Source: an uncultured Gemmatimonadales bacterium
GTDB lineage: Bacteria > Gemmatimonadota > Gemmatimonadetes > Gemmatimonadales > GWC2-71-9
Length of the DNA: 64,000 nt
NCBI GenBank assembly: GCA_963842945.1
Contig: CAWJIM010000023.1
Span: 456,032-520,031, forward strand
Reading direction: 5' to 3'
Shown here one piece after another: positions 1-64,000 of the stretch. The translations under genes and the position numbers were made by a program. How positions within the stretch are numbered: the stretch's first letter is position 1; every line of letters begins with the position of its first letter. Under the pieces are notes generated by a model. It searched no databases and was not told where the DNA came from. It was given only the letters and a program-made list of their open reading frames with translations.

Positions 1-646
1 CCCGCGCCCGAGCCTGGGCGTGGCCCCTGAGCCGCCGAAGCAGTATCTGCAGCCCGAGCACTAACAGCGGAACGAAGGCGAGTGTCAGGATGGTGAGCCG
101 GATCGAAATCTGGCTCAGGATGAAAAGCGTGGTCGCCACCACCACGAGATTCTGAAACAGCGACAGCAGCGAAGCCGTGATGACGGTCTTGGTCTGGTCC
201 ACCTCAGTGATCATCGAGGAAATGAGCTGACCCGCCCGGGTCCGCTGGAAGAAATCCATCTCCAGGGTCAGCAGATGGGAGAACAGGCGCGACCTCACGT
301 CGCGCACCAGCCCTTCCTGCGCTCGCACCGAGATTTGAGACGAGGCATAGCTCAGGACGTTTTTCAGCAGAAGTCCCAAAGCCAGGAGCACCACCAACCG
401 GCCTGCTGCCTGGCCCGGGCCGACTCCGGCCACCATCGGCTCGACCAGCTTGTCCATCAGCTCTTCCAACCGGGTGGAGCCGGGACGGAGCTGACCGGCG
501 GTGCCGAACAGGTGTTTGAGGAGAGGGATCAGGACAACGAGCGTGAATCCATCGAGCAGCGAGGCCAACGAGGTAGTGACCAGCCCCAGGGCGAGGAGAG
601 TTCGGTAGGGTCGGACCAGCCGGAGGAGCCGGAGCTCGGTGCGCAC
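1..646 (-). CDS. ABC transporter permease/ATP-binding protein, MsbA-like (5' part only; runs off the window edge)
   Basis: Translated by hand from GTG at 646: MRTELRLLRLVRPYRTLLALGLVTTSLASLLDGFTLVVLIPLLKHLFG..., with TM helices and a DFFQRTRAGQLISS motif typical of ABC exporter TMDs. Starts 2 nt after the PorX-like stop. Confidence 0.8.
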   Translation of the reverse strand, partial: MRTELRLLRLVRPYRTLLALGLVTTSLASLLDGFTLVVLIPLLKHLFGTAGQLRPGSTRLEELMDKLVEPMVAGVGPGQAAGRLVVLLALGLLLKNVLSYASSQISVRAQEGLVRDVRSRLFSHLLTLEMDFFQRTRAGQLISSMITEVDQTKTVITASLLSLFQNLVVVATTLFILSQISIRLTILTLAFVPLLVLGLQILLRRLRGHAQARAR

Positions 647-648
647 GC

Positions 649-2214
649 CTAGCCCTGTCGCGGAGTCAGCAGGGCGATCGGTAGGACAACTTCTTCCGGC
701 GAAACGCCGCCATGGAGAAATGCGCCCCGGTATCGCGCCTGATACTCGCGGAGCTTGGTCGGGTACACGAAGAAACGATCGCCGGTGGCTAGCAGGAGCC
801 GCGTGCCAGGCGACCTCGTCGGCAGCCCAAAGCTGGACAGATCCTCCACCACGACTGCCGACTCTGGATCCTGAGCCCGGAGATCTTCACCGAACTTGTA
901 TCTCAAATTCGAGGTCGTGTCGCGCTTGGCAAACACCGTGGCCGGCGTATGGCAGTGAATCGACCCATGGTCGGTGGTCAGCAGAACGGGCACCGCTCGC
1001 CGCTCCGCTTCCCGGAGCGCGTCCCACAGCGGGGAGCGCTCGAACCAGGTGCGGGTCAGGTTGCGCAGCGCCGGCGTGTCCCGCGCCACCTCGAACAGGG
1101 TGGAATTCTCGGTCCGTCCATGGGTGAGCTGGTCGATGAAGTTGAACACCAGCGCGGTGACGCCCTCCTTCGCCAGGTGGGCCGGGAGGCGCTTGAGCAG
1201 GCCTTCGCCATCCGCTGCGGTGAAGACCTTCTCGTAGTGGATGGGGACCGAACGGCCGGTGAGCTCGCGCATGTGCTCGCTCAGCAGCTCGGCTTCATGG
1301 GCGTTGAGACTGGCGTCCTCGCGGTCGTTCCACCAGTGGGGATAGCGGGCCTTGATCTCTGCCGGAAAGAGTCCGCTAAAGATGGCGTTGCGGGCAAAAG
1401 GCGTAGCGGTGGGCAGAATCGAAAAATAGTGCGCCGTCTCGATGTCAAACCGCGCGCTGATCAGCGGACGTATCATTGCCCACTGGTCCAGCCGGAGGCA
1501 GTCCACTACTACCAGCATGGCCCGGCCGTGGAGGTCCAGTATCGGACGGAGAAACTCCGCTCCGATATCCACCGAGAGCGGAGGACGGTCGCTCCCCTCC
1601 TCGCGCAGCCAGTTGGCGTAGTTTCGCTGCAGGTACCGCGCGAAATCCTGGCGGAGACTCTCCTGCAGAGTCCGCAACGCGTCCTGCAGCCCAGGCTCGT
1701 CCGCCTGACCGAGCCGGACTTCCCACTCGGCCAGCTCCACCACCAGCTCCACCCACTCGCGCCAGGCCAGGGGCCCGCCGCGCCGTGCCTCCAATTCACG
1801 AAAACGGGTAGCGAAGTCGCGGGAGAGCCGCTGCTGCCGGATGCGATCGCCCTCCAGCAACCGGGTGACCACTGAAAGAATCTGCCGGGGGTTCACCGGC
1901 TTGATCAGATAGTCGGAGATCTCCGCGCCAATGGCGTCCTTGAGGGTGTCGGGCTCTTCGCTCTTGGTCACCATCACCACGGGCATGCCGTGGTCGATAG
2001 CCCGGATGGCCTGAAACAGATCGAGCCCACGCCGGCCCGGCATCTGCTCATCCAACAGCACCACGCCATAGGGCTGCCGCTGGAGCAAAACCAGCGCGTC
2101 GTCACCATGCGTGCTGGTCTCGACCGCGAATCCCTGCTCTTCCAGAAACATGATGTGTGACGTGAGGCTTTCGACCTCGTCGTCCACCCAGAGAATACTT
2201 TTTGGACGGGGCAT
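649..2214 (-). CDS. Response regulator with PglZ (alkaline-phosphatase-superfamily) domain, PorX-like
   Basis: N-terminal REC (ILWVDDE, LLDEQMPG, YLIKP); C-terminal PglZ motifs VVDCLRLDQW, LPTATPFARNAIFSG, TTDHG, HGGVS. Confidence 0.85.
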   Translation of the reverse strand: MPRPKSILWVDDEVESLTSHIMFLEEQGFAVETSTHGDDALVLLQRQPYGVVLLDEQMPGRRGLDLFQAIRAIDHGMPVVMVTKSEEPDTLKDAIGAEISDYLIKPVNPRQILSVVTRLLEGDRIRQQRLSRDFATRFRELEARRGGPLAWREWVELVVELAEWEVRLGQADEPGLQDALRTLQESLRQDFARYLQRNYANWLREEGSDRPPLSVDIGAEFLRPILDLHGRAMLVVVDCLRLDQWAMIRPLISARFDIETAHYFSILPTATPFARNAIFSGLFPAEIKARYPHWWNDREDASLNAHEAELLSEHMRELTGRSVPIHYEKVFTAADGEGLLKRLPAHLAKEGVTALVFNFIDQLTHGRTENSTLFEVARDTPALRNLTRTWFERSPLWDALREAERRAVPVLLTTDHGSIHCHTPATVFAKRDTTSNLRYKFGEDLRAQDPESAVVVEDLSSFGLPTRSPGTRLLLATGDRFFVYPTKLREYQARYRGAFLHGGVSPEEVVLPIALLTPRQG

Positions 2215-2238
2215 GTCGTAAACTAAAGGCGGAAACGC

Positions 2239-2300
2239 TGAACGGTGAAGGGTGAACCGACCGGGAGCTTCAATTCACCGTTTACCGTTTACCGTTCACG
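2239..2300. repeat. Hairpin element: TGAAnnG 7-mers followed by inverted TTyACCG 7-mers
   Basis: tgaacgg-tgaaggg-tgaaccg ... ttcaccg-tttaccg-tttaccg-ttcacg. Confidence 0.75.
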
Positions 2301-2314
2301 CAGTACCTTGACGC

Positions 2315-3337
2315 GTGCCCGACGCCGTTTCACCGCCCAATATTCTCGCCGTACGTTTCAGCTCCATCGGCGACGTGCTGCTTACCACGCCGCTGCTGCG
2401 CGCTTTGAAATCCCGCTACCCGTCGGCCCGGATCACCTTTCTTACCAAGGATCCATACGTTCCCCTCCTGAGTGCTAACCCGCATGTCAGCGAAGTGATC
2501 GGGATAACCCGCCAGCGTGGTCTGAGTGACCTGGCCGCAGAGCTCCGGCAACACCGCTTCACCCATCTGCTGGACCTCCACGACAGCTTGCGCTCCCGAG
2601 CGCTCCGGCTCCTGGTGCCGGGCAACTGGACGAGCTACCCGAAACACCGAATTGCACGTGCCATCCTGATTCACACCAAGCGCAATGTGTACCGGGATTC
2701 TCGGCCGGTGGCCGAACGATACTTCTCGGCAGCCCGTGAGCTGGAGGTAAAGCCGGATGGCGGTCCACCTGATCTGTTCTGGGATTCGGCCGCGGAGCGG
2801 ATGGTACTCGGATGGTTCCATCAGGCGGGTGTTCCCGAGATGACCCGTCCGGTTGCCCTCGCTCCGGGAGCAGCCCACGCCACCAAGCGCTGGCCCGTGG
2901 AGCACTGGCGAGATCTGACCCGCCACCTGGTCGAGCAGGGATGCCAGGTGATAGTGATTGGTGGACCCGACGACGCGTCGCTGGGTTCCGATCTTGCTCG
3001 TGTGGCTCCGCACCAGGTGCTCAATGCAGTGGGGCAGTTCCAGCTCCAGGAGACTGGAGCTCTGCTCCAGCGAGCGTCCGTGGTGGTCTCCGGCGATACC
3101 GGGGTGATGCACATGGCCACTGCGGTAGGCACTCCCGTCGTGGCCCTCTTCGGGCCTACGGTCCAGCCATTCGGATTCTTTCCCTACAGCAAGCGGGCAC
3201 GCGTGCTGGAGCTGACCCTGGGTTGCCGACCGTGCACCAGCAAGGGTGGCTCCCGCTGTCCTCTGGGCCATCATCGTTGTCTGCGGGATATCACTCCGGA
3301 ATTGGTGCACGAGGCGCTATGCCGGACCGTGTTGTAA
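2315..3337 (+). CDS. Glycosyltransferase family 9 (LPS heptosyltransferase, WaaF-like)
   Basis: RFSSIGDVLL, PGAAHATKRWP, DTGVMHMATA, ALFGPT motifs. Confidence 0.9.
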   Translation: MPDAVSPPNILAVRFSSIGDVLLTTPLLRALKSRYPSARITFLTKDPYVPLLSANPHVSEVIGITRQRGLSDLAAELRQHRFTHLLDLHDSLRSRALRLLVPGNWTSYPKHRIARAILIHTKRNVYRDSRPVAERYFSAARELEVKPDGGPPDLFWDSAAERMVLGWFHQAGVPEMTRPVALAPGAAHATKRWPVEHWRDLTRHLVEQGCQVIVIGGPDDASLGSDLARVAPHQVLNAVGQFQLQETGALLQRASVVVSGDTGVMHMATAVGTPVVALFGPTVQPFGFFPYSKRARVLELTLGCRPCTSKGGSRCPLGHHRCLRDITPELVHEALCRTVL

Positions 3338-3720
3338 ATGGATGGGACCCGGCAGCCGTCGCGTTGCTTTCGCTGCTGACCCAGACCGGACGCGGGCCCA
3401 AGCGCGGCGGGCTATTTGCGTTGTGGCTCACCCTCAGGGTGGCCCAGGATCTCCTGGTGGATGGGGCTTGGCAGGAACGGGCCCAACGCCGCCGGGTTCA
3501 GGCTCTGGAGCGACGGCTCTCGAGCCTGGCGATGCCCTCTCCGCTACGGCGCGCACTAGTGGCAGCGGTGGGCCAGCTGCGGGAGCTCCGGCCGGAGACT
3601 GTTCCCCAGATCCTGAGTCAGCTGGTTGCGCCGGCGCGGGAGACCGAAGGCTCCGAGGCCGCGGAGGCTCTTACTTTGGCAGTGCGCCGGGCCAAGCAGC
3701 AGATCAGAGGCGAGACTTAA
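3319..3720 (+). CDS. Hypothetical helical protein (133 aa)
   Basis: 3' part of ORF 2812..3720; overlaps the GT9 stop and ends 2 nt before the next gene; start codon uncertain. Confidence 0.55.
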   Translation: MPDRVVNGWDPAAVALLSLLTQTGRGPKRGGLFALWLTLRVAQDLLVDGAWQERAQRRRVQALERRLSSLAMPSPLRRALVAAVGQLRELRPETVPQILSQLVAPARETEGSEAAEALTLAVRRAKQQIRGET

Positions 3721-3722
3721 CC

Positions 3723-4599
3723 ATGCGGCGTCCCTCAAAACACTCCGCCCGCGGATCGGATTCGATGCTGGAAGAGCTGGTGACCCAGATCGATCAACGC
3801 TCGGGCCAAAGCCTCCCAGCCGACACTGTCCCCACCGGCTTTCCTTCACTCGATAAGGTGCTGGCCGGGGGTCTTCGGCAAAAAGACCTCATCGTGCTGG
3901 CCGGCGATGTCGGCAGCGGGAAGTCGGCGCTGGCTCTGGAAATCGGGATCCGCGCCGCAGCCGCGCAGGTACCGACGTTGTACCTGTCGGGCGAAATGAG
4001 TCCCGATCGCGTGCTCGAGCGGGCTCTGGCAATCGAAGGCCGCAGCAGCATCGATGACTTACGGCAGGGGCGCCTGGATGATTCGGGCCGGGCCGCGGTC
4101 GGGGCGGCAGCGCTGCGACTGCGGAATGCCCCGCTCCTGGTGCGGCCGCTGCTGGGCTCCAGCTTCGATGAAGTCGCGGTTGGCCATTGATATCGTGCCG
4201 CGGCGTCGTCTACTGATCGTAGACTCGCTTCAGCTCACTACGCCGCCCCGCTCGGCCGCCAGGCTTCAGGAACGGGTGGCGCTAGCGGTTCGAGCCTTGA
4301 AGGCGCTCGCAGTGGAATGGGATCTGGCGGTAGTGGTTACAGCCCAGCTTCCGGGACACCGGGCCAGCCGTCCCGATCCCCGCCCTACCCTCGACGACCT
4401 CGGCGGATTCGGTGCGGTCAAGCAGAATGCTGATGTAGTCCTGATGATCTATCGGGAGGAGATGTACCGCCCGGGTCAGGGAGTTGAGGGTGCAGCGGAG
4501 CTCATTGTCGCCAAAAATCGCAACGGGTCGCCCGGGTTTGTTGACCTCTACTTCTATCCGCGGTGGCTCCGGTTCGTGGACATGCTCGACCCCGATTGA
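3723..4599 (+). CDS. DnaB-like helicase, C-terminal (RecA-fold) domain only; one frameshift near 4178
   Basis: VPTGFPSLD, Walker A GDVGSGKS and LSGEMS in the first frame; IVDSLQL, ADVVLMIYR, AELIVAKNRNG in the next frame. Confidence 0.8.
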
Positions 4600-4615
4600 T
4601 TCTCGAGGAGCGCCC

Positions 4616-5066
4616 CTAGCTTCGCGGCTTCTTGCTGCTGGAGCTATCCGCTTTTGGGTGCGCCGCCGTCGAGTCCTTCTCCAGAGCGGCACCGGTCAGC
4701 TGAACCATGGTGCCCGAACGGTCGCTAGCCCGCCAGATCCTCACCCACAGCGGTGGGCCATCGTGCTCCGCGTACAGCGCGGTAACCCCATCCTTCCCCT
4801 TGATGTCACTGACCAGCCGCCACTCTCCCTTACTGAGCAGGTTGCGATAGTAGTGAGTGACCTGGCTGTCGTCGGCCGGCGTGTGGATGGTCAGCTGAAT
4901 GGCCCCCGCTCCGCCAACCTGCGAGACCAGCTCCGGATTGGGCGGAAGAGGAAGAGAGGAGAAAGCGTCTTGGAAGGCAGGAGGCTTTGGCTTGCGCGAT
5001 TCGGACTCGCAGGCGAGCAACAACACTACGCAATGCGACCGAAAACAGGAGTCGTGTTTTGGGCAT
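4616..5066 (-). CDS. Hypothetical lipoprotein; frameshift in the signal peptide near 5030
   Basis: MPKTRLLFSVAL joins VVLLLAC-ESESRK (lipobox) across a one-base shift. Confidence 0.55.
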
Positions 5067-5095
5067 AGAGGGGTGAGACTAGTGGAGTGAATTCG

Positions 5096-5124
5096 TTGCC
5101 GCAAGCGGGTGCGCCGCTTATGTT
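5096..5124 (+). promoter_or_regulatory. Candidate sigma70 promoter for the yebC-ruv superoperon
   Basis: TTGCCG-17 nt-TATGTT; RBS aaggag before ATG 5183. Confidence 0.45.
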
Positions 5125-5182
5125 TCCCTAGCCGCACCGCTTTCCGCAACCTCCCATCCGCTGTTTCGAAGGAGTTCGGCTC

Positions 5183-5932
5183 ATGGCCGGCCATAGCAAG
5201 TGGAAGCAGATCAAACGGAAGAAGGCGATCACCGACGCCAAGCGGGCCTCGTCCTGGACTAAGGTGATCCGGGAGATCACCGTGGCGGCCCGAAGTGGCG
5301 GGGGCGATCCGGGAGGGAACCCTCGGCTGCGGACGGCAATCGATGCGGCCAAGGCGGTCAACATGCCGGGGGAGAACATCGACCGCGCCATCAAGAAAGG
5401 CACCGGCGAGCTGGAGGGAAGCGTCTACGAGGAGCTGACCTACGAAGGTTATGGCCCGGGAGGCGCGGCCATTTTCATCGAGGCCACTACCGACAATCCC
5501 AACCGGACAGTGGCGGAAATCCGTCACGCCTTCAGCCGGAACGGTGGAAATCTGGGGGCCACGAATTCCGTGGCTTGGATGTTCGACCGCAAGGGCCAGA
5601 TCTATCTCGACGCTGCTCGGCACGATGAAGACGGTGCCCTTGAGGCGGCGCTGGAGAGCGGCGCTGAAGATTTCGTCCGCGAAGGCGATCAGTACATCGT
5701 TACCACCACTCCATCACAGCTCCACGCCGTCCAGGACGCCCTGCGCAGCCGTGGGTTCACCTTTGATTCGGCCGAGCTGGCGATGGTTCCCCGCAACACG
5801 GTTCGCGTGGAAGGAGCCGACGCCGAGCGTATGGTACGGCTCATGGACGTGCTCGAAGAGCTGGATGACGTTTCCAAGGTTTTCTCCAACTTCGATATCG
5901 ACGCAGCCCAGCTGGCCGAGGCGGAAGCCTGA
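5183..5932 (+). CDS. yebC: YebC/PmpR family protein
   Basis: MAGHSKW, YEGYGPGG, TDNPNRT, DDVSKVFSN. Confidence 0.95.
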   Translation: MAGHSKWKQIKRKKAITDAKRASSWTKVIREITVAARSGGGDPGGNPRLRTAIDAAKAVNMPGENIDRAIKKGTGELEGSVYEELTYEGYGPGGAAIFIEATTDNPNRTVAEIRHAFSRNGGNLGATNSVAWMFDRKGQIYLDAARHDEDGALEAALESGAEDFVREGDQYIVTTTPSQLHAVQDALRSRGFTFDSAELAMVPRNTVRVEGADAERMVRLMDVLEELDDVSKVFSNFDIDAAQLAEAEA

Positions 5933-5942
5933 GGGCACCCCG

Positions 5943-6455
5943 GTGAGGGTGCTCGGCATCGATCCGGGAACTGCGGTGCTGGGGTATGGGGTGGTCGATG
6001 GCGGATCGGGCCGACATCCCGTGCTGGTCGAGTGCGGCACCCTGACGGCCCCCTCCCGAGCGCCGCTACCGGTCCGCCTTCGCGTGCTCTATGAGGGCGT
6101 CAGTGAGCTGCTCAGCCGCCACACTCCTGGAGCATTGGCGGTCGAAAGCGCCTTTTACGGGCGCAACGTTCGCACCGCTGTGGTATTGAGTCATGCGCGC
6201 GGAGTGATCCTGCTGGCCGGCGAGCTCGCCAGGGTGGATCTCGCGGAGTACTCTCCGGCCTCGGTCAAGAAAGCCATTGTCGGACGAGGCGCCGCCCTGA
6301 AGCCCCAAGTGGGCTACATGGTGGCGCAGCTCCTTCGACTGAGCGCCCCCCCGTCCCCGGAAGACGCAGCCGACGCCGTCGCCGTGGCTCTTACCCACCT
6401 CATGATCGGCACCCGCCGTGCTCTGTTCGCGCCGCAGGTGGCGAGCCGCCTGTGA
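5943..6455 (+). CDS. ruvC: Holliday junction resolvase RuvC
   Basis: VLGIDPG, AVESAF, VKKAIVGRG, DAADAVAVALTH; GTG start at 5943. Confidence 0.95.
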   Translation: MRVLGIDPGTAVLGYGVVDGGSGRHPVLVECGTLTAPSRAPLPVRLRVLYEGVSELLSRHTPGALAVESAFYGRNVRTAVVLSHARGVILLAGELARVDLAEYSPASVKKAIVGRGAALKPQVGYMVAQLLRLSAPPSPEDAADAVAVALTHLMIGTRRALFAPQVASRL

Positions 6456-7051
6456 TCGCCACGTTGACCGGGGTCGTGGCTGAGCGCGATGGCGAATCGC
6501 TCGTGGTTCAAACCGATGGAGGTGTAGGCTACGCCGTGAGCGTGCCGGTCGGCGTGGCGCAACGCCTGCCGTCCCGAGGCGCGCGTGTGAGTCTCTTCAC
6601 CGAGCTGGTGGTGAAAGAAGACGGCTGGTCGTTGTACGGTTTCGATAGCTCAGTGGAACGGCTGGTGTTCCGCCATCTTTTGAGCGCCAGTGGATTCGGG
6701 CCCAAGCTCGCCCTTGCCCTCCTTTCAGCGCTCGGTCCCGAACGCACGGTTCGCAGCATCCAGGCCCGGGACCTGTCCACGCTCAGCTCGGTGAGTGGCA
6801 TCGGGCGCAAAAAGGCGGAACGGTTGGTGCTCGAGCTGCAGGATCGATTCAGCGATGTGGTGGTCGAAACGAAGCTCCCCCGAGTTGAAGGTTCGGAGGA
6901 TGCAGTGCGGGCACTGGTGGGGCTCGGCTACGGCATGGCGGCGGCCGACGATGCAGTGCGTACCGCGTTGGCCGAAGGAGTGCCCCGGGAAACGCCTCAG
7001 CTCATTCGTCGGGCACTGCAGCAACTGACTCCTTCTCGGGGAGGCGTATAA
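6452..7051 (+). CDS. ruvA: Holliday junction branch migration protein RuvA
   Basis: GGVGY, LYGF, SGFGPKLAL, SGIGRKKAERLVLEL, ALVGLGY. Confidence 0.95.
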   Translation: MIATLTGVVAERDGESLVVQTDGGVGYAVSVPVGVAQRLPSRGARVSLFTELVVKEDGWSLYGFDSSVERLVFRHLLSASGFGPKLALALLSALGPERTVRSIQARDLSTLSSVSGIGRKKAERLVLELQDRFSDVVVETKLPRVEGSEDAVRALVGLGYGMAAADDAVRTALAEGVPRETPQLIRRALQQLTPSRGGV

Positions 7052-7053
7052 GC

Positions 7054-7230
7054 ATGGTGACTCCGGCCACGACGGCCGAATGGATCTGCACCCGTTGCGG
7101 TGCGACCAATCGGAAGCTGGTCCCGCTCCGGACAACGCAGACCGCGGACCGATGCGTCACGTGTCACGCCGAACACGTGGTGGAGCTCGACAGCCGTCCG
7201 GTTCGGTGGCGGGCGCGTTTAGAAGAGTGA
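7054..7230 (+). CDS. Small Zn-ribbon protein (58 aa), not in the ORF track
   Basis: [66 protein letters not shown]; fills the ruvA-ruvB gap. Confidence 0.75.
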
Positions 7231-7249
7231 GCGCTTACGTTTCTCTGCT

Positions 7250-8275
7250 ATGACCCGACTTCAGATCACCACTCCCGAAGCAATACCCGAGGAAAGCAGC
7301 GCCGACGCGGCCCTCAGGCCCTCGCGGCTGGATGAGTTCGTGGGTCAGAGCCAGGTCAAGGCCTCGCTCCAGATCGCCATCGATGCCGCGAAGAAGCGCC
7401 GGGAAACCCTCGACCATACCCTGTTCTTCGGGCCGCCTGGCCTGGGCAAGACCACGCTGGCGATGTTGATGGCCCGGGAAATGGGGGTACAACTTCGGAC
7501 CACCTCCGGTCCCGTACTGGAGAAGCCAGGCGATCTGGTTGGCTTGCTCACCTCGCTCACTGCCGGTGACATGCTGTTCATCGACGAGATTCACCGTCTG
7601 CGGCCGGCGCTCGAAGAGTTTCTCTACGCCGCCATGGAGGACTTCCGGATCGACGTACGGATCGCCGAGGGCCCCAACGCCCAGACGATTCCGATGACAC
7701 TGGAGAAGTTCACCCTCATCGGCGCGACTACCCGCTTCGGCTTGCTGACGCCGCCCATGCGAGCCCGATTTGGGATCGTCGAACGGTTGAGCTTCTACCC
7801 CGCCGATGAGCTCCGCCAGATCGTCACCCGCTCGGCCGCGATTCTGGGCGTGCCGATGGAGCCGGCTGGGGCCGATGAGATCGCCCGCAGGAGTCGGGGA
7901 ACACCGCGCGTCGCCAACCGCCTCCTGCGCCGAGTCAGGGACTACGCGGAGGTCAAGGCAGACGGCACCATCACCTCTGACGTTGCCGTTTCGGCCCTCG
8001 CGCGGCTCAACGTGGATGAATTCGGGTTGGACGACATGGACGCCCGGATTCTCAGCACCATCATCGAGAAGTTCAGCGGCGGACCGGTAGGGCTAGGCAC
8101 CGTGGCTGTGGCCGTGGGCGAAGATGCCGGGACGCTGCAGGATGTCTACGAGCCCTATCTGATTCAGCAGGGCTTCCTCGAGCGCACCCCTCGCGGACGG
8201 TGCGCCACCGCGCTGGCCTACCGCCGGTTCGGACTCAAGCCGCCCGCAGTCCAAGCGACCATCTTTGACGGCTGA
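7250..8275 (+). CDS. ruvB: Holliday junction branch migration helicase RuvB
   Basis: [40 protein letters not shown]. Confidence 0.97.
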
Positions 8276-9311
8276 GCAGCTCCAGACCTCCGATTTCGAT
8301 TACCACCTTCCGACCGAGCTGATCGCCCAGAAACCATCGTCCGACCGGGGGGGAAGTCGGCTTCTGGTCGTCCGACGTGCGGCCGGCAACCAGGCTGCGC
8401 TCGAGGACGCCCGGTTTGCCGACCTTCCCCGTCTTCTCTCCCCCGGCGATCTGCTGGTGCTCAATACCACCCGGGTGCGGCATGCTCGGCTGCTGGGCAC
8501 GCGTCGGTCCGGCGCGCCCGCGGAAATTCTGCTGATTCATCCGGGACCGGCAGATACCTGGATCGCGATGGGAAAACCGGGGGCTGCGCTGCGGCCAGGC
8601 AAACGGGTGCAACTCGGAGAGGACGCAGCGGTGGAGACGGTGGAGGTACTCGGCGATGGAAACCGGCTGGTGCGGTTCGTGGGGCTGTCTGCGGATGAAG
8701 CCATGGCGCGTTACGGCCGGTTGCCGCTCCCGCCATATATCCAGCGCGCTCCAGATCAGGAAGATGAAGTCCGCTATCAGACGGTCTACGCCCAGGCGGA
8801 AGGAAGTGTTGCCGCTCCCACGGCCGGACTCCATTTCACACCCTCTCTGCTTCAGAGTCTCCGCTCGGCCGGCGTTCTGATCGAAGGCCTGGACCTGCAG
8901 GTTGGGCCCGGCACCTTCAAGCCGGTGGAGGTGGAAGACCCCGAGCAGCACGAGATGCACCCGGAGCGCTACGAGATCGGCGCCAGGCTCGCCGATTGTG
9001 TCGCGCGGGTGCGCGCGCAGGGTGGCCGAGTCTGGGCGGTCGGTACCACCGTCGTTCGTGCCCTCGAGAGCGCGGCGCTGTCCGACGATACGCTGCGGGC
9101 CGGCAGCGCCGAAACGAGGCTCATGATCCTGCCGGGCTATACCTTTCGCGTGGTCGACCGGCTGCTCACCAACTTTCATCTGCCTCGATCAACCTTGCTG
9201 ATGTTGGTGTCCGCGTTTGCCGGTCGCGAGCGCACCCTTGCGGCATATCGCCATGCTGTGGCGCAGCGGTACCGCTTCTATTCGTATGGCGACGCGATGG
9301 TGATCATCTGA
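8265..9311 (+). CDS. queA: S-adenosylmethionine:tRNA ribosyltransferase-isomerase
   Basis: [46 protein letters not shown]. Confidence 0.97.
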
Positions 9312-9324
9312 TGCGGAGCCCTCG

Positions 9325-11077
<1,753 letters not shown>

Positions 11078-11078
<1 letters not shown>

Positions 11079-11404
11079 TGTTACAGACCGGGTCCGGCAG
11101 CGGACTTTCCGTCCTCGTCCTTCAGATGGCAGCTATCGGTCTGGTGTTCTACTTCCTGATCCTGCGTCCGTCGGGACAGGCCCGAAAGCGCCACGCCGAG
11201 CTGCTGACCAAGCTCAAGAAGGGCGACGAGGTAATGACCAGCGGAGGGATCATTGGCCGGGTTCGGGAGATCAAGGAGATCGAGGCGGACGGCCTCAAGG
11301 AAGTGCGGGTGACGGTCGAGAGCGGCACCGCAACCGTTGTGGTGGAGCGGTCGCGCATCGTCCGGGTGGGCAACAGCGCGGCTGCCGCAGGGCCGGCCGC
11401 GTGA
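11078..11404 (+). CDS. yajC: Preprotein translocase subunit YajC
   Basis: FYFLILRP, LKKGDEVMTSGGIIG; directly after tgt (TGATG overlap). Confidence 0.93.
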
Positions 11405-11937
11405 GTCTGCGGCAACTGCACCTCCTCGGCTCACCGGTGCTGCGGCAGCATAGCGAGATCGTGCCGTCGATAGATGAGGACGTACGCCGCCTTATTGCCG
11501 ATATGTTCGAGACCATGGATGCCGCCAAGGGCATCGGACTGGCGGCCAATCAGGTCGGTGTCGCCCGCCGAGTGGCGGTGGTGGACGTAGACGATGATCG
11601 GTTCGTCATGGTGAATCCCCGCATTGTGGAGACCGAGGGGCGGGCATCCGCCGAGGAGGGCTGCCTCTCGATTCCGGAGATTTATGGCGATGTCACCCGG
11701 CCGGACCGGGTGGTGGTCGAGGCGCTGGACGACGAGGGACGGCCCTACCGGAAGGAAGCCACCGGGCTGAAGGCCCGAGCCATTCAGCATGAGATCGACC
11801 ATCTGGATGGGATCCTCTTTCTCGACCACCTGAGTTTGGTGAGGCGGCAAATGCTGCTCGCCAAGTGGCGACGCGAGCACAAGGACGACGCGGGATTCAC
11901 GAAGGAGGTCACCGGAGCGTCTCTCCGGTCGGAGTGA
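11401..11937 (+). CDS. def: Peptide deformylase
   Basis: GIGLAANQVG, EGCLS, QHEIDHLDG. Confidence 0.97.
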   Translation: MSLRQLHLLGSPVLRQHSEIVPSIDEDVRRLIADMFETMDAAKGIGLAANQVGVARRVAVVDVDDDRFVMVNPRIVETEGRASAEEGCLSIPEIYGDVTRPDRVVVEALDDEGRPYRKEATGLKARAIQHEIDHLDGILFLDHLSLVRRQMLLAKWRREHKDDAGFTKEVTGASLRSE

Positions 11938-12860
11938 TGCGGATCGTCTTCTTTGGGACGCCGGAGTTTGCCCTGGCATCCCTCCGGGCGCTGCTCCAGA
12001 GCCGCTTCGAGGTCGCCGGTGTGGTCACCCAACCTGACAAGCCCCAGGGACGCTCCCGTTCTGAGCTCGTACCCCCTCCCGTGAAAGTTGTAGCACAATC
12101 CGAAGGCCTTCCCGTGCTGCAACCGGTTCGGCCGACGGGCGATGTTTTTACCGCCAGTCTTCGCCGGCTGGAGCCTGAGCTCGGCGTCGTGGTCGCGTAT
12201 GGTCATATCCTCCGACCCGAGATCCTGGCCCTACCGCCGCGAGGGATGATCAACGTGCACGCCTCGCTGCTGCCTCGGTTCCGAGGAGCAGCTCCGGTGC
12301 AGCACGCCATCTTGAAAGGGGAGACCGAGACCGGGGTCAGTATCATGCAAATGGAGGCAGGCCTCGACAGTGGTCCCGTCCTGCACCACGTCGGCGCTGC
12401 GATTGAACCCGGTGAGACCGCGGGCTCGCTTTCCGTCCGCTTGGCCGACCTCGGAGCCACGGCGCTGATCGAAGCCTTGTCCCTGATGTCCGCTGGCCTT
12501 GCCCGTCCACAGCCACAGGATCCCACCCGCGCGACGTTCGCGCCGAAAATTGACCGGGACATGGCCCGGCTCTCCTGGGCCATGGACGCGACGACGCTGG
12601 TGCGCCAGATTCGCGCCTTCGACCCGGCACCCGGAGCTTGGACATCGCTGAATGGGTGCTCCCTCAAGTTGTTTGGCGCGCGCGAGGGGCCAGGAACCGG
12701 AGAGCCTGGAACCGTTCTCGCAGCGGGAGAACGGCTCGTGGTTGCGGCCGGACGGGGAGCCGTGGCGGTGCAGGAGGTTCAGCCTGCTGGGCGGGGCCGG
12801 CTTGCAGTGGATGCCTGGGTCCGGGGCCGTGGAGTGTCACCGGGCCAGCGTCTCGAATGA
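11937..12860 (+). CDS. fmt: Methionyl-tRNA formyltransferase
   Basis: RIVFFGTPEFA, VVTQPDKP, NVHASLLPRFRGAAP, GLDSGP. Confidence 0.97.
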   Translation: MRIVFFGTPEFALASLRALLQSRFEVAGVVTQPDKPQGRSRSELVPPPVKVVAQSEGLPVLQPVRPTGDVFTASLRRLEPELGVVVAYGHILRPEILALPPRGMINVHASLLPRFRGAAPVQHAILKGETETGVSIMQMEAGLDSGPVLHHVGAAIEPGETAGSLSVRLADLGATALIEALSLMSAGLARPQPQDPTRATFAPKIDRDMARLSWAMDATTLVRQIRAFDPAPGAWTSLNGCSLKLFGAREGPGTGEPGTVLAAGERLVVAAGRGAVAVQEVQPAGRGRLAVDAWVRGRGVSPGQRLE

Positions 12861-13481
12861 GACCATTGCCGCGGGTGCATGCCTACACTAACGCCGAGTT
12901 GCTGTCCCACCCCGATTTGGGCATCCGGGCGGCGGCCATCGCAGCCGGCGGATCGGCTGTGGCCTTGCACGCCCGGGCCAGGGGTGAGAGTGCGGCCTTT
13001 CTCATTGCGGCTGCGCGCCGGCTGCTGGCGCTGTCGCGGCCCCCGAAGCGGCCGTGCTGATAAGCGGAAGACCCGATATCGCCGCCGGGGTGGGCGCCCA
13101 AGGCGTGCAGCTGGGGCGCGATGATATCAGCCCTGCCGATGCTCGCCGGGTACTGACGCAAGGCTGGATCGGACGTTCGGTTCACAGCAGGGAGGAGGCC
13201 GCTATCGCGGTTGGGGAAGGCGCAGATTTCCTCGTGCTCGGGAGCATCTATCCCACTACCTCCCATCCTGGCGGAGCCGGGCGCGGGGCCGGATCTGGTG
13301 CGCCAGGTCATCGAGTCTGGAAGTGCCGGTCATCGCCATCGGAGGCATCACGCCCGAGCGGGCCTGGGAGGTGCATTCCGCCGGGGCCTATGGTGTCGCC
13401 GCCATCACTGCCCTGTGGAATGCTTCAGATCCAGCCGCGGCGACACTCGCTCTGCTGGAACCCTGGGTCAACCAGCCATGA
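12857..13481 (+). CDS. thiE: Thiamine-phosphate synthase family (ThiE/TenI); about three frameshifts (~13045, ~13270, ~13310)
   Basis: Fragments across frames: GVQLGRDD, IGRSVHS, ADFLVLGSIYPTTSHPG, VPVIAIGGITPE, AGAYGVAAI; lies next to thiS-thiG. Confidence 0.8.
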
Positions 13482-13687
13482 ACGAAATGGACATCATCCT
13501 CAACGGTGAACCGCGCCGGGTGCCGAGGCCCTCCAGCTTGGCCGACCTGCTGCAGCACCTCGATCTGGACCCTCGTACGGTGGTGGTCGAGCTCAACCGC
13601 TCCATCGTTCGTCGAGCCAATTTGACTGCCACGCCGCTTGCCCCGGGAGACAGCGTCGAGCTGGTGCACTTCGTCGGCGGGGGGTGA
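13478..13687 (+). CDS. thiS: Sulfur carrier protein ThiS
   Basis: 69 aa; LNGE, VVVELN, C-terminal VHFVGGG. Confidence 0.93.
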
Positions 13688-13739
13688 CGCGCCCCCCGGT
13701 TATCTTTCGGGTATCGCCGCGCAACCAAGGACGCCTCAG

Positions 13740-14543
13740 ATGACCAGTACGATCTCCGCCCCATCCGCCACCGACCTTCCTCTCACCATTGGCGGACGCA
13801 CCTTCCGATCTCGCTTGATGGTGGGCACCGGCAAGTACCGGGACAATCGGGTGATGGCCCGCGCCATCGAAGCCTCGGGCGCCGAAATCGTCACCGTGGC
13901 GGTGCGCCGGGTAGACCTCGACCGCACCAAAGAAGAAGGGATGCTCTACCACCTCTCCAGCGAGGAATACTTCCTCCTGGCCAACACTGCCGGCTGCTAC
14001 TCGGCCGACGAGGCAGTGCGTTACGCCCGGCTGGCCCGGGAAGCCGGATTCAACGAGTTCATCAAGCTCGAGGTCATCGGCGACCGGGAGACCCTGCTTC
14101 CCGACACCGAGGGGTTGCTCAGCGCCGCCAGCACACTGGTCAAGGAAGGTTTTGCGGTGCTGGCCTACACCAATGACGACCTGATTACGGCGCTGCGGCT
14201 GGAAGATGCCGGCTGTGCCGCGGTCATGCCGCTGGCCTCTCCCATCGGGAGTGGTCTCGGTCTGCTGAATCCGTACGGCATCAGGACCATCAAGCGGCGG
14301 CTCTCAGTGCCGGTGATCGTCGATGCCGGCGTCGGGACCGCATCAGATGCGTGCCTGACCATGGAGCAAGGAGTGGACGGCATTCTGATGAACACGGCGT
14401 TGGCCGAGGCGGAGGACCCCGTCTCCATGGCCACCGCAATGCGTTATGCTGTCGAAGCCGGCCGTTTGGCCTTTCTCGCCGGGCGCATGCCTCGCCGGGA
14501 GATCGCGATGCCCTCGAGTCCCACTCGCGGAATGCTGGAGTAG
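13740..14543 (+). CDS. thiG: Thiazole synthase
   Basis: [43 protein letters not shown]. Confidence 0.96.
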
Positions 14544-14569
14544 CTCGGCTGTCTCCCGTGGTGAATGCA

Positions 14570-15874
14570 ATGGGTGAGTCGGCCGGCATCCGGCCGCGGC
14601 GGGCAGCACTGGAAATTCTGGAGCACGTCCGTGACGGGCTCACGTTCGAAGCCGCCTTGAGTGACGGGATAGATACGCTGACCGAGCCCGATCGCCGGCT
14701 GGCCCACGAGCTGGCAGCGGGGGTACTCCGGCAGCGAAGCTCGCTCGACGCCCGGCTGGCCGCGTTGGTGAATCGGGACTGGAGTCATGTCACTGCCGAG
14801 CTGCAGGACATCCTCCGCCTGGGGGCCTATCAGATCACGTCCCTCGAGCGGGTGCCGGCCCACGCTGCGGTGGACACGAGTGTCGAGCTGGCCAAACAGA
14901 GTGGCGGAGCCCGCGCCGCCGGCTTTGTCAACGCGGTGCTGCGCCGGCTCACCCGCTCGGGCCCAGAGATTCTCCCAGTGCCCCGGGACCCCGCCGAGCG
15001 GCTGGCGGGCGAATATTCCCACCCCCTTTGGCTGGTCCGGAAGTGGGTGAACGCCTTCGGAATGGAGCAGGCCGAAGCACTGCTCCGATGGAACAATTCT
15101 CGTCCGCGGCTGGTGGCCCAGCCTGGGCGACAATCTCTGGCAGAGCTGGCAGAAGCCTGGAACACCGCGGGACTGGAATTCGAGCCTGCTCCGTACGACG
15201 CGGGTCTCGTCGTCACCCGGAGCCGTCCAGCCGAGCTGCCGGGATATCGTGAGGGCAACTTCGTCATCCAGGATCCGGCTCAGGCTTTGCTGGTGCAATT
15301 CGTGGATCCACCACCGGGTGCCACCGTATACGATGCTTGCGCCGCTCCGGGCGGAAAGACCATTGCATTGGGCCGTCGGGCTGCCCGCGTAGTTTCGGGA
15401 GACATCAATCCCCTGCGGGTTCGCCGGCTCAGGGACAACGTGCGGCGAGCCGGCACCGGCCGTGAGCACGTCATCGTCGCGGACGCTCGGCAACCGCCGG
15501 TACGACCCCTGGACATCGTTTTGCTTGACGCCCCTTGCCTGGGAACCGGCACCGTAGCCCGCCATCCCGATGCGAGGTGGCGAATATCGCCGAAGGCGCT
15601 GAAACACGTCGTCGAGCTTCAAGCCGAGCTCCTCGACAGCGCGGCGGCCACAGTGAGTCCCGGCGGGTTGCTGATATACTCGACCTGCTCAGTCGAGCGG
15701 GAGGAGAATCTGGAGCAGGTGGAGCAGTTTCTGAGAGGGCATCGGGATTTTCGCCGGGAGGCAGCGCGGGACTTCCCACCCGAGCTGCTGTCGCCCGAGG
15801 GCGATCTGCTGATTCTGCCGCAGCTTCACGGCATGGACGGGGCGTATGCAGCCCGTCTTCGTCGATCAGGATGA
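14570..15874 (+). CDS. rsmB: 16S rRNA m5C967 methyltransferase RsmB (Sun)
   Basis: NusB-like N-terminus (GFVNAVLR), QD, DACAAPGGKT, LDAPCLGTG, YSTCS. Confidence 0.92.
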   Translation: MGESAGIRPRRAALEILEHVRDGLTFEAALSDGIDTLTEPDRRLAHELAAGVLRQRSSLDARLAALVNRDWSHVTAELQDILRLGAYQITSLERVPAHAAVDTSVELAKQSGGARAAGFVNAVLRRLTRSGPEILPVPRDPAERLAGEYSHPLWLVRKWVNAFGMEQAEALLRWNNSRPRLVAQPGRQSLAELAEAWNTAGLEFEPAPYDAGLVVTRSRPAELPGYREGNFVIQDPAQALLVQFVDPPPGATVYDACAAPGGKTIALGRRAARVVSGDINPLRVRRLRDNVRRAGTGREHVIVADARQPPVRPLDIVLLDAPCLGTGTVARHPDARWRISPKALKHVVELQAELLDSAAATVSPGGLLIYSTCSVEREENLEQVEQFLRGHRDFRREAARDFPPELLSPEGDLLILPQLHGMDGAYAARLRRSG

Positions 15875-16446
15875 GAGCCCGCCGCCACGTTACGTCAGGG
15901 GTCCCGCTATTTAAGTCCGCTCCCTGGCGCGGGTTTCTCCGAGATATAGGGCTGATCCTGGCTACCTTCATCGTTGGCTATGGCATTTCTGCCTTCTGGC
16001 TTACGCCCGGATCGGTGTTCAGCAAAAATCACTCATTGCCGCGGGTGCTGGAGATGCCGGAGACCAAGGCCCGTCAAAAGCTGACCGAGCTCGGCTTCCG
16101 GCCCCGGATCGAAGGAGAGCGTCCGAGCGATGCGTTTCCATCGGGCACCGTGATCTGGCAGGATCCTCCTCCCGCCACAGTGTTGGAGCCCAATACGGTG
16201 ATCCAGCTAGTGGTGAGCACCGGCCCCACCCTGGTGGCCGTACCCGATGTGATTGGACTCAATGTGCCGCAAGCTAGCAAAATCCTGACGGCGGCTGGTG
16301 TGCGGGTGGGAGCCGTGGATTCGACGGCCGGTGGGCGGGAGGCGGGAGTGGTTCTCGCCACCCGGCCGGCTGCAGGGATCGGCCGGCCTCGGAATACTGC
16401 GGTTGCTCTGGTGGTCAGTCGCGGCGACGAAGCGGTCTCGCCATGA
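15871..16446 (+). CDS. Membrane-anchored PASTA-domain protein (two PASTA repeats, no kinase domain)
   Basis: One TM helix, then G.VIWQDPPP...LVVSTG and VPDVIGL...LVVS repeats. Confidence 0.85.
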   Translation: MRARRHVTSGVPLFKSAPWRGFLRDIGLILATFIVGYGISAFWLTPGSVFSKNHSLPRVLEMPETKARQKLTELGFRPRIEGERPSDAFPSGTVIWQDPPPATVLEPNTVIQLVVSTGPTLVAVPDVIGLNVPQASKILTAAGVRVGAVDSTAGGREAGVVLATRPAAGIGRPRNTAVALVVSRGDEAVSP

Positions 16447-17108
16447 GCGTCATCATCGCCCCCAGCATCTTGACCGCCGACCTGGGTCGCCTTCGAGAGG
16501 AAGTGCAGCAAGTCGTGGCTGGCGGCGCCGAGTGGCTGCACATCGACGTCATGGATGGACACTTCGTTCCCAACCTGACCTTCGGCGCACCGATCGTGCG
16601 TGCCCTCCGCAAGATTACCGACCTGCCGCTCGATGTGCATCTCATGGTTGAGCGGCCGGAATATTATCTGGCTGAATTCGCCCAAGCCGGAGCCACGGTG
16701 TTCACCATTCACCCGGAAGCCACGGTCCACGTGCAACGGCATCTGGCCGCCGCCCGGGAGCGCGGGATGATGGCAGGGCTGGCTCTCAACCCATCGACGC
16801 CGGTGAGCATCGTGGAAGAACTGCAGGACGACATCGATCTGGTTCTGGTCATGTCGGTAAACCCCGGGTACGGGGGACAGAGCTACCTGCCGCACTCCAC
16901 CGAGAAAATCCGGCGGGTGCGCGGTCTGCTGGATCAACGCGGCAGCCGTGCCTTGCTGGAAGTGGACGGCGGGATCACGTCCGAGACGATTGCGGAGGCG
17001 TGGAGCGCTGGAGCCGATACGTTCGTCGCGGGTACGGCCGTGTTCGGGAGCTCCGATCCGGCCCAGGCCGTACGCGAGCTGAAGCGGCAATGTGCGGTTC
17101 GGGTTTAG
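16443..17108 (+). CDS. rpe: Ribulose-phosphate 3-epimerase
   Basis: IAPSIL, HIDVMDGHFVPN, DVHLM, MSVNPG, EVDGG. Confidence 0.97.
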   Translation: MSVIIAPSILTADLGRLREEVQQVVAGGAEWLHIDVMDGHFVPNLTFGAPIVRALRKITDLPLDVHLMVERPEYYLAEFAQAGATVFTIHPEATVHVQRHLAAARERGMMAGLALNPSTPVSIVEELQDDIDLVLVMSVNPGYGGQSYLPHSTEKIRRVRGLLDQRGSRALLEVDGGITSETIAEAWSAGADTFVAGTAVFGSSDPAQAVRELKRQCAVRV

Positions 17109-17112
17109 CTCC

Positions 17113-17652
17113 ATGACTCGCCCCTGGCTGCTGGTGGGTCTGGTCGTGAGTAGTCTGGCCATCGGCGCGACCATCCTGACGAGATACGGTCCTAACATGG
17201 AGCAGGTTGCGGTGGGGGCCAGGGCGCCAGACTTTCGCGCCGTAGACCTCGCCACCGGCGATTCGGTCAGTCTCCGAAGCCGTTACCGGGGAGCAGTCAC
17301 CCTGGTCAACGTGTGGGCCACCTGGTGTGAGCCCTGCAGGATCGAGATGCCCGCCATGGAGCGGCTGTACAGTTCACTCGCTCCTCATGGATTCAGGATT
17401 GCCGCCGTGAGCGTCGACGAGGGGCCACCCGAGGATGTCCGGGCCTTTGGCCAGGACCTTGGCCTAACCTTCGACCTGCTCCAGGATCGGAGCACCAAGG
17501 TGCAGCAGATCTATCAGACCACGGGGGTTCCGGAGAGCTTTCTGCTCAATCGGGACGGCGTGATTGTGAAGCGCGTGATCGGCGCCCACGATTGGAACTC
17601 GCCGGTGAATCGCACGCTGATCACGCGACTCCTCGACGAGACTGGGCAATAG
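17113..17652 (+). CDS. TlpA/ResA-type thiol-disulfide oxidoreductase
   Basis: N-terminal anchor, NVWATWCEPC, GVPESF. Confidence 0.9.
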   Translation: MTRPWLLVGLVVSSLAIGATILTRYGPNMEQVAVGARAPDFRAVDLATGDSVSLRSRYRGAVTLVNVWATWCEPCRIEMPAMERLYSSLAPHGFRIAAVSVDEGPPEDVRAFGQDLGLTFDLLQDRSTKVQQIYQTTGVPESFLLNRDGVIVKRVIGAHDWNSPVNRTLITRLLDETGQ

Positions 17653-17653
17653 A

Positions 17654-18727
17654 ATGGCCCAGCTGGTACTCGGCATCGAGACCTCCTGCGACGAGACCTC
17701 CGCTTCGGTGGTCCGTTGGGAGAACGGTGTTTCCTCCCTGGCTTCCCTGATCATCCTCTCTCAAGATGTCCATCGCATCTTCGGCGGGGTCGTTCCCGAG
17801 CTGGCCAGCCGCGCGCACGTGCAGGCCATCGGATCCGTGGTCGAGCAGGCGCTGAGAGAAGCCGGTCTTGGCTTTCCGGACCTGGATGGCATCGCCGTAA
17901 CCGCCGGTCCCGGATTGGTGGGGGCTCTCCTGGTCGGAGTGATGTACGGCAAGACGCTGGCATTCAGTGTCGATCGCCCGCTGATCGGGGTCAATCACCT
18001 GGAGGGACACCTCTTCGCGCCCACCCTGGAAGATCCGGAGTTCGAGCCTCCATTTATCGGACTGTTGGTGAGTGGCGGCCATACCATGCTGCTCGACGTT
18101 CCCCAGTGGGGAGAATACCGCCTGCTGGGACAGACTCTCGACGATGCCGCGGGTGAGGCATTCGACAAAGTGGCCAACCTCTTGGGGCTGGGCTATCCGG
18201 GAGGAGCAGCGATCGAACGCCTGGCCCGGGAAGGGCAGCCCGGCCGCTTCCGCTTTCCCAGTCCCATGCTGCAGGAGCTCGATCGCGAGGGCGCTAACCG
18301 CTACGCCTTCTCCTTCAGCGGCCTGAAGACGGCAGTGCTCCGGACCGTTCGGGGCGACGCCAGCGGCAATCACTCCACTTCCCCACCCAATCCGGCCGAT
18401 GTCGCACGAGGATTTCAGGATGCTGCCATCCAGGTACTCGTCGCCAAGACGGCGCATGCGGTCGAGGCGAGTGGGTACGGCCGAGCTATGGTCGGAGGCG
18501 GCGTCGCCTGCAATCGCGCTCTGGTAGCCCAACTGCGAGCGCGACTGGCGGGACAAGCCCGGGTCAGCGTAGCTTCACCGCGGCTCAACACCGACAATGC
18601 CGCCATGATCGCCGCTGCGGGAGCCTGGAGGCTTGCCCGGGGCGAGCGGAGCGGCCTCGATCTCGAGCCTCGGGACGATCTGCCACTCCCTGGCTTGGCC
18701 TTCCACTTACCTGGATCCGTCACATGA
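17654..18727 (+). CDS. tsaD: tRNA N6-adenosine threonylcarbamoyltransferase
   Basis: GIETSCDET, GGVVPELASRAH, NHLEGH, VSGGHT, DDAAGEAFDK, TDNAAMIA. Confidence 0.97.
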   Translation: MAQLVLGIETSCDETSASVVRWENGVSSLASLIILSQDVHRIFGGVVPELASRAHVQAIGSVVEQALREAGLGFPDLDGIAVTAGPGLVGALLVGVMYGKTLAFSVDRPLIGVNHLEGHLFAPTLEDPEFEPPFIGLLVSGGHTMLLDVPQWGEYRLLGQTLDDAAGEAFDKVANLLGLGYPGGAAIERLAREGQPGRFRFPSPMLQELDREGANRYAFSFSGLKTAVLRTVRGDASGNHSTSPPNPADVARGFQDAAIQVLVAKTAHAVEASGYGRAMVGGGVACNRALVAQLRARLAGQARVSVASPRLNTDNAAMIAAAGAWRLARGERSGLDLEPRDDLPLPGLAFHLPGSVT

Positions 18728-19575
18728 CCATCCACCCGTTCATCATCCACCTGGGCCCGCTCGAGGTCACGGGGTACGGGCTGATGCTGATGGTGGCCTT
18801 TCTGATGGGGGGCTGGCTGATCGCCCGCCAGCTTCGAGAGCGTCAACTCCGGGAGGAGTATGCCGCTGACATTGTGGCCGCCGCCGTCATCGGGGGAATC
18901 ATCGGTGCGAAACTCTGGTATGTCGCGCTCACCCGAGACCCCGGCGCCCTGTTCTCCCGGGGTGGACTCGTATGGTATGGCGGGTTCATCGGCGGAGCTC
19001 TCGCGGTGATGCTGAATGGCTGGCGCTTGAAGGTGCCCCTGCGATGGACCATGCAGGTCGCAGCTCCAGCATTGGCGGCGGCGTACGCGCTCGGCCGGGT
19101 AGGGTGTTTTCTGGTGAACGACGACTACGGAAGACCTAGCAATCTCCCCTGGGCGGTGCGCTTCCCCGAGGGGCTGCCGCCGTCGACTGCCGGAAATCTG
19201 CACCAGCTCTTTGGAGTGCCGATTCCGGCGGGCACCGACCCCTCCACGGTCCTGGCCGTCCATCCGACTCAGCTGTACGAAGTGGCGGCCATGCTGCTGG
19301 CCTTTGGCGTCTTGTGGGTCCTGCGGAAGCAGGGCAAGCCGGTCGGCTGGCTTTTCGGCTTATACCTGGTCTTTGCGGGAGTGGAGCGCTTCCTGGTCGA
19401 GATCGTGCGGGCCAAGGACGATCGTTTTCTGGGACCCTTCACCCTGGCTCAGCTGACCAGCGTGATTCTGGTGGCTATCGGAGGAAGCCTGCTAACGCTT
19501 TGGAGAACACGAGAGGGCCCGCTGCCCGGCTTCTATCTGGAAACTGGCAGGAAGCCCCCGCCGTCAAAGATCTAG
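18724..19575 (+). CDS. lgt: Prolipoprotein diacylglyceryl transferase
   Basis: YGLM, GGLVWYGG, GRVGCFL, HPTQLYE, RFLVE. Confidence 0.93.
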   Translation: MTIHPFIIHLGPLEVTGYGLMLMVAFLMGGWLIARQLRERQLREEYAADIVAAAVIGGIIGAKLWYVALTRDPGALFSRGGLVWYGGFIGGALAVMLNGWRLKVPLRWTMQVAAPALAAAYALGRVGCFLVNDDYGRPSNLPWAVRFPEGLPPSTAGNLHQLFGVPIPAGTDPSTVLAVHPTQLYEVAAMLLAFGVLWVLRKQGKPVGWLFGLYLVFAGVERFLVEIVRAKDDRFLGPFTLAQLTSVILVAIGGSLLTLWRTREGPLPGFYLETGRKPPPSKI

Positions 19576-19721
19576 TCGCCTGCACAAGCACGTAAGCACA
19601 GACAGCTTAGTCCATTCCTCGAATTTCCGTACAGCATCTTTACGACTTTTTGCACTCCAGCACCTTCCCATCTTCCCCGCTAAGTAACTCAGGCGTCGTT
19701 GCTTAGCCCAGATGAGCCAAA

Positions 19722-19737
19722 TGGCACTAGCCTTGCT
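19722..19737 (+). promoter_or_regulatory. Sigma54 (-24/-12) promoter
   Basis: TGGCAC-TAGCC-TTGCT matches TGGCAC-N5-TTGCW exactly. Confidence 0.75.
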
Positions 19738-19747
19738 TTACTAATGC

Positions 19748-19890
19748 CCGGGAAGCCCAAGGGCTTCACACGAAAGTGGTAGGTCGAAGAAGGGTGGAGC
19801 GGGCACTTCGGCCCGTCTCCGTAAACTCAGGGGGCGATCTACCACTCACTTACGCAAACGGCCCGTCATCTGACGGGCCGTTTGCATTTG
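19748..19890 (+). ncRNA. Candidate sigma54-dependent small RNA of unknown family
   Basis: Begins ~12 nt after the -12 element; three hairpins; no meaningful ORF; ends in a 15-bp terminator hairpin. Confidence 0.6.
19854..19890. terminator. Intrinsic terminator, possibly bidirectional (sRNA and rraA)
   Basis: gcaaacggcccgtca-tc-tgacgggccgtttgc perfect 15-bp inverted repeat followed by atttg. Confidence 0.75.
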
Positions 19891-19902
19891 CTCCGCGAGG
19901 CG

Positions 19903-20385
19903 TCAGGCTAGCAGATCTCGCTGGGCTACAATAATCCCGTCGCCGTCTGCATAAAGAAACGAGCCAGGGAGAAATGCCACTCCAGCAAAGGTAAGCGGGG
20001 TTCCTCGGGTGCCGGTTCCCTGTTTGCCGCTCCGGAGCGGTACGCTGTTGAGGGCCCGTATTCCGACCGGGATTTGACTCAGCTCCGCCGAGTCCCGTAC
20101 GCTGCCATTGATGACCAGTCCCGCCCAGCCGTTCGCGTAAGCCACGCCGGCAAGCCGTCCCCCCACGAGCGCGCAACGACGCGAGCCGCCACCGTCGATT
20201 ACGAGGACTCGCCCCCCTCCAGCGGTCTCCAGGATCTGCCGAACGAGCGCATTGTCCTCAAATACGCTCAGGGTCTCGATCGGGCCGCTGAACTTCGCCA
20301 GGCCGCCATACTCCCGAAACTCCGGCTGGGCAACCTGCACCAGCTCAGGGTAGCCATCGCACAGATCAGCGGTGGTGAACTCCAC
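19903..20385 (-). CDS. rraA: RraA family (RNase E regulator / HMG aldolase)
   Basis: TADLCD, FEDNALV, VIDGGGS, GSVRD, YADGDG. Confidence 0.92.
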   Translation of the reverse strand: MEFTTADLCDGYPELVQVAQPEFREYGGLAKFSGPIETLSVFEDNALVRQILETAGGGRVLVIDGGGSRRCALVGGRLAGVAYANGWAGLVINGSVRDSAELSQIPVGIRALNSVPLRSGKQGTGTRGTPLTFAGVAFLPGSFLYADGDGIIVAQRDLLA

Positions 20386-22515
20386 TCAGCTCTTGCGAGA
20401 GCGCGACTCAGGCGCGTCGGTGAGGTTTCCCTTCATCCGCTCGACTTCGGAGCGCATCTCGCTCAAGTCCGCCTCCATCCGCTCGAGAGAGCGGAGCAGC
20501 TCCCGGCTTGCCTCCGGGGGAACAGGGGCAGGGATCGCTAGCGGCGGTTCCCGGCGGAGCGGCTCGGGTGGCGGTGATCCAGCCCGATGGCGACGACGGG
20601 GCTCTATGAGAAAGGTCCAGGCAAGGGCCAGGATGAGAAGAGCGACCAGGACCCCCTGCGCCAGCAGCGACTCGACGGTGGGGTAGATACCCAGCGCAGG
20701 GAGCTCGGGGCGCACCAACGACGATGGTGGTCGAGATCAGCCCCCCTCCTGTAGCTCGGCCACAGCTTTCCCGGCAAAAACAAATGCCATGTAGTACAGG
20801 AATGCGCTGGTCACCCCGAAGAAGGGCTTCAACGGAAGCCGCAGGCCGAACCGGTTGATGGCCAGGTAAACCACCGACCATGACCAGTGACCCGAGCAGG
20901 ATGCCGGCCAGGATCGGCATGGTGGCGGCAGGTGAGCCGCCAGTCACGAACAGAGCCTTGTAGAAGAGCACGGTCTCGAAGCCCTCGCGGTACACCGCCA
21001 GAAACGCCGCCGACGCGAGCGCCAGACCGGAGCCGCTCGTGAGCGCGTCCTGCACCTTGCTCTTCACGAAGTGGTTCCACTTGGCCACCTCCATTTTCGA
21101 GAGCAGCCAGTAGCTCACATAGAAGAGCACCACGGTAGCGAGGGCCATGGTCAGGCCCTCCAGCGCCTCTCGTTTGGCGGAGGTCAGGTGAAAGATGGTC
21201 TCCAGCGCAAACGCGGTGAGCAGGCTGGCCGCGGCCGCGGCACCGACTCCGATGTGAATGTCGCGCTTGCGATGGGCCGCTCCCATCTTGGCCAGAAAGG
21301 TCATCAGGGCGCCCACCAGCAGAATTGCCTCGAAGCCTTCCCGCAGCAGAATGACAAACGATTGTACGAACAGGTTTACGTGCGGACGGCTGGTCGGCCA
21401 GTGTCCGCTCGGCGTTCTCCAGATCGGCGTCGAGCTGCCGGCGAATTCGGTCCAGCTCCGCGCCGGTGGCTCCTCCGGCCACTCGGGTACGCAGCGACGC
21501 AAATCCGGCCTCCAGGTCTGCGGCCAGCCCGGGATTCTTGGCTCGGACCGACCGCTCCACCTGCTCGAACGTCATGTACGCGTCGAAGGCCCGTGTGCTC
21601 GCCGAGGTGTCACCGGTCCGAGCCAGGGCATAAACCGATTCAATCTGGGCTCGCACCTCGGTGAAAACCCGGGCATCGGCAGCGGCGGTGCGCATCCGCC
21701 CGAAATCGACGGACGGCTGCAACCCTGGCGAGACCGGTTGCTCCGTCATTCCGCTGCCCCAGAGCGGCGAGCAACTGGGTATCGGACATGCGGCCGGTAC
21801 TTCCAAAGGACTGAAGCGCGGGGGGAACGCTCCCCGAGTCGTTGGGGCAGGCGAAGTACACTGGCATAGAGTGCAACGGCCCAGCGGTCCTCTGCCGACA
21901 ACCGGGTCTCGAAGGCCGGCATGGCCGTCCCGACGACGCCGATGCTCACTCGGCGGTAATAATCCAGGGGCGATTGATCTCGGAGCGCGGCGCGCATCCG
22001 ACGAGGTCGGCGGGTTTGGGATCCATCCCTTTTGCCAGTGGCCCATCGCCGCGGCCAAGGTCTCCGTGACAGGAGGCGCAGTTGGTCCGGAAGACCTCGG
22101 CGCCCCGTGCCAGCGACGGCGCCTCAGGTGGAACCTGATCGAGTGGGACGCCGAGCGGGGCGAAGCGAGCTGTCAAGCCGGCTTACGCGGGCGTCCAGCG
22201 AATCCGGAGAGCCAGCAGACTCACGAGGGCTATCAGCGAATCGATACGGCTGATAGTGCGGGAGGCGGAATTTGGCGGGCAAGCAGGGCCGCGGATCGCC
22301 GAGACTCCTGGAGGAACAGCCGAGCTTCGTCCACTTCGGCCTGAGACACGATCCGGCCGTTGACGATCCCAACTCGGTATTCCTGTGACGGCCAGTTGCG
22401 CCGTAGCCGCGACTCGGCGAACAGCAGGCGCCACGTCGGGCGTGGAATCGGGAGCTTGGAGTGGAGCGACAAGGGTGGACGCAACCAAGGCGGCCGCGCT
22501 GAGAATCATTTTCAT
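20386..22515 (-). CDS. Cytochrome c / FTR1-family iron permease fusion; many frameshifts
   Basis: Fragments give a signal peptide, heme motif CASCHG..G.GDGP, GTAMPAF and two REGFE motifs (LREGFEA, YREGFET); C-terminal LGIYPTVESL. Confidence 0.85.
22500..22514. promoter_or_regulatory. Fur-box-like 7-1-7 inverted repeat overlapping the start of the iron permease
   Basis: TGAGAAT-C-ATTTTCA versus consensus TGATAAT-N-ATTATCA (2 mismatches). Confidence 0.55.
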
Positions 22516-22575
22516 CCAGTTTGAAAACGCTGAATTAAACTAGAGTAAGAAGGTCGGAATTGAAAGTGAGCCGCC

Positions 22576-22963
22576 CTAGGGGGCCTCCACGATAGCAATG
22601 GCGCCGGCTGATAGGGCCGAATGGGTGAGCGAGATCTTGATCGCGAGTCCGCCGCTGCTCCTGAGAAATGCGCGCGGCTAGCCCGTGAAGGCGAATGGCC
22701 GGACGTCCTTCAGCGTCCCGAGATACCTCGATCTCCCGCCAGCCGACGCCCCTCGCGCCGGGCAGGGACTGCATGGCCTTGTACACGGCCTCCTTGGCCG
22801 CGATCCGAGCCGCCGCGTGTCCGGTCGCGTCGGGGCGACTCGCCAGATACTGGCGCTCATGCTCGGAGAAGAACCTGGCCATGGCCTGCTCGCCCTTGTC
22901 AGCGAAAAGGTCCCTGACCCGTTGAAGATCCACCAGGTCGATGCCGACTCCGACGAAGGTCAC
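22576..22963 (-). CDS. acpS: Holo-ACP synthase; frameshift near 22655
   Basis: GVGIDLV, RFFSEHE, AARIAAKEAVYKA, GRPAI, then ISLTHS in the next frame. Confidence 0.9.
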
Positions 22964-23725
22964 AGGTAATTCCACCACAGCTCGGCCAAACCCTGCAGCG
23001 GCCCGGGCACAGGCAGGTAGCCGCCCAACACCAATCCGAGATAGCCGAGCAGCAGCAGAAGCAGAGCCGTAGCCAGCCAGAGTGGCCAGGTCGGCCGCTT
23101 CCAGGTTCTCACTCGTTCGATGTCCTGCCTCCAGCGCTCCTGCTCTCTCCGGGCCGATTCGGACAGCGCCAGCCAGGCGGATTCGAGCCGACGCGCCGCC
23201 GTCGCGAGCGCGATTTGCCATTCCTCCTGTCCCAGACGCCCGCGAGCGCCCGACGCGGCGGCGGCCGGCACGGTCTGCTCCAGTGCGTCGAGCGCGCTCA
23301 CGAAGCCGGCGCCCCCACTGCCGAGGCGCGAGCCGATCGCCCGAATGTCCTCGGGGGTCAGCAACAATGGCTGCAGCCGCCGCTCGGGAAGCCGGGACTC
23401 GATGGCGGCCGCACGCATGCGAGCGTTCACCACGTCGGCCAGCCGCTGGGCGCAGGCGGCAACTGCGCGTCTCCCAGCGATCCAGCCAGCTAACCCGACT
23501 GAGCGAGGCTATGGCACCCTGGCGGTCGCCCGCCGCCATGAACGACCGGGCGGCCCCGGCCATGTCGAAAATTCCGCTGACCAGCCCCAGTCGAATGTCC
23601 TCGAGCACGACGCCGAGCGCCCCGGAGTAATCCGGGGTGGAAGGCGGGTCGCTCAGCCGGCCCAGCGATGGGCCCAGCTCGGGCACGGTCCAGGTTTCAG
23701 TTGAGGCGGGAGGTTGGGTCACCAC
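22960..23725 (-). CDS. Hypothetical protein with C-terminal TM helix; frameshift near 23470
   Basis: Two consecutive fragments fill the gap between HAD and acpS; GTGA overlap with acpS. Confidence 0.6.
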
Positions 23726-23737
23726 AGTGGCCTGGGC

Positions 23738-24451
23738 TCAGGCGAGGATGGAATGCAGCACGCTTTCGGTGTCGGCCAAATCCTCGAAAACCACGTGGGG
23801 TCCGCAGGCGTGCAGATCGGCTACGGAATAGTCTCCAGTGGCGACCGCAATGGCTCTGGCCTCGATGCAGTTGCCGCAAGCAATGTCGGCCGGGGTATCA
23901 CCGATGATGACGACCGCCTCTCCTCGGGGCTCCCGCTCGAAGTAGCGCGCGGCCCGGCGGGCGGCAATGGGTGGCAAGTCGGGCCGATGTGCCGCGTCCG
24001 AGCCATAGGCTCCGACCTGAAATCTGCGAGGATCGATACCCGCGGCGCGGAGCTTCAGTTGGGCGCCCTGCAGAAGATTCCCGGTAAGAAGCCCAAGCAC
24101 GACACCCTGCTCCGACTCGAGTCGGTCGAGTAACTGGTGAACGCCAGGCATGACGTGGGTCCGAGTGGTGGGCCGGTCCAGCTCATCGGCCAACAGCTCG
24201 ACATAACGCCGGCAGATCCCGTCGACCCGGTCAGGCGTCGGCGGCTCGCGGTGTCCCGCAGCGGCGAGCAGCTCGGTCACGATCTGCGGATCGGTCTTGC
24301 CGCCGAACGGGATATTGCCCAGGGAACCGGTGTCGCCGATGTGTTCGGCAATCGCGCTCACGATGGCGCGGCGTCCAGCGCCTGAGCTCAACAGAATGGT
24401 GCCGTCGATGTCAAACAGGACCAGCTTCCTAGCCGGCATCAGCCCACTCAC
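23738..24451 (-). CDS. HAD family hydrolase
   Basis: LFDIDGT, GKTD, LLTGN, IIGDTPAD. Confidence 0.9.
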   Translation of the reverse strand: MSGLMPARKLVLFDIDGTILLSSGAGRRAIVSAIAEHIGDTGSLGNIPFGGKTDPQIVTELLAAAGHREPPTPDRVDGICRRYVELLADELDRPTTRTHVMPGVHQLLDRLESEQGVVLGLLTGNLLQGAQLKLRAAGIDPRRFQVGAYGSDAAHRPDLPPIAARRAARYFEREPRGEAVVIIGDTPADIACGNCIEARAIAVATGDYSVADLHACGPHVVFEDLADTESVLHSILA

Positions 24452-25234
24452 CTCTCCTCCAGGCGCCGCACCGCGACGAGCCGTTCGCGGAGCGGCGCCG
24501 CCCGGCTCCCGGGAAGCCAGGGCTCTACCACCATACCACCGCAGGAAAGCGTGGAATGCACCAGAGTGTCAGCCTCGCCGGCAAAGGCCACGTGAGTAAT
24601 GGAGGCAGTGGACTCGCCCCGGAAGAACAGCAAGTCACCCGGACGAACGGAGTCAAGTGAAACCGATGTTCCGCTAGTGACCTGCTGGGCCGAATCGCGC
24701 GGCAGGCTTACGCCTCGGGCGGCAAAGGTGGTCTGAACCAGGCCGGAGCAATCGACCCCCCAGGGCGTGACTCCGCCCCACTGGTAGGGACTGCCCCAGA
24801 AATGCTCGAACGCCCATCGCTCCGGCGCCTTGGCCCGGGCGCCGGATATGCTCTCCTGCAGCTCTCGGATGCAGCCAGCCACGACCCGTCCCTGTCTGCC
24901 ATCGGGAAGGCGAACGACATCGCGATCCAGGGTGAGCCGGGCGCGCAATGGAATCGGCAGGGCGGCGCCGCCGACCCGAACCGTGGCGCCCTCACTCCAG
25001 GCGTTTACCTGGGAGCGCCACTCCTCGGCAGCCGGATCCTCCACTTCGGACAGATATCCCAGTATGGATCCAGCCGTCGTAGGCGTCTGCGTCGGTCCGG
25101 ACCCGTCTCCATTCGCCGGTCCGCTCCAGCAGAGTTGCAGTCTCACCCAGGACGAGCTGAGTGACCTGCTCGGCTCGCGCGGTCGGATTTGCCAACACGG
25201 GCGCCAGCGCGGCGCGAGCTATGACCGCGGGCAC
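24448..25234 (-). CDS. SH3b + NlpC/P60 (C40) peptidase, YkfC-like; frameshift near 25058
   Basis: EQVTQLVLGE...W..VRT...YDGWI SH3b; PYQWGG, DCSGLVQ, PGDLLFF, HVA, VHS. Confidence 0.85.
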
Positions 25235-25244
25235 GGAAGCGTTC

Positions 25245-25424
25245 TCATGCGCGCTTTTCCGGGGGCGCCTGCTTGGCGCAATCCTGACACAGCGTAACTC
25301 CGCGAAAATTGCAGATCAGGCAGATGAAGGTGCCGCAGTTGGCGCAGGGATACCCCTCGGAGGCGCGCTCCTCCCGGCCGCAAGCGCGACAGGTCATCGC
25401 GTCGTGTTCGTTGAGCTCGGGCAT
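25245..25424 (-). CDS. Small 8-cysteine (4x CxxC) protein (59 aa), not in the ORF track
   Basis: MPELNEHDAMTCRACGREERASEGYPCANCGTFICLICNFRGVTLCQDCAKQAPPEKRA; fills the gap between two co-oriented genes. Confidence 0.75.
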   Translation of the reverse strand: MPELNEHDAMTCRACGREERASEGYPCANCGTFICLICNFRGVTLCQDCAKQAPPEKRA

Positions 25425-25431
25425 GGGGACT

Positions 25432-26778
25432 CTAGGCGGTGATGTTGTAGCGTTTGATCTTGTTGATCAGCGTCGCCCGCGAGATGCCAAGCTCGACAGC
25501 CGCGCGCGTCCGGTTGCCTGCGTGGTGCTTGAGCGTGCGCTCGATGTGCTGGCGCTCGAGGTCTTCGAGACTGAGCGGCGTGTGCCGCCGATCTCCCAGT
25601 CCTGGCCGGGCCCGGAACTCTCCCGGTAGGTGCTCCACGCTCACGGCCGGCTGCCCCCGCCCCAGGATAAGTGCCCGCTCCAGGACGTTGCGCATTTCCC
25701 GAACGTTTCCGGGCCAGGGATACGCCAGCAGCCGCTCCAGCACTTCACTCGACAGGGCGCCAGGGCCCTCGGGCAGCTCCGACTGCAAGTCCCCCATGAT
25801 TCTGGTCAGCAGCGCGAGCCGGTCCTCCCGGGACCGATCCCGCACCGCCGGAAGCGTTAACGGCATGACGCTGAGGCGATAGTAAAGGTCTTCGCGAAAA
25901 GCCGCGGTTTCGACTTCGGCTTGAAGATTCTTGTTGGTGGCTGCAACCAGGCGCACGTCCACCGTGATCTCGCGAGTGCCGCCGAGACGGCGAAAGGTCT
26001 TCGTTTCCAGGACCTTCAACAGCTTTGGCTGTAACTCGGGGGCCAAGTCACCGATCTCGTCCAGAAAAATGGTTCCCCGGTCTGCAATCTCGAAGAGACC
26101 CTGCTTGCGGTCTTTGGCGTCGGTAAACGCGCCCTTTTCATGACCAAACAGCTCGGAATCGAGAAAGGTGGCGTTGAGTCCCGCGCAGTTCACCTCCACG
26201 AACGGGGCCTTGGAACGCGGGCTGAGGTCGTGGATCATCCGGGCCACCCAGCCCTTGCCGGTTCCACTCTCACCATTGAGGAGCACCGTTGTCCGCTCGC
26301 TCTGGGCCAGCAGAGCCACCTGATGGGCGAAGTCCTGCATGCCCGAGGAGGCACCCAGGGAATCGAGCCCATGGCCCGGGGCGCTCTGTACCAGCAAGGC
26401 TTCATTGATTCGGCGGAGCCGCGCCTTGTCGGCCACCCGGGCAGTGGCGGCGGCGAGGTGCTCCATATCCACCGGTTTGGTCAGGAAGTTTTCGGCACCC
26501 ATCTGCATGGCGCGAACGGCGGTGGCCACGTCGGTCTGCCCGGTCAGGAGGATCACTGAGGCGTCCCGCTGGCGCAGGTGCTCCAGCACCTCCATTCCGT
26601 CCATTCCGGGCAACCCCAGATCCAGGATGACAACTTCTGGACGCAGACGATCGAAGGTGGCGAGTCCGGCCTCGCCGCTAAGCTCCCGCGTTACTTCATA
26701 GCCGAAGCGCTCGAAGTAGTTCCCTATGCTGCGTAGAACATCGACATCGTCATCGATCAGCAAGACCGAGCCGGCCAT
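25432..26778 (-). CDS. Sigma54-dependent response regulator (NtrC/AtoC-type REC-AAA+-HTH)
   Basis: LIDDD, LDLGLP, GESGTGK, SELFGHEKGAFTDA, FLDEIG, FREDLYYRL, WPGNVRE, Fis-type HTH. Confidence 0.95.
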   Translation of the reverse strand: MAGSVLLIDDDVDVLRSIGNYFERFGYEVTRELSGEAGLATFDRLRPEVVILDLGLPGMDGMEVLEHLRQRDASVILLTGQTDVATAVRAMQMGAENFLTKPVDMEHLAAATARVADKARLRRINEALLVQSAPGHGLDSLGASSGMQDFAHQVALLAQSERTTVLLNGESGTGKGWVARMIHDLSPRSKAPFVEVNCAGLNATFLDSELFGHEKGAFTDAKDRKQGLFEIADRGTIFLDEIGDLAPELQPKLLKVLETKTFRRLGGTREITVDVRLVAATNKNLQAEVETAAFREDLYYRLSVMPLTLPAVRDRSREDRLALLTRIMGDLQSELPEGPGALSSEVLERLLAYPWPGNVREMRNVLERALILGRGQPAVSVEHLPGEFRARPGLGDRRHTPLSLEDLERQHIERTLKHHAGNRTRAAVELGISRATLINKIKRYNITA

Positions 26779-26834
26779 GATGAATTCCCGAGGCTGAGGG
26801 GTGGAGCCCCCCAAAAATTAGTCACTCGCGATGG

Positions 26835-27752
26835 CTACGCCATGGCCTTGCTGCGGGAGGGAACCAAGATCCGGATGGCCCCCGGAACGACGCTCGCGGT
26901 AAAGGGTGTCTCACCCCCAGGCTCGCCATCCAGTTGAACCGGCTGGACTTCTTCCGCCTCTACCTGAATTTCCCGGCCCCGGGCGTGGCCCAGGGAGGTG
27001 GCGTCTCCCAGCATCGCCGGGCCGATGCGAAGGAGGTCCCAGACCACCCGCAGGCTCTGCGGCAAACTGTCGGCTCGGACGACCACGACATCGAGCAGGC
27101 CGTCGGTGGGAGTAATGCCCGGTCCGAGCCGAACCACCCGGGGAATGACCTCGCCGCAGTTGGCCACCAACACCATAGCGGCGTGCACTTCGTACCTTAC
27201 GCCATCGATGGTGATCACGTGCAGGCTGCTCTGAATATTGGCAATGAGCCGGAGACTGGTGGCAACGTAGGCGCCCATTCCCCAGCGACGCTTATGCTGG
27301 GCCAGGGTTGCGGCCATGACCCGGGCGTCGTATCCGGCTCCGCAGGCGACAGCGAAGTACTGGTACCCGCCGGGGCGCTCCATGCGGCCCAGATCCAGCA
27401 GATGAGGCCGGGCGCTCAGGAGTGCCCGGGCCGCGCGGGCGGGGGACGGGGGGATGCGCAGGTTGCCGGCGAGAAGATTTCCTGTCCCACCAGGAATGAC
27501 GCCCAGCGGCACATCAGTCCCCACCAGCGCGGCAGCCGCCTGCATGGTGGTGCCATCCCCCCCGAACACCGCAACGACGTCCACCTTGTTGGCCACGCCA
27601 TATTCGGCGAGCTCTCTCGCGTGGCCCGGACCGGTGGTGGCGAGCACCTCGACTTCCCAGCCGCCCCGCCTCAGCGTGTTTGCTACCAGGTCGGTGCTGA
27701 CCCGCGCGGTGCGCGCCGCGGCCGGATTGGCGATGAGCAACGAACGGGTCAC
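26835..27752 (-). CDS. Diacylglycerol/lipid kinase family (YegS/BmrU-like)
   Basis: IANPAA, GGDGT, PGGTGN, DGLLDV, QLDGE. Confidence 0.9.
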   Translation of the reverse strand: MTRSLLIANPAAARTARVSTDLVANTLRRGGWEVEVLATTGPGHARELAEYGVANKVDVVAVFGGDGTTMQAAAALVGTDVPLGVIPGGTGNLLAGNLRIPPSPARAARALLSARPHLLDLGRMERPGGYQYFAVACGAGYDARVMAATLAQHKRRWGMGAYVATSLRLIANIQSSLHVITIDGVRYEVHAAMVLVANCGEVIPRVVRLGPGITPTDGLLDVVVVRADSLPQSLRVVWDLLRIGPAMLGDATSLGHARGREIQVEAEEVQPVQLDGEPGGETPFTASVVPGAIRILVPSRSKAMA

Positions 27753-27753
27753 A

Positions 27754-30700
27754 TCAGAACTCCCGTTCCCATTTAACATCGGAGCCGATCTGATAGGTAT
27801 TCGTGGAGAGGATCCCGAAGTCCTTGCGACAGGACGTCAGAGTGGGCTCCACACTGGTCTGTAGACTCCATTCCCGGCTGAACCGGAATTCCAGGCTCGC
27901 GCCCAGATTGTTGTAGCTGAACTGGCCGAGATTCTCGGGACAGAAACCTGCGTTCAGGGTCAGGAAGGTCTTGCTGCCGAGCTGCCACCCCGCAGCCAGC
28001 TGGGTGAGCGACTGAACCCCGCGGCCATGCGCCACACCCGGCCGGATCTCGATCAGGTCGAGCGGCACGCCCAGATCCTGGATCAGCGCGCGCTCCAGCT
28101 CACTCGACAGGGCGCTGGAGAAATAGGACAACCCGGTCTGGAGGTAGTCGGTCTGCCCCAGGCGAGCAGCCTCGTTGGCGGGATATCCGGTGACCAGGTA
28201 GGAGACCAGGTCGGTTTCCGAGATCGGGGGACTGAAGGTGCTTTCCAGCGTCACCTTCGGGGCATACAGCGTCCCCGAGATGTTGGCAATCACCGGGACT
28301 TCCTCACCCCGGACGGCGCGGACGACGTGGGTTGCCCGAATGTCCAGGCCGGCATTGAGATCGCCGAAGTATCGAACCGATCCCCGGTCCACCGTGAAGT
28401 CTCGGGTGATGGGTCCGATGTGGAGGGTGTAGCTGCCCCGCAGCGCGTCCAGGGTGCCTGAAGGCGTGTAGGTCTTTTCTGTCTTGCTCAGCCGGACTTC
28501 ACCGCCGAGCTGAATGTTCGCCTCGTTCGACCGAAGCCACACATCGGAGCCCAGCACCACCCGCAGGTTCTGAATCGTCGAGGAGTCCAGAAACCGGTTC
28601 TGGAACTTGGCGGCAATGCTCAGATTCTGGCTGCGCAGCAGTGTGGTATCGACCAGGTCGGCGATGGTCGGATCTTCCAGGTCGATGATGCGCTTGCTGA
28701 CCAGATCGGCGAAGTAGAGGACTCCGCTGTTGGCGGCCAGGTCGCCACCCAGGGTGGCTTGAAACACGGGCCCGCGAAGCCCCAGACGGCCGGTGCCCGT
28801 GAAGGTGAGAAAGTTTCTGACGTCCAGTGCCCGGAAGGCTTCCGCCTGGAACGCCAGATCGAGCTCCGGGCGCGAGAAGTCTGCCAGCTGCACTGCGCCG
28901 GTTATGGTCAGGGTACCGCCACTCCTCAGCGAGAGCGTGTCAATTACCAGTGAGCCGCCCTCGAAGCGAGCTCGCCCTTGCAGGCCATCATAGCGGACGC
29001 CCAGCCCCGGGAGGGACATGGCCCCGTTTCTGATCTGGAGTCCACCGGCAAACTCGGGCTTCTCCCAGGTTCCACCGACATTCATATCCACCGCCAGCAG
29101 GCCCCTCACTCGATTCACCGCGGGCGTCAGCGCTTCGAGGATCCCGAGGTCCACGCTGTCGCCGCGGGCGTGGACGCTCAGTGGACCGGGCACCCGGCGC
29201 TGGCCCGCACCTTTCATCGCCAGGTCCAAGGGAAGCTTGGTCTCGATCTGGAGAACGTTTTCGCCGGTCCTCCAGAGCAGCAGGTTGGCTTCGACTTTCC
29301 GGTCGGCGTAATTCACCACGCCCTGCACGAAGGGCGCCTGGAAATCCCCGAACCTTCCCCCGTTCAGGGTAGTGGTCCCTCGGAGGGTGGGGGCCTGCGC
29401 GGTTCCCCCCAGACGCACATCCAGGCCAACCAGTCCGCCAATCGCGGCGGTGTCGCGCTGCAGTACTCCGTAGATGTCGTGCAGATCCAGCCCCAGAATG
29501 CTCAGCGCCAGCGAGCCCTCCGAGTTGCCGGGCACGCGCCCTCCCAGCTGAACGATGCCGGAGCCATCGGTGGCGCGTAGCGTTACCGGACTGATGGCCG
29601 GCGCCGAATCGCTCAGGGTGACCGCAAAACTTTCGTCCAGGCGATAGGTGTGCACCGGCAGGGTGAAGGCGAGGCTGTCGAACATCGCTACCTGGGTGGC
29701 CTCGTGCCGCCACCACCGGCCCGTGCCGTCGAGCCGGGAATCGCTTCCGATTCCTGAACCCGCTCTCCACTCCAGCGAATCAGCCCAGCCGCTTACCTGA
29801 GTGCCGAGCCCGTGGAGCACCCACTTGTCGGCAGTGACCGAATCGGATCCCACCGATGCGGTAAGCTGCGGCCGTTGGCCGCCGATCCAGTTGAACGTTC
29901 CAGTGACGCGAGGTGAGGCGATTCGCTGCCACTCGAGCTTCTGCACCAGCAGATTTCCGCTCATCTCCAGGGTATCGAGGCTGCCGGCCAACTCCACCTG
30001 CGCTTGAGCGGTCCCGCCGAGTGGCCGACTGTCCGGGGAGCTGCCGCGGGTTTGGCCGGTAACGGCCAGGAGTAACGAATCGAAGGCGATCAGGCTATCA
30101 GCGGCCAGGCTGAATGCCATGCGGCCGTTATGAGGAGCGGTCCACCCGAGTGTACCGCTGCCCCCAACTCGGGCACCCTTCCAAAGGGCATACGCTGTGT
30201 CCAGGCGAATCACGCTGTCGTGGACGCCGACGGTGGCGTTGACGCTGTCGAGAGTCCACTCGCGCACCCTGCTGGAGGAGAGCGCGAGCCGGAGGTCTCC
30301 TTCCGGAGCGTGCAGCGTGTCGCTCCTCCCGGTGATCGTGAGCTCTCCGTTGAGCCGGGAAGGAATCCGCCGGCCTGTCAGCGATGCCAGATCCAGATTC
30401 GTGAAGCTCAGATGCAGCCCTTCGGCTCCCCAGGTTGGGGGGCGGACGGTGGCATAGCCCTGAGCCTCGATGGTTCCGATCTGCCCGGAGAGCGCCGCAT
30501 CCACGAGCAGGCGCTCGAGGTTGCCCTGACTGCGAAAACGTCCTCGCACCTCCCCTCGACTCTTCATCGAAGGGAAGGCCCGCCGGATTCCTTCAAAGGA
30601 CAGAGGGTCCAGGCTCACGTCGGTGCCGAGTCCCAGAACCTCGAAGCGCGTGTCCAGATGGACCGTCCCTTCCAGGAGGCTGGCCGGACGGTCTTCGTCC

Positions 30701-32145
30701 TGATGCTGCGCCGTGCCGTTGAACACCACGTTATGCAACGGGCCGTTGAGAGTGCCCACCGCAATGACCCTGCCCGGCAGGATGACGGCCGGGGCCACCC
30801 GGCGGACGGTGCGCAGGTCGATGTCGGATTGCCTGACCTCGAAGTTGGTGAACGTCAGCCCGCTATCCGGCGAAGTGCCAACGCCGCCATCGCCGGAGAT
30901 GGTCGTCAGTGGATGCCCCGGCACCGTCGCGTCCCGGAAGGCCCATTCCAGGCTCAGGTCCAGGGCGTTCAGGAAGCCGGATCCTGCCAGCTTCCCAGTT
31001 ACTGTGCCGGCAAACGGAAGCGTGTCCAGAAAGGGCCGGGCGGCGTCCAGGTCGAGCTCGGTCAGCCGGAGATTCATGTCGCGCAGGCCGAGACCGCGGC
31101 GCTTGTCGGTGATGGTCACCAACTCGCCATCCACCTGCCCCAGCGGGCCGCGCAGATGCAGATCGCGGAGATCGTAGGCCGTCCTGGCTCCGGTCTCGGA
31201 CCGCGCGGCCAGCACGCCGCGGCCCGTCATGGCCGGGAAGCCCGGCGAGACCCAGCGGAGGTCCACGAGATTGACGTGGGGCGAGATCACCTGAAAGTCG
31301 AACAGAATGGTATCGCGGGGCCAGGTCACCGCGCCGCCGCCGGAAAACCTGGTGTCGGGCAGCGCGCCGGTACTGAAACTGAAGACGGCACTGTCGCCCC
31401 GGATCCGGATCCGGCCTACTGCGTCGCGCACGGTCACCCCCGGATCGTTCACCCGGGTGGCCAGTGAATCCAGATCTATGGTGAATGGCTGGCGGTCCGG
31501 TGTGGCAATGCGAAGTCGGGAGATCCTGGTGGCCAGGTCGGAAAGCTGGATCACCCGCCTCCGACCTTCGGGCGTGTCTTCGATCAATCGCCCGGGCTTG
31601 GCTCGCTCGGCCCGCACGGCGGAATCCACGCTGATCTCGGTGATGGCGGTCCGGGGAGGGTTCCAGGGCAACGCGATCCGAAGGGTGCCCTCCGTCATCC
31701 GGACGTTGTGGAACTCGACCAGTGGCGACTTACCCCCCTTCGAACCCTTCCCGATGCCGAGCACCTCCTCATAGTTCATGCGGCCGTTGCGGTGCTTGAT
31801 CAGCTGAATGGTCGGGCTCTCCAGCTGGATGCCGCTGAGGACCACCTGCCCGGCAATCAGATTGGGCAGCCGATAGCTCACGCGGGCCCGGGGCAGGTTG
31901 GCCAGCAGCACTCCGCTGGTATCGCGCACGATCAGGTTTTCCAGGGTGAGATCGTAGATAAAGGAGCCGGATATGGAGCCGACCTTCACCGAACCGATCA
32001 CGATCCGGTCCAACAGGCGGGAGACCGTGCGGGCCAGGAGGTCCCGTCCCGGCGGCGTAAGCGTCATCGACGTGACCACCCCGAGCACCATGGCCACGGA
32101 GCCAATGACGAACACGAAAAGGAAGCGCGCGAGCTGGCGCCGCAT
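27754..32145 (-). CDS. tamB: Translocation/assembly module TamB (AsmA-like) protein
   Basis: 1463 aa; N-terminal anchor; beta-rich repeats; C-terminal GTLYAPKVTLES...LVSYLVTG; terminal WEREF; downstream of an Omp85 gene. Confidence 0.85.
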   Translation of the reverse strand: MRRQLARFLFVFVIGSVAMVLGVVTSMTLTPPGRDLLARTVSRLLDRIVIGSVKVGSISGSFIYDLTLENLIVRDTSGVLLANLPRARVSYRLPNLIAGQVVLSGIQLESPTIQLIKHRNGRMNYEEVLGIGKGSKGGKSPLVEFHNVRMTEGTLRIALPWNPPRTAITEISVDSAVRAERAKPGRLIEDTPEGRRRVIQLSDLATRISRLRIATPDRQPFTIDLDSLATRVNDPGVTVRDAVGRIRIRGDSAVFSFSTGALPDTRFSGGGAVTWPRDTILFDFQVISPHVNLVDLRWVSPGFPAMTGRGVLAARSETGARTAYDLRDLHLRGPLGQVDGELVTITDKRRGLGLRDMNLRLTELDLDAARPFLDTLPFAGTVTGKLAGSGFLNALDLSLEWAFRDATVPGHPLTTISGDGGVGTSPDSGLTFTNFEVRQSDIDLRTVRRVAPAVILPGRVIAVGTLNGPLHNVVFNGTAQHQDEDRPASLLEGTVHLDTRFEVLGLGTDVSLDPLSFEGIRRAFPSMKSRGEVRGRFRSQGNLERLLVDAALSGQIGTIEAQGYATVRPPTWGAEGLHLSFTNLDLASLTGRRIPSRLNGELTITGRSDTLHAPEGDLRLALSSSRVREWTLDSVNATVGVHDSVIRLDTAYALWKGARVGGSGTLGWTAPHNGRMAFSLAADSLIAFDSLLLAVTGQTRGSSPDSRPLGGTAQAQVELAGSLDTLEMSGNLLVQKLEWQRIASPRVTGTFNWIGGQRPQLTASVGSDSVTADKWVLHGLGTQVSGWADSLEWRAGSGIGSDSRLDGTGRWWRHEATQVAMFDSLAFTLPVHTYRLDESFAVTLSDSAPAISPVTLRATDGSGIVQLGGRVPGNSEGSLALSILGLDLHDIYGVLQRDTAAIGGLVGLDVRLGGTAQAPTLRGTTTLNGGRFGDFQAPFVQGVVNYADRKVEANLLLWRTGENVLQIETKLPLDLAMKGAGQRRVPGPLSVHARGDSVDLGILEALTPAVNRVRGLLAVDMNVGGTWEKPEFAGGLQIRNGAMSLPGLGVRYDGLQGRARFEGGSLVIDTLSLRSGGTLTITGAVQLADFSRPELDLAFQAEAFRALDVRNFLTFTGTGRLGLRGPVFQATLGGDLAANSGVLYFADLVSKRIIDLEDPTIADLVDTTLLRSQNLSIAAKFQNRFLDSSTIQNLRVVLGSDVWLRSNEANIQLGGEVRLSKTEKTYTPSGTLDALRGSYTLHIGPITRDFTVDRGSVRYFGDLNAGLDIRATHVVRAVRGEEVPVIANISGTLYAPKVTLESTFSPPISETDLVSYLVTGYPANEAARLGQTDYLQTGLSYFSSALSSELERALIQDLGVPLDLIEIRPGVAHGRGVQSLTQLAAGWQLGSKTFLTLNAGFCPENLGQFSYNNLGASLEFRFSREWSLQTSVEPTLTSCRKDFGILSTNTYQIGSDVKWEREF

Positions 32146-34271
32146 CAGAAGGGTTGCCCCACCGCGATATGAATCGTGTACTTGTGGTCGCGAGGCAGCA
32201 CGTAGGCGCCTTGGCCAGGGACAGGGGTGAGATTGCCCGAGGAATCCGCCTGGAACAGCGTGCCCGGCTGGAGCTGATAGGGGTTGTACGCCACGTCGAG
32301 ACGCGCGGGTCCCAGTGGGGTGGCAATGCGGATGCCGACTCCCGGTGTTAACCGGAGCTTCCGCTCGGAAGGCGGGCCCTCCCGCTGCCAGACCATTCCG
32401 GCATCGACAAAGCCCGCAAATCTCAGCCGCGAGCTGAAGATGGGTGAAGGCAGCCGAACCTCGACGTTACCCAGGGCAAAGGTATTTCCCCCGGTGGCCG
32501 CCACGCTAACCGAGTCGGCGACAATGGTATCTCCGCGAATCCCCGCAACCGGCACCACATAGACCACCGGCCCCAGCTCATTACGCTGGTATCCCCGAAC
32601 GTCGTTAGGCCCTCCGGCATAGAACCGCTGGTCCGGTGGAATGAACGCCCCGGAAACGTTGCCCACCTCGAGGGTGGGTGAGAAGATGAGCCCGCCTCTG
32701 ACCCGCCAGCTCAGCACGGCATCACGAGAGAGGGGGCGGTACCAGGACATTCCGCCCGCAATCCGGGTGAACTGCTGTGAGCTGGACGAGCCGATGTACT
32801 TGGAGCTGTAGGTGACCTCCACCGATCCGATGCGTCCGCGAGAAGGATCGATCGGGCTGTTGATCCGCGGAAAGGTCGCCAGCGCGGTCAGCGTGGCGAG
32901 AGGCAGGCTCTTCCGCAGGGGTTCCACCACGTCGGCGGTGCAGGCGCCGAACACCCCGCAAAAGCTGAGCGCACTCGCCTCGGTTCTTCCGTAGGAGATG
33001 GTATAGGTAAGCGAGAGCGGATTCCGCCGCCGCGGGGTGGTGCGGGTGAGCGCCACACTGGCGCCGGTTTCCTGCCGCAGGTACACCTTGTACTCCGATC
33101 GGCGCTCGGCGAACAGCGAAACGGTGATGGCGTTGTTGGGCGAGAGAAATGCCGGCCGTCGGATCGAGGCCCCCAGGTAATAGTTCACCTTCGCCGACCC
33201 CACCTAATCCTCGCGCGATGTCCGGCAGATGTTCTGGTCGAGGCCCCAGTCCACGGGATCGCCCACTCCTACCTTCGAGACCCGGGTGGTCAGATCGAGA
33301 ATGCGGCCGGCGCCCAGGAAATCACGAGTGGTCCATCCGAGCGAGCCGCGGAAGCAGTCATAGGTTGCATAACCCATTCCACTCTGAACTCGGTGCGGTT
33401 TGCTCTCGTTCACCTGCACCACCAGAGGAACTGTAGAATCCCCCGGATGGTAGGATGCCGAGTCGATATTCACCGTGGCAAAGCGGAACAGGTCGGATTC
33501 GTAGAGATTCCGCTGGCTTTCGAACAGCTCCTCCTGGGAGTAGCGCCGGCCGCTGCGGGCGACCAGGAGCTGCCGGACTACGGCGGTGTCGACTCGCTTC
33601 GTTCCGATGACCTCGACCCGTCCGATGACCGCTCGGGTACCCGGTTCCGCGTCCAGTGTTACCGACGCGGTCTTGGCCTGCCGGTTCGACTCAAAGGCGG
33701 TGAATACCGCGGCGGCCGGATAGCCACGGTCTCGGAGTCGCCGGATCACCGAATCGGCGCTGGCCTGCATATCGAAACGGTTGAACGGATCGCCCACCTG
33801 GAGTGGGAGGTCGAGCAGCACGGAGCGACGCAGCCTGGGCGGCAGCGAATCCAGGCCGTTTGTGGTCATGCTGGTGACCCGGATAGGATCGCCCTCGGTG
33901 ACCCGGAAGGTGATGTGCACATCCTCCGGCGTCCGACGCACCAGCGTATCCACCACCACATCGGGGTAGCCGCTCCGCTTGTATAGCACGCCCAGCCGGA
34001 CGACGTCCCGCCGGAACTCTTCCTCATCGAAGAACCGCTTGGTCCCCAGGAATCCGAACGAGCGGAAAAGGAAGGCGCGGGCAAACCAGCTGGAATTGGT
34101 CGTGACGATTGCGGCGGCCAGAATCTCATCACTGATCGCCTGATTCCCCTCGAAGCTGAGTTGTCGAATTACCCGCTGCATCGGCTGCTGAGCCAGAACC
34201 GCAGAGGTCCAGCCGAGCGTCGCCACCAGGCCGAGCAGAAAACCCACCCGCCGAAACGGGACTTTGATCAC
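32145..34271 (-). CDS. tamA: BamA/TamA (Omp85) outer-membrane protein, interrupted by an in-frame TAG at 33204-33206
   Basis: Signal peptide, POTRA repeats (FEGNQAISD, LRDRGY), RFYAGGPNDVRGY, GIRIATPLGPARLD, terminal GQPF. Confidence 0.85.
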
Positions 34272-34386
34272 CGGCACTGAAGCGAACAGTGGGTGACGAG
34301 GCGCTGGTGATGCGATCGATGCGACGAGAGGGGAATGCCGCACTCCTGGACGAGGGTTCTCGACCTGTGGGCCCATCAAGACCAGA

Positions 34387-34439
34387 TTGACGGCATGGCG
34401 TAAGCCCGGTAGTTTGACCACCTTACGTTGCAGTGTCAA
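34387..34439. promoter_or_regulatory. Candidate bidirectional sigma70 promoter with overlapping -10 elements
   Basis: + strand TTGACG-17-TAGTTT; - strand TTGACA-17-CAAACT. Confidence 0.5.
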
Positions 34440-34530
34440 CGTTGGTGAATCGGCGGCGTCCCCTTGCTCCGCCGCTGAGTTGTTTGCGCTTGTCGCTCCC
34501 ATCTGTCGCGAGGGGTCCGTCCGACTCACC

Positions 34531-36063
34531 ATGCGCCGATTCCTGCTCTCCACCCTTCTGGTCCTGCCGGCCTGTGCCGACCAGGGGGGCGGAAAAACCC
34601 TCGACTACTATTTCAGCTACGATCCCCGATCGCTGGATCCCGCCCTCTCCACCGACGTACCTACCGGAGAGGTCGTTTCGCTCCTCTTCGACAACCTGAC
34701 ACAGTTCGATGCCGATGCACGGTTGAAACCGGGACTGGCGCGTGACTGGGAAGCCAGTGCCGATGGACGGGTGTACACCTTTCATCTTCGGACCAACGCC
34801 AGCTTTCATGATGGCCGTCCCGTCCGTGCCGCCGATGTCAGGGCTTCGCTGCTCCGGGCGCTCGCGCCGGGCACCACCGGGGGGCGCAGCTGGCCGCTCT
34901 ATCCCATTCGAGGGGCCCGGGCCTATGCCGCCGGCCAGGGCAAAGAGGTCAACGGAATCGCCACGCCCGACGACTCTACCATCGTCCTGACACTGGAAGA
35001 GCCGCTCAACGTATTTCCCAAGCTGCTCGCCATGCCGGTAGCAGCAGTCGTGCCGAGCCCCACACCGAAGGACTTCGATCAGAAACCGACCGGAAGTGGT
35101 CCCTGGAAGTTCGTCTCCTGGTCCCATGATGACGCGATCGTGCTGGCCCGGAACGAGACCTACTGGGGAGGCGCGCCCCGGTCCGACAGCCTGCGCATTC
35201 GGATCATCCCTGAGCCTCTGACCCAGGCTGCCGAATACGAGTCGGGCCACCTGAGCGTCGTCGAGGTGCCCATCGGGGAGACCCGGCGCTGGGAGCAAGC
35301 CCACGACCAGGAGCTGCAGCGACGCCCCGTGATCCGGGAGTACTACGTCGCGATCAATACCACTCGAGGCCCCCTCCAGGATCCCCGGGTACGTCGCGCG
35401 CTCAATCACGCGGTCGATGTACCCACGCTGCTCAGCACCCTGTTCATGAATCGGGGTGTGCGGTCCGCCGGCTCGCTGCCTCCAGGCATTGCGGGCTACG
35501 ACTCCACCCGTTCTCCCTACGCCTACGATCCCGCCGAAGCCAAGCGGCTCTTGAAGGAAGCGGGCTACCCCACCGGCTTTGCTCTGAAGCTCTGGCGCAC
35601 CCAACGGGCGGAGCTCGCTCGGCTGGCTCAGTCGATTCAGCAGAACCTGGCGGAGGTCGGCATCCGGGCCGAGATCGTGGAGCGCGACGCCTCCAGCGCG
35701 AGAGAAGCCGTGCGCCATGGCGAAGCCGACCTTTTCCTCACCGACTGGTGGGCCGACTATCCCGACCCCGAAAACTTCAACTACCCGCTCTTCCACTCCC
35801 GTAACAAGGGACCGGGGGGAAACTACGCCTTTTTAACCGATCCGACCCTCGATTCCATGATCACCCGGGCGCGCGCCACGACCGATAGTGCGGAGAACGT
35901 CCGGCTGGCCCACGCCATCGACGCGCGAGTCTTCGATCTGGCGCCCTGGATTTTTCTTTGGTTTCCGGTCGATATCTGGGCCATGCAGCCGGACGTACGA
36001 GGCTGGCAGCTTCCCCTGGTCTTCACCGGGCAACGCTGGATGGAGGCAGAGCGAGCCCGGTGA
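34531..36063 (+). CDS. Peptide/nickel ABC transporter substrate-binding lipoprotein (OppA/DppA family)
   Basis: Lipobox LPAC, SLDP, YTFHLR...FHDG, GSGPW, DPRVRRAL, YDPAEAKRLL. Confidence 0.92.
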   Translation: MRRFLLSTLLVLPACADQGGGKTLDYYFSYDPRSLDPALSTDVPTGEVVSLLFDNLTQFDADARLKPGLARDWEASADGRVYTFHLRTNASFHDGRPVRAADVRASLLRALAPGTTGGRSWPLYPIRGARAYAAGQGKEVNGIATPDDSTIVLTLEEPLNVFPKLLAMPVAAVVPSPTPKDFDQKPTGSGPWKFVSWSHDDAIVLARNETYWGGAPRSDSLRIRIIPEPLTQAAEYESGHLSVVEVPIGETRRWEQAHDQELQRRPVIREYYVAINTTRGPLQDPRVRRALNHAVDVPTLLSTLFMNRGVRSAGSLPPGIAGYDSTRSPYAYDPAEAKRLLKEAGYPTGFALKLWRTQRAELARLAQSIQQNLAEVGIRAEIVERDASSAREAVRHGEADLFLTDWWADYPDPENFNYPLFHSRNKGPGGNYAFLTDPTLDSMITRARATTDSAENVRLAHAIDARVFDLAPWIFLWFPVDIWAMQPDVRGWQLPLVFTGQRWMEAERAR

Positions 36064-36980
36064 GTCGCTTCCTGCTGCAGCGCCTGCTCTTCCTGATACC
36101 AACTCTGCTCGGCGTTCTGATCGTCACCTTCCTGCTGCTGTACGTGGCGCCGGGTGATCCGGTACAAGCCATGGTTGGCGAGCGCGCCGACCCGGAGACG
36201 CTCGCCCGCTTGCGAGCCGAGTTGCACCTCGATGATCCTCTGCCGGAGCAGTTCGCGCATTATCTGGGCGGCGTGCTCCGCGGGGACCTGGGCACCAGCT
36301 ACATCACCCGCCGTCCCATCCTGCGCGATCTGCTCCAGCGCTTTCCGGCAACTCTTCGCCTAGCCGGAGCGGCCATGCTGTTTGCGGCTGTGACCGGAAT
36401 CAGCATCGGTATATTCGGCGCCTGGAGACCGGGCACCCTGCTCGACCGGTTGGCTGCCCTCGGTGCGTATCTGGGCATCTCCTTTCCGGTCTACTGGGTC
36501 GGACTGATTCTGATTCTGATCTTTGCGGTAAATCTCCGATGGTTGCCGCCGTCGGGCTCGGGGGGTCTGGTCTATCTGATACTGCCGGCGTTGACACTGG
36601 GGATGCGCTCGGTTGCATTTCTGTCGCGGATGACGCGCGCGGCCATGCAGGAGGTCCTCCAGAGCGATTTCGTGCGCACGGCACGTGCCAAGGGTCTGCA
36701 GGAGGCCCGGGTAGTGCTGTCCCACGGCTTCCGCAACGCGCTGCTTCCGGTGCTCACCGTTCTGGGACTCGACTTCGGCAGCTATCTCACCGGCTCCATT
36801 CTGACGGAGACCATCTTCTCCTGGCCCGGAGTGGGTCGCTACGTTCTGACGGCCATCGACAAGCGCGACTTACCTGCGGTTCAGGGAAGCATTCTCTTCC
36901 TCAGCCTGGTCTTCGTTCTGGTAAACCTGATCACCGACCTGCTCTATGCTCGAGTGGATCCGCGGGTGGCGTATGATTAG
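36060..36980 (+). CDS. Peptide ABC transporter permease (OppB/DppB)
   Basis: PGDP, GDLGTS, DFVRTARAKGL, ETIFSWPGVG, DLLYARVDPR. Confidence 0.93.
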   Translation: MSRFLLQRLLFLIPTLLGVLIVTFLLLYVAPGDPVQAMVGERADPETLARLRAELHLDDPLPEQFAHYLGGVLRGDLGTSYITRRPILRDLLQRFPATLRLAGAAMLFAAVTGISIGIFGAWRPGTLLDRLAALGAYLGISFPVYWVGLILILIFAVNLRWLPPSGSGGLVYLILPALTLGMRSVAFLSRMTRAAMQEVLQSDFVRTARAKGLQEARVVLSHGFRNALLPVLTVLGLDFGSYLTGSILTETIFSWPGVGRYVLTAIDKRDLPAVQGSILFLSLVFVLVNLITDLLYARVDPRVAYD

Positions 36981-38469
36981 GCTGCTCTGTCTCCTGACCG
37001 CTTTCCTTGCCGTCTTTCCCCTCCATCCCGCCCTTGCGCAGGCCGACTTCGGCCGGCGCATTGACGCCCGCCTGAATACGCTGCCCTTCAACCGGCAGCT
37101 TTGGGGGATCGCTCTGGTCGATCAGAGTGGCCGGCTGGTCTACGGCCGCAACGAGAGCCGGCTGTTCATTCCGGCGAGCAACACCAAGCTCATCGTGGGC
37201 GCGGTTGCCTCGGCCTTGCTTCCCCCGGATTGGCGGGTCAAGACCAGCGTGTACGGCGGCCCGGTGGTGGGCGGGGTGCTGCAGGGAGATTTGGTGCTCT
37301 ACGGCCGGGGCGACCCTACTATGGACAAGCGCTGTTACGCCGCGGACAGCACCCTGGCCGGGGTGTGCGACGTGGATCCCTTTGTCCGGGTGCGGCAGCT
37401 GGCGGAGGGACTTCGGGCCAAAGGCGTTCGTGTCGTGTCGGGCGACGTGGTGGGCGACGGCAGCTATTTCGAGCGCACTCTGGTGCATCCGAACTGGGAG
37501 GCTTTCGATCTCAACTGGTGGTATGCGGCCCCGGTATCGGGGTTGGGGTTCCATGACAACAGCATCGATTTCGACTGGCAGCCGGGACCGGCGGTGGGAG
37601 CGCCGGCCGTCATTGCGATCACGCCGGATCTGGGCGATGTCGGATTCGAGAACCGAACGCTGACCGTAGCTCCGGGCGGCGAATCGGATATAGGCGATCG
37701 CTTCTTTCGGCAACCGGGAACGCTGCAGATCTGGGCCGAAGGCACTGTGGCGCTGGACAACCCCCGCCGCACCGAGTCTTTTGCCGTGCCTGATCCCAAC
37801 CTCTATGCCGCGCGCGCGCTGCGACAGGCCCTGGCCGATGCCGGAATCGCGGTTACCGGCACCACTCGTTCCACGACCGATTCGCTGCTGTATGTGCGCC
37901 TCAGGGCTTCTGCTCCCCTCGCTGAGGTGCAGTCCCGCCCGCTTCGCGACTGGATCTTTCCGATCCTGAACACCAGTCAGAACTGGTTTGCCGAGATGCT
38001 GTTGAAGCAGCTCGGCAGGCAATTCGGCAAGGCGGGATCGTGGCCGGAAGGGCTTGCGGTGGAACGCCGGTTTCTCATCGACTCGGTCCGGATTGATTCT
38101 ACCCAGTTTTCGCTGAGTGACGGGTCAGGTCTCTCCAGCAGCAACCTGGTAAGCCCCCTGGCCTTCACTCAGCTACTTCGGTTCATCCGAGCTCATCCGC
38201 GGTCCGCAACCTTTGCCGCCGCTTTGCCCATAGCCGGTCTGCCCGGCTCACTCCGCACCCGTTTTCTGGGCACTCCGCTCAACGGCCGGGTGCGCGCGAA
38301 GACCGGCAGCATTGCCCGGGTCCAGTCGCTTTCCGGCTACATCGAGCTGGGTGGCGGGAAGGCCCTGACTTTTTCGGTTGAGGCCAACCACCACGCGGAG
38401 AGCAGCAGGATCATGCTCAACGCGATCGACAGCGTGGTGGTCGAGCTGGGAAAGAGCGGAAACCGGTAA
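36973..38469 (+). CDS. dacB: D-alanyl-D-alanine carboxypeptidase/endopeptidase (peptidase S13, PBP4)
   Basis: PASNTK (SxxK), G.GDPT, SQN, DGSGLS, KTG. Confidence 0.9.
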   Translation: MIRLLCLLTAFLAVFPLHPALAQADFGRRIDARLNTLPFNRQLWGIALVDQSGRLVYGRNESRLFIPASNTKLIVGAVASALLPPDWRVKTSVYGGPVVGGVLQGDLVLYGRGDPTMDKRCYAADSTLAGVCDVDPFVRVRQLAEGLRAKGVRVVSGDVVGDGSYFERTLVHPNWEAFDLNWWYAAPVSGLGFHDNSIDFDWQPGPAVGAPAVIAITPDLGDVGFENRTLTVAPGGESDIGDRFFRQPGTLQIWAEGTVALDNPRRTESFAVPDPNLYAARALRQALADAGIAVTGTTRSTTDSLLYVRLRASAPLAEVQSRPLRDWIFPILNTSQNWFAEMLLKQLGRQFGKAGSWPEGLAVERRFLIDSVRIDSTQFSLSDGSGLSSSNLVSPLAFTQLLRFIRAHPRSATFAAALPIAGLPGSLRTRFLGTPLNGRVRAKTGSIARVQSLSGYIELGGGKALTFSVEANHHAESSRIMLNAIDSVVVELGKSGNR

Positions 38470-38488
38470 GCGGTGCTGTGGTTGTCGA

Positions 38489-39521
38489 TTAATCGTCTTT
38501 CTGGCCGAAGATCGCCATGTTGGACGAGTGGCCCGGATTGACCTTGGTCTTGGGGTTGATCCGATGCACCGCATTGTTCACCGCGACGCACGCCTCGGCC
38601 GCTCCAGTGGCTATCAGCTTGAGCTTCCCCCGATAGCTGGTAATGTCGCCGGCAGCGTAAATGCCGGGAACGTTGGTCTCCATTACCTGATCCACCTTGA
38701 TATCCGCCTTCTCGGTCTCGAGTCCCCATTCCTTGATTGCTCCGAGATCCGAGTGGAAGCCGAGCAGGGGAATGACGGCATCGAACTCAAGGGTTTCGTT
38801 CCTCTTTGGTTTTGTTATTGAAGATGGTGACCCGCTCGACCTTACCGTTTCCGTGAAGCGCCTTGACCTCCCAACAGGTCCGAAGATCGCACCTGCCCAG
38901 ACCCTGCAGCTCCTGCACCTGATTGATGGTGGCCTGATGGGCCCTGAAGCCCTCACGGCGGTGAATCAGCGTGATTGACTTGGCTACCCCCTGAAGGTTG
39001 ACCGCCCAGTCAAAAGCTGAATCGCCCCCGCCGACCAGGAGCACCCGTTTCCCGGTGAACTGCTTGGGATCGAGCACCTTGAAGTACAGTCCCTTCTCCT
39101 CGTAGCGATCTTCTCCTTCGATGCCCAGCTTCCGGGCCTCGAAGGCACCGATCCCCGCGGCGATAATGATGGTCCGCGACGGATAGTCGGCTTCGGAGGT
39201 CTCCAGCACGAAATGCCCGCCGCCATTGCCGTCTTCCCCTTTGCGCAGGCCGGTAACGATCTCGCCCAAATGGGTGGTCGCACCGAACTGGAGCCCCTGC
39301 GCGGCCATGTCTCGCACCAGGTCCTTGGCCAGCACCTTGGGAAAGCCGGCGACATCGAAGATGTATTTCTCCGGGTAAAGCGCCATGAGCTGCCCGCCCA
39401 GCGCCGGCAAGGCGTCGATGATTCTGGCGGAGGCGCCCCGCATCCCGGCGTAAAAGGCCGCAAACAGACCTGTGGGTCCTCCGCCGATGATGGAGATGTC
39501 TCTCAACTCATGCTCGACCAC
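38489..39521 (-). CDS. Thioredoxin-reductase-like ferredoxin-NADP(+) reductase; frameshift near 38797
   Basis: IIGGGPTG, GGQLMALYPEKYIFDVAGF, GGGDSAFDWA, GIYAAGDI, GKLKLI, PGHSS; no CxxC. Confidence 0.88.
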
Positions 39522-39634
39522 GATCGCTCCTCATGAGGTATTTGTCGTCGGTAGCCTTGAAGCTTAAGCCCTTTCGCGTTGCGATGGGACCCGGCACATT
39601 GGTCCGCCATGAGCATGCGCGTTGGCTGGCACCA

Positions 39635-40180
39635 GTGAAGATTTACACTCGCACCGGGGATGAGGGGGACACCGGCCTGTTTGGGGGTGGCCGGGTACCG
39701 AAGGACCATCCCCGCGTATCGGCCTATGGCGATGTGGACGAGCTGAATTCCACGCTCGGCCTGGCGCGTGCGGCTGCGGATCAGAACTTCTTCGACGAGC
39801 TGCTCGAGTCGATTCAGCGTGATCTGTTCTCCATCGGCGGTCATCTTGCCACACCCGATCCGGAGCGGGTGAGGAAGGCACTGGAGAAGGCGTCGCTCTC
39901 GCCGGCCCGAATCAGCGAGTTCGAGCAGTTCATGGACCAGGCGGAGAAGACGCTCCCTCCTCTCCGGGCTTTCGTCCTGCCGGCCGGAACCGGAATTGCT
40001 GCAGCACTGCACCTCGCCCGCACCGTTTGCCGCCGAGCCGAGCGAAGCGTCGTCCACCTGGCGCACACCGAACCGGTGCCCGAGCTGTTCCTGATCTATC
40101 TCAACAGATTGTCGGACCTGCTGTTCACCCTGGCCCGGCTGGCAAACCGCCGGGACGGAGTGGCGGACTCCACCTGGTAG
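39635..40180 (+). CDS. PduO-type ATP:cob(I)alamin adenosyltransferase
   Basis: KIYTRTGDEGDT, YGDVDELNS, ARTVCRRAER, YLNRLSD. Confidence 0.93.
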   Translation: MKIYTRTGDEGDTGLFGGGRVPKDHPRVSAYGDVDELNSTLGLARAAADQNFFDELLESIQRDLFSIGGHLATPDPERVRKALEKASLSPARISEFEQFMDQAEKTLPPLRAFVLPAGTGIAAALHLARTVCRRAERSVVHLAHTEPVPELFLIYLNRLSDLLFTLARLANRRDGVADSTW

Positions 40181-40199
40181 ACCGTTCACCGGAGCTCAG

Positions 40200-41297
40200 G
40201 TGATATCACAGCCCGTCAGGGTAAGACACCAGCTGGGGAGCTATCCGGTTTACGTCGAGCCCGGCATCCTTGATCACCTCGCTGAGCTCCTTCAGCAACA
40301 TCTTCCTGAACGACGGATTGCCCTGATCGCCGATGCCGCCGTGTACCAGTTATACCAGAGAGGAAGTCTGGGGGCCCCATCCTGGAGCGGGGCAACATTT
40401 CAGGTCCCACCTGGCGAAGCGTCCAAGACTCGGGAGAGCTGGGCCCGCTTGTCCGACGAGTTGCTGGATAAGGGCTTTGGCCGGGACAGTGGGTTGATAT
40501 CACTGGGCGGCGGCATGGTTGGCGATCTGACGGGATTTGTCGCCGCCACCTACATGCGGGGAATTCCTTACGCCCTAGCTCCTACTACTCTGCTGGCTAT
40601 GGTGGACGCTTCGGTCGGCGGAAAGACCGGGGTCAACACCACGCACGGCAAGAACCTGATTGGAGCCTTCCATCCGCCGGCCGCCGTTATCGCCGATCCC
40701 CAAACCCTGGCCACCCTTCCGGACCGGGAGTACAGGGGCGGACTGGCGGAGGCGGTGAAACACGGATTGATCGCCGATCAGTCCTATTTCGAGTGGATCG
40801 AGTCTGCCACTGAAGACATTCTCCGCCGAGATCCCGCGGCGTTGGCGCACCTGGTCCGCCGCAGCGTGGAGATCAAGGCGGATGTGGTCAGCGAGGACGA
40901 ACGCGAGTCCGGCCGCCGGGCTATTCTAAATGCGGGGCATACGGTAGCTCACGCGCTGGAGGCAGCCTCGCACTACCAGTTGTCGCATGGAGAGGCTGTG
41001 GCCCTGGGGCTGTTGGCGGAGTGCGTGCTGGCTGAGCGGATGGGTGTGGCCGAACCTGGCCTCTCCGTTCGAGTTGGGTCGCTACTCGAGCGGCTCGGCC
41101 TCCCGGTCCGATTACCGGAATCGGTCGATTATTCGACGGCCGTGCTCCGGATGTCAGTCGACAAGAAGAACCGAAAGGCCCAAATCCATTGCGCCCTCGT
41201 ATCCGGGCTGGGACGCATGCATTGCCTCGGTGGTTGGACCACTCCGATCGCTGTAGACGATATGGAAACGGCGGTGAGGACGCTGGTCTCCCGGTAG
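40200..41297 (+). CDS. aroB: 3-dehydroquinate synthase
   Basis: GEASK, GGGMVGD, PTTLLAMVDASVGGKTG, KNLIGAF, LNAGHT.AHA, HGEAV. Confidence 0.96.
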   Translation: MISQPVRVRHQLGSYPVYVEPGILDHLAELLQQHLPERRIALIADAAVYQLYQRGSLGAPSWSGATFQVPPGEASKTRESWARLSDELLDKGFGRDSGLISLGGGMVGDLTGFVAATYMRGIPYALAPTTLLAMVDASVGGKTGVNTTHGKNLIGAFHPPAAVIADPQTLATLPDREYRGGLAEAVKHGLIADQSYFEWIESATEDILRRDPAALAHLVRRSVEIKADVVSEDERESGRRAILNAGHTVAHALEAASHYQLSHGEAVALGLLAECVLAERMGVAEPGLSVRVGSLLERLGLPVRLPESVDYSTAVLRMSVDKKNRKAQIHCALVSGLGRMHCLGGWTTPIAVDDMETAVRTLVSR

Positions 41298-41441
41298 CTT
41301 TGCTTATCTCTGAAGTGTCGGTCCATGCAGCATCTTGCAGCAGGTTATTCACCGAGTTATCAACCCAAACCATAACCCTGGTGGACAAAGCAACAAAGCA
41401 GTTGCTGACGAACGATTTGTGATGTGGAAACAGAGGTTTGC

Positions 41442-41470
41442 TTGACCGCATGAGCGGAACTTCCTATATT
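41442..41470 (+). promoter_or_regulatory. Candidate sigma70 promoter for the sigma factor gene
   Basis: TTGACC-17 nt-TATATT. Confidence 0.6.
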
Positions 41471-41543
41471 CGCTACTCAATCCTCTCCGATTGTCGGTCA
41501 CCGCTCCACAAAATGTATCCCGCTCCCTCTGCCGGGGTTGTCT

Positions 41544-42437
41544 ATGACGCATGTCCGCACCGGGAAAGCCCGCCCGTTTGCCCGCTCTGCTCCTTCTGGC
41601 GCATTCGACCAATACCTTCTCGATATCCAAAAGCTCCCCATGATCTCGGATCCGGCCGAGGAAAAGCGGCTCGCTCGTAAGGCCGTGGCCGGAGACGAGG
41701 CGGCAGCAGAGCGGCTGGTCACCGCGAACCTCCGGTTCGTGATCTCCTACGTCAAGAAGTACCAGGGTCACGGGCTCGACCTCTCCGAACTGGTGGCCAT
41801 CGGCAACGAGGGACTGCTCAAGGCGGTCAAGAAGTTCGATCCCGATCACGGCGTGAAGTTCATCTCCTACGCCGTCTGGTGGGTGCGTCAGGCCGTGCTC
41901 AAGGCACTGGCAGAACAGACCCGCAGCGTGCGCATTCCCCTGAACCAGAACTCGGCGCTGGTCCGAATGTCCCGCGCCAAGGGCTTCCTGGCTCAGGAGC
42001 TGGGGCGGGAACCCACCGACGAGGAGATCGCAATCGCGCTGAACGACTCGGTGGACAACATTCGCTCCGCCCACCGCATGAGCTCGACCGAGGTCTCGCT
42101 CGATGCTCCAGTGGAGCGTCAGGACCGGGGCGCGAGTACGTTCGGCGAGCGGGTGGCCGGCACTGGTGGGTTGGAGATCGAGGAGATGACGGATGTGCGT
42201 CTCCAGCGCGAGTTCATCGACCGCATCTTCCAGCGCCATCTCACCCCGCGGGAGCGGAAAATCCTGTCCCTGTACTACGGTTTGGAAGAGGGCTCCGAGG
42301 CCCTGACCCTGGAAAAAATCGGAGCGCTGCTCGGAGTCACCCGGGAACGCATTCGCCAGATCCGGGAGCGAGCCTTCGAGAAGCTGCGGGACTCGCCGGA
42401 CGTCCGGTCTTTGCGAGGGTTCTGGGGAGCGGCTTAA
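41544..42437 (+). CDS. RpoD/SigA-family sigma70 factor lacking region 1.1
   Basis: ANLRFVIS, GNEGLLKAV.KFDP, KFISYAVWWVRQ, VRIP, SLDAP, TLEKIG..LGVTRERIRQI. Confidence 0.92.
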   Translation: MTHVRTGKARPFARSAPSGAFDQYLLDIQKLPMISDPAEEKRLARKAVAGDEAAAERLVTANLRFVISYVKKYQGHGLDLSELVAIGNEGLLKAVKKFDPDHGVKFISYAVWWVRQAVLKALAEQTRSVRIPLNQNSALVRMSRAKGFLAQELGREPTDEEIAIALNDSVDNIRSAHRMSSTEVSLDAPVERQDRGASTFGERVAGTGGLEIEEMTDVRLQREFIDRIFQRHLTPRERKILSLYYGLEEGSEALTLEKIGALLGVTRERIRQIRERAFEKLRDSPDVRSLRGFWGAA

Positions 42438-42443
42438 GAAGAG

Positions 42444-42565
42444 GCAGGTAAGCGGAGAAGCAGGGAGGCGAGGAAGTAAGGGGCCGGCGAAATTCGTCGG
42501 CCTCTATTTTTCGTCCCCTCCACCCTTCCCGAACCTCCCGCATCCCCGCTTCCCTCCTTCCCCGC
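42444..42565. repeat. Hairpin element with GCGGGGAA-like 8-mer arms around a terminator
   Basis: gcaggtaa-gcggagaa-gcagggag-gcgaggaa ... cctcccgc-atccccgc-ttccctcc-ttccccgc. Confidence 0.6.
42482..42511 (+). terminator. Intrinsic terminator after the sigma factor gene
   Basis: ggccggcga-aat-tcgtcggcc followed by tctattttt. Confidence 0.55.
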
Positions 42566-42576
42566 TAAATTCCGCC

Positions 42577-43245
42577 ATGCCCTTCCGGCTGCCCCTGTTT
42601 CCACTCTCGGTTGTGCTGTTTCCCGGGAATCCATTGCCGCTCCACATATTCGAGCCCCGCTACCGGCGAATGCTCGCCGACTGCCTGACGGCCGATCGCC
42701 GCTTCGGGATCACGCCGGCCAGTGAGAACGCCGGCCCGCCCGGTCCGGGAGCTATCGGCTGTGTAGCCGAAGTTCGGCTCAATCAGGAGCTGCCCGACGG
42801 GAGATCGAACATCGTGGTGGTGGGAGGAACCCGATTCGTGGTGGGCCGCATGCTCGAGGAGTCGCTTCCCTACCTGGTCGCCATGGTCCAGGAATTCGAC
42901 GATGACCAAGGCACCGAGCCGACCGGCGACGAAGTGGCTGCGCTTCGGGAGCTCTCCACCATCTATCTCAGCGGCCTGCGCGAACTGAACGATGAGCCGC
43001 CGGAGGAGCCGACACTCCCGGAAGACGCCGCCGGTCTTTCCTTTCACATAGCGGGCAGCATCGAGTGCGACCTGGGAGTGAAGCAGCGCCTCCTGGCCGA
43101 ACGCTCCACTGCGGGCCGGGTGAAGGCACTGATGATGTTGCTCCCGGTCCTGAACAGTACGGTCGAGAAAGGGATCAAAGTACATCGTCGCTCCCACACC
43201 AACGGCAAAGGTGGCGCCATTCCGGACGTTTCCACCAGCTCATGA
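42577..43245 (+). CDS. Stand-alone Lon N-terminal (substrate-binding) domain protein
   Basis: LPLFPL.VVLFPG..LPLHIFEPRYRRML, LPDGR, KQRLL. Confidence 0.88.
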   Translation: MPFRLPLFPLSVVLFPGNPLPLHIFEPRYRRMLADCLTADRRFGITPASENAGPPGPGAIGCVAEVRLNQELPDGRSNIVVVGGTRFVVGRMLEESLPYLVAMVQEFDDDQGTEPTGDEVAALRELSTIYLSGLRELNDEPPEEPTLPEDAAGLSFHIAGSIECDLGVKQRLLAERSTAGRVKALMMLLPVLNSTVEKGIKVHRRSHTNGKGGAIPDVSTSS

Positions 43246-44663
43246 ATCCATCGCTTCTCGCCGGTCTCAGTCGAATCGTCGGGCGCCAATGGGTCCGTCA
43301 CCGGCGGGCGGAACTGGCGACCTACGCCATGGATGGTCTCCCCACGCATGAGTCCACCCCGGGTGTCGTGGTCATGCCCGCCAATCCGGAGCAGGTGCGA
43401 GAAATCGTCAGGCTGCTGCATCTGGTTGGCGTTCCATTCGTCGCCCGCGGTGCCGGGACCGGGCTGAGCGGCGGGGCTCTGGCGGATCCCGATACTGTCC
43501 TGATCGCGCTCACCCGGATGAACCGGATTCTGGATGTCGATCCCGTTCAGCGCCGAGCTGTCGTGCAGCCCGGTGTGGTCAATGCCCGGCTGTCGGATGC
43601 GGTGCTGCCCCTGGGCCTGTACTACGCGCCGGACCCCTCGAGCCAGGCGGCCTGTACCGTGGGCGGGAACGTGGCGGAGAATGCCGGGGGGCCTCACTGT
43701 CTCAAGTATGGCGTGACCACTAATCACATCGTGGCTCTCGACGTGGTTTTGTCGGATGGCTCCACTGCCCGCCTGGGCTCGGACCAGGGTGAGCCCTGGG
43801 GCCCCGACCTGGTGGGGCTGTTCGTGGGCAGTGAGGGAATGTTCGGCATCGCCACCCAGATCACGGTCCGGCTCGAGCGCATTCCTGAGAGCGTGCGCAC
43901 CATGCTGGCCGACTTCGCAACTGTGCGGGCCGCCAGCGAAGCCGTGTCGGCCATCATCGCCGCAGGCATCGTTCCGGCCGCACTCGAGATGATGGACCGC
44001 GCGTGCGTCGCGGCGGTAGAAGCCTCCATATACGCCGCAGGTTATCCAACGGATGCGGCGGCGGTTCTCCTGGTGGAGCTGGACGGCCAAACCGATGCGG
44101 TAGAGTCGGAAGCGGGTGTAGTGTTGCAGATCCTGAGCGAATGCGGCGCCCGAGACGTGCGCAGCGCTTCGACTCCGGCCGACCGTGCCCGACTCTGGCA
44201 GGGACGGAAGAAAGCCTTCGGCGCCATGGGCCGGATCGCTCCAGACCTGGCCGTGCAGGATGCCGTCGTCCCTCGTTCGGTTCTGCCGGCAATCATGGAC
44301 CAGATCGAAGGGATCCGCAGGCACTACGATCTCACTATCAGCAACGTCTTTCACGCAGGCGACGGGAACCTGCACCCGAACATCAGCTTCGACCGGCGCG
44401 ACCCGGCGGTCGCCGCCCGGGTTCGTGCCGCGTGCCGGGACATCATGGCGGCTTGTGTCGCGGTGGGCGGGAGCATTACGGGCGAGCACGGCGTGGGCAA
44501 CGACAAGCTCGACTACATGCCCTGGATCTTCGATTCCGATACGCTCGCGGCAATGCAGGCCGTGCGTCGCGCTTTCGATCCGGCCGAGCTGGCCAATCCC
44601 GGTAAGGTGGTACCGGTACATGCCTGCCGGGAGTGGACCGCCGTGCGGAGCACCCGGCAATGA
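43242..44663 (+). CDS. glcD: Glycolate oxidase-type FAD-linked subunit GlcD
   Basis: RGAGTGLSGG, PDPSS, GGPHCLKYG, GSEG, HAGDGNLH, GEHGVG. Confidence 0.88.
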   Translation: MNPSLLAGLSRIVGRQWVRHRRAELATYAMDGLPTHESTPGVVVMPANPEQVREIVRLLHLVGVPFVARGAGTGLSGGALADPDTVLIALTRMNRILDVDPVQRRAVVQPGVVNARLSDAVLPLGLYYAPDPSSQAACTVGGNVAENAGGPHCLKYGVTTNHIVALDVVLSDGSTARLGSDQGEPWGPDLVGLFVGSEGMFGIATQITVRLERIPESVRTMLADFATVRAASEAVSAIIAAGIVPAALEMMDRACVAAVEASIYAAGYPTDAAAVLLVELDGQTDAVESEAGVVLQILSECGARDVRSASTPADRARLWQGRKKAFGAMGRIAPDLAVQDAVVPRSVLPAIMDQIEGIRRHYDLTISNVFHAGDGNLHPNISFDRRDPAVAARVRAACRDIMAACVAVGGSITGEHGVGNDKLDYMPWIFDSDTLAAMQAVRRAFDPAELANPGKVVPVHACREWTAVRSTRQ

Positions 44664-45877
44664 GTGACGTGATCTTCGGCCGGCTGCGAGCGCTACTGGG
44701 AACTACCGGAGTCGAGCGGGACCCCCAGGGAATGCCCCGGGCCACGCCCGACTCGCCTGACGCGCTTTCACTGGTGTGTCGCCTGGCCCATGAAGAGGGC
44801 TGGAAGATCCGGGTGGAGGGCCGAGGGACCTGGCTTTCCTCGGATGCCCCTGCCGACCTGGTGGTGAGCACCCGAGGAATGGAGGAGGTGGTCTCGGTCA
44901 GCCCCGCCGACCTGGTCGCGACGGTCCAGGCTGGAGCTCCTCTAGAAGTGTTGCGCCGGCGGCTGGGCGACCACGGCATGTGGCTCGCGCTCGATCCGCC
45001 CGGCCGGCCGGAGCGGAGCATCGGGTCGGTCATCGCGACTGCAACGGCGGGTCCTCTGCGCCACGGCTTCGGTCCGGTCCGCGATCATGTGCTCGGCTGT
45101 AGCGTCGCCACCGGTGACGGTCGGCTGGTCAATGCCGGCGGGAGGGTGGTAAAGAACGTCGCCGGCTATGATCTGACCAAGCTGCAGGTCGGGGGCTTCG
45201 GCGGGTTCGGCATCATCGCAGAGGTCCACCTGCGGCTCAGAGCGCTGCCCCGGGCCGATGTGACCCTGCTGGCTCGGGGCGCCCGTGACGCGTTGACCTC
45301 CGGCGCGCGGGACGTCGTGGCTGCCAATCTTCTGCCCGCGGCGCTCGAACTGCTGTCCCCGGCGCTCGCGGCCGAGCCTGACTGGGTTCTTGCGATCCGG
45401 TTCGTGGGGACCGACGCCGCGGTTCAGGCCGATGTGCGTCGGCTCGGCTCCTCAGCCGACCTCAGCTGGCAGCAGCTCCCGGCCGACCGAACGGCCGCCT
45501 TCTGGAGCACGGTGGCTCGAGGAACTCTGGGCGGCCCCGTTACCCTGAGACTGGGGGTCCTGAGCGACGGGCTGGACGAAGCCATCGATTTGCTGGCCCA
45601 CGATCTGGACGAGGGGCTGGTATCTGCCGGCGCAGGTCAGGGAATGATCCGCTGGACCGGCGATGCACCGCTGGAGCGGCTGCGGGGGCTCCGGCGCGCG
45701 GCGGCCTCGCGAGAGATCCCGATGACGCTGGAGCGCGCACCCTGGGTCATTCGACGCGCCCTGGGCCATTTCGGAGCGTACCGCGAAGGTGTCGGAAAGA
45801 TCGTGGGGCGGCTGCGGGGCACCTTCGATCCGGGTCAGTGCCTGAATGTCGCACTGGAGGGGGTAGACAATGCCTGA
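44660..45877 (+). CDS. glcE: Glycolate oxidase-type FAD-binding subunit GlcE
   Basis: GGRVVKNVAGYDL; lies between glcD and glcF. Confidence 0.85.
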   Translation: MSDVIFGRLRALLGTTGVERDPQGMPRATPDSPDALSLVCRLAHEEGWKIRVEGRGTWLSSDAPADLVVSTRGMEEVVSVSPADLVATVQAGAPLEVLRRRLGDHGMWLALDPPGRPERSIGSVIATATAGPLRHGFGPVRDHVLGCSVATGDGRLVNAGGRVVKNVAGYDLTKLQVGGFGGFGIIAEVHLRLRALPRADVTLLARGARDALTSGARDVVAANLLPAALELLSPALAAEPDWVLAIRFVGTDAAVQADVRRLGSSADLSWQQLPADRTAAFWSTVARGTLGGPVTLRLGVLSDGLDEAIDLLAHDLDEGLVSAGAGQGMIRWTGDAPLERLRGLRRAAASREIPMTLERAPWVIRRALGHFGAYREGVGKIVGRLRGTFDPGQCLNVALEGVDNA

Positions 45878-47147
45878 CTACTCCTCCTTGGATCCATGCG
45901 TCCACTGCGGGTTCTGCCTGCCGGCGTGCCCGACCTACCTGGTTACCGGCGACGAAGGGCACAGCCCGCGGGGGCGCATCGTCCTGATGCGAGCGCTCGA
46001 GCGGGGCGAGATCGGCGCCGACGATGCCGCCTTGGCCAACCACCTGGATGCGTGCCTGGGGTGCCGAGGCTGCGAGCCAGCCTGCCCTTCGGGGGTGGGC
46101 TATGGCCGCGGGCTCGAGGCAGCGCGTGAGCAGCTACATGCGCAACGCGGCCTCCCGGGCCTGGCCCGAACGGTGCTTGGGGTCTTCCGCTATCGGGCGC
46201 TGTGGCGCCCGCTCTTCTCCGCGGCCCGCGTACTCCGGGCCACCCGCCTGCCCCAGCTTGTCGCCGGTAAGGGACGGCTGAGATTCGGCATGGGAATGCT
46301 GGCGTCGAGTGCGGAGATAAAGGAGCGGCCCGAGTGGGTAATGAGGTCGGAGATCCCCCCCACCGCTCAGCCTGCTGCTTCCACTTCGCCTTCCCGGTCC
46401 ACGCCCCTCTACTCCACCGTCGCCCTCTTCCGGGGCTGCGTCATGGATGCTCTGTTCGGGCATGTCCACGCGGCCACGAAGCGGACTCTTGAGGCCAACG
46501 GATATCGAGTGATCGAGCCTCCGGGCCAGGTTTGCTGCGGAGCACTTCACGAGCATGCGGGAGACCGGGACGGGGCGCGGGCGCTCGCGGCGGCGAACCT
46601 CGAGGCCTTGGTTGATCAGGCCGACTTCGTGGTGGTGAACAGCGCCGGCTGCGGGGCGTTACTCAAGGATTACGGCCATCTGCTCGGGACGGAAACAGCC
46701 GCCCGGCTGGGAGCCAGTGTTCGTGACGTGTCGGAGCTGCTGGCCGATCGGGGGCCCCGGCCGGGCGCCCCATTGAAGCTGGACGTGGCCTATGATGCGC
46801 CCTGTCATCTCCAACACGCCCAGCGAGTGCACGATGCTCCACTGGCCCTGCTGCGGGCAATACCTGGATTGCGACTGCGGCTCCTACCCGGCGCCGACCG
46901 GTGCTGCGGTAGCGCGGGAATCTATTCTGTCCTCCGGCCGCACATGGCCCGCATGGTCCTCGATAACAAGATCGTGGAGGTTGAGACGGCGAGCCCGCGC
47001 CCGGAGCTGGTGGTGACGGGCAATCCCGGGTGCATCATGCAGATCGGTGCAGGACTTCGGGCCGCCGACCTGCCGATTGGGGTAGCTCACCCGGTAGAGC
47101 TGCTTGATCTGTCGTACAGTACGGCTGGGTACTACGCTGCTCGGTGA
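45870..47147 (+). CDS. glcF: Glycolate oxidase-type iron-sulfur subunit GlcF
   Basis: CVHCGFCLPACP, CLGCRGCEPACP, two CCG domains. Confidence 0.88.
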   Translation: MPDYSSLDPCVHCGFCLPACPTYLVTGDEGHSPRGRIVLMRALERGEIGADDAALANHLDACLGCRGCEPACPSGVGYGRGLEAAREQLHAQRGLPGLARTVLGVFRYRALWRPLFSAARVLRATRLPQLVAGKGRLRFGMGMLASSAEIKERPEWVMRSEIPPTAQPAASTSPSRSTPLYSTVALFRGCVMDALFGHVHAATKRTLEANGYRVIEPPGQVCCGALHEHAGDRDGARALAAANLEALVDQADFVVVNSAGCGALLKDYGHLLGTETAARLGASVRDVSELLADRGPRPGAPLKLDVAYDAPCHLQHAQRVHDAPLALLRAIPGLRLRLLPGADRCCGSAGIYSVLRPHMARMVLDNKIVEVETASPRPELVVTGNPGCIMQIGAGLRAADLPIGVAHPVELLDLSYSTAGYYAAR

Positions 47148-47232
47148 CTGGCCCATTAAGGTCGGATGAAAATTTGCAAGGGGTCACGCTGAGTTCTTAC
47201 TTCTCACCTGTCACTCCGTTATACCTTACTCA

Positions 47233-47895
47233 ATGGCCTCCGGAATCCTCTTCGACTTCAATGGTGTCATTGTTGACGACGAAGCCCAGCACTGCGACGC
47301 CCTGACCGCGACGCTGGCCGAGTACGGTTATACCCTGAATCGCGATATGTACTACAAGGAATATCTCGGCCTGGATGATCGGGAGTGCTTCCGGTTCACC
47401 TTCGAGCGGATGGGCCGTCCAGATGATGACGGCTCCGTTCGCGACGCCGTGGCGCGAAAGCATGCTCTCTACCAGCAAGCCATCAGCGGAGGGGTGCGCT
47501 TGGTGCCCGGCGTGGCCGATTTTATCGAGAACGCCGCACTGGAGGGTTTCCAGCTGGCTATCGTCTCCGGAGCGCTGCGCCGGGAGGTGGAAACGTTCCT
47601 GGAGGCTGTCGGGTTGAGGCCTCACTTTGCCGAGCTCGTCGCAGCAGAGGATGTTGCCGTCTGCAAGCCTGACCCGACGGGATACAATCGTGCCCGTGAA
47701 ATGCTGGAGCTCGCGCCCGGCCGCTGCGTGGTGCTGGAAGACTCGCTTCCCGGACTGCGAGCCGCGCGGGCCGCCGGAATGCGGTGCGCGATGCTGACCA
47801 CGTCTCACCCCGAACCTGTCTGTCGTGAGGCCGATCTCGTCTGGCGAGACTTCGTCGGCCATGAAGCGTCCCAGCTACCATGGGCTCATGTCTGA
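47233..47895 (+). CDS. HAD family phosphatase
   Basis: FDFNGV, KPDP, EDS. Confidence 0.85.
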   Translation: MASGILFDFNGVIVDDEAQHCDALTATLAEYGYTLNRDMYYKEYLGLDDRECFRFTFERMGRPDDDGSVRDAVARKHALYQQAISGGVRLVPGVADFIENAALEGFQLAIVSGALRREVETFLEAVGLRPHFAELVAAEDVAVCKPDPTGYNRAREMLELAPGRCVVLEDSLPGLRAARAAGMRCAMLTTSHPEPVCREADLVWRDFVGHEASQLPWAHV

Positions 47896-48874
47896 GTTCG
47901 ATCTAACCCTGGACCGTAACCGCCTGGCCGAGGTTCGCCACGGCGCAGTGGTGGTCACCACCGACTCCGCGGTCTTCCGGGTCCAGGGCCCGGGCGCCCT
48001 CAGCTGCCTTCAGGGCCTGCTCACCAACGATGTAGTAAAGCCGGGCGACAACAGTCTGGTTTACGGCGCGCTGTTGACGCCCAAGGGCGCTGTGGTGGTT
48101 GATTACTGGGTGCTGCGCCAGCCGGAAGCCATCACGCTGATCGCGCCGCGCTCTGGGCAGGAGGCTTCCCTTGACCTGTTCCGGCGCCAGCTGCCGCCCC
48201 GGCTCGCCAAGGTGAGCGACCAGACAGGCCAGGCGAGAGTGGCCTGGTTGATCGGGGCGCACGGATTTCAGACGCTGGCTTCCTCGGGGGTTCCGCTGCC
48301 GGAGTCCACCGGCCGAGTCGCCTCCGTCGGCGGCGAGGTGAGCCCGGTAGCGTTGGCCCTGGCGCCTGAGACGGCGCCGTTCGTCGCGCTCGCGGTCGGA
48401 GCCGAGCCGGCCATCGCTGCGCTGACCAGCAAACTGGTGGCTGCGGGGGCGCTCCAGGGTGACGAGCGCGACTTACATGCCGCCCGCATCCTCTGTGGCT
48501 GGCCGGCGCTGGGGGCGGAGATCGACGAACGCACCTTGCCGCAAGAGGTGCGCTACGATCAGATCGGCGGCGTCTCCTACACCAAGGGCTGCTACACCGG
48601 GCAGGAGACCGTCGCCCGGTTGCACTTTCGGGGACACACCAACCGGGAGCTGCGGGGACTCCGCTGGCGCAGGGCACAGCCGCTCCACAACCGGTCGATC
48701 CAAAAGGGAGAGCGTGAGGTAGGGAGCGTGCGATCGACCCTCAGGCTGGAAGACCGAGCCATCGGCCTAGGGTTGATTCGGCGCGAGGTGGGTGTGGGCG
48801 AGGAGCTGGTGGCTGGAGGTCAACCAGCCACCGTGGTAGCGCTTCCCTTCGGCCCCGAGGATCTGGACGGGTGA
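47888..48874 (+). CDS. YgfZ/GcvT-like folate-binding protein
   Basis: LQGLLTNDV, KGCYTGQE signature. Confidence 0.88.
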   Translation: MSEFDLTLDRNRLAEVRHGAVVVTTDSAVFRVQGPGALSCLQGLLTNDVVKPGDNSLVYGALLTPKGAVVVDYWVLRQPEAITLIAPRSGQEASLDLFRRQLPPRLAKVSDQTGQARVAWLIGAHGFQTLASSGVPLPESTGRVASVGGEVSPVALALAPETAPFVALAVGAEPAIAALTSKLVAAGALQGDERDLHAARILCGWPALGAEIDERTLPQEVRYDQIGGVSYTKGCYTGQETVARLHFRGHTNRELRGLRWRRAQPLHNRSIQKGEREVGSVRSTLRLEDRAIGLGLIRREVGVGEELVAGGQPATVVALPFGPEDLDG

Positions 48875-48878
48875 TCCG

Positions 48879-49046
48879 CTACTTCTTGGCCGTATCCCGC
48901 GCCATGGTCGAGTCGGAATGAGTCATCCCCATGCCGGTGTCGGACATAGCCGGGGCGGCAGCCGACGTATCGGACGCCGGGGTGGCAGCCTTCTTTTCGC
49001 AGCCCGCGAGCAGGAGAACCGCGGTTAGCGCCAGGATCGTCTTCAT
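48879..49046 (-). CDS. Small lipoprotein (55 aa)
   Basis: MKTILALTAVLLLAGC lipobox; RBS agggag; upstream TTGACA-16-TAGCTT (49151-49124). Confidence 0.75.
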   Translation of the reverse strand: MKTILALTAVLLLAGCEKKAATPASDTSAAAPAMSDTGMGMTHSDSTMARDTAKK

Positions 49047-49245
49047 CGTCACTCCCTGTAAGGTCGGCGGTGAATGAACCGGGTCCACGGCCGTCGCTGT
49101 CGCCGGACAGAGACGCGACGGCCAAGCTATGTCCCAGCATCACTTTGTCAAGATCAATCATACTACCGGTACATCGAAATCAGTTCATGAAAGCTGATAA
49201 TTTTCTTTTCTGCCAATTGTTTCCCGTTCGTGAGCGAATCCAATC

Positions 49246-50709
49246 ATGATCGAGCCACGCACCATAGGTGAACTCAAGAACAGCCGGTGGGCGGAGGCTC
49301 CGCTGCGGGGACGCACCGTCCGGGAAGAAATTCGGAGCAATCTCCTCAAGCGTCTCGAATCGGGAGGGCCTCTCTTCCCCGGAATCGTGGGCTATGAGGA
49401 CACCATCGTTCCCCAGATCATCAACGCTTTGCTGGCCCGGCACCATTTCATCCTGCTGGGGCTCCGAGGCCAGGCCAAAAGCCGCATTCTCCGTGACCTC
49501 ACCAGTCTGCTCGACGAGAGGATTCCCATCATCGCGGGGAGCGAAGTCAACGATGACCCCTTTGCTTCGATTTCCAAGTACGCCCGCGATCTCCTGGAGG
49601 AGTGTGGCGAGGCCACCCCTATCGCCTGGCTCAAACGGGAGCAACGCTATGTCGAGAAGCTCGCCACGCCCGACGTGACCATCGCGGATCTGATTGGAGA
49701 CGTGGACCCGATCAAGGCAGCCCGTGGCGGCCACCTGCTCTCGGATGAGCTGACCATGCACTTCGGCCTTCTGCCCCGAGCCAACCGCGGAATCTTCGCC
49801 ATCAATGAATTGCCCGATCTGAGCGGCAAGGTGCAGGTGGGATTGTTCAACATCATGCAGGAAGGCGATGTCCAGATCAAAGGCTACCCGGTGCGGCTGC
49901 CGCTGGACGTGTTGCTCGCCTTCACCGCCAATCCCGAGGACTATACCGCCCGGGGCAAGATCATCACTCCGCTCAAAGACCGGATCGGATCCGAGGTCAT
50001 CACCCATTACCCGAGAACGGTACCGCTGGGCATGGAGATAACGGCTCAGGAAGCCTGGACCATTCGGGGGGGTAAGCCGCTCGAGATTCCGGACTTCGTT
50101 CTCGAAGTTATCGAGCGGGTAGCCTTCGAGGCCCGGGAAGACAAACGGGTGGACAAGCGCTCCGGCGTCAGCCAGCGGCTCCCGATCAGCACGCTGGAGA
50201 ACGCCATCAGCAACGCCGAGCGAAGAACCGTCGCGCTGGGGGAGGAGAAGGTCGTTCCCCGAGTCAGCGATATCTATGCTGCCGTCCCTTCCATCACCGG
50301 AAAGCTGGAGCTGGAGTACGAGGGCGAGCTTCAGGGGGGCGATATCATCGCCCGTGATCTGATTCGACGCGCCGCGGGCCGGGTGCTGGAGGAGCGAATG
50401 GGTGGGGCCGATCTGGGGAGAATCGTGGCCTGGTTCGACCAGGGAGGCGCCCTGAAGGTTTCCGGCGACCAGCGGTCCGATGTTTGCCTCAAGGGATTCA
50501 GCGTGGTTCCAGGGCTGGTAGAGACCGTGACCGAATTCGGTCTGGCCGGCGCCAAGGACGCCGCCCACCAGGTAGCCGCGTGCGAGCTGGTACTGGAAGG
50601 TTTGGCCTCCCAGAAGCGGATCAGCCGAAGCGAGGAGCTGGGCTACACCCGGGCAAAGCCGGAACGGCGTGAGCCCGGATATGGCAAAGGCGGGATAAGC
50701 TTTGGATAG
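49246..50709 (+). CDS. AAA+ ATPase, Mg-chelatase ChlI-like
   Basis: GLRGQAKS, ADLIGD.DP, ANRGIFAINELPDL, ANPEDY, PLKDR. Confidence 0.85.
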   Translation: MIEPRTIGELKNSRWAEAPLRGRTVREEIRSNLLKRLESGGPLFPGIVGYEDTIVPQIINALLARHHFILLGLRGQAKSRILRDLTSLLDERIPIIAGSEVNDDPFASISKYARDLLEECGEATPIAWLKREQRYVEKLATPDVTIADLIGDVDPIKAARGGHLLSDELTMHFGLLPRANRGIFAINELPDLSGKVQVGLFNIMQEGDVQIKGYPVRLPLDVLLAFTANPEDYTARGKIITPLKDRIGSEVITHYPRTVPLGMEITAQEAWTIRGGKPLEIPDFVLEVIERVAFEAREDKRVDKRSGVSQRLPISTLENAISNAERRTVALGEEKVVPRVSDIYAAVPSITGKLELEYEGELQGGDIIARDLIRRAAGRVLEERMGGADLGRIVAWFDQGGALKVSGDQRSDVCLKGFSVVPGLVETVTEFGLAGAKDAAHQVAACELVLEGLASQKRISRSEELGYTRAKPERREPGYGKGGISFG

Positions 50710-50710
50710 G

Positions 50711-50784
50711 TAAACGGTAAAGGGTAAACGGTGAAGCGGATCACCGCTCACGAACCGTTTACCGTTTACCATAGACCGTTCACG
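50711..50784. repeat. Hairpin element, same 7-mer family as 2239-2300
   Basis: taaacgg-taaaggg-taaacgg-tgaagcg ... accgttt-accgttt-accatag-accgttcacg. Confidence 0.75.
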
Positions 50785-50805
50785 TTCTCCCTTCTCCAGA
50801 AACCG

Positions 50806-52095
50806 ATGCGCTTTACCACCTATTCCAAGTACCACCCCGAGCTGGCCGACACGGTCAACCTGCAGGGTTTGCTCGATCAACTGAGCGACTTCCTGCTGCA
50901 GTCTGGCTTTGCCGGTAACTCCCCCTCCTTCTGGCAGGACGACATGGGAGAGGGCGAGCGATCGCTCGAAGCCCTTCGCCAGGCAATCCTCCAGGCTCTG
51001 ATGGAATCAGGCCAGCTCACGCCGGAGATGCTCAAGGTCCTTCGGGGGGAATCCACCGGCGACGAGGCCCGAGACAAAAAGATCGAGGCCCAGCTGAGCC
51101 AGTTGCTGGATCGCATCGTTCAACGGCTCATGGATGAAGGGTATCTCAACGTGAGTGAGGCCCCGCAGGTGCCCCAGGGTTATCAGTCGATGTTCGGGCC
51201 CGGAGGACAGGCTCATTCGGCCGCCCAACAGGTCCAGTTCAATCTCACCGAAAAAGGCATCGACTTTCTCGGGTACAAGACATTGAAGAACCTGCTGGGC
51301 AGCGTCGGCAAGTCCAGCTTTGGCGCGCACGACACGCCGTACCTCGCCACGGGGGTGGAGGCTGAAGGGGTCAGCAAGAAATACGAATTCGGAGATGTCT
51401 TGAATCTCGACGTGCCGGCCACGCTCACCAATGCGATCGCCCGCGAGGGTCTGGGCGTGCCGCTGAACATCGAGTATGGCGATCTGATGGTGAGTCAGAG
51501 CGAGTATCGCTCCTCGGCGGCCACCGTGCTGATGCTCGACTGCTCCCACTCGATGATTCTGTACGGAGAAGATCGGTTCACCCCGGCCAAGAAGGTCGCC
51601 CTCGCGCTGACGCACCTGATTCGAACGCAATATCCGGGGGACAGTCTGCGCGTCGTGTTGTTCCACGATTCAGCCGCAGAAATTCCTCTGAGCGCGCTGG
51701 CGACGGCTCAGGTTGGCCCCTATCACACCAATACCGCCGAAGGGCTCAAACTGGCTCGCCGGATTCTGCTGGGGCAAAAGAAGGACATGCGGCAGATCAT
51801 CATGATCACCGATGGTAAACCATCGGCGCTTACCATGTCGGATGGCCGGATTTACGTGAACTCCATGGGACTCGATCCCCAGATCCTGCAGGCCACCTAC
51901 CGGGAGGTCGCCAACTGCCGCCGGTCAGGAATCATGATCAACACGTTCATGCTGGCGCGCGACCGCAGCCTGGTGGAGTTCGTGAAGCAGGTCGCCTCCA
52001 TTTGCAAAGGCAAGGCCTACTTCACCAACACCATGACCCTCGGCCAATTCATCCTGATGGACTTCATGAAGCGTAAGACCCGGCGTGTCTCCTGA
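50806..52095 (+). CDS. VWA domain protein, partner of the AAA+ ATPase
   Basis: MIDAS DCSHS, TN...GL, ITDGKP. Confidence 0.85.
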
Positions 52096-52609
52096 GCCAA
52101 CGCCCGGCCGGGGATTTTCTGGCAGCTTCGGTCGCGCTACCCTCCTCGCTTGGATCCTGCTGCCCTTCCATCTCGCCGCCTGCGGCCCGCGGGGAGGAGG
52201 GGCCCAGAACCCTGGCAGTCCCGCACCGGTCTCCGACCCTGCTGCACAGCCGGGCACAGTCAACCCTGCTCCGGTCGACCCCGCGACCGAGGGCACCGGC
52301 GGATTACCCGAAGGCAACGCAGTGCCAGTGCGCCCGGATCAGGCGCCGCTGGTCCGGATCGACGAGGCACTGACGGCCGATAGCCTGCTGGGACGACGGG
52401 TTCGGGTATTGGGCCGGTGCACGGCGGCCGGAGCTGGCCACCGGGCAGGCTCTTGGACTCTGGAAGAGGATGGGTCAGCGATCGAGGTGCGCGGCCTGGT
52501 GCCCTATTCCTGCGGCCCAACCAGCACGGCAAGTCTTACAATCTTCGCTCAAATCGAACCAAAGACTGCCGGGAGCAAGGATCGATTGCTGTTGCGGCTC
52601 CCGGATTGA
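52085..52609 (+). CDS. Hypothetical lipoprotein
   Basis: LAAC lipobox, Pro/Ala linker, small C-terminal beta domain; start uncertain. Confidence 0.55.
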   Translation: MSPEPTPGRGFSGSFGRATLLAWILLPFHLAACGPRGGGAQNPGSPAPVSDPAAQPGTVNPAPVDPATEGTGGLPEGNAVPVRPDQAPLVRIDEALTADSLLGRRVRVLGRCTAAGAGHRAGSWTLEEDGSAIEVRGLVPYSCGPTSTASLTIFAQIEPKTAGSKDRLLLRLPD

Positions 52610-52624
52610 GTTTCTGCCGCTCGA

Positions 52625-54103
52625 TCAGGACGCCGGCTTGACTCCCCCTACTACCCGTTTCACCGTTCGCCCTGCCTGAAGCGCCGTCGATGGATCTTCT
52701 ACCTCGTTGATGATCGCCAGCTCCTGAACCGGGATGGATGAAGGGTACTGGCTGTTGAATTGTTCCAGCGACATGGAGCGGTTGAGCTTGACCAGTTCAA
52801 TCCGAGCCGGGCTGACGTTGAGCTTGGATTGATCCTTCAGCTCGCTGAAGCTGCGGATGGCCCCCTGAAAGACCTGATCGTAGGTGCCCATCTTCCCGGC
52901 GGGCGTATAGCCCATGAGTCCGAAGGTACTCCCACCGTAAGAGATGAACGAGACGATCCCCTGAATGGTCCCCTGCTCGGTTTGCGCCTGGAAGTAGCTC
53001 GAGGCAGCCGGGAGGCCATTGATGCTCGAGGTGGATGACTGCCCCGCCTGTACACCTTGCTGCGACAGGAACTGCTGGGCGGCCTGCTGCGGCGAGCCCT
53101 TCCCCGCGAGCGCGAGCTGAATGATGGCATCCTGGTTTGGACTCATCGATGCCACCGCCGATGGGGTGTTCTGTACCTGCCATCCATTGGGGAAGCTCAT
53201 CTGGAACCGCATCTGCGGGTGATAGAAGTGCGTCCCCTCGAAGTAGCCCTGCCGGGGGTCCAGCCCGTAGGTCATGCCCTGCACGTGTTGGATATACCCC
53301 TCCCGGTTGACGATCCCTTTTGTGGGGTCTCGGTGAAGGGTATCGAGCATGTTCTCGATATGCTGGATCCGGTTTTCGGGCGCCGGGTGCGTGGACAGCC
53401 ACTCGGGGAGCTTGCCGCTTCCACTGGTCTGGCTGATCCGATCAAGCGTCTCGAAGACCTTAGTCATCTCCCGCACATCGTAGTCTTCATTCAGTGCATA
53501 CCGAAAGCCGGCCTGGTCGGCCTGGTTCTCCGCGTCCCGGCCGTACTTCAGGAACAGAACGCTGAGTCCGGCACTCGCCAGCTGACCGAAGCGGGCAATG
53601 TCGGAAGACAGAATGCTGCCGACGCCGAGACCCAACTGGGCCAGCTGCTGCTTGCTGATCTGCTGCACCGAATGCCGGTTGGTTACGTGGCCGATCTCGT
53701 GGCCGACGACCGTGGCCAGTTCGGCCTCGTCATTGATGGATGCCAGCAGCCCACGAGTAACGTAGATGAAGCCTCCGGGCAGGGCGAACGCGTTGACCGA
53801 AGCATCGTCCACCACATGAAACTCCCAGGGCAGGTTGGGCCGCTCGGACGCCGCAGCCATTCGTTTACCTATGCCCGCCACATAGGCTTCCACTTTGGGA
53901 TCGTTGTAGAGGCCGATCGTTCGAGCGACGTCCTGAGAGGCCTGCTTGCCCATCTCGATTTCCTGGGATTCAGAGATCAGCGCGAGCTCGCTCTTCCCGG
54001 TGACGGGATTGCGGGCACAGCTGAGGAGTCCGGCAGCCAGGCAGGAGCCGAGGAAGAGCGAGCGCCAGCGAGGCAGCGAGCCAAAAGCGAAGCGAGCAGT
54101 CAT
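52625..54103 (-). CDS. M48 family metalloprotease lipoprotein (BepA/YfgC-like)
   Basis: LLSC-ARNPVTG, NAFALPGG, HEIGH, E..AD, STHP. Confidence 0.92.
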   Translation of the reverse strand: MTARFAFGSLPRWRSLFLGSCLAAGLLSCARNPVTGKSELALISESQEIEMGKQASQDVARTIGLYNDPKVEAYVAGIGKRMAAASERPNLPWEFHVVDDASVNAFALPGGFIYVTRGLLASINDEAELATVVGHEIGHVTNRHSVQQISKQQLAQLGLGVGSILSSDIARFGQLASAGLSVLFLKYGRDAENQADQAGFRYALNEDYDVREMTKVFETLDRISQTSGSGKLPEWLSTHPAPENRIQHIENMLDTLHRDPTKGIVNREGYIQHVQGMTYGLDPRQGYFEGTHFYHPQMRFQMSFPNGWQVQNTPSAVASMSPNQDAIIQLALAGKGSPQQAAQQFLSQQGVQAGQSSTSSINGLPAASSYFQAQTEQGTIQGIVSFISYGGSTFGLMGYTPAGKMGTYDQVFQGAIRSFSELKDQSKLNVSPARIELVKLNRSMSLEQFNSQYPSSIPVQELAIINEVEDPSTALQAGRTVKRVVGGVKPAS

Positions 54104-54252
54104 AGGTCGTTCCTGGGTTCTCGTTGTATCGCCGGATCTCATGATGAGCACCCGGCTTACGCGCCGGGCCGGAGTTCACCATAAGCCGCTCCGCCGACCC
54201 GGGCTGTGATCCGCGTCCCCCTAATGCAAGACGCGGACCCGGCCCGTGGCAC

Positions 54253-54846
54253 TCAGGGGACCGTCATGCCAGCAGTAGGCACCGCCATAAACCGCCCCGC
54301 GATCAGCCCGATGACCATGAACAGCACGATCGCCGCGAGAATGACCACTGCCGTGTACGCCACGGCCTTCTCCCGGGGAGCCTTCATCACAATAGGAAGG
54401 CCCAAGTAGAGCAGGTACAGGCTGTACAAGCCGAGAATGGAGAGCAGACGGAGGCCCGGAATCAGATGGAATATTCCGGCGATCCAGCTAGCGGTAGCGG
54501 AGTAAGCGGCGACCTTCAGAGCCTGGATCTGACTGCGCTGCCCATTGAAGGTGGGAGCCAGGGCATCGATGATGAGAGCCAGGACGTACGTGGCCCCCAG
54601 TGAGAGGACGTAGGAAACCAGCGCGCTGGTAATGGCCGTGCCGATAGGCACCCGATACGTGCCCACGAAGGGCACCGAAATGCCGAACACGGAATACCCG
54701 ATGAGCTGCGCGATAGGCCCGATCGCGGCAAGCGGAACGATGTAGCCGGTGTACAATTGCGCCGGAGTGGTGGCCTCCGCGTCGATGACCTGCCACTCGG
54801 CTCGGGGGGACATCAGGATACGCTTGACGCGATCGATGAGGTTCAT
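54253..54846 (-). CDS. Yip1 family membrane protein
   Basis: IL.SP..EW..I, IDALAPTF, AYSAT, LYSLYLLYLGLP; alternative start 54858. Confidence 0.85.
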   Translation of the reverse strand: MNLIDRVKRILMSPRAEWQVIDAEATTPAQLYTGYIVPLAAIGPIAQLIGYSVFGISVPFVGTYRVPIGTAITSALVSYVLSLGATYVLALIIDALAPTFNGQRSQIQALKVAAYSATASWIAGIFHLIPGLRLLSILGLYSLYLLYLGLPIVMKAPREKAVAYTAVVILAAIVLFMVIGLIAGRFMAVPTAGMTVP

Positions 54847-55043
54847 CACGCTCTCCATGGTGGGTCAATAAGGCGGAAGGAAAACGACGTGATATGATGT
54901 GGCGGGAATCGAGGCCCGTCCAGAGCGGCGACGTGATAGGGATCACACCCACAGGGCGGTGCCATGGTTCGCGCCCGGCCGCACCTCGTCGTACCTTGAG
55001 CCATCCAGCTGAAGCTCCGCTCAGTATCCAACCAGGAGCAACC

Positions 55044-55667
55044 ATGTACCCACGTACCGTATTCCTGTTCGTCTGGCTTGCGGCCGCATGCGGCGGCGGG
55101 AGGATGCGAGTAGCACAAGGGGAACCGGAAAACGACACTGCGGTCGCGCTCGCCCCGGAGCAGGAAGCCGCTCCCGATTCGAGTCTCAACTCGCCTCCTT
55201 CACCCTCGCCACAACCCCCCGTTCAGGACACCACCCCGGCCCAACAGGGCTACGCGCCCTATAACGCCAGCGGCAACTCCGCCAGTCTGGAGATTCGGCG
55301 CATTGGAGAGTGGAGTCACACGGGAATCAGGGAAGCAAGGCGGATGGTGATTCAGGACGCCAACGCTTGGGCAGAGTTCTGGTCCGAGCTGGGTGTGGGC
55401 GACCGCCCGGCCGTGGACTTCACCCGGGACATCGTAATTGCGGTAGCAGCCGGGGAGCGTCCCAGCGGGGGGCACGAGATCGCCGTGAGCCGGGTAACCC
55501 AGGCCAACGGCGAGCTCCGGGTGGAAGTCCGCGAAACCGCCCCCGGGCCCAATTGCCTCTCGACCTCGAATCTGACGCAACCAGTGGACGTTATTGTGGT
55601 GCAAGGAGTTAAGCCCAAATCCTGGAGCTTCGTGGAGCAGAAGGACGTGCGCAGCTGCAGCCCCTGA
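55044..55667 (+). CDS. PrcB C-terminal-domain lipoprotein
   Basis: RBS aggag, AAAC lipobox, VDF...GERPSGGHEI, C....LTQP. Confidence 0.75.
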   Translation: MYPRTVFLFVWLAAACGGGRMRVAQGEPENDTAVALAPEQEAAPDSSLNSPPSPSPQPPVQDTTPAQQGYAPYNASGNSASLEIRRIGEWSHTGIREARRMVIQDANAWAEFWSELGVGDRPAVDFTRDIVIAVAAGERPSGGHEIAVSRVTQANGELRVEVRETAPGPNCLSTSNLTQPVDVIVVQGVKPKSWSFVEQKDVRSCSP

Positions 55668-55906
55668 CAGGTAACCAGCCCTATCTGGCGGCAGGTCCTA
55701 CACATGCGAGTTCGCATCTCTTCCCGGCAACGCCGGAGCCGATCCGTGGGCCCGGCTTAAGGCGGGTAAGCCATTGATTGGACTAAACTTACGTTGGACT
55801 TGACTTGCCTATAAGGAGGGTCGTTATTCACCGACAGGACCCAACTCTGGTGGTCCACTGAACGCTTGTCCGGCTGCATCCAGCGGTCGGAGACTGACAG
55901 TATTGG

Positions 55907-58036
55907 ATGTCGAACCCTCATCGTACTCTGGCACCAGCACTGGCTCCTGCCGGCCGTCCCCTGCACTACTCCGATGTCGATGTTGTCGCTCCTCACGGCC
56001 CCGTGGCCGCTCCCGTCGCGCCGATCATGCCGCGCCACGACATCGCCCATGGCGAGACCCGGATCGATAACTACCACTGGCTGCGCAATCGCGATAATCC
56101 GGACGTCCTGGCCTACCTCGAGGCCGAAAACCGGCATACCGCGGCGGTCATGCGGCATACCGAGGTCTTGCAGGACCGGCTCTTCCAGGAGATGCGCGGC
56201 CGCATCAAAGAGGCGGACCTCTCGGTTCCCGAACGGCTGGATCACTACCTGTACTACAGCCGGACTGAGGCGGGAGGTCAGTATCCCATCTTCTGCCGGA
56301 AGCCGGTGAGCCAGGACGGGCCCGAAGAAGTCCTGCTGGATCAGAATCCCCTGGCAGAAGGCCTCGGCTACTTCCGAATCGGGATGATGCAGGTGAGCCC
56401 CGATCACCGGTTGCTGGCGTATTCGGTCGATACCAGCGGTGCCGAAGAGTTCACAATCTTCGTCAAGGACCTCACTACCGGTGAGCACCTCGGCGAACGG
56501 CTTCACCGAACCTCTCACCGTCTTGCCTGGGCGAACGACAGCCGAACCATCTTCTACGCTGTGCTCGATGCTGCCCGCCGTCCCTGGCAGCTCTACCGGC
56601 ATCACCTCGGCGCCTCGCAGCATGACGATGACCTAGTTTATTGTGAGCGCGACGCCTCGTTCTATCTCGATATCAGCCGCACTCGCAGCGGGCGATATCT
56701 GCTGCTGGACCTCTCGAGCCACTCCAGCTCGGAGGTCTGGTTTGCCAGCGCGGATAATCCGCGGGAACCCTTCAGGCTGATTCAAGCTCGTGAGTGCGGA
56801 AAGGAATACTCGGTCACTCACCACGGTGATCGTTTCTTCATTACCACCAATCATGCTGGACAGAATTTTGGGCTGGTGGAAGCTCCGGTAGAGCACCCGT
56901 CACGCGAACACTGGTCTCCAGTGCTGCCCTACCGGCCGGAGGTCAAGGTGGACTCTACCGATGCCTTCCGGGATCACCTGGTCGTCCATGAGCGGGAGAG
57001 CGGACTGACTCGCATTCGGGTGCTGGATCTCACCCTGGGGTCAGAACACGTAATCCCGTTTCCAGAGCCGGTTTATACGGTAAGGCCGCACGCCAATCCG
57101 GAGTTCGACACTCCCCTCTTCCGTTTCACCTACAGCTCCCTGATCACCCCGAGCTGCGTAGTCGATTACGACCTGGTCCAGCACACCTGGACGGTTCGCA
57201 AACAGACCGAGGTGCGCGGGTACGATTCGAGCCTCTATCGAAGCGAGCGCCTGTACGCCAGGGCCCCGGACGGAGTCGAGATCCCGATCTCGTTGGTGTA
57301 TCGGGTTCCGCTGGAACTGGGCGGCACGAGACCGCTATTGCTGAACGGGTATGGAGCCTATGGTCTGAGCTACGACCCGATGTTCTCGTCCAATACCCTG
57401 AGCCTGCTGGACCGGGGGTTCGTGGTAGCCATCGCGCATGTGCGGGGAGGTGAAGAGCTGGGCCGCCAGTGGTACGAGGCCGGACGACGGCTCAGCAAAC
57501 GGAGCAGCTTCACCGATTTTATTGCCGTGGCGGAGCACCTCGTAGCCGAAGGGTACACGAACTCTCGGCGAATGGTGATCAACGGTGGCAGCGCGGGCGG
57601 TCTCCTCATCGGTGCGGTCACCAATCTGAGACCCGACCTGTTTCAGGCCGTGGTGGCCGAAGTGCCCTTCGTGGACGTGGTGAACACCATGATGGACGCC
57701 TCTCTGCCACTCACCGTGATCGAATACGATGAATGGGGAAATCCCCAGGATCCTGAAGCCTATGCCTACATCCGGTCGTACTCACCGTACGACAATGTCA
57801 CGGCAAAGGACTATCCTCACATGCTGGTTACGGCCGGTCTGAATGACCCGCGGGTGGCGTACTGGGAGCCGGCCAAGTGGACTGCCAAGCTCCGGGCGAC
57901 CAAGACTGACCAGAACCGGCTGCTGCTTCAGGTGAACATGGGAGCCGGGCACGGAGGCGCCTCCGGCCGCTACGATCTCCTGCGGGAGATTGCGTTCAAG
58001 TATGCCTTTATACTGGACGTGCTCGGGATGGAATAG
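55907..58036 (+). CDS. ptrB: Oligopeptidase B (S9A)
   Basis: DNYHWLR, GYGAYG, GGSAGG, VPFVD, EWGNP, DPRV.YWEPAKW, GHGG. Confidence 0.93.
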   Translation: MSNPHRTLAPALAPAGRPLHYSDVDVVAPHGPVAAPVAPIMPRHDIAHGETRIDNYHWLRNRDNPDVLAYLEAENRHTAAVMRHTEVLQDRLFQEMRGRIKEADLSVPERLDHYLYYSRTEAGGQYPIFCRKPVSQDGPEEVLLDQNPLAEGLGYFRIGMMQVSPDHRLLAYSVDTSGAEEFTIFVKDLTTGEHLGERLHRTSHRLAWANDSRTIFYAVLDAARRPWQLYRHHLGASQHDDDLVYCERDASFYLDISRTRSGRYLLLDLSSHSSSEVWFASADNPREPFRLIQARECGKEYSVTHHGDRFFITTNHAGQNFGLVEAPVEHPSREHWSPVLPYRPEVKVDSTDAFRDHLVVHERESGLTRIRVLDLTLGSEHVIPFPEPVYTVRPHANPEFDTPLFRFTYSSLITPSCVVDYDLVQHTWTVRKQTEVRGYDSSLYRSERLYARAPDGVEIPISLVYRVPLELGGTRPLLLNGYGAYGLSYDPMFSSNTLSLLDRGFVVAIAHVRGGEELGRQWYEAGRRLSKRSSFTDFIAVAEHLVAEGYTNSRRMVINGGSAGGLLIGAVTNLRPDLFQAVVAEVPFVDVVNTMMDASLPLTVIEYDEWGNPQDPEAYAYIRSYSPYDNVTAKDYPHMLVTAGLNDPRVAYWEPAKWTAKLRATKTDQNRLLLQVNMGAGHGGASGRYDLLREIAFKYAFILDVLGME

Positions 58037-58040
58037 CGGC

Positions 58041-58427
58041 TTACCAGAACGGCGAACGGGCCCAGCGCTTGGCTAGAAGAGCATCGAGTCCGAAGGTTCG
58101 ACCGGCTGCTCCGATGATCAAGGCCAGTGCAACGCAGTCCCAAGCCAGCTCCGGCTGCGATATTATCCCCAACTGCAAGCCTGTCGTGAAAAGCGGCTGG
58201 GCTTCAATCAGAAGCGCGCCGGCGGCCGATAATCGGGTCAGCAGTCCCAGAATCAGAGTACTTCCCATCAACAACTTCGCCCACGGGAGCAGAGCGAGAC
58301 CGCCTGCCTCATATTGTTGAGTCCCGAGCCAGCCCTGCAGCACAAGAACTCCCCCCAGGCAAATCCGAAGGAAGGTGAGTGCCGCGCTAGCCAGGAAGCC
58401 CTGGAGAATGATGCCGGGGAGGCGCAT
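58041..58427 (-). CDS. DoxX-family small membrane protein
   Basis: LRI..G, LILGLLTR, GAAGRTFGLD. Confidence 0.65.
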   Translation of the reverse strand: MRLPGIILQGFLASAALTFLRICLGGVLVLQGWLGTQQYEAGGLALLPWAKLLMGSTLILGLLTRLSAAGALLIEAQPLFTTGLQLGIISQPELAWDCVALALIIGAAGRTFGLDALLAKRWARSPFW

Positions 58428-58506
58428 GGCGGGAGAAAGTTACGCAGGTCACGGCGCCCCTGGCGAGACACCCCAGATTGGAGGCGTCCATAACCCTGGA
58501 GGACAG

Positions 58507-58953
58507 GTGAAAGTACGGGATATCATGACTCCCGATCCCGCATGCTGCACGCGGGAGAGCACCGCGCGTGAAGCGGCGACCCTGATGCGCGAGCACGATT
58601 GTGGTTCGATCCCGGTGGTTCAGAACGAGCAGAACAGGAACCTGGTGGGTACCGTCACCGATCGGGACCTGGCTATTCGCGGACTGGCGGAAGGAAAGGG
58701 TCCCGAGGTCCGGGTGGGCGAGCTGATGACGCCTTCACCGGTGACCTGCGGCCCGGACGACGAAGTCGAGACCGTCCGCGAGGTGATGGTGGCCAGTCTG
58801 GTACGGCGGGTGCCGGTGGTGAACGAGGACGGAGCACTCGTCGGCATCGTCGCCCAAGCCGACATCGCCCGGGAGGAGGGAGCGGCGAGCGACCAGGAGG
58901 TGGGCCGCATTGTCGAGGCCATCTCCGACCCTCGAGGAGACCTGGAGCAGTAG
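58507..58953 (+). CDS. CBS domain pair protein
   Basis: VRDIMT, GSIPVV, GTVTDRDL, RRVPVV, GIVAQADI; RBS ggagg. Confidence 0.92.
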   Translation: MKVRDIMTPDPACCTRESTAREAATLMREHDCGSIPVVQNEQNRNLVGTVTDRDLAIRGLAEGKGPEVRVGELMTPSPVTCGPDDEVETVREVMVASLVRRVPVVNEDGALVGIVAQADIAREEGAASDQEVGRIVEAISDPRGDLEQ

Positions 58954-58964
58954 ATCGAGAGCGC

Positions 58965-59955
<991 letters not shown>

Positions 59956-60052
59956 CGGTGACCTCCGTGTACGGCTCTAGACTCTGGACTCCAGTCCTCT
60001 AGACTCTACTGTTGTTGAAATAGTCGACCCGCGCGCCCCGAGGCAACCAATC

Positions 60053-60649
60053 ATGGCCGACCGCACTCTCAATCGACTCTGCGTCTTCTGCGGGACCAAT
60101 GCCGGATCACGACCGGCGTATGGGGTCGCGGCCCGCGAACTGGGCCGAGTTCTGGCCGAACAGGGCATCGAGCTGGTCTATGGCGGCGCCAGTGTGGGCG
60201 TGATGGGTGAATTGGCCGACTCGGTTCAGGAACATGGCGGTCATGTCACCGGGATCATCCCCCAACAGCTGATGGAGAAGGAGGCGGCGCATACCGGAAT
60301 TCGGAACCTGATCGTGGTGGCATCGATGCACCAGCGAAAGTCGCAGATGGCCGATATGTCCGACGGGTTCATTGCCTTCCCCGGTGGGATAGGAACGCTG
60401 GAAGGGTTCTTCGAGGTTCTCACCTGGGGCCAGCTGGGGATCCACTCCAAACCCGCCGGCATCCTCAACGTCGAGCGATACTTCGATGGATTGACCGGAT
60501 TCCTGGACCACGCGGTGCGCGAGGGATTCCTGACTGAAGCCCATCGGCAGGCCATCATCGTCGAGTCCGATCCCGGAGTGCTCCTCGAGCGCCTAAGAGC
60601 CTATGCGCCCCTGGAGGGCGAAAAGCTGATGGGGAGGACGCATCGGTGA
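60053..60649 (+). CDS. LOG family nucleotide phosphoribohydrolase
   Basis: CVFCG, LVYGG, MHQRK, PGGIGTLE. Confidence 0.92.
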   Translation: MADRTLNRLCVFCGTNAGSRPAYGVAARELGRVLAEQGIELVYGGASVGVMGELADSVQEHGGHVTGIIPQQLMEKEAAHTGIRNLIVVASMHQRKSQMADMSDGFIAFPGGIGTLEGFFEVLTWGQLGIHSKPAGILNVERYFDGLTGFLDHAVREGFLTEAHRQAIIVESDPGVLLERLRAYAPLEGEKLMGRTHR

Positions 60650-60681
60650 TATAAGGACGGGAAGACAGGAAAGGTATGACT

Positions 60682-61627
60682 TCAGACCTTTCCGGGCTTT
60701 ACCGTCTTTTTTTCGGCATATTCCTCGGCCGGTGGCCGGCGGCCGAATTCATCCACGTAAGCCCGGGTAAACTCCGCGCCGAGCAGAATGATCTGCGCCG
60801 AGTAGTAGACCCAGACCAGAATTACTATGACTGAGCCGGCGGCACCGTAGGTCGAGGCGACGCTGGCGGTACCGAGATAGAGACCGATGACCAGCCTTCC
60901 GATGCTGAAGAGCCCAGCCGTCACGAGAGCCCCCACCCACACATCTCTCCAGGACAGTTTTACATCCGGCAGCACCTTGTAGATCAAGGCGAACAGCAGC
61001 GTGATCACGGTGAGAGACACGATCACATTCAGCGCCTCCCAGAGCACGACCACGCCAGGAAATGCATTGCCCATGTAGCGATGGATCGCCGCCAGGGCTG
61101 CGCTCACCAGCAATGAAGTGAGGAGGAGGAACCCCATCGCTACCACCAGCCCGAACGAGATCACCCTCTGCATCACCATGCACGCGCCAGTAGCTGCCAT
61201 CGGACTTGGGCTCGACGTGCCAGATGGCGTTCAAGGCTGTCTGCAATTCCAGAAAAGCGCCGGTGGCACCGAGAAAGAAGGTGATGATGCCGGCCACGGT
61301 GGCCACGATGCTGGAACCCGGCCGGGAAGCGCCCTCCAGCATGGCCTGTACGGCCTCGGCGCCCTCTCGCCCGATCAGCCCCTGAATTTGACCCACGATC
61401 TCGCCCCGCACGGCCTCCGGGCCGAAAACAAGGCCGCCGATAGCGATGGCCACTACCAGAATCGGGGCGAGAGCAAAGAGGGTGTAGTACGCGAGGGAGG
61501 CGCCCAACCGGGGCACATTGTCGTTCCACCAGCCGGCCACTGAGCGCCGAAGAATCACGGCGAGCGCTCCTGGCGTGATCCGGGTTCTTCGTCTCCCAGC
61601 GGCGCTATCGCGATGGACCGACGGCAT
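60682..61627 (-). CDS. YihY/BrkB family membrane protein; frameshift near 61185
   Basis: ASLAYYTLFALAP, ALNAIW, YKVLP, YGAAGS, WVYYSAQI.LLGAE. Confidence 0.88.
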
Positions 61628-61675
61628 TCTCAAAACTCGCTGGAGCACGTTCACCAGGGAAACAGAGCCTGCCGA

Positions 61676-63064
61676 TCATGACGAGCTGCGGGCGACCATA
61701 GCGTACAGCCAACGCTCGGAGTCAGCGACTCGTGCCACAGACTGTATCTGATAATGTCGCTGAAAGGCCTCTTCGAATCCCTCTTTGGTGTAACCAGGAA
61801 AAATGTCCGGACGACTGAGCAACAGGCGGGACACCTGAGAATCGCTTTTGGGCACGAACTCGATTACCAGCTGGCGCCCCAACCGGCTGAGATACGCGGC
61901 AATACGCTCCAGCGGCAGGTTGTACCCGATTGCCAGGTGATGCACCAGCGCCAGTGCGAGAACGGCATCGGCCGGGCCCCGTTCTTCGAGGGACAGTCTT
62001 TCGCGGCCAGCCCATCCCTGGCCCGGCGAGGGATTGGTCAGGTCGAGCAGCAACGGAAGGATGCCATTCTCCTTCTCCGATCGAACCCGCCGATAGTTCC
62101 GCTCGACGGCTGCGGGGTCAACATCGAAGGACACCACGTAGCCGGCGACTTCCCGGGCGGCCCGGCTGTATTCCCCGGTGTTAGCGCCGAGGTCCCACAC
62201 GGTTTTTGGCTTTGCTGCGGCGAGATGCGCCAGAACCATCTCCCGCTTCGATCGACTGGCCGCATCGCTGTAGTTGTTATCTGTGGTGTAGTCGGCCCAT
62301 TCGGTTCCGGATGGACGCCAGGACAGCCGCTGGGTCGCCGTGGTCAGGTTGTTGACCAACGTCAGGAGCGAGCGTTGGCTCATGCTCCGGCCTTTGGCGG
62401 CCGACGTTACGGCCGAGCCGGCGTATCGTCGCTGGGCCCAGGCGTGAAGGTGAATGTGCAGCACGGCGCTCAGAGACGCCCAGCTCCGGTGCGGCAGGAG
62501 CCGGCTGCCCAGGTCCAGGGGGATGCCGTCCACATAGGAGCGCAATAACGTCCCACAGCGTATGTCGGTCGAGCTCATCAGGGTCAGCGGGAGCAGAAAA
62601 TGCTCACAGAACTGCTTGTAAGCCACCCACGGCTTTCCCTCCTCCCAAGGCTCGAACGAAAGGGTGTCGATGAAGACCGGGCGGCCGCCCTGAAACTGAA
62701 TGTTGTACGCGCTGCTGTCCCGAAGGGTGAACCCCTTGCGTAAGGCTCTCTCCTGGATCTGCAGCGTTAGCGCGGCTGCGTCCTGCAGTTGCCCGAAGGA
62801 CCACTCATAAGGGTAGGAGATGAACGGAAGACGCTCCGGCCGGAGCACCGCATAGGCGTCAGGCGTCGCGGAGTATTCGAGACCCACCCGTTCGTGGGCC
62901 ACAAGTAGTCCCTCCCGGACCAGGTCGTCACACAGTCCCGAGGCGAGGAAGGCCTCGAAGGTCTGGCGAAAGCCGGCATTGATTTGGCGGAAGAGAGTGC
63001 CGTCTCGAGTGTAGACGAAGCCGCTGGGATCCCGAAACGACCCCTCTACGGCTTGCCAGCTCAT
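61676..63064 (-). CDS. NoeA-like protein: kinase-like N-terminus plus class I SAM methyltransferase
   Basis: SFRDPSG, ISYPYEW, LRDSSAYNIQF, FIDTLSF; WDLGANTG, LALALVHHL, IEFVP. Confidence 0.8.
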   Translation of the reverse strand: MSWQAVEGSFRDPSGFVYTRDGTLFRQINAGFRQTFEAFLASGLCDDLVREGLLVAHERVGLEYSATPDAYAVLRPERLPFISYPYEWSFGQLQDAAALTLQIQERALRKGFTLRDSSAYNIQFQGGRPVFIDTLSFEPWEEGKPWVAYKQFCEHFLLPLTLMSSTDIRCGTLLRSYVDGIPLDLGSRLLPHRSWASLSAVLHIHLHAWAQRRYAGSAVTSAAKGRSMSQRSLLTLVNNLTTATQRLSWRPSGTEWADYTTDNNYSDAASRSKREMVLAHLAAAKPKTVWDLGANTGEYSRAAREVAGYVVSFDVDPAAVERNYRRVRSEKENGILPLLLDLTNPSPGQGWAGRERLSLEERGPADAVLALALVHHLAIGYNLPLERIAAYLSRLGRQLVIEFVPKSDSQVSRLLLSRPDIFPGYTKEGFEEAFQRHYQIQSVARVADSERWLYAMVARSSS

Positions 63065-63201
63065 CGACGGCGGCGAGGAACCAGCATTCTAAAGAAGGAC
63101 TTCACCGCCTCGCGAACCCGGGAAACCATCGCGAGGATAGAAAGGACGCCGGCAGCAATGAACTGGAGCACGAGGCTTCCAGTCGTGGGGTCGATATACA
63201 T
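63061..63201 (-). CDS. Small membrane protein with YIDP motif (46 aa), not in the ORF track
   Basis: MYIDPTTGSLVLQFIAAGVLSILAMVSRVREAVKSFFRMLVPRRRR; ATGA overlap with the methyltransferase start. Confidence 0.75.
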   Translation of the reverse strand: MYIDPTTGSLVLQFIAAGVLSILAMVSRVREAVKSFFRMLVPRRRR

Positions 63202-63306
63202 CGGTCCGTTCCCAGTGGGTAGGATGCCAGTCTGTTGCTTGCTGAGGGGTATCGGAAGTGTAACGGTCCGACGGCGGTAGCGTCAGTGAGGCAGGCCCCG
63301 GGGGCG

Positions 63307-64000
63307 CTACTCGGCGTTGGAAAGGCGGACTGCAGAGGGCCCCTGGCCGGCATCCTGGATCCAGACCGTCTTGATGTTGACGAACTCGCGGATTCCATAG
63401 TGGCTCAGTTCCCTGCCGTATCCTGATTGCTTCACCCCTCCAAACGGGAGCCGGGGGTCCGAGGCCACCATGGCATTGATGAAGACGAGCCCGGCCTCGA
63501 GCTCGGCCACGAACCGGTCGCGCTCCTTCGGAAGCTGAGTCCAGGCGCTGGCACCGAGCCCAAACTCGGTATCGTTGGCCAGCCCAATAGCCTCATCTAT
63601 GTCTCGAACCCGGAACAACAACGCCAGCGGGCCGAAGACCTCTTCCCGGTAGGCCGGTGAATTCTCGCTGATCCCGGTGAGGACGCCGGGACTGAAGTAA
63701 AAGCCGGGTCGCTCCAGGCGCTTGCCTCCAGTCAACAGCCTGGCCCCCAGACTGACGGAGCGGGAAATCTGGTCGGCCAGCGTCCTGACCTGAGCCTCAT
63801 TCGCCAGGGGGCCCACATCGGTGGCAGGATCCATCGGATCGCCCACCACCAGCTTCTCCATCCCCTCTACCAGCCGGCGCTCGAATTCGTCCGCAATCGG
63901 TTCGGCAACAATGAAGCGCTTGGCCGCGATGCACGACTGGCCGTTGTTGATGATGCGCGCCTTGACGGCAGTGCGAGCCGCGGCCTCCAGATCGGCAGAG
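63307..64000 (-). CDS. NAD(P)-dependent aldehyde dehydrogenase, succinate-semialdehyde dehydrogenase-like (3' part only)
   Basis: NNGQSCIAAKR, EEVFGP, PFGGVKQSGYGRE. Confidence 0.9.
   Translation of the reverse strand, partial: SADLEAAARTAVKARIINNGQSCIAAKRFIVAEPIADEFERRLVEGMEKLVVGDPMDPATDVGPLANEAQVRTLADQISRSVSLGARLLTGGKRLERPGFYFSPGVLTGISENSPAYREEVFGPLALLFRVRDIDEAIGLANDTEFGLGASAWTQLPKERDRFVAELEAGLVFINAMVASDPRLPFGGVKQSGYGRELSHYGIREFVNIKTVWIQDAGQGPSAVRLSNAE

Follow-up and report, generated by a model that had tools for sequence, protein, structure and literature searches.

The lgt-rraA gap and its features

The window, by which we mean the whole stretch of DNA analyzed here, comprises 64,000 nucleotides from an uncultured Gemmatimonadales bacterium (assembly GCA_963842945.1, contig CAWJIM010000023.1). 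Downstream of lgt lies a gap for which a sigma-54-dependent small RNA had been proposed from the sequence alone (hereafter the original prediction). As stated there, the gap holds no protein gene: no long ORF lies inside the RNA, and the next gene, rraA, is convergent. The features to which we refer are the following.

18724..19575, + strand: lgt, the constant upstream neighbor (gene calls, and synteny across the mapped loci)
19562..19578, no strand: distal candidate enhancer box, a GTC-N9-GAC palindrome at about -186, overlapping the lgt stop codon
19628..19644, no strand: proximal candidate enhancer box, a GTC-N9-GAC palindrome at about -119
19679..19707, no strand: inverted repeat of the original prediction, more likely an IHF-type bending region
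19722..19736, + strand: sigma-54 -24/-12 promoter motif
19748..19891, + strand: predicted small RNA of about 145 nt, its ends placed from promoter spacing and terminator
19752..19767, + strand: SL1, the 5' hairpin, variable in sequence and repeated ahead of each core in tandem forms
19776..19845, + strand: SL2 core, with an 11-bp outer stem, purine-rich internal loop, 4-bp helix, bulge and variable apical arm
19786..19795, + strand: invariant 5' word GAAGAAGRGU, found in the long form only
19825..19835, + strand: invariant 3' word RCUCAGGGGGC
19854..19885, + strand: terminator hairpin of 14 bp with an interrupted U-tract
19903..20385, - strand: rraA-family gene, convergent with the RNA gene (gene calls, synteny)
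25432..26778, - strand: response regulator/sigma-54 activator with receiver, AAA+ and Fis-type HTH domains and the loop-1 variant GAFTDA

Among the loci mapped, rraA adjoins the RNA gene in the window's genus only, and neither gene calls nor synteny revealed a downstream gene that the RNA could control in cis. The spacer between the two invariant words ranges from 28 to 32 nt across 119 homologous loci, which excludes a reading frame; a small-protein reading was therefore rejected, a conserved frame being absent across these loci. The terminator that had been described is present, with a stem of 14 rather than 15 bp, and is probably common to the RNA gene and the convergent rraA operon. Beyond rraA, a cytochrome c/FTR1 iron permease gene (20386-22515) is split over several overlapping frames; premature ends also occur in pnp (contig C16) and in one activator (contig C19), and these frame breaks are probably assembly indels.

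The promoter claimed for the RNA is perfect, TGGCAC-N5-TTGC(T) at 19722-19737, and strict sites of this TGGCAC-N5-TTGC type number only 27 in the whole 4.3-Mb genome. Promoter types were counted in the 119 homologous loci, sorted by the stem type of the core. The sigma-54 motif is kept downstream of lgt in all 77 untruncated loci of the window's type and occurs in 15 of 19 loci of a third type, while the second type carries a sigma-70 pattern (19/21 loci) and no sigma-54 motif (0/21). Across these loci, the predicted promoter type tracks lineage. Given the sequence observed, sigma-54 RNA polymerase very probably binds this -24/-12 promoter.

A covarying stem presents an invariant loop

The segment 19745-19895 has a predicted folding energy of -79.9 kcal/mol (z = -6.54), and none of 200 shuffled sequences was equally stable. 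SL1, SL2 and the apical hairpin fold as originally drawn, with one SL1 pair showing nine compensatory changes in 30 sequences. The closing stem of SL2 does comprise 12 bp in the window's genome, but only 11 of these pairs are conserved (19776-19786 with 19835-19845). In 96 non-redundant cores, 98.4% of the cells are paired and 15 of 24 pairs have compensatory changes, values reached by none of 500 shuffles; nine of the 11 outer-stem pairs covary. Most of these cores were picked by the two invariant words, and both words are nevertheless kept in all 28 hits that were picked by the covariance model alone. Mean identity to the window is 0.96 in the core, compared with 0.71 in the lgt end. Inside the core, the 5' side of the 4-bp helix alternates between G and A while its 3' strand is fixed, and the G-run of the 3' word is predicted to be unpaired in the long form (p ~0.9). 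The covariation thus supports an RNA that folds so that an outer stem, free to vary, would present a fixed, purine-rich loop ending in the G-run.

Two cores are present in 12 of the 119 loci, nine times inside one unit and three times as tandem genes. The nine one-unit loci contain two SL1-plus-core units 56-62 nt apart, followed by a single terminator. One genome (G124) has a third, relocated core copy away from lgt (L289:7780-7910), with a terminator and no recognizable promoter. The window's genome yielded no second core up to E = 2, on which ground a cis copy elsewhere in that genome was rejected, and none of its mRNA leaders or rRNA contains a copy of the core motif. We also rejected mimicry of 16S helices 16/17, which we take the core to resemble: the words are absent from the genome's own rRNA operon, and the bulge varies.

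A cmscan search of 4227 Rfam families (E up to 5) returned no family at threshold, the best match being a terminator hit to sX6 (26.6 bits against a threshold of 40), and five homologous loci likewise matched no family at threshold. A match to 6S or SRP RNA had been named as grounds for abandoning the prediction; neither RF00013 nor RF00169 hit the locus. The 70-nt core also differs from the ~180-nt rod with central bubble of 6S RNA, of which no copy (RF00013) was found in the window's 87%-complete genome, zapA abutting rny and leaving no space for one there. Bacterial small SRP RNA was rejected, as SRP RNA (RF00169) sits elsewhere, on contig C2.

By blastn, the element is present in 32 of 36 same-genus genomes; in G064, which belongs to this genus, the RNA and promoter are deleted together. 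The full-length covariance model gave strong hits (E < 1e-12) in 23 of 61 family genomes and in none of 89 genomes of two other families, where the weak hits (E > 1e-5) are probably terminator matches. With a model of the core alone, 26 strong hits were obtained among 71 family genomes, and one weak hit among 79 other genomes of the phylum. A scan for the two-word pattern found at least 120 stretches and, among the matches listed, 79 of the 80 with titles were Gemmatimonadota; one archaeal and one viral match lacked the stems and were dropped as chance.

The literature searched, which did not extend to supplements of motif-discovery papers that may hold non-Rfam motifs, yielded no published description of this family (PMC12316311 does not mention it) and no described regulatory RNA of Gemmatimonadota. 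With a conserved -24/-12 promoter, no ORF, a conserved structure and a terminator, the element has the features of a sigma-54-dependent trans-acting small RNA. Covariation, synteny and the lack of an Rfam match thus bear out the proposal of an undescribed, conserved and structured RNA gene: judged by its sequence conservation, the lgt gap holds a real, uncatalogued, predicted small RNA gene of soil Gemmatimonadales.

A minimal form in another family

Three genomes of another family contain an RNA of ~95 nt at the same locus after lgt, with the same promoter layout. They were found among 30 genomes without a strong model hit, the other 27 of which have no such RNA after lgt (in one, the contig ends there). 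This short form occurs in 12 of the 13 genomes of its genus, and a relaxed pattern detects a sigma-54-like motif in all 25 distinct copies. The core of the short form consists of a simple hairpin, lacks the GAAGAA strand and has only CU(C/G)AGGGGG(G)CG in common with the long form. Homology of the two forms rests on position, promoter and this one word, the covariance models missing the short form. As the sole element common to both, the G-run is, from this comparison, likely to be the working site. A third form was also sought in 40 genomes where the activator is intact and the RNA missing, and was rejected: the 10 matches were fewer than in the control, and none had the architecture.

Candidate enhancer boxes and activator

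Across 112 long-form promoters, the distal GTC-N9-GAC box clusters at -189 to -174 and the proximal box at -121 to -118. The window's copies match 9/12 and 7/12 consensus positions, with matrix scores of 17.1 and 12.3, respectively. When the 65 sigma-54-like sites of the genome are ranked by the box matrix, the RNA promoter comes first (29.5 vs 14.8), although this ranking is partly circular. GTC-N9-GAC boxes also occur in the short form, near -151 and -132, and the third stem type mostly has another palindrome, CGG(A/C)A-N5-T(T/G)CCG (13/17).

The inverted repeat at 19679-19707 exists as originally reported, with 9 of 10 positions matched, but is hardly conserved, a perfect repeat of at least 8 bp being present in only 4 of 121 homologous promoters. 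The comparison indicates that this repeat is not the enhancer, and that the conserved boxes at about -186 and -119 are the candidates instead. IHF-like words at -80 to -40 are found in 68 of the 121 promoters, as against 33.5 +/- 4.2 in shuffles, which makes an IHF-type bending region the more likely identity of 19679-19707; the window's own stretch matches weakly, with nothing reaching 6/9.

It had been guessed that the response regulator at 25432-26778 drives the RNA gene. Its GAFTDA loop is listed as an active variant compatible with activation (PMC4641369). The activator lies 5-8 kb from the long form where assembly permits (5.5 kb in the window, in the convergent operon) and 13-40 kb from the short form. 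RNA-bearing genomes supplied 23 of the 34 orthologues compared. All 15 of these genomes with a GTC-N9-GAC box score of at least 9/12 have kept loop 1 intact, and all eight whose best box scores 8/12 or less have lost it, four of the eight having the sigma-70 promoter and four the other palindrome. Two genomes of the same clade that lack the RNA have likewise lost loop 1, and G064 has an altered version; since the losses fall in a single clade of the tree, they represent one or two events only. This co-variation with promoter type gives the guess comparative support. Of five box-carrying genomes, only one has an orthologue of a paralogous activator that shows the same variant of the loop. It is therefore probable, judging from the co-variation, that the response regulator in its phosphorylated state opens the promoter from the two GTC-N9-GAC boxes, to which it would bind, the intervening DNA undergoing IHF-type bending.

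Against this reading, an intact activator is kept in eight sampled RNA-less genomes. In genome G259, GTC-N9-GAC-like boxes precede a sigma-54 DUF4402 gene while the activator copy has lost loop 1, so the box is not exclusive to this activator. Co-variation of the HTH with the new enhancer of genus g19 was sought and rejected; the recognition helix is unchanged there, and another activator must therefore serve the g19 promoter.

Several further observations concern sigma-54 loci and kinases. An enhancer-plus-promoter pattern searched over 301 genomes mostly matched by chance outside the known loci. Secreted DUF4402 proteins with a sigma-54 promoter and GTC-N9-GAC-like boxes upstream are encoded at L320:1715-2215 (G028) and L346:926-1432 (G259), and none was found in the window's genome. 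In G052, which has an intact activator and no RNA, a tRNA is followed by two GTC-N9-GAC-like boxes with a sigma-54 promoter and then a periplasmic-binding-protein-like gene, named by eye (L345, ~1500-2935), a possible other target. Both pilA and pilM, on contig C19 of genome G000 (~78800-84700), are preceded by sigma-54 promoters whose upstream words are unlike the boxes of the RNA gene, and two activators lie nearby. In genera g28, g38, g19, g20 and g8, the gene immediately upstream of the activator encodes a soluble GAF/PAS histidine kinase (974 aa in G103, L281:154-3078), which is absent from that position in the other genera sampled; the window's genome has no clear orthologue (best 30-39% over the kinase part).

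Possible modes of action

Taken together, we tentatively read the locus as a stand-alone gene for a trans-acting small RNA that serves as a protein-binding decoy. In this model, which may well hold but which we put slightly below an even chance, the purine-rich loop would be the binding site of a putative protein, the RNA would titrate that protein under the control of a signal, and repeated cores would raise its capacity. We favor a decoy on account of the invariance of both loop strands, the free stems and the repeated cores. The failure to find Hfq in any of six genomes tested also counts on the side of the decoy. Against it, no partner protein was found, mRNA leaders and rRNA of the window's genome hold no copy of the motif, the short form lacks the GAAGAA strand, which a protein reading two strands should need, and the variation of the 4-bp helix on its 5' side only would equally fit pairing in trans. 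RapZ (PF03668) was not found in five of five genomes, with a positive control in 7/14, while CsrA was present in one of six. This CsrA (G094:C1:1409363-1409515) lies in a genome with tandem cores.

The unpaired G-run shared by both forms and the one-sided variation of the 4-bp helix make base-pairing the nearest competitor of the decoy. It is quite possible, if a little less so, that the RNA pairs independently of Hfq, its G-run acting as a toehold on C/U-rich stretches and unzipping the weak 4-bp helix. Such a mechanism would suit the G-run as the only word common to long and short forms, its predicted single-stranded state in the long form, and a helix whose 3' strand is fixed opposite alternating G and A; G-U pairs would, moreover, mask targets in exact searches. 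GlmZ activates an mRNA by capturing its anti-Shine-Dalgarno strand, and the RBS-like G-run could activate mRNAs in a similar manner. Activation by pairing is also described in PMC4152352.

However, base-pairing leaves the invariant 5' strand without explanation, and no conserved perfect 10-nt complement was found. In G162, a genome that is 100% complete and carries the RNA, the only perfect 10-nt complement of the invariant strand is the antisense of the RNA gene itself. Three target candidates failed. An 11-nt perfect complement on contig C19, in a leader, sits next to a tRNA-like repeat, and conservation extends to that repeat only; pnp codons 12-14 are not conserved in 20 readable genomes of 29; and the leader of an ECF sigma factor gene is not conserved in 21 loci. 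Twenty other perfect 10-mers from four genomes have no orthologous site in common. In a weak test, complements were neither enriched nor avoided, with 141 matches vs 314 for controls in 26 RNA-bearing genomes and 146 vs 312 in 26 genomes without the RNA. The target screen relied on crude gene calls from a single genome, and imperfect, G-U-rich pairing is beyond its reach. As a separate observation, contig C19 of G000 contains three copies of a tRNA-like 3' fragment within ~5 kb (553727-558925), which suggests stacked integrations.

We consider it improbable that the core serves as a scaffold or binds a small molecule or the 3' tail of 16S rRNA. Aptamers typically have invariant purine-rich loops set between covarying stems, as seen here; the G-run can also pair with the genome's own 16S 3' end (-12.1 kcal/mol). 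Conversely, there is no downstream gene for control in cis, the bases that extend the 16S pairing differ between genera, and the short form is a hairpin only.

Eleven sequencing runs recorded as RNA contain part of the RNA gene sequence; runs with fewer than five words of the sequence, if not examined, were excluded as evidence. In each of the four examined, a contig covers the core at 95% or more and extends past a predicted end of the RNA: one starts 16 nt ahead of the predicted start, at 19732, one continues for 78 nt beyond the terminator, and one includes 187 nt upstream. DNA carry-over, read-through or joined convergent transcripts could explain this overrun. Although the overrun in 4/4 contigs and the lack of an identified terminator between lgt and the promoter would fit a DNA-level element, or a conserved structure at the 3' end of the lgt or rraA operon, rather than an independent transcript, we consider this very improbable given the dedicated promoter in nearly all copies and its sigma-70 replacement in one lineage (19/21 loci), the joint deletion of RNA and promoter in G064, and a G-U-tolerant covariation that indicates single-stranded RNA of this orientation.

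Relationship to known systems

At the promoter level, the closest analogues are Pxr and GlmY/GlmZ. Pxr of Myxococcus xanthus and its relatives has a sigma-54 promoter, three predicted stem-loops, a linked sigma-54 response regulator (nla19), tandem paralogues in one lineage and a narrow range (PMC5568312), all of which have counterparts here; its direct targets were long unknown (PMC11928866). Unlike Pxr, the present RNA belongs to another phylum, its activator is encoded at a distance of 5.5 kb by a gene of a convergent operon, and its tandem cores are often in one transcription unit. It also matches no Rfam family, whereas Rfam presumably contains a Pxr model.

GlmY and GlmZ of Enterobacteriaceae, controlled by GlrK/GlrR, combine sigma-54 promoters with palindromic TGTC...GACA boxes and IHF sites, and a lineage-specific switch from sigma-54 to sigma-70 is described for glmZ (PMC3045617). 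Both traits are paralleled here, the boxes and IHF sites at sequence level only, and GlmY is itself a protein decoy according to PMC4152352. The differences are several. Box spacing is 9 in 63 of 121 promoters and 10 in only three, as against the spacing of 10 in the GlrR site TGTC-N10-GACA; RapZ was not found in the five genomes searched; and again there is no Rfam match. Nor is there a glmS-leader pairing site, both glmS copies abutting the upstream gene, inside which the best duplexes of the region fall (-16.2 and -13.6).

CrcZ/CrcY and CsrB/RsmYZ are two-component-controlled titrating RNAs with repeated binding sites, CrcZ being sigma-54-dependent. They resemble the decoy design proposed here, with repeated cores at some loci, but their repeated GGA loops and A-rich runs are absent from this RNA, and Hfq was found in none of six genomes tested and CsrA in one of six; the single GGA of the RNA is paired and changes to GAA in homologues. 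The sigma-54-dependent ncRNAs of Desulfovibrio vulgaris, another phylum, are listed as targets of single enhancer-binding proteins (PMC4641369), a likeness by description only.

New here are the covarying outer stem around an invariant loop, the short form, the co-variation of activator loop and promoter, and the repeated cores in one unit. One may speculate that these belong to a new post-transcriptional system, although we hold this more doubtful than the decoy reading itself: a two-component/sigma-54 switch would drive an RNA decoy, and the G-run loop of this decoy would titrate a novel type of RNA-binding protein, in genomes where Hfq, RapZ and mostly CsrA are not found. The RNA would be important enough that, after loss of the activator loop, one lineage gained a sigma-70 promoter and another a new enhancer together with a doubled core.

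Gemmatimonadota are abundant soil bacteria. The family offers a defined RNA, a minimal natural variant that hints at the working site, cases of rewiring in nature, and a named activator candidate together with the corresponding DNA boxes, and the activator-promoter and RNA-partner questions can be addressed in vitro without culture of the host. A protein partner, should there be one, would represent a new RNA-binding regulator.

The two glmS copies lie in near-identical contexts on contigs C19 and C21, which is perhaps a sign of bin contamination, and five cold-shock protein paralogues are encoded on contigs C5, C6, C16, C19 and C24 of G000.
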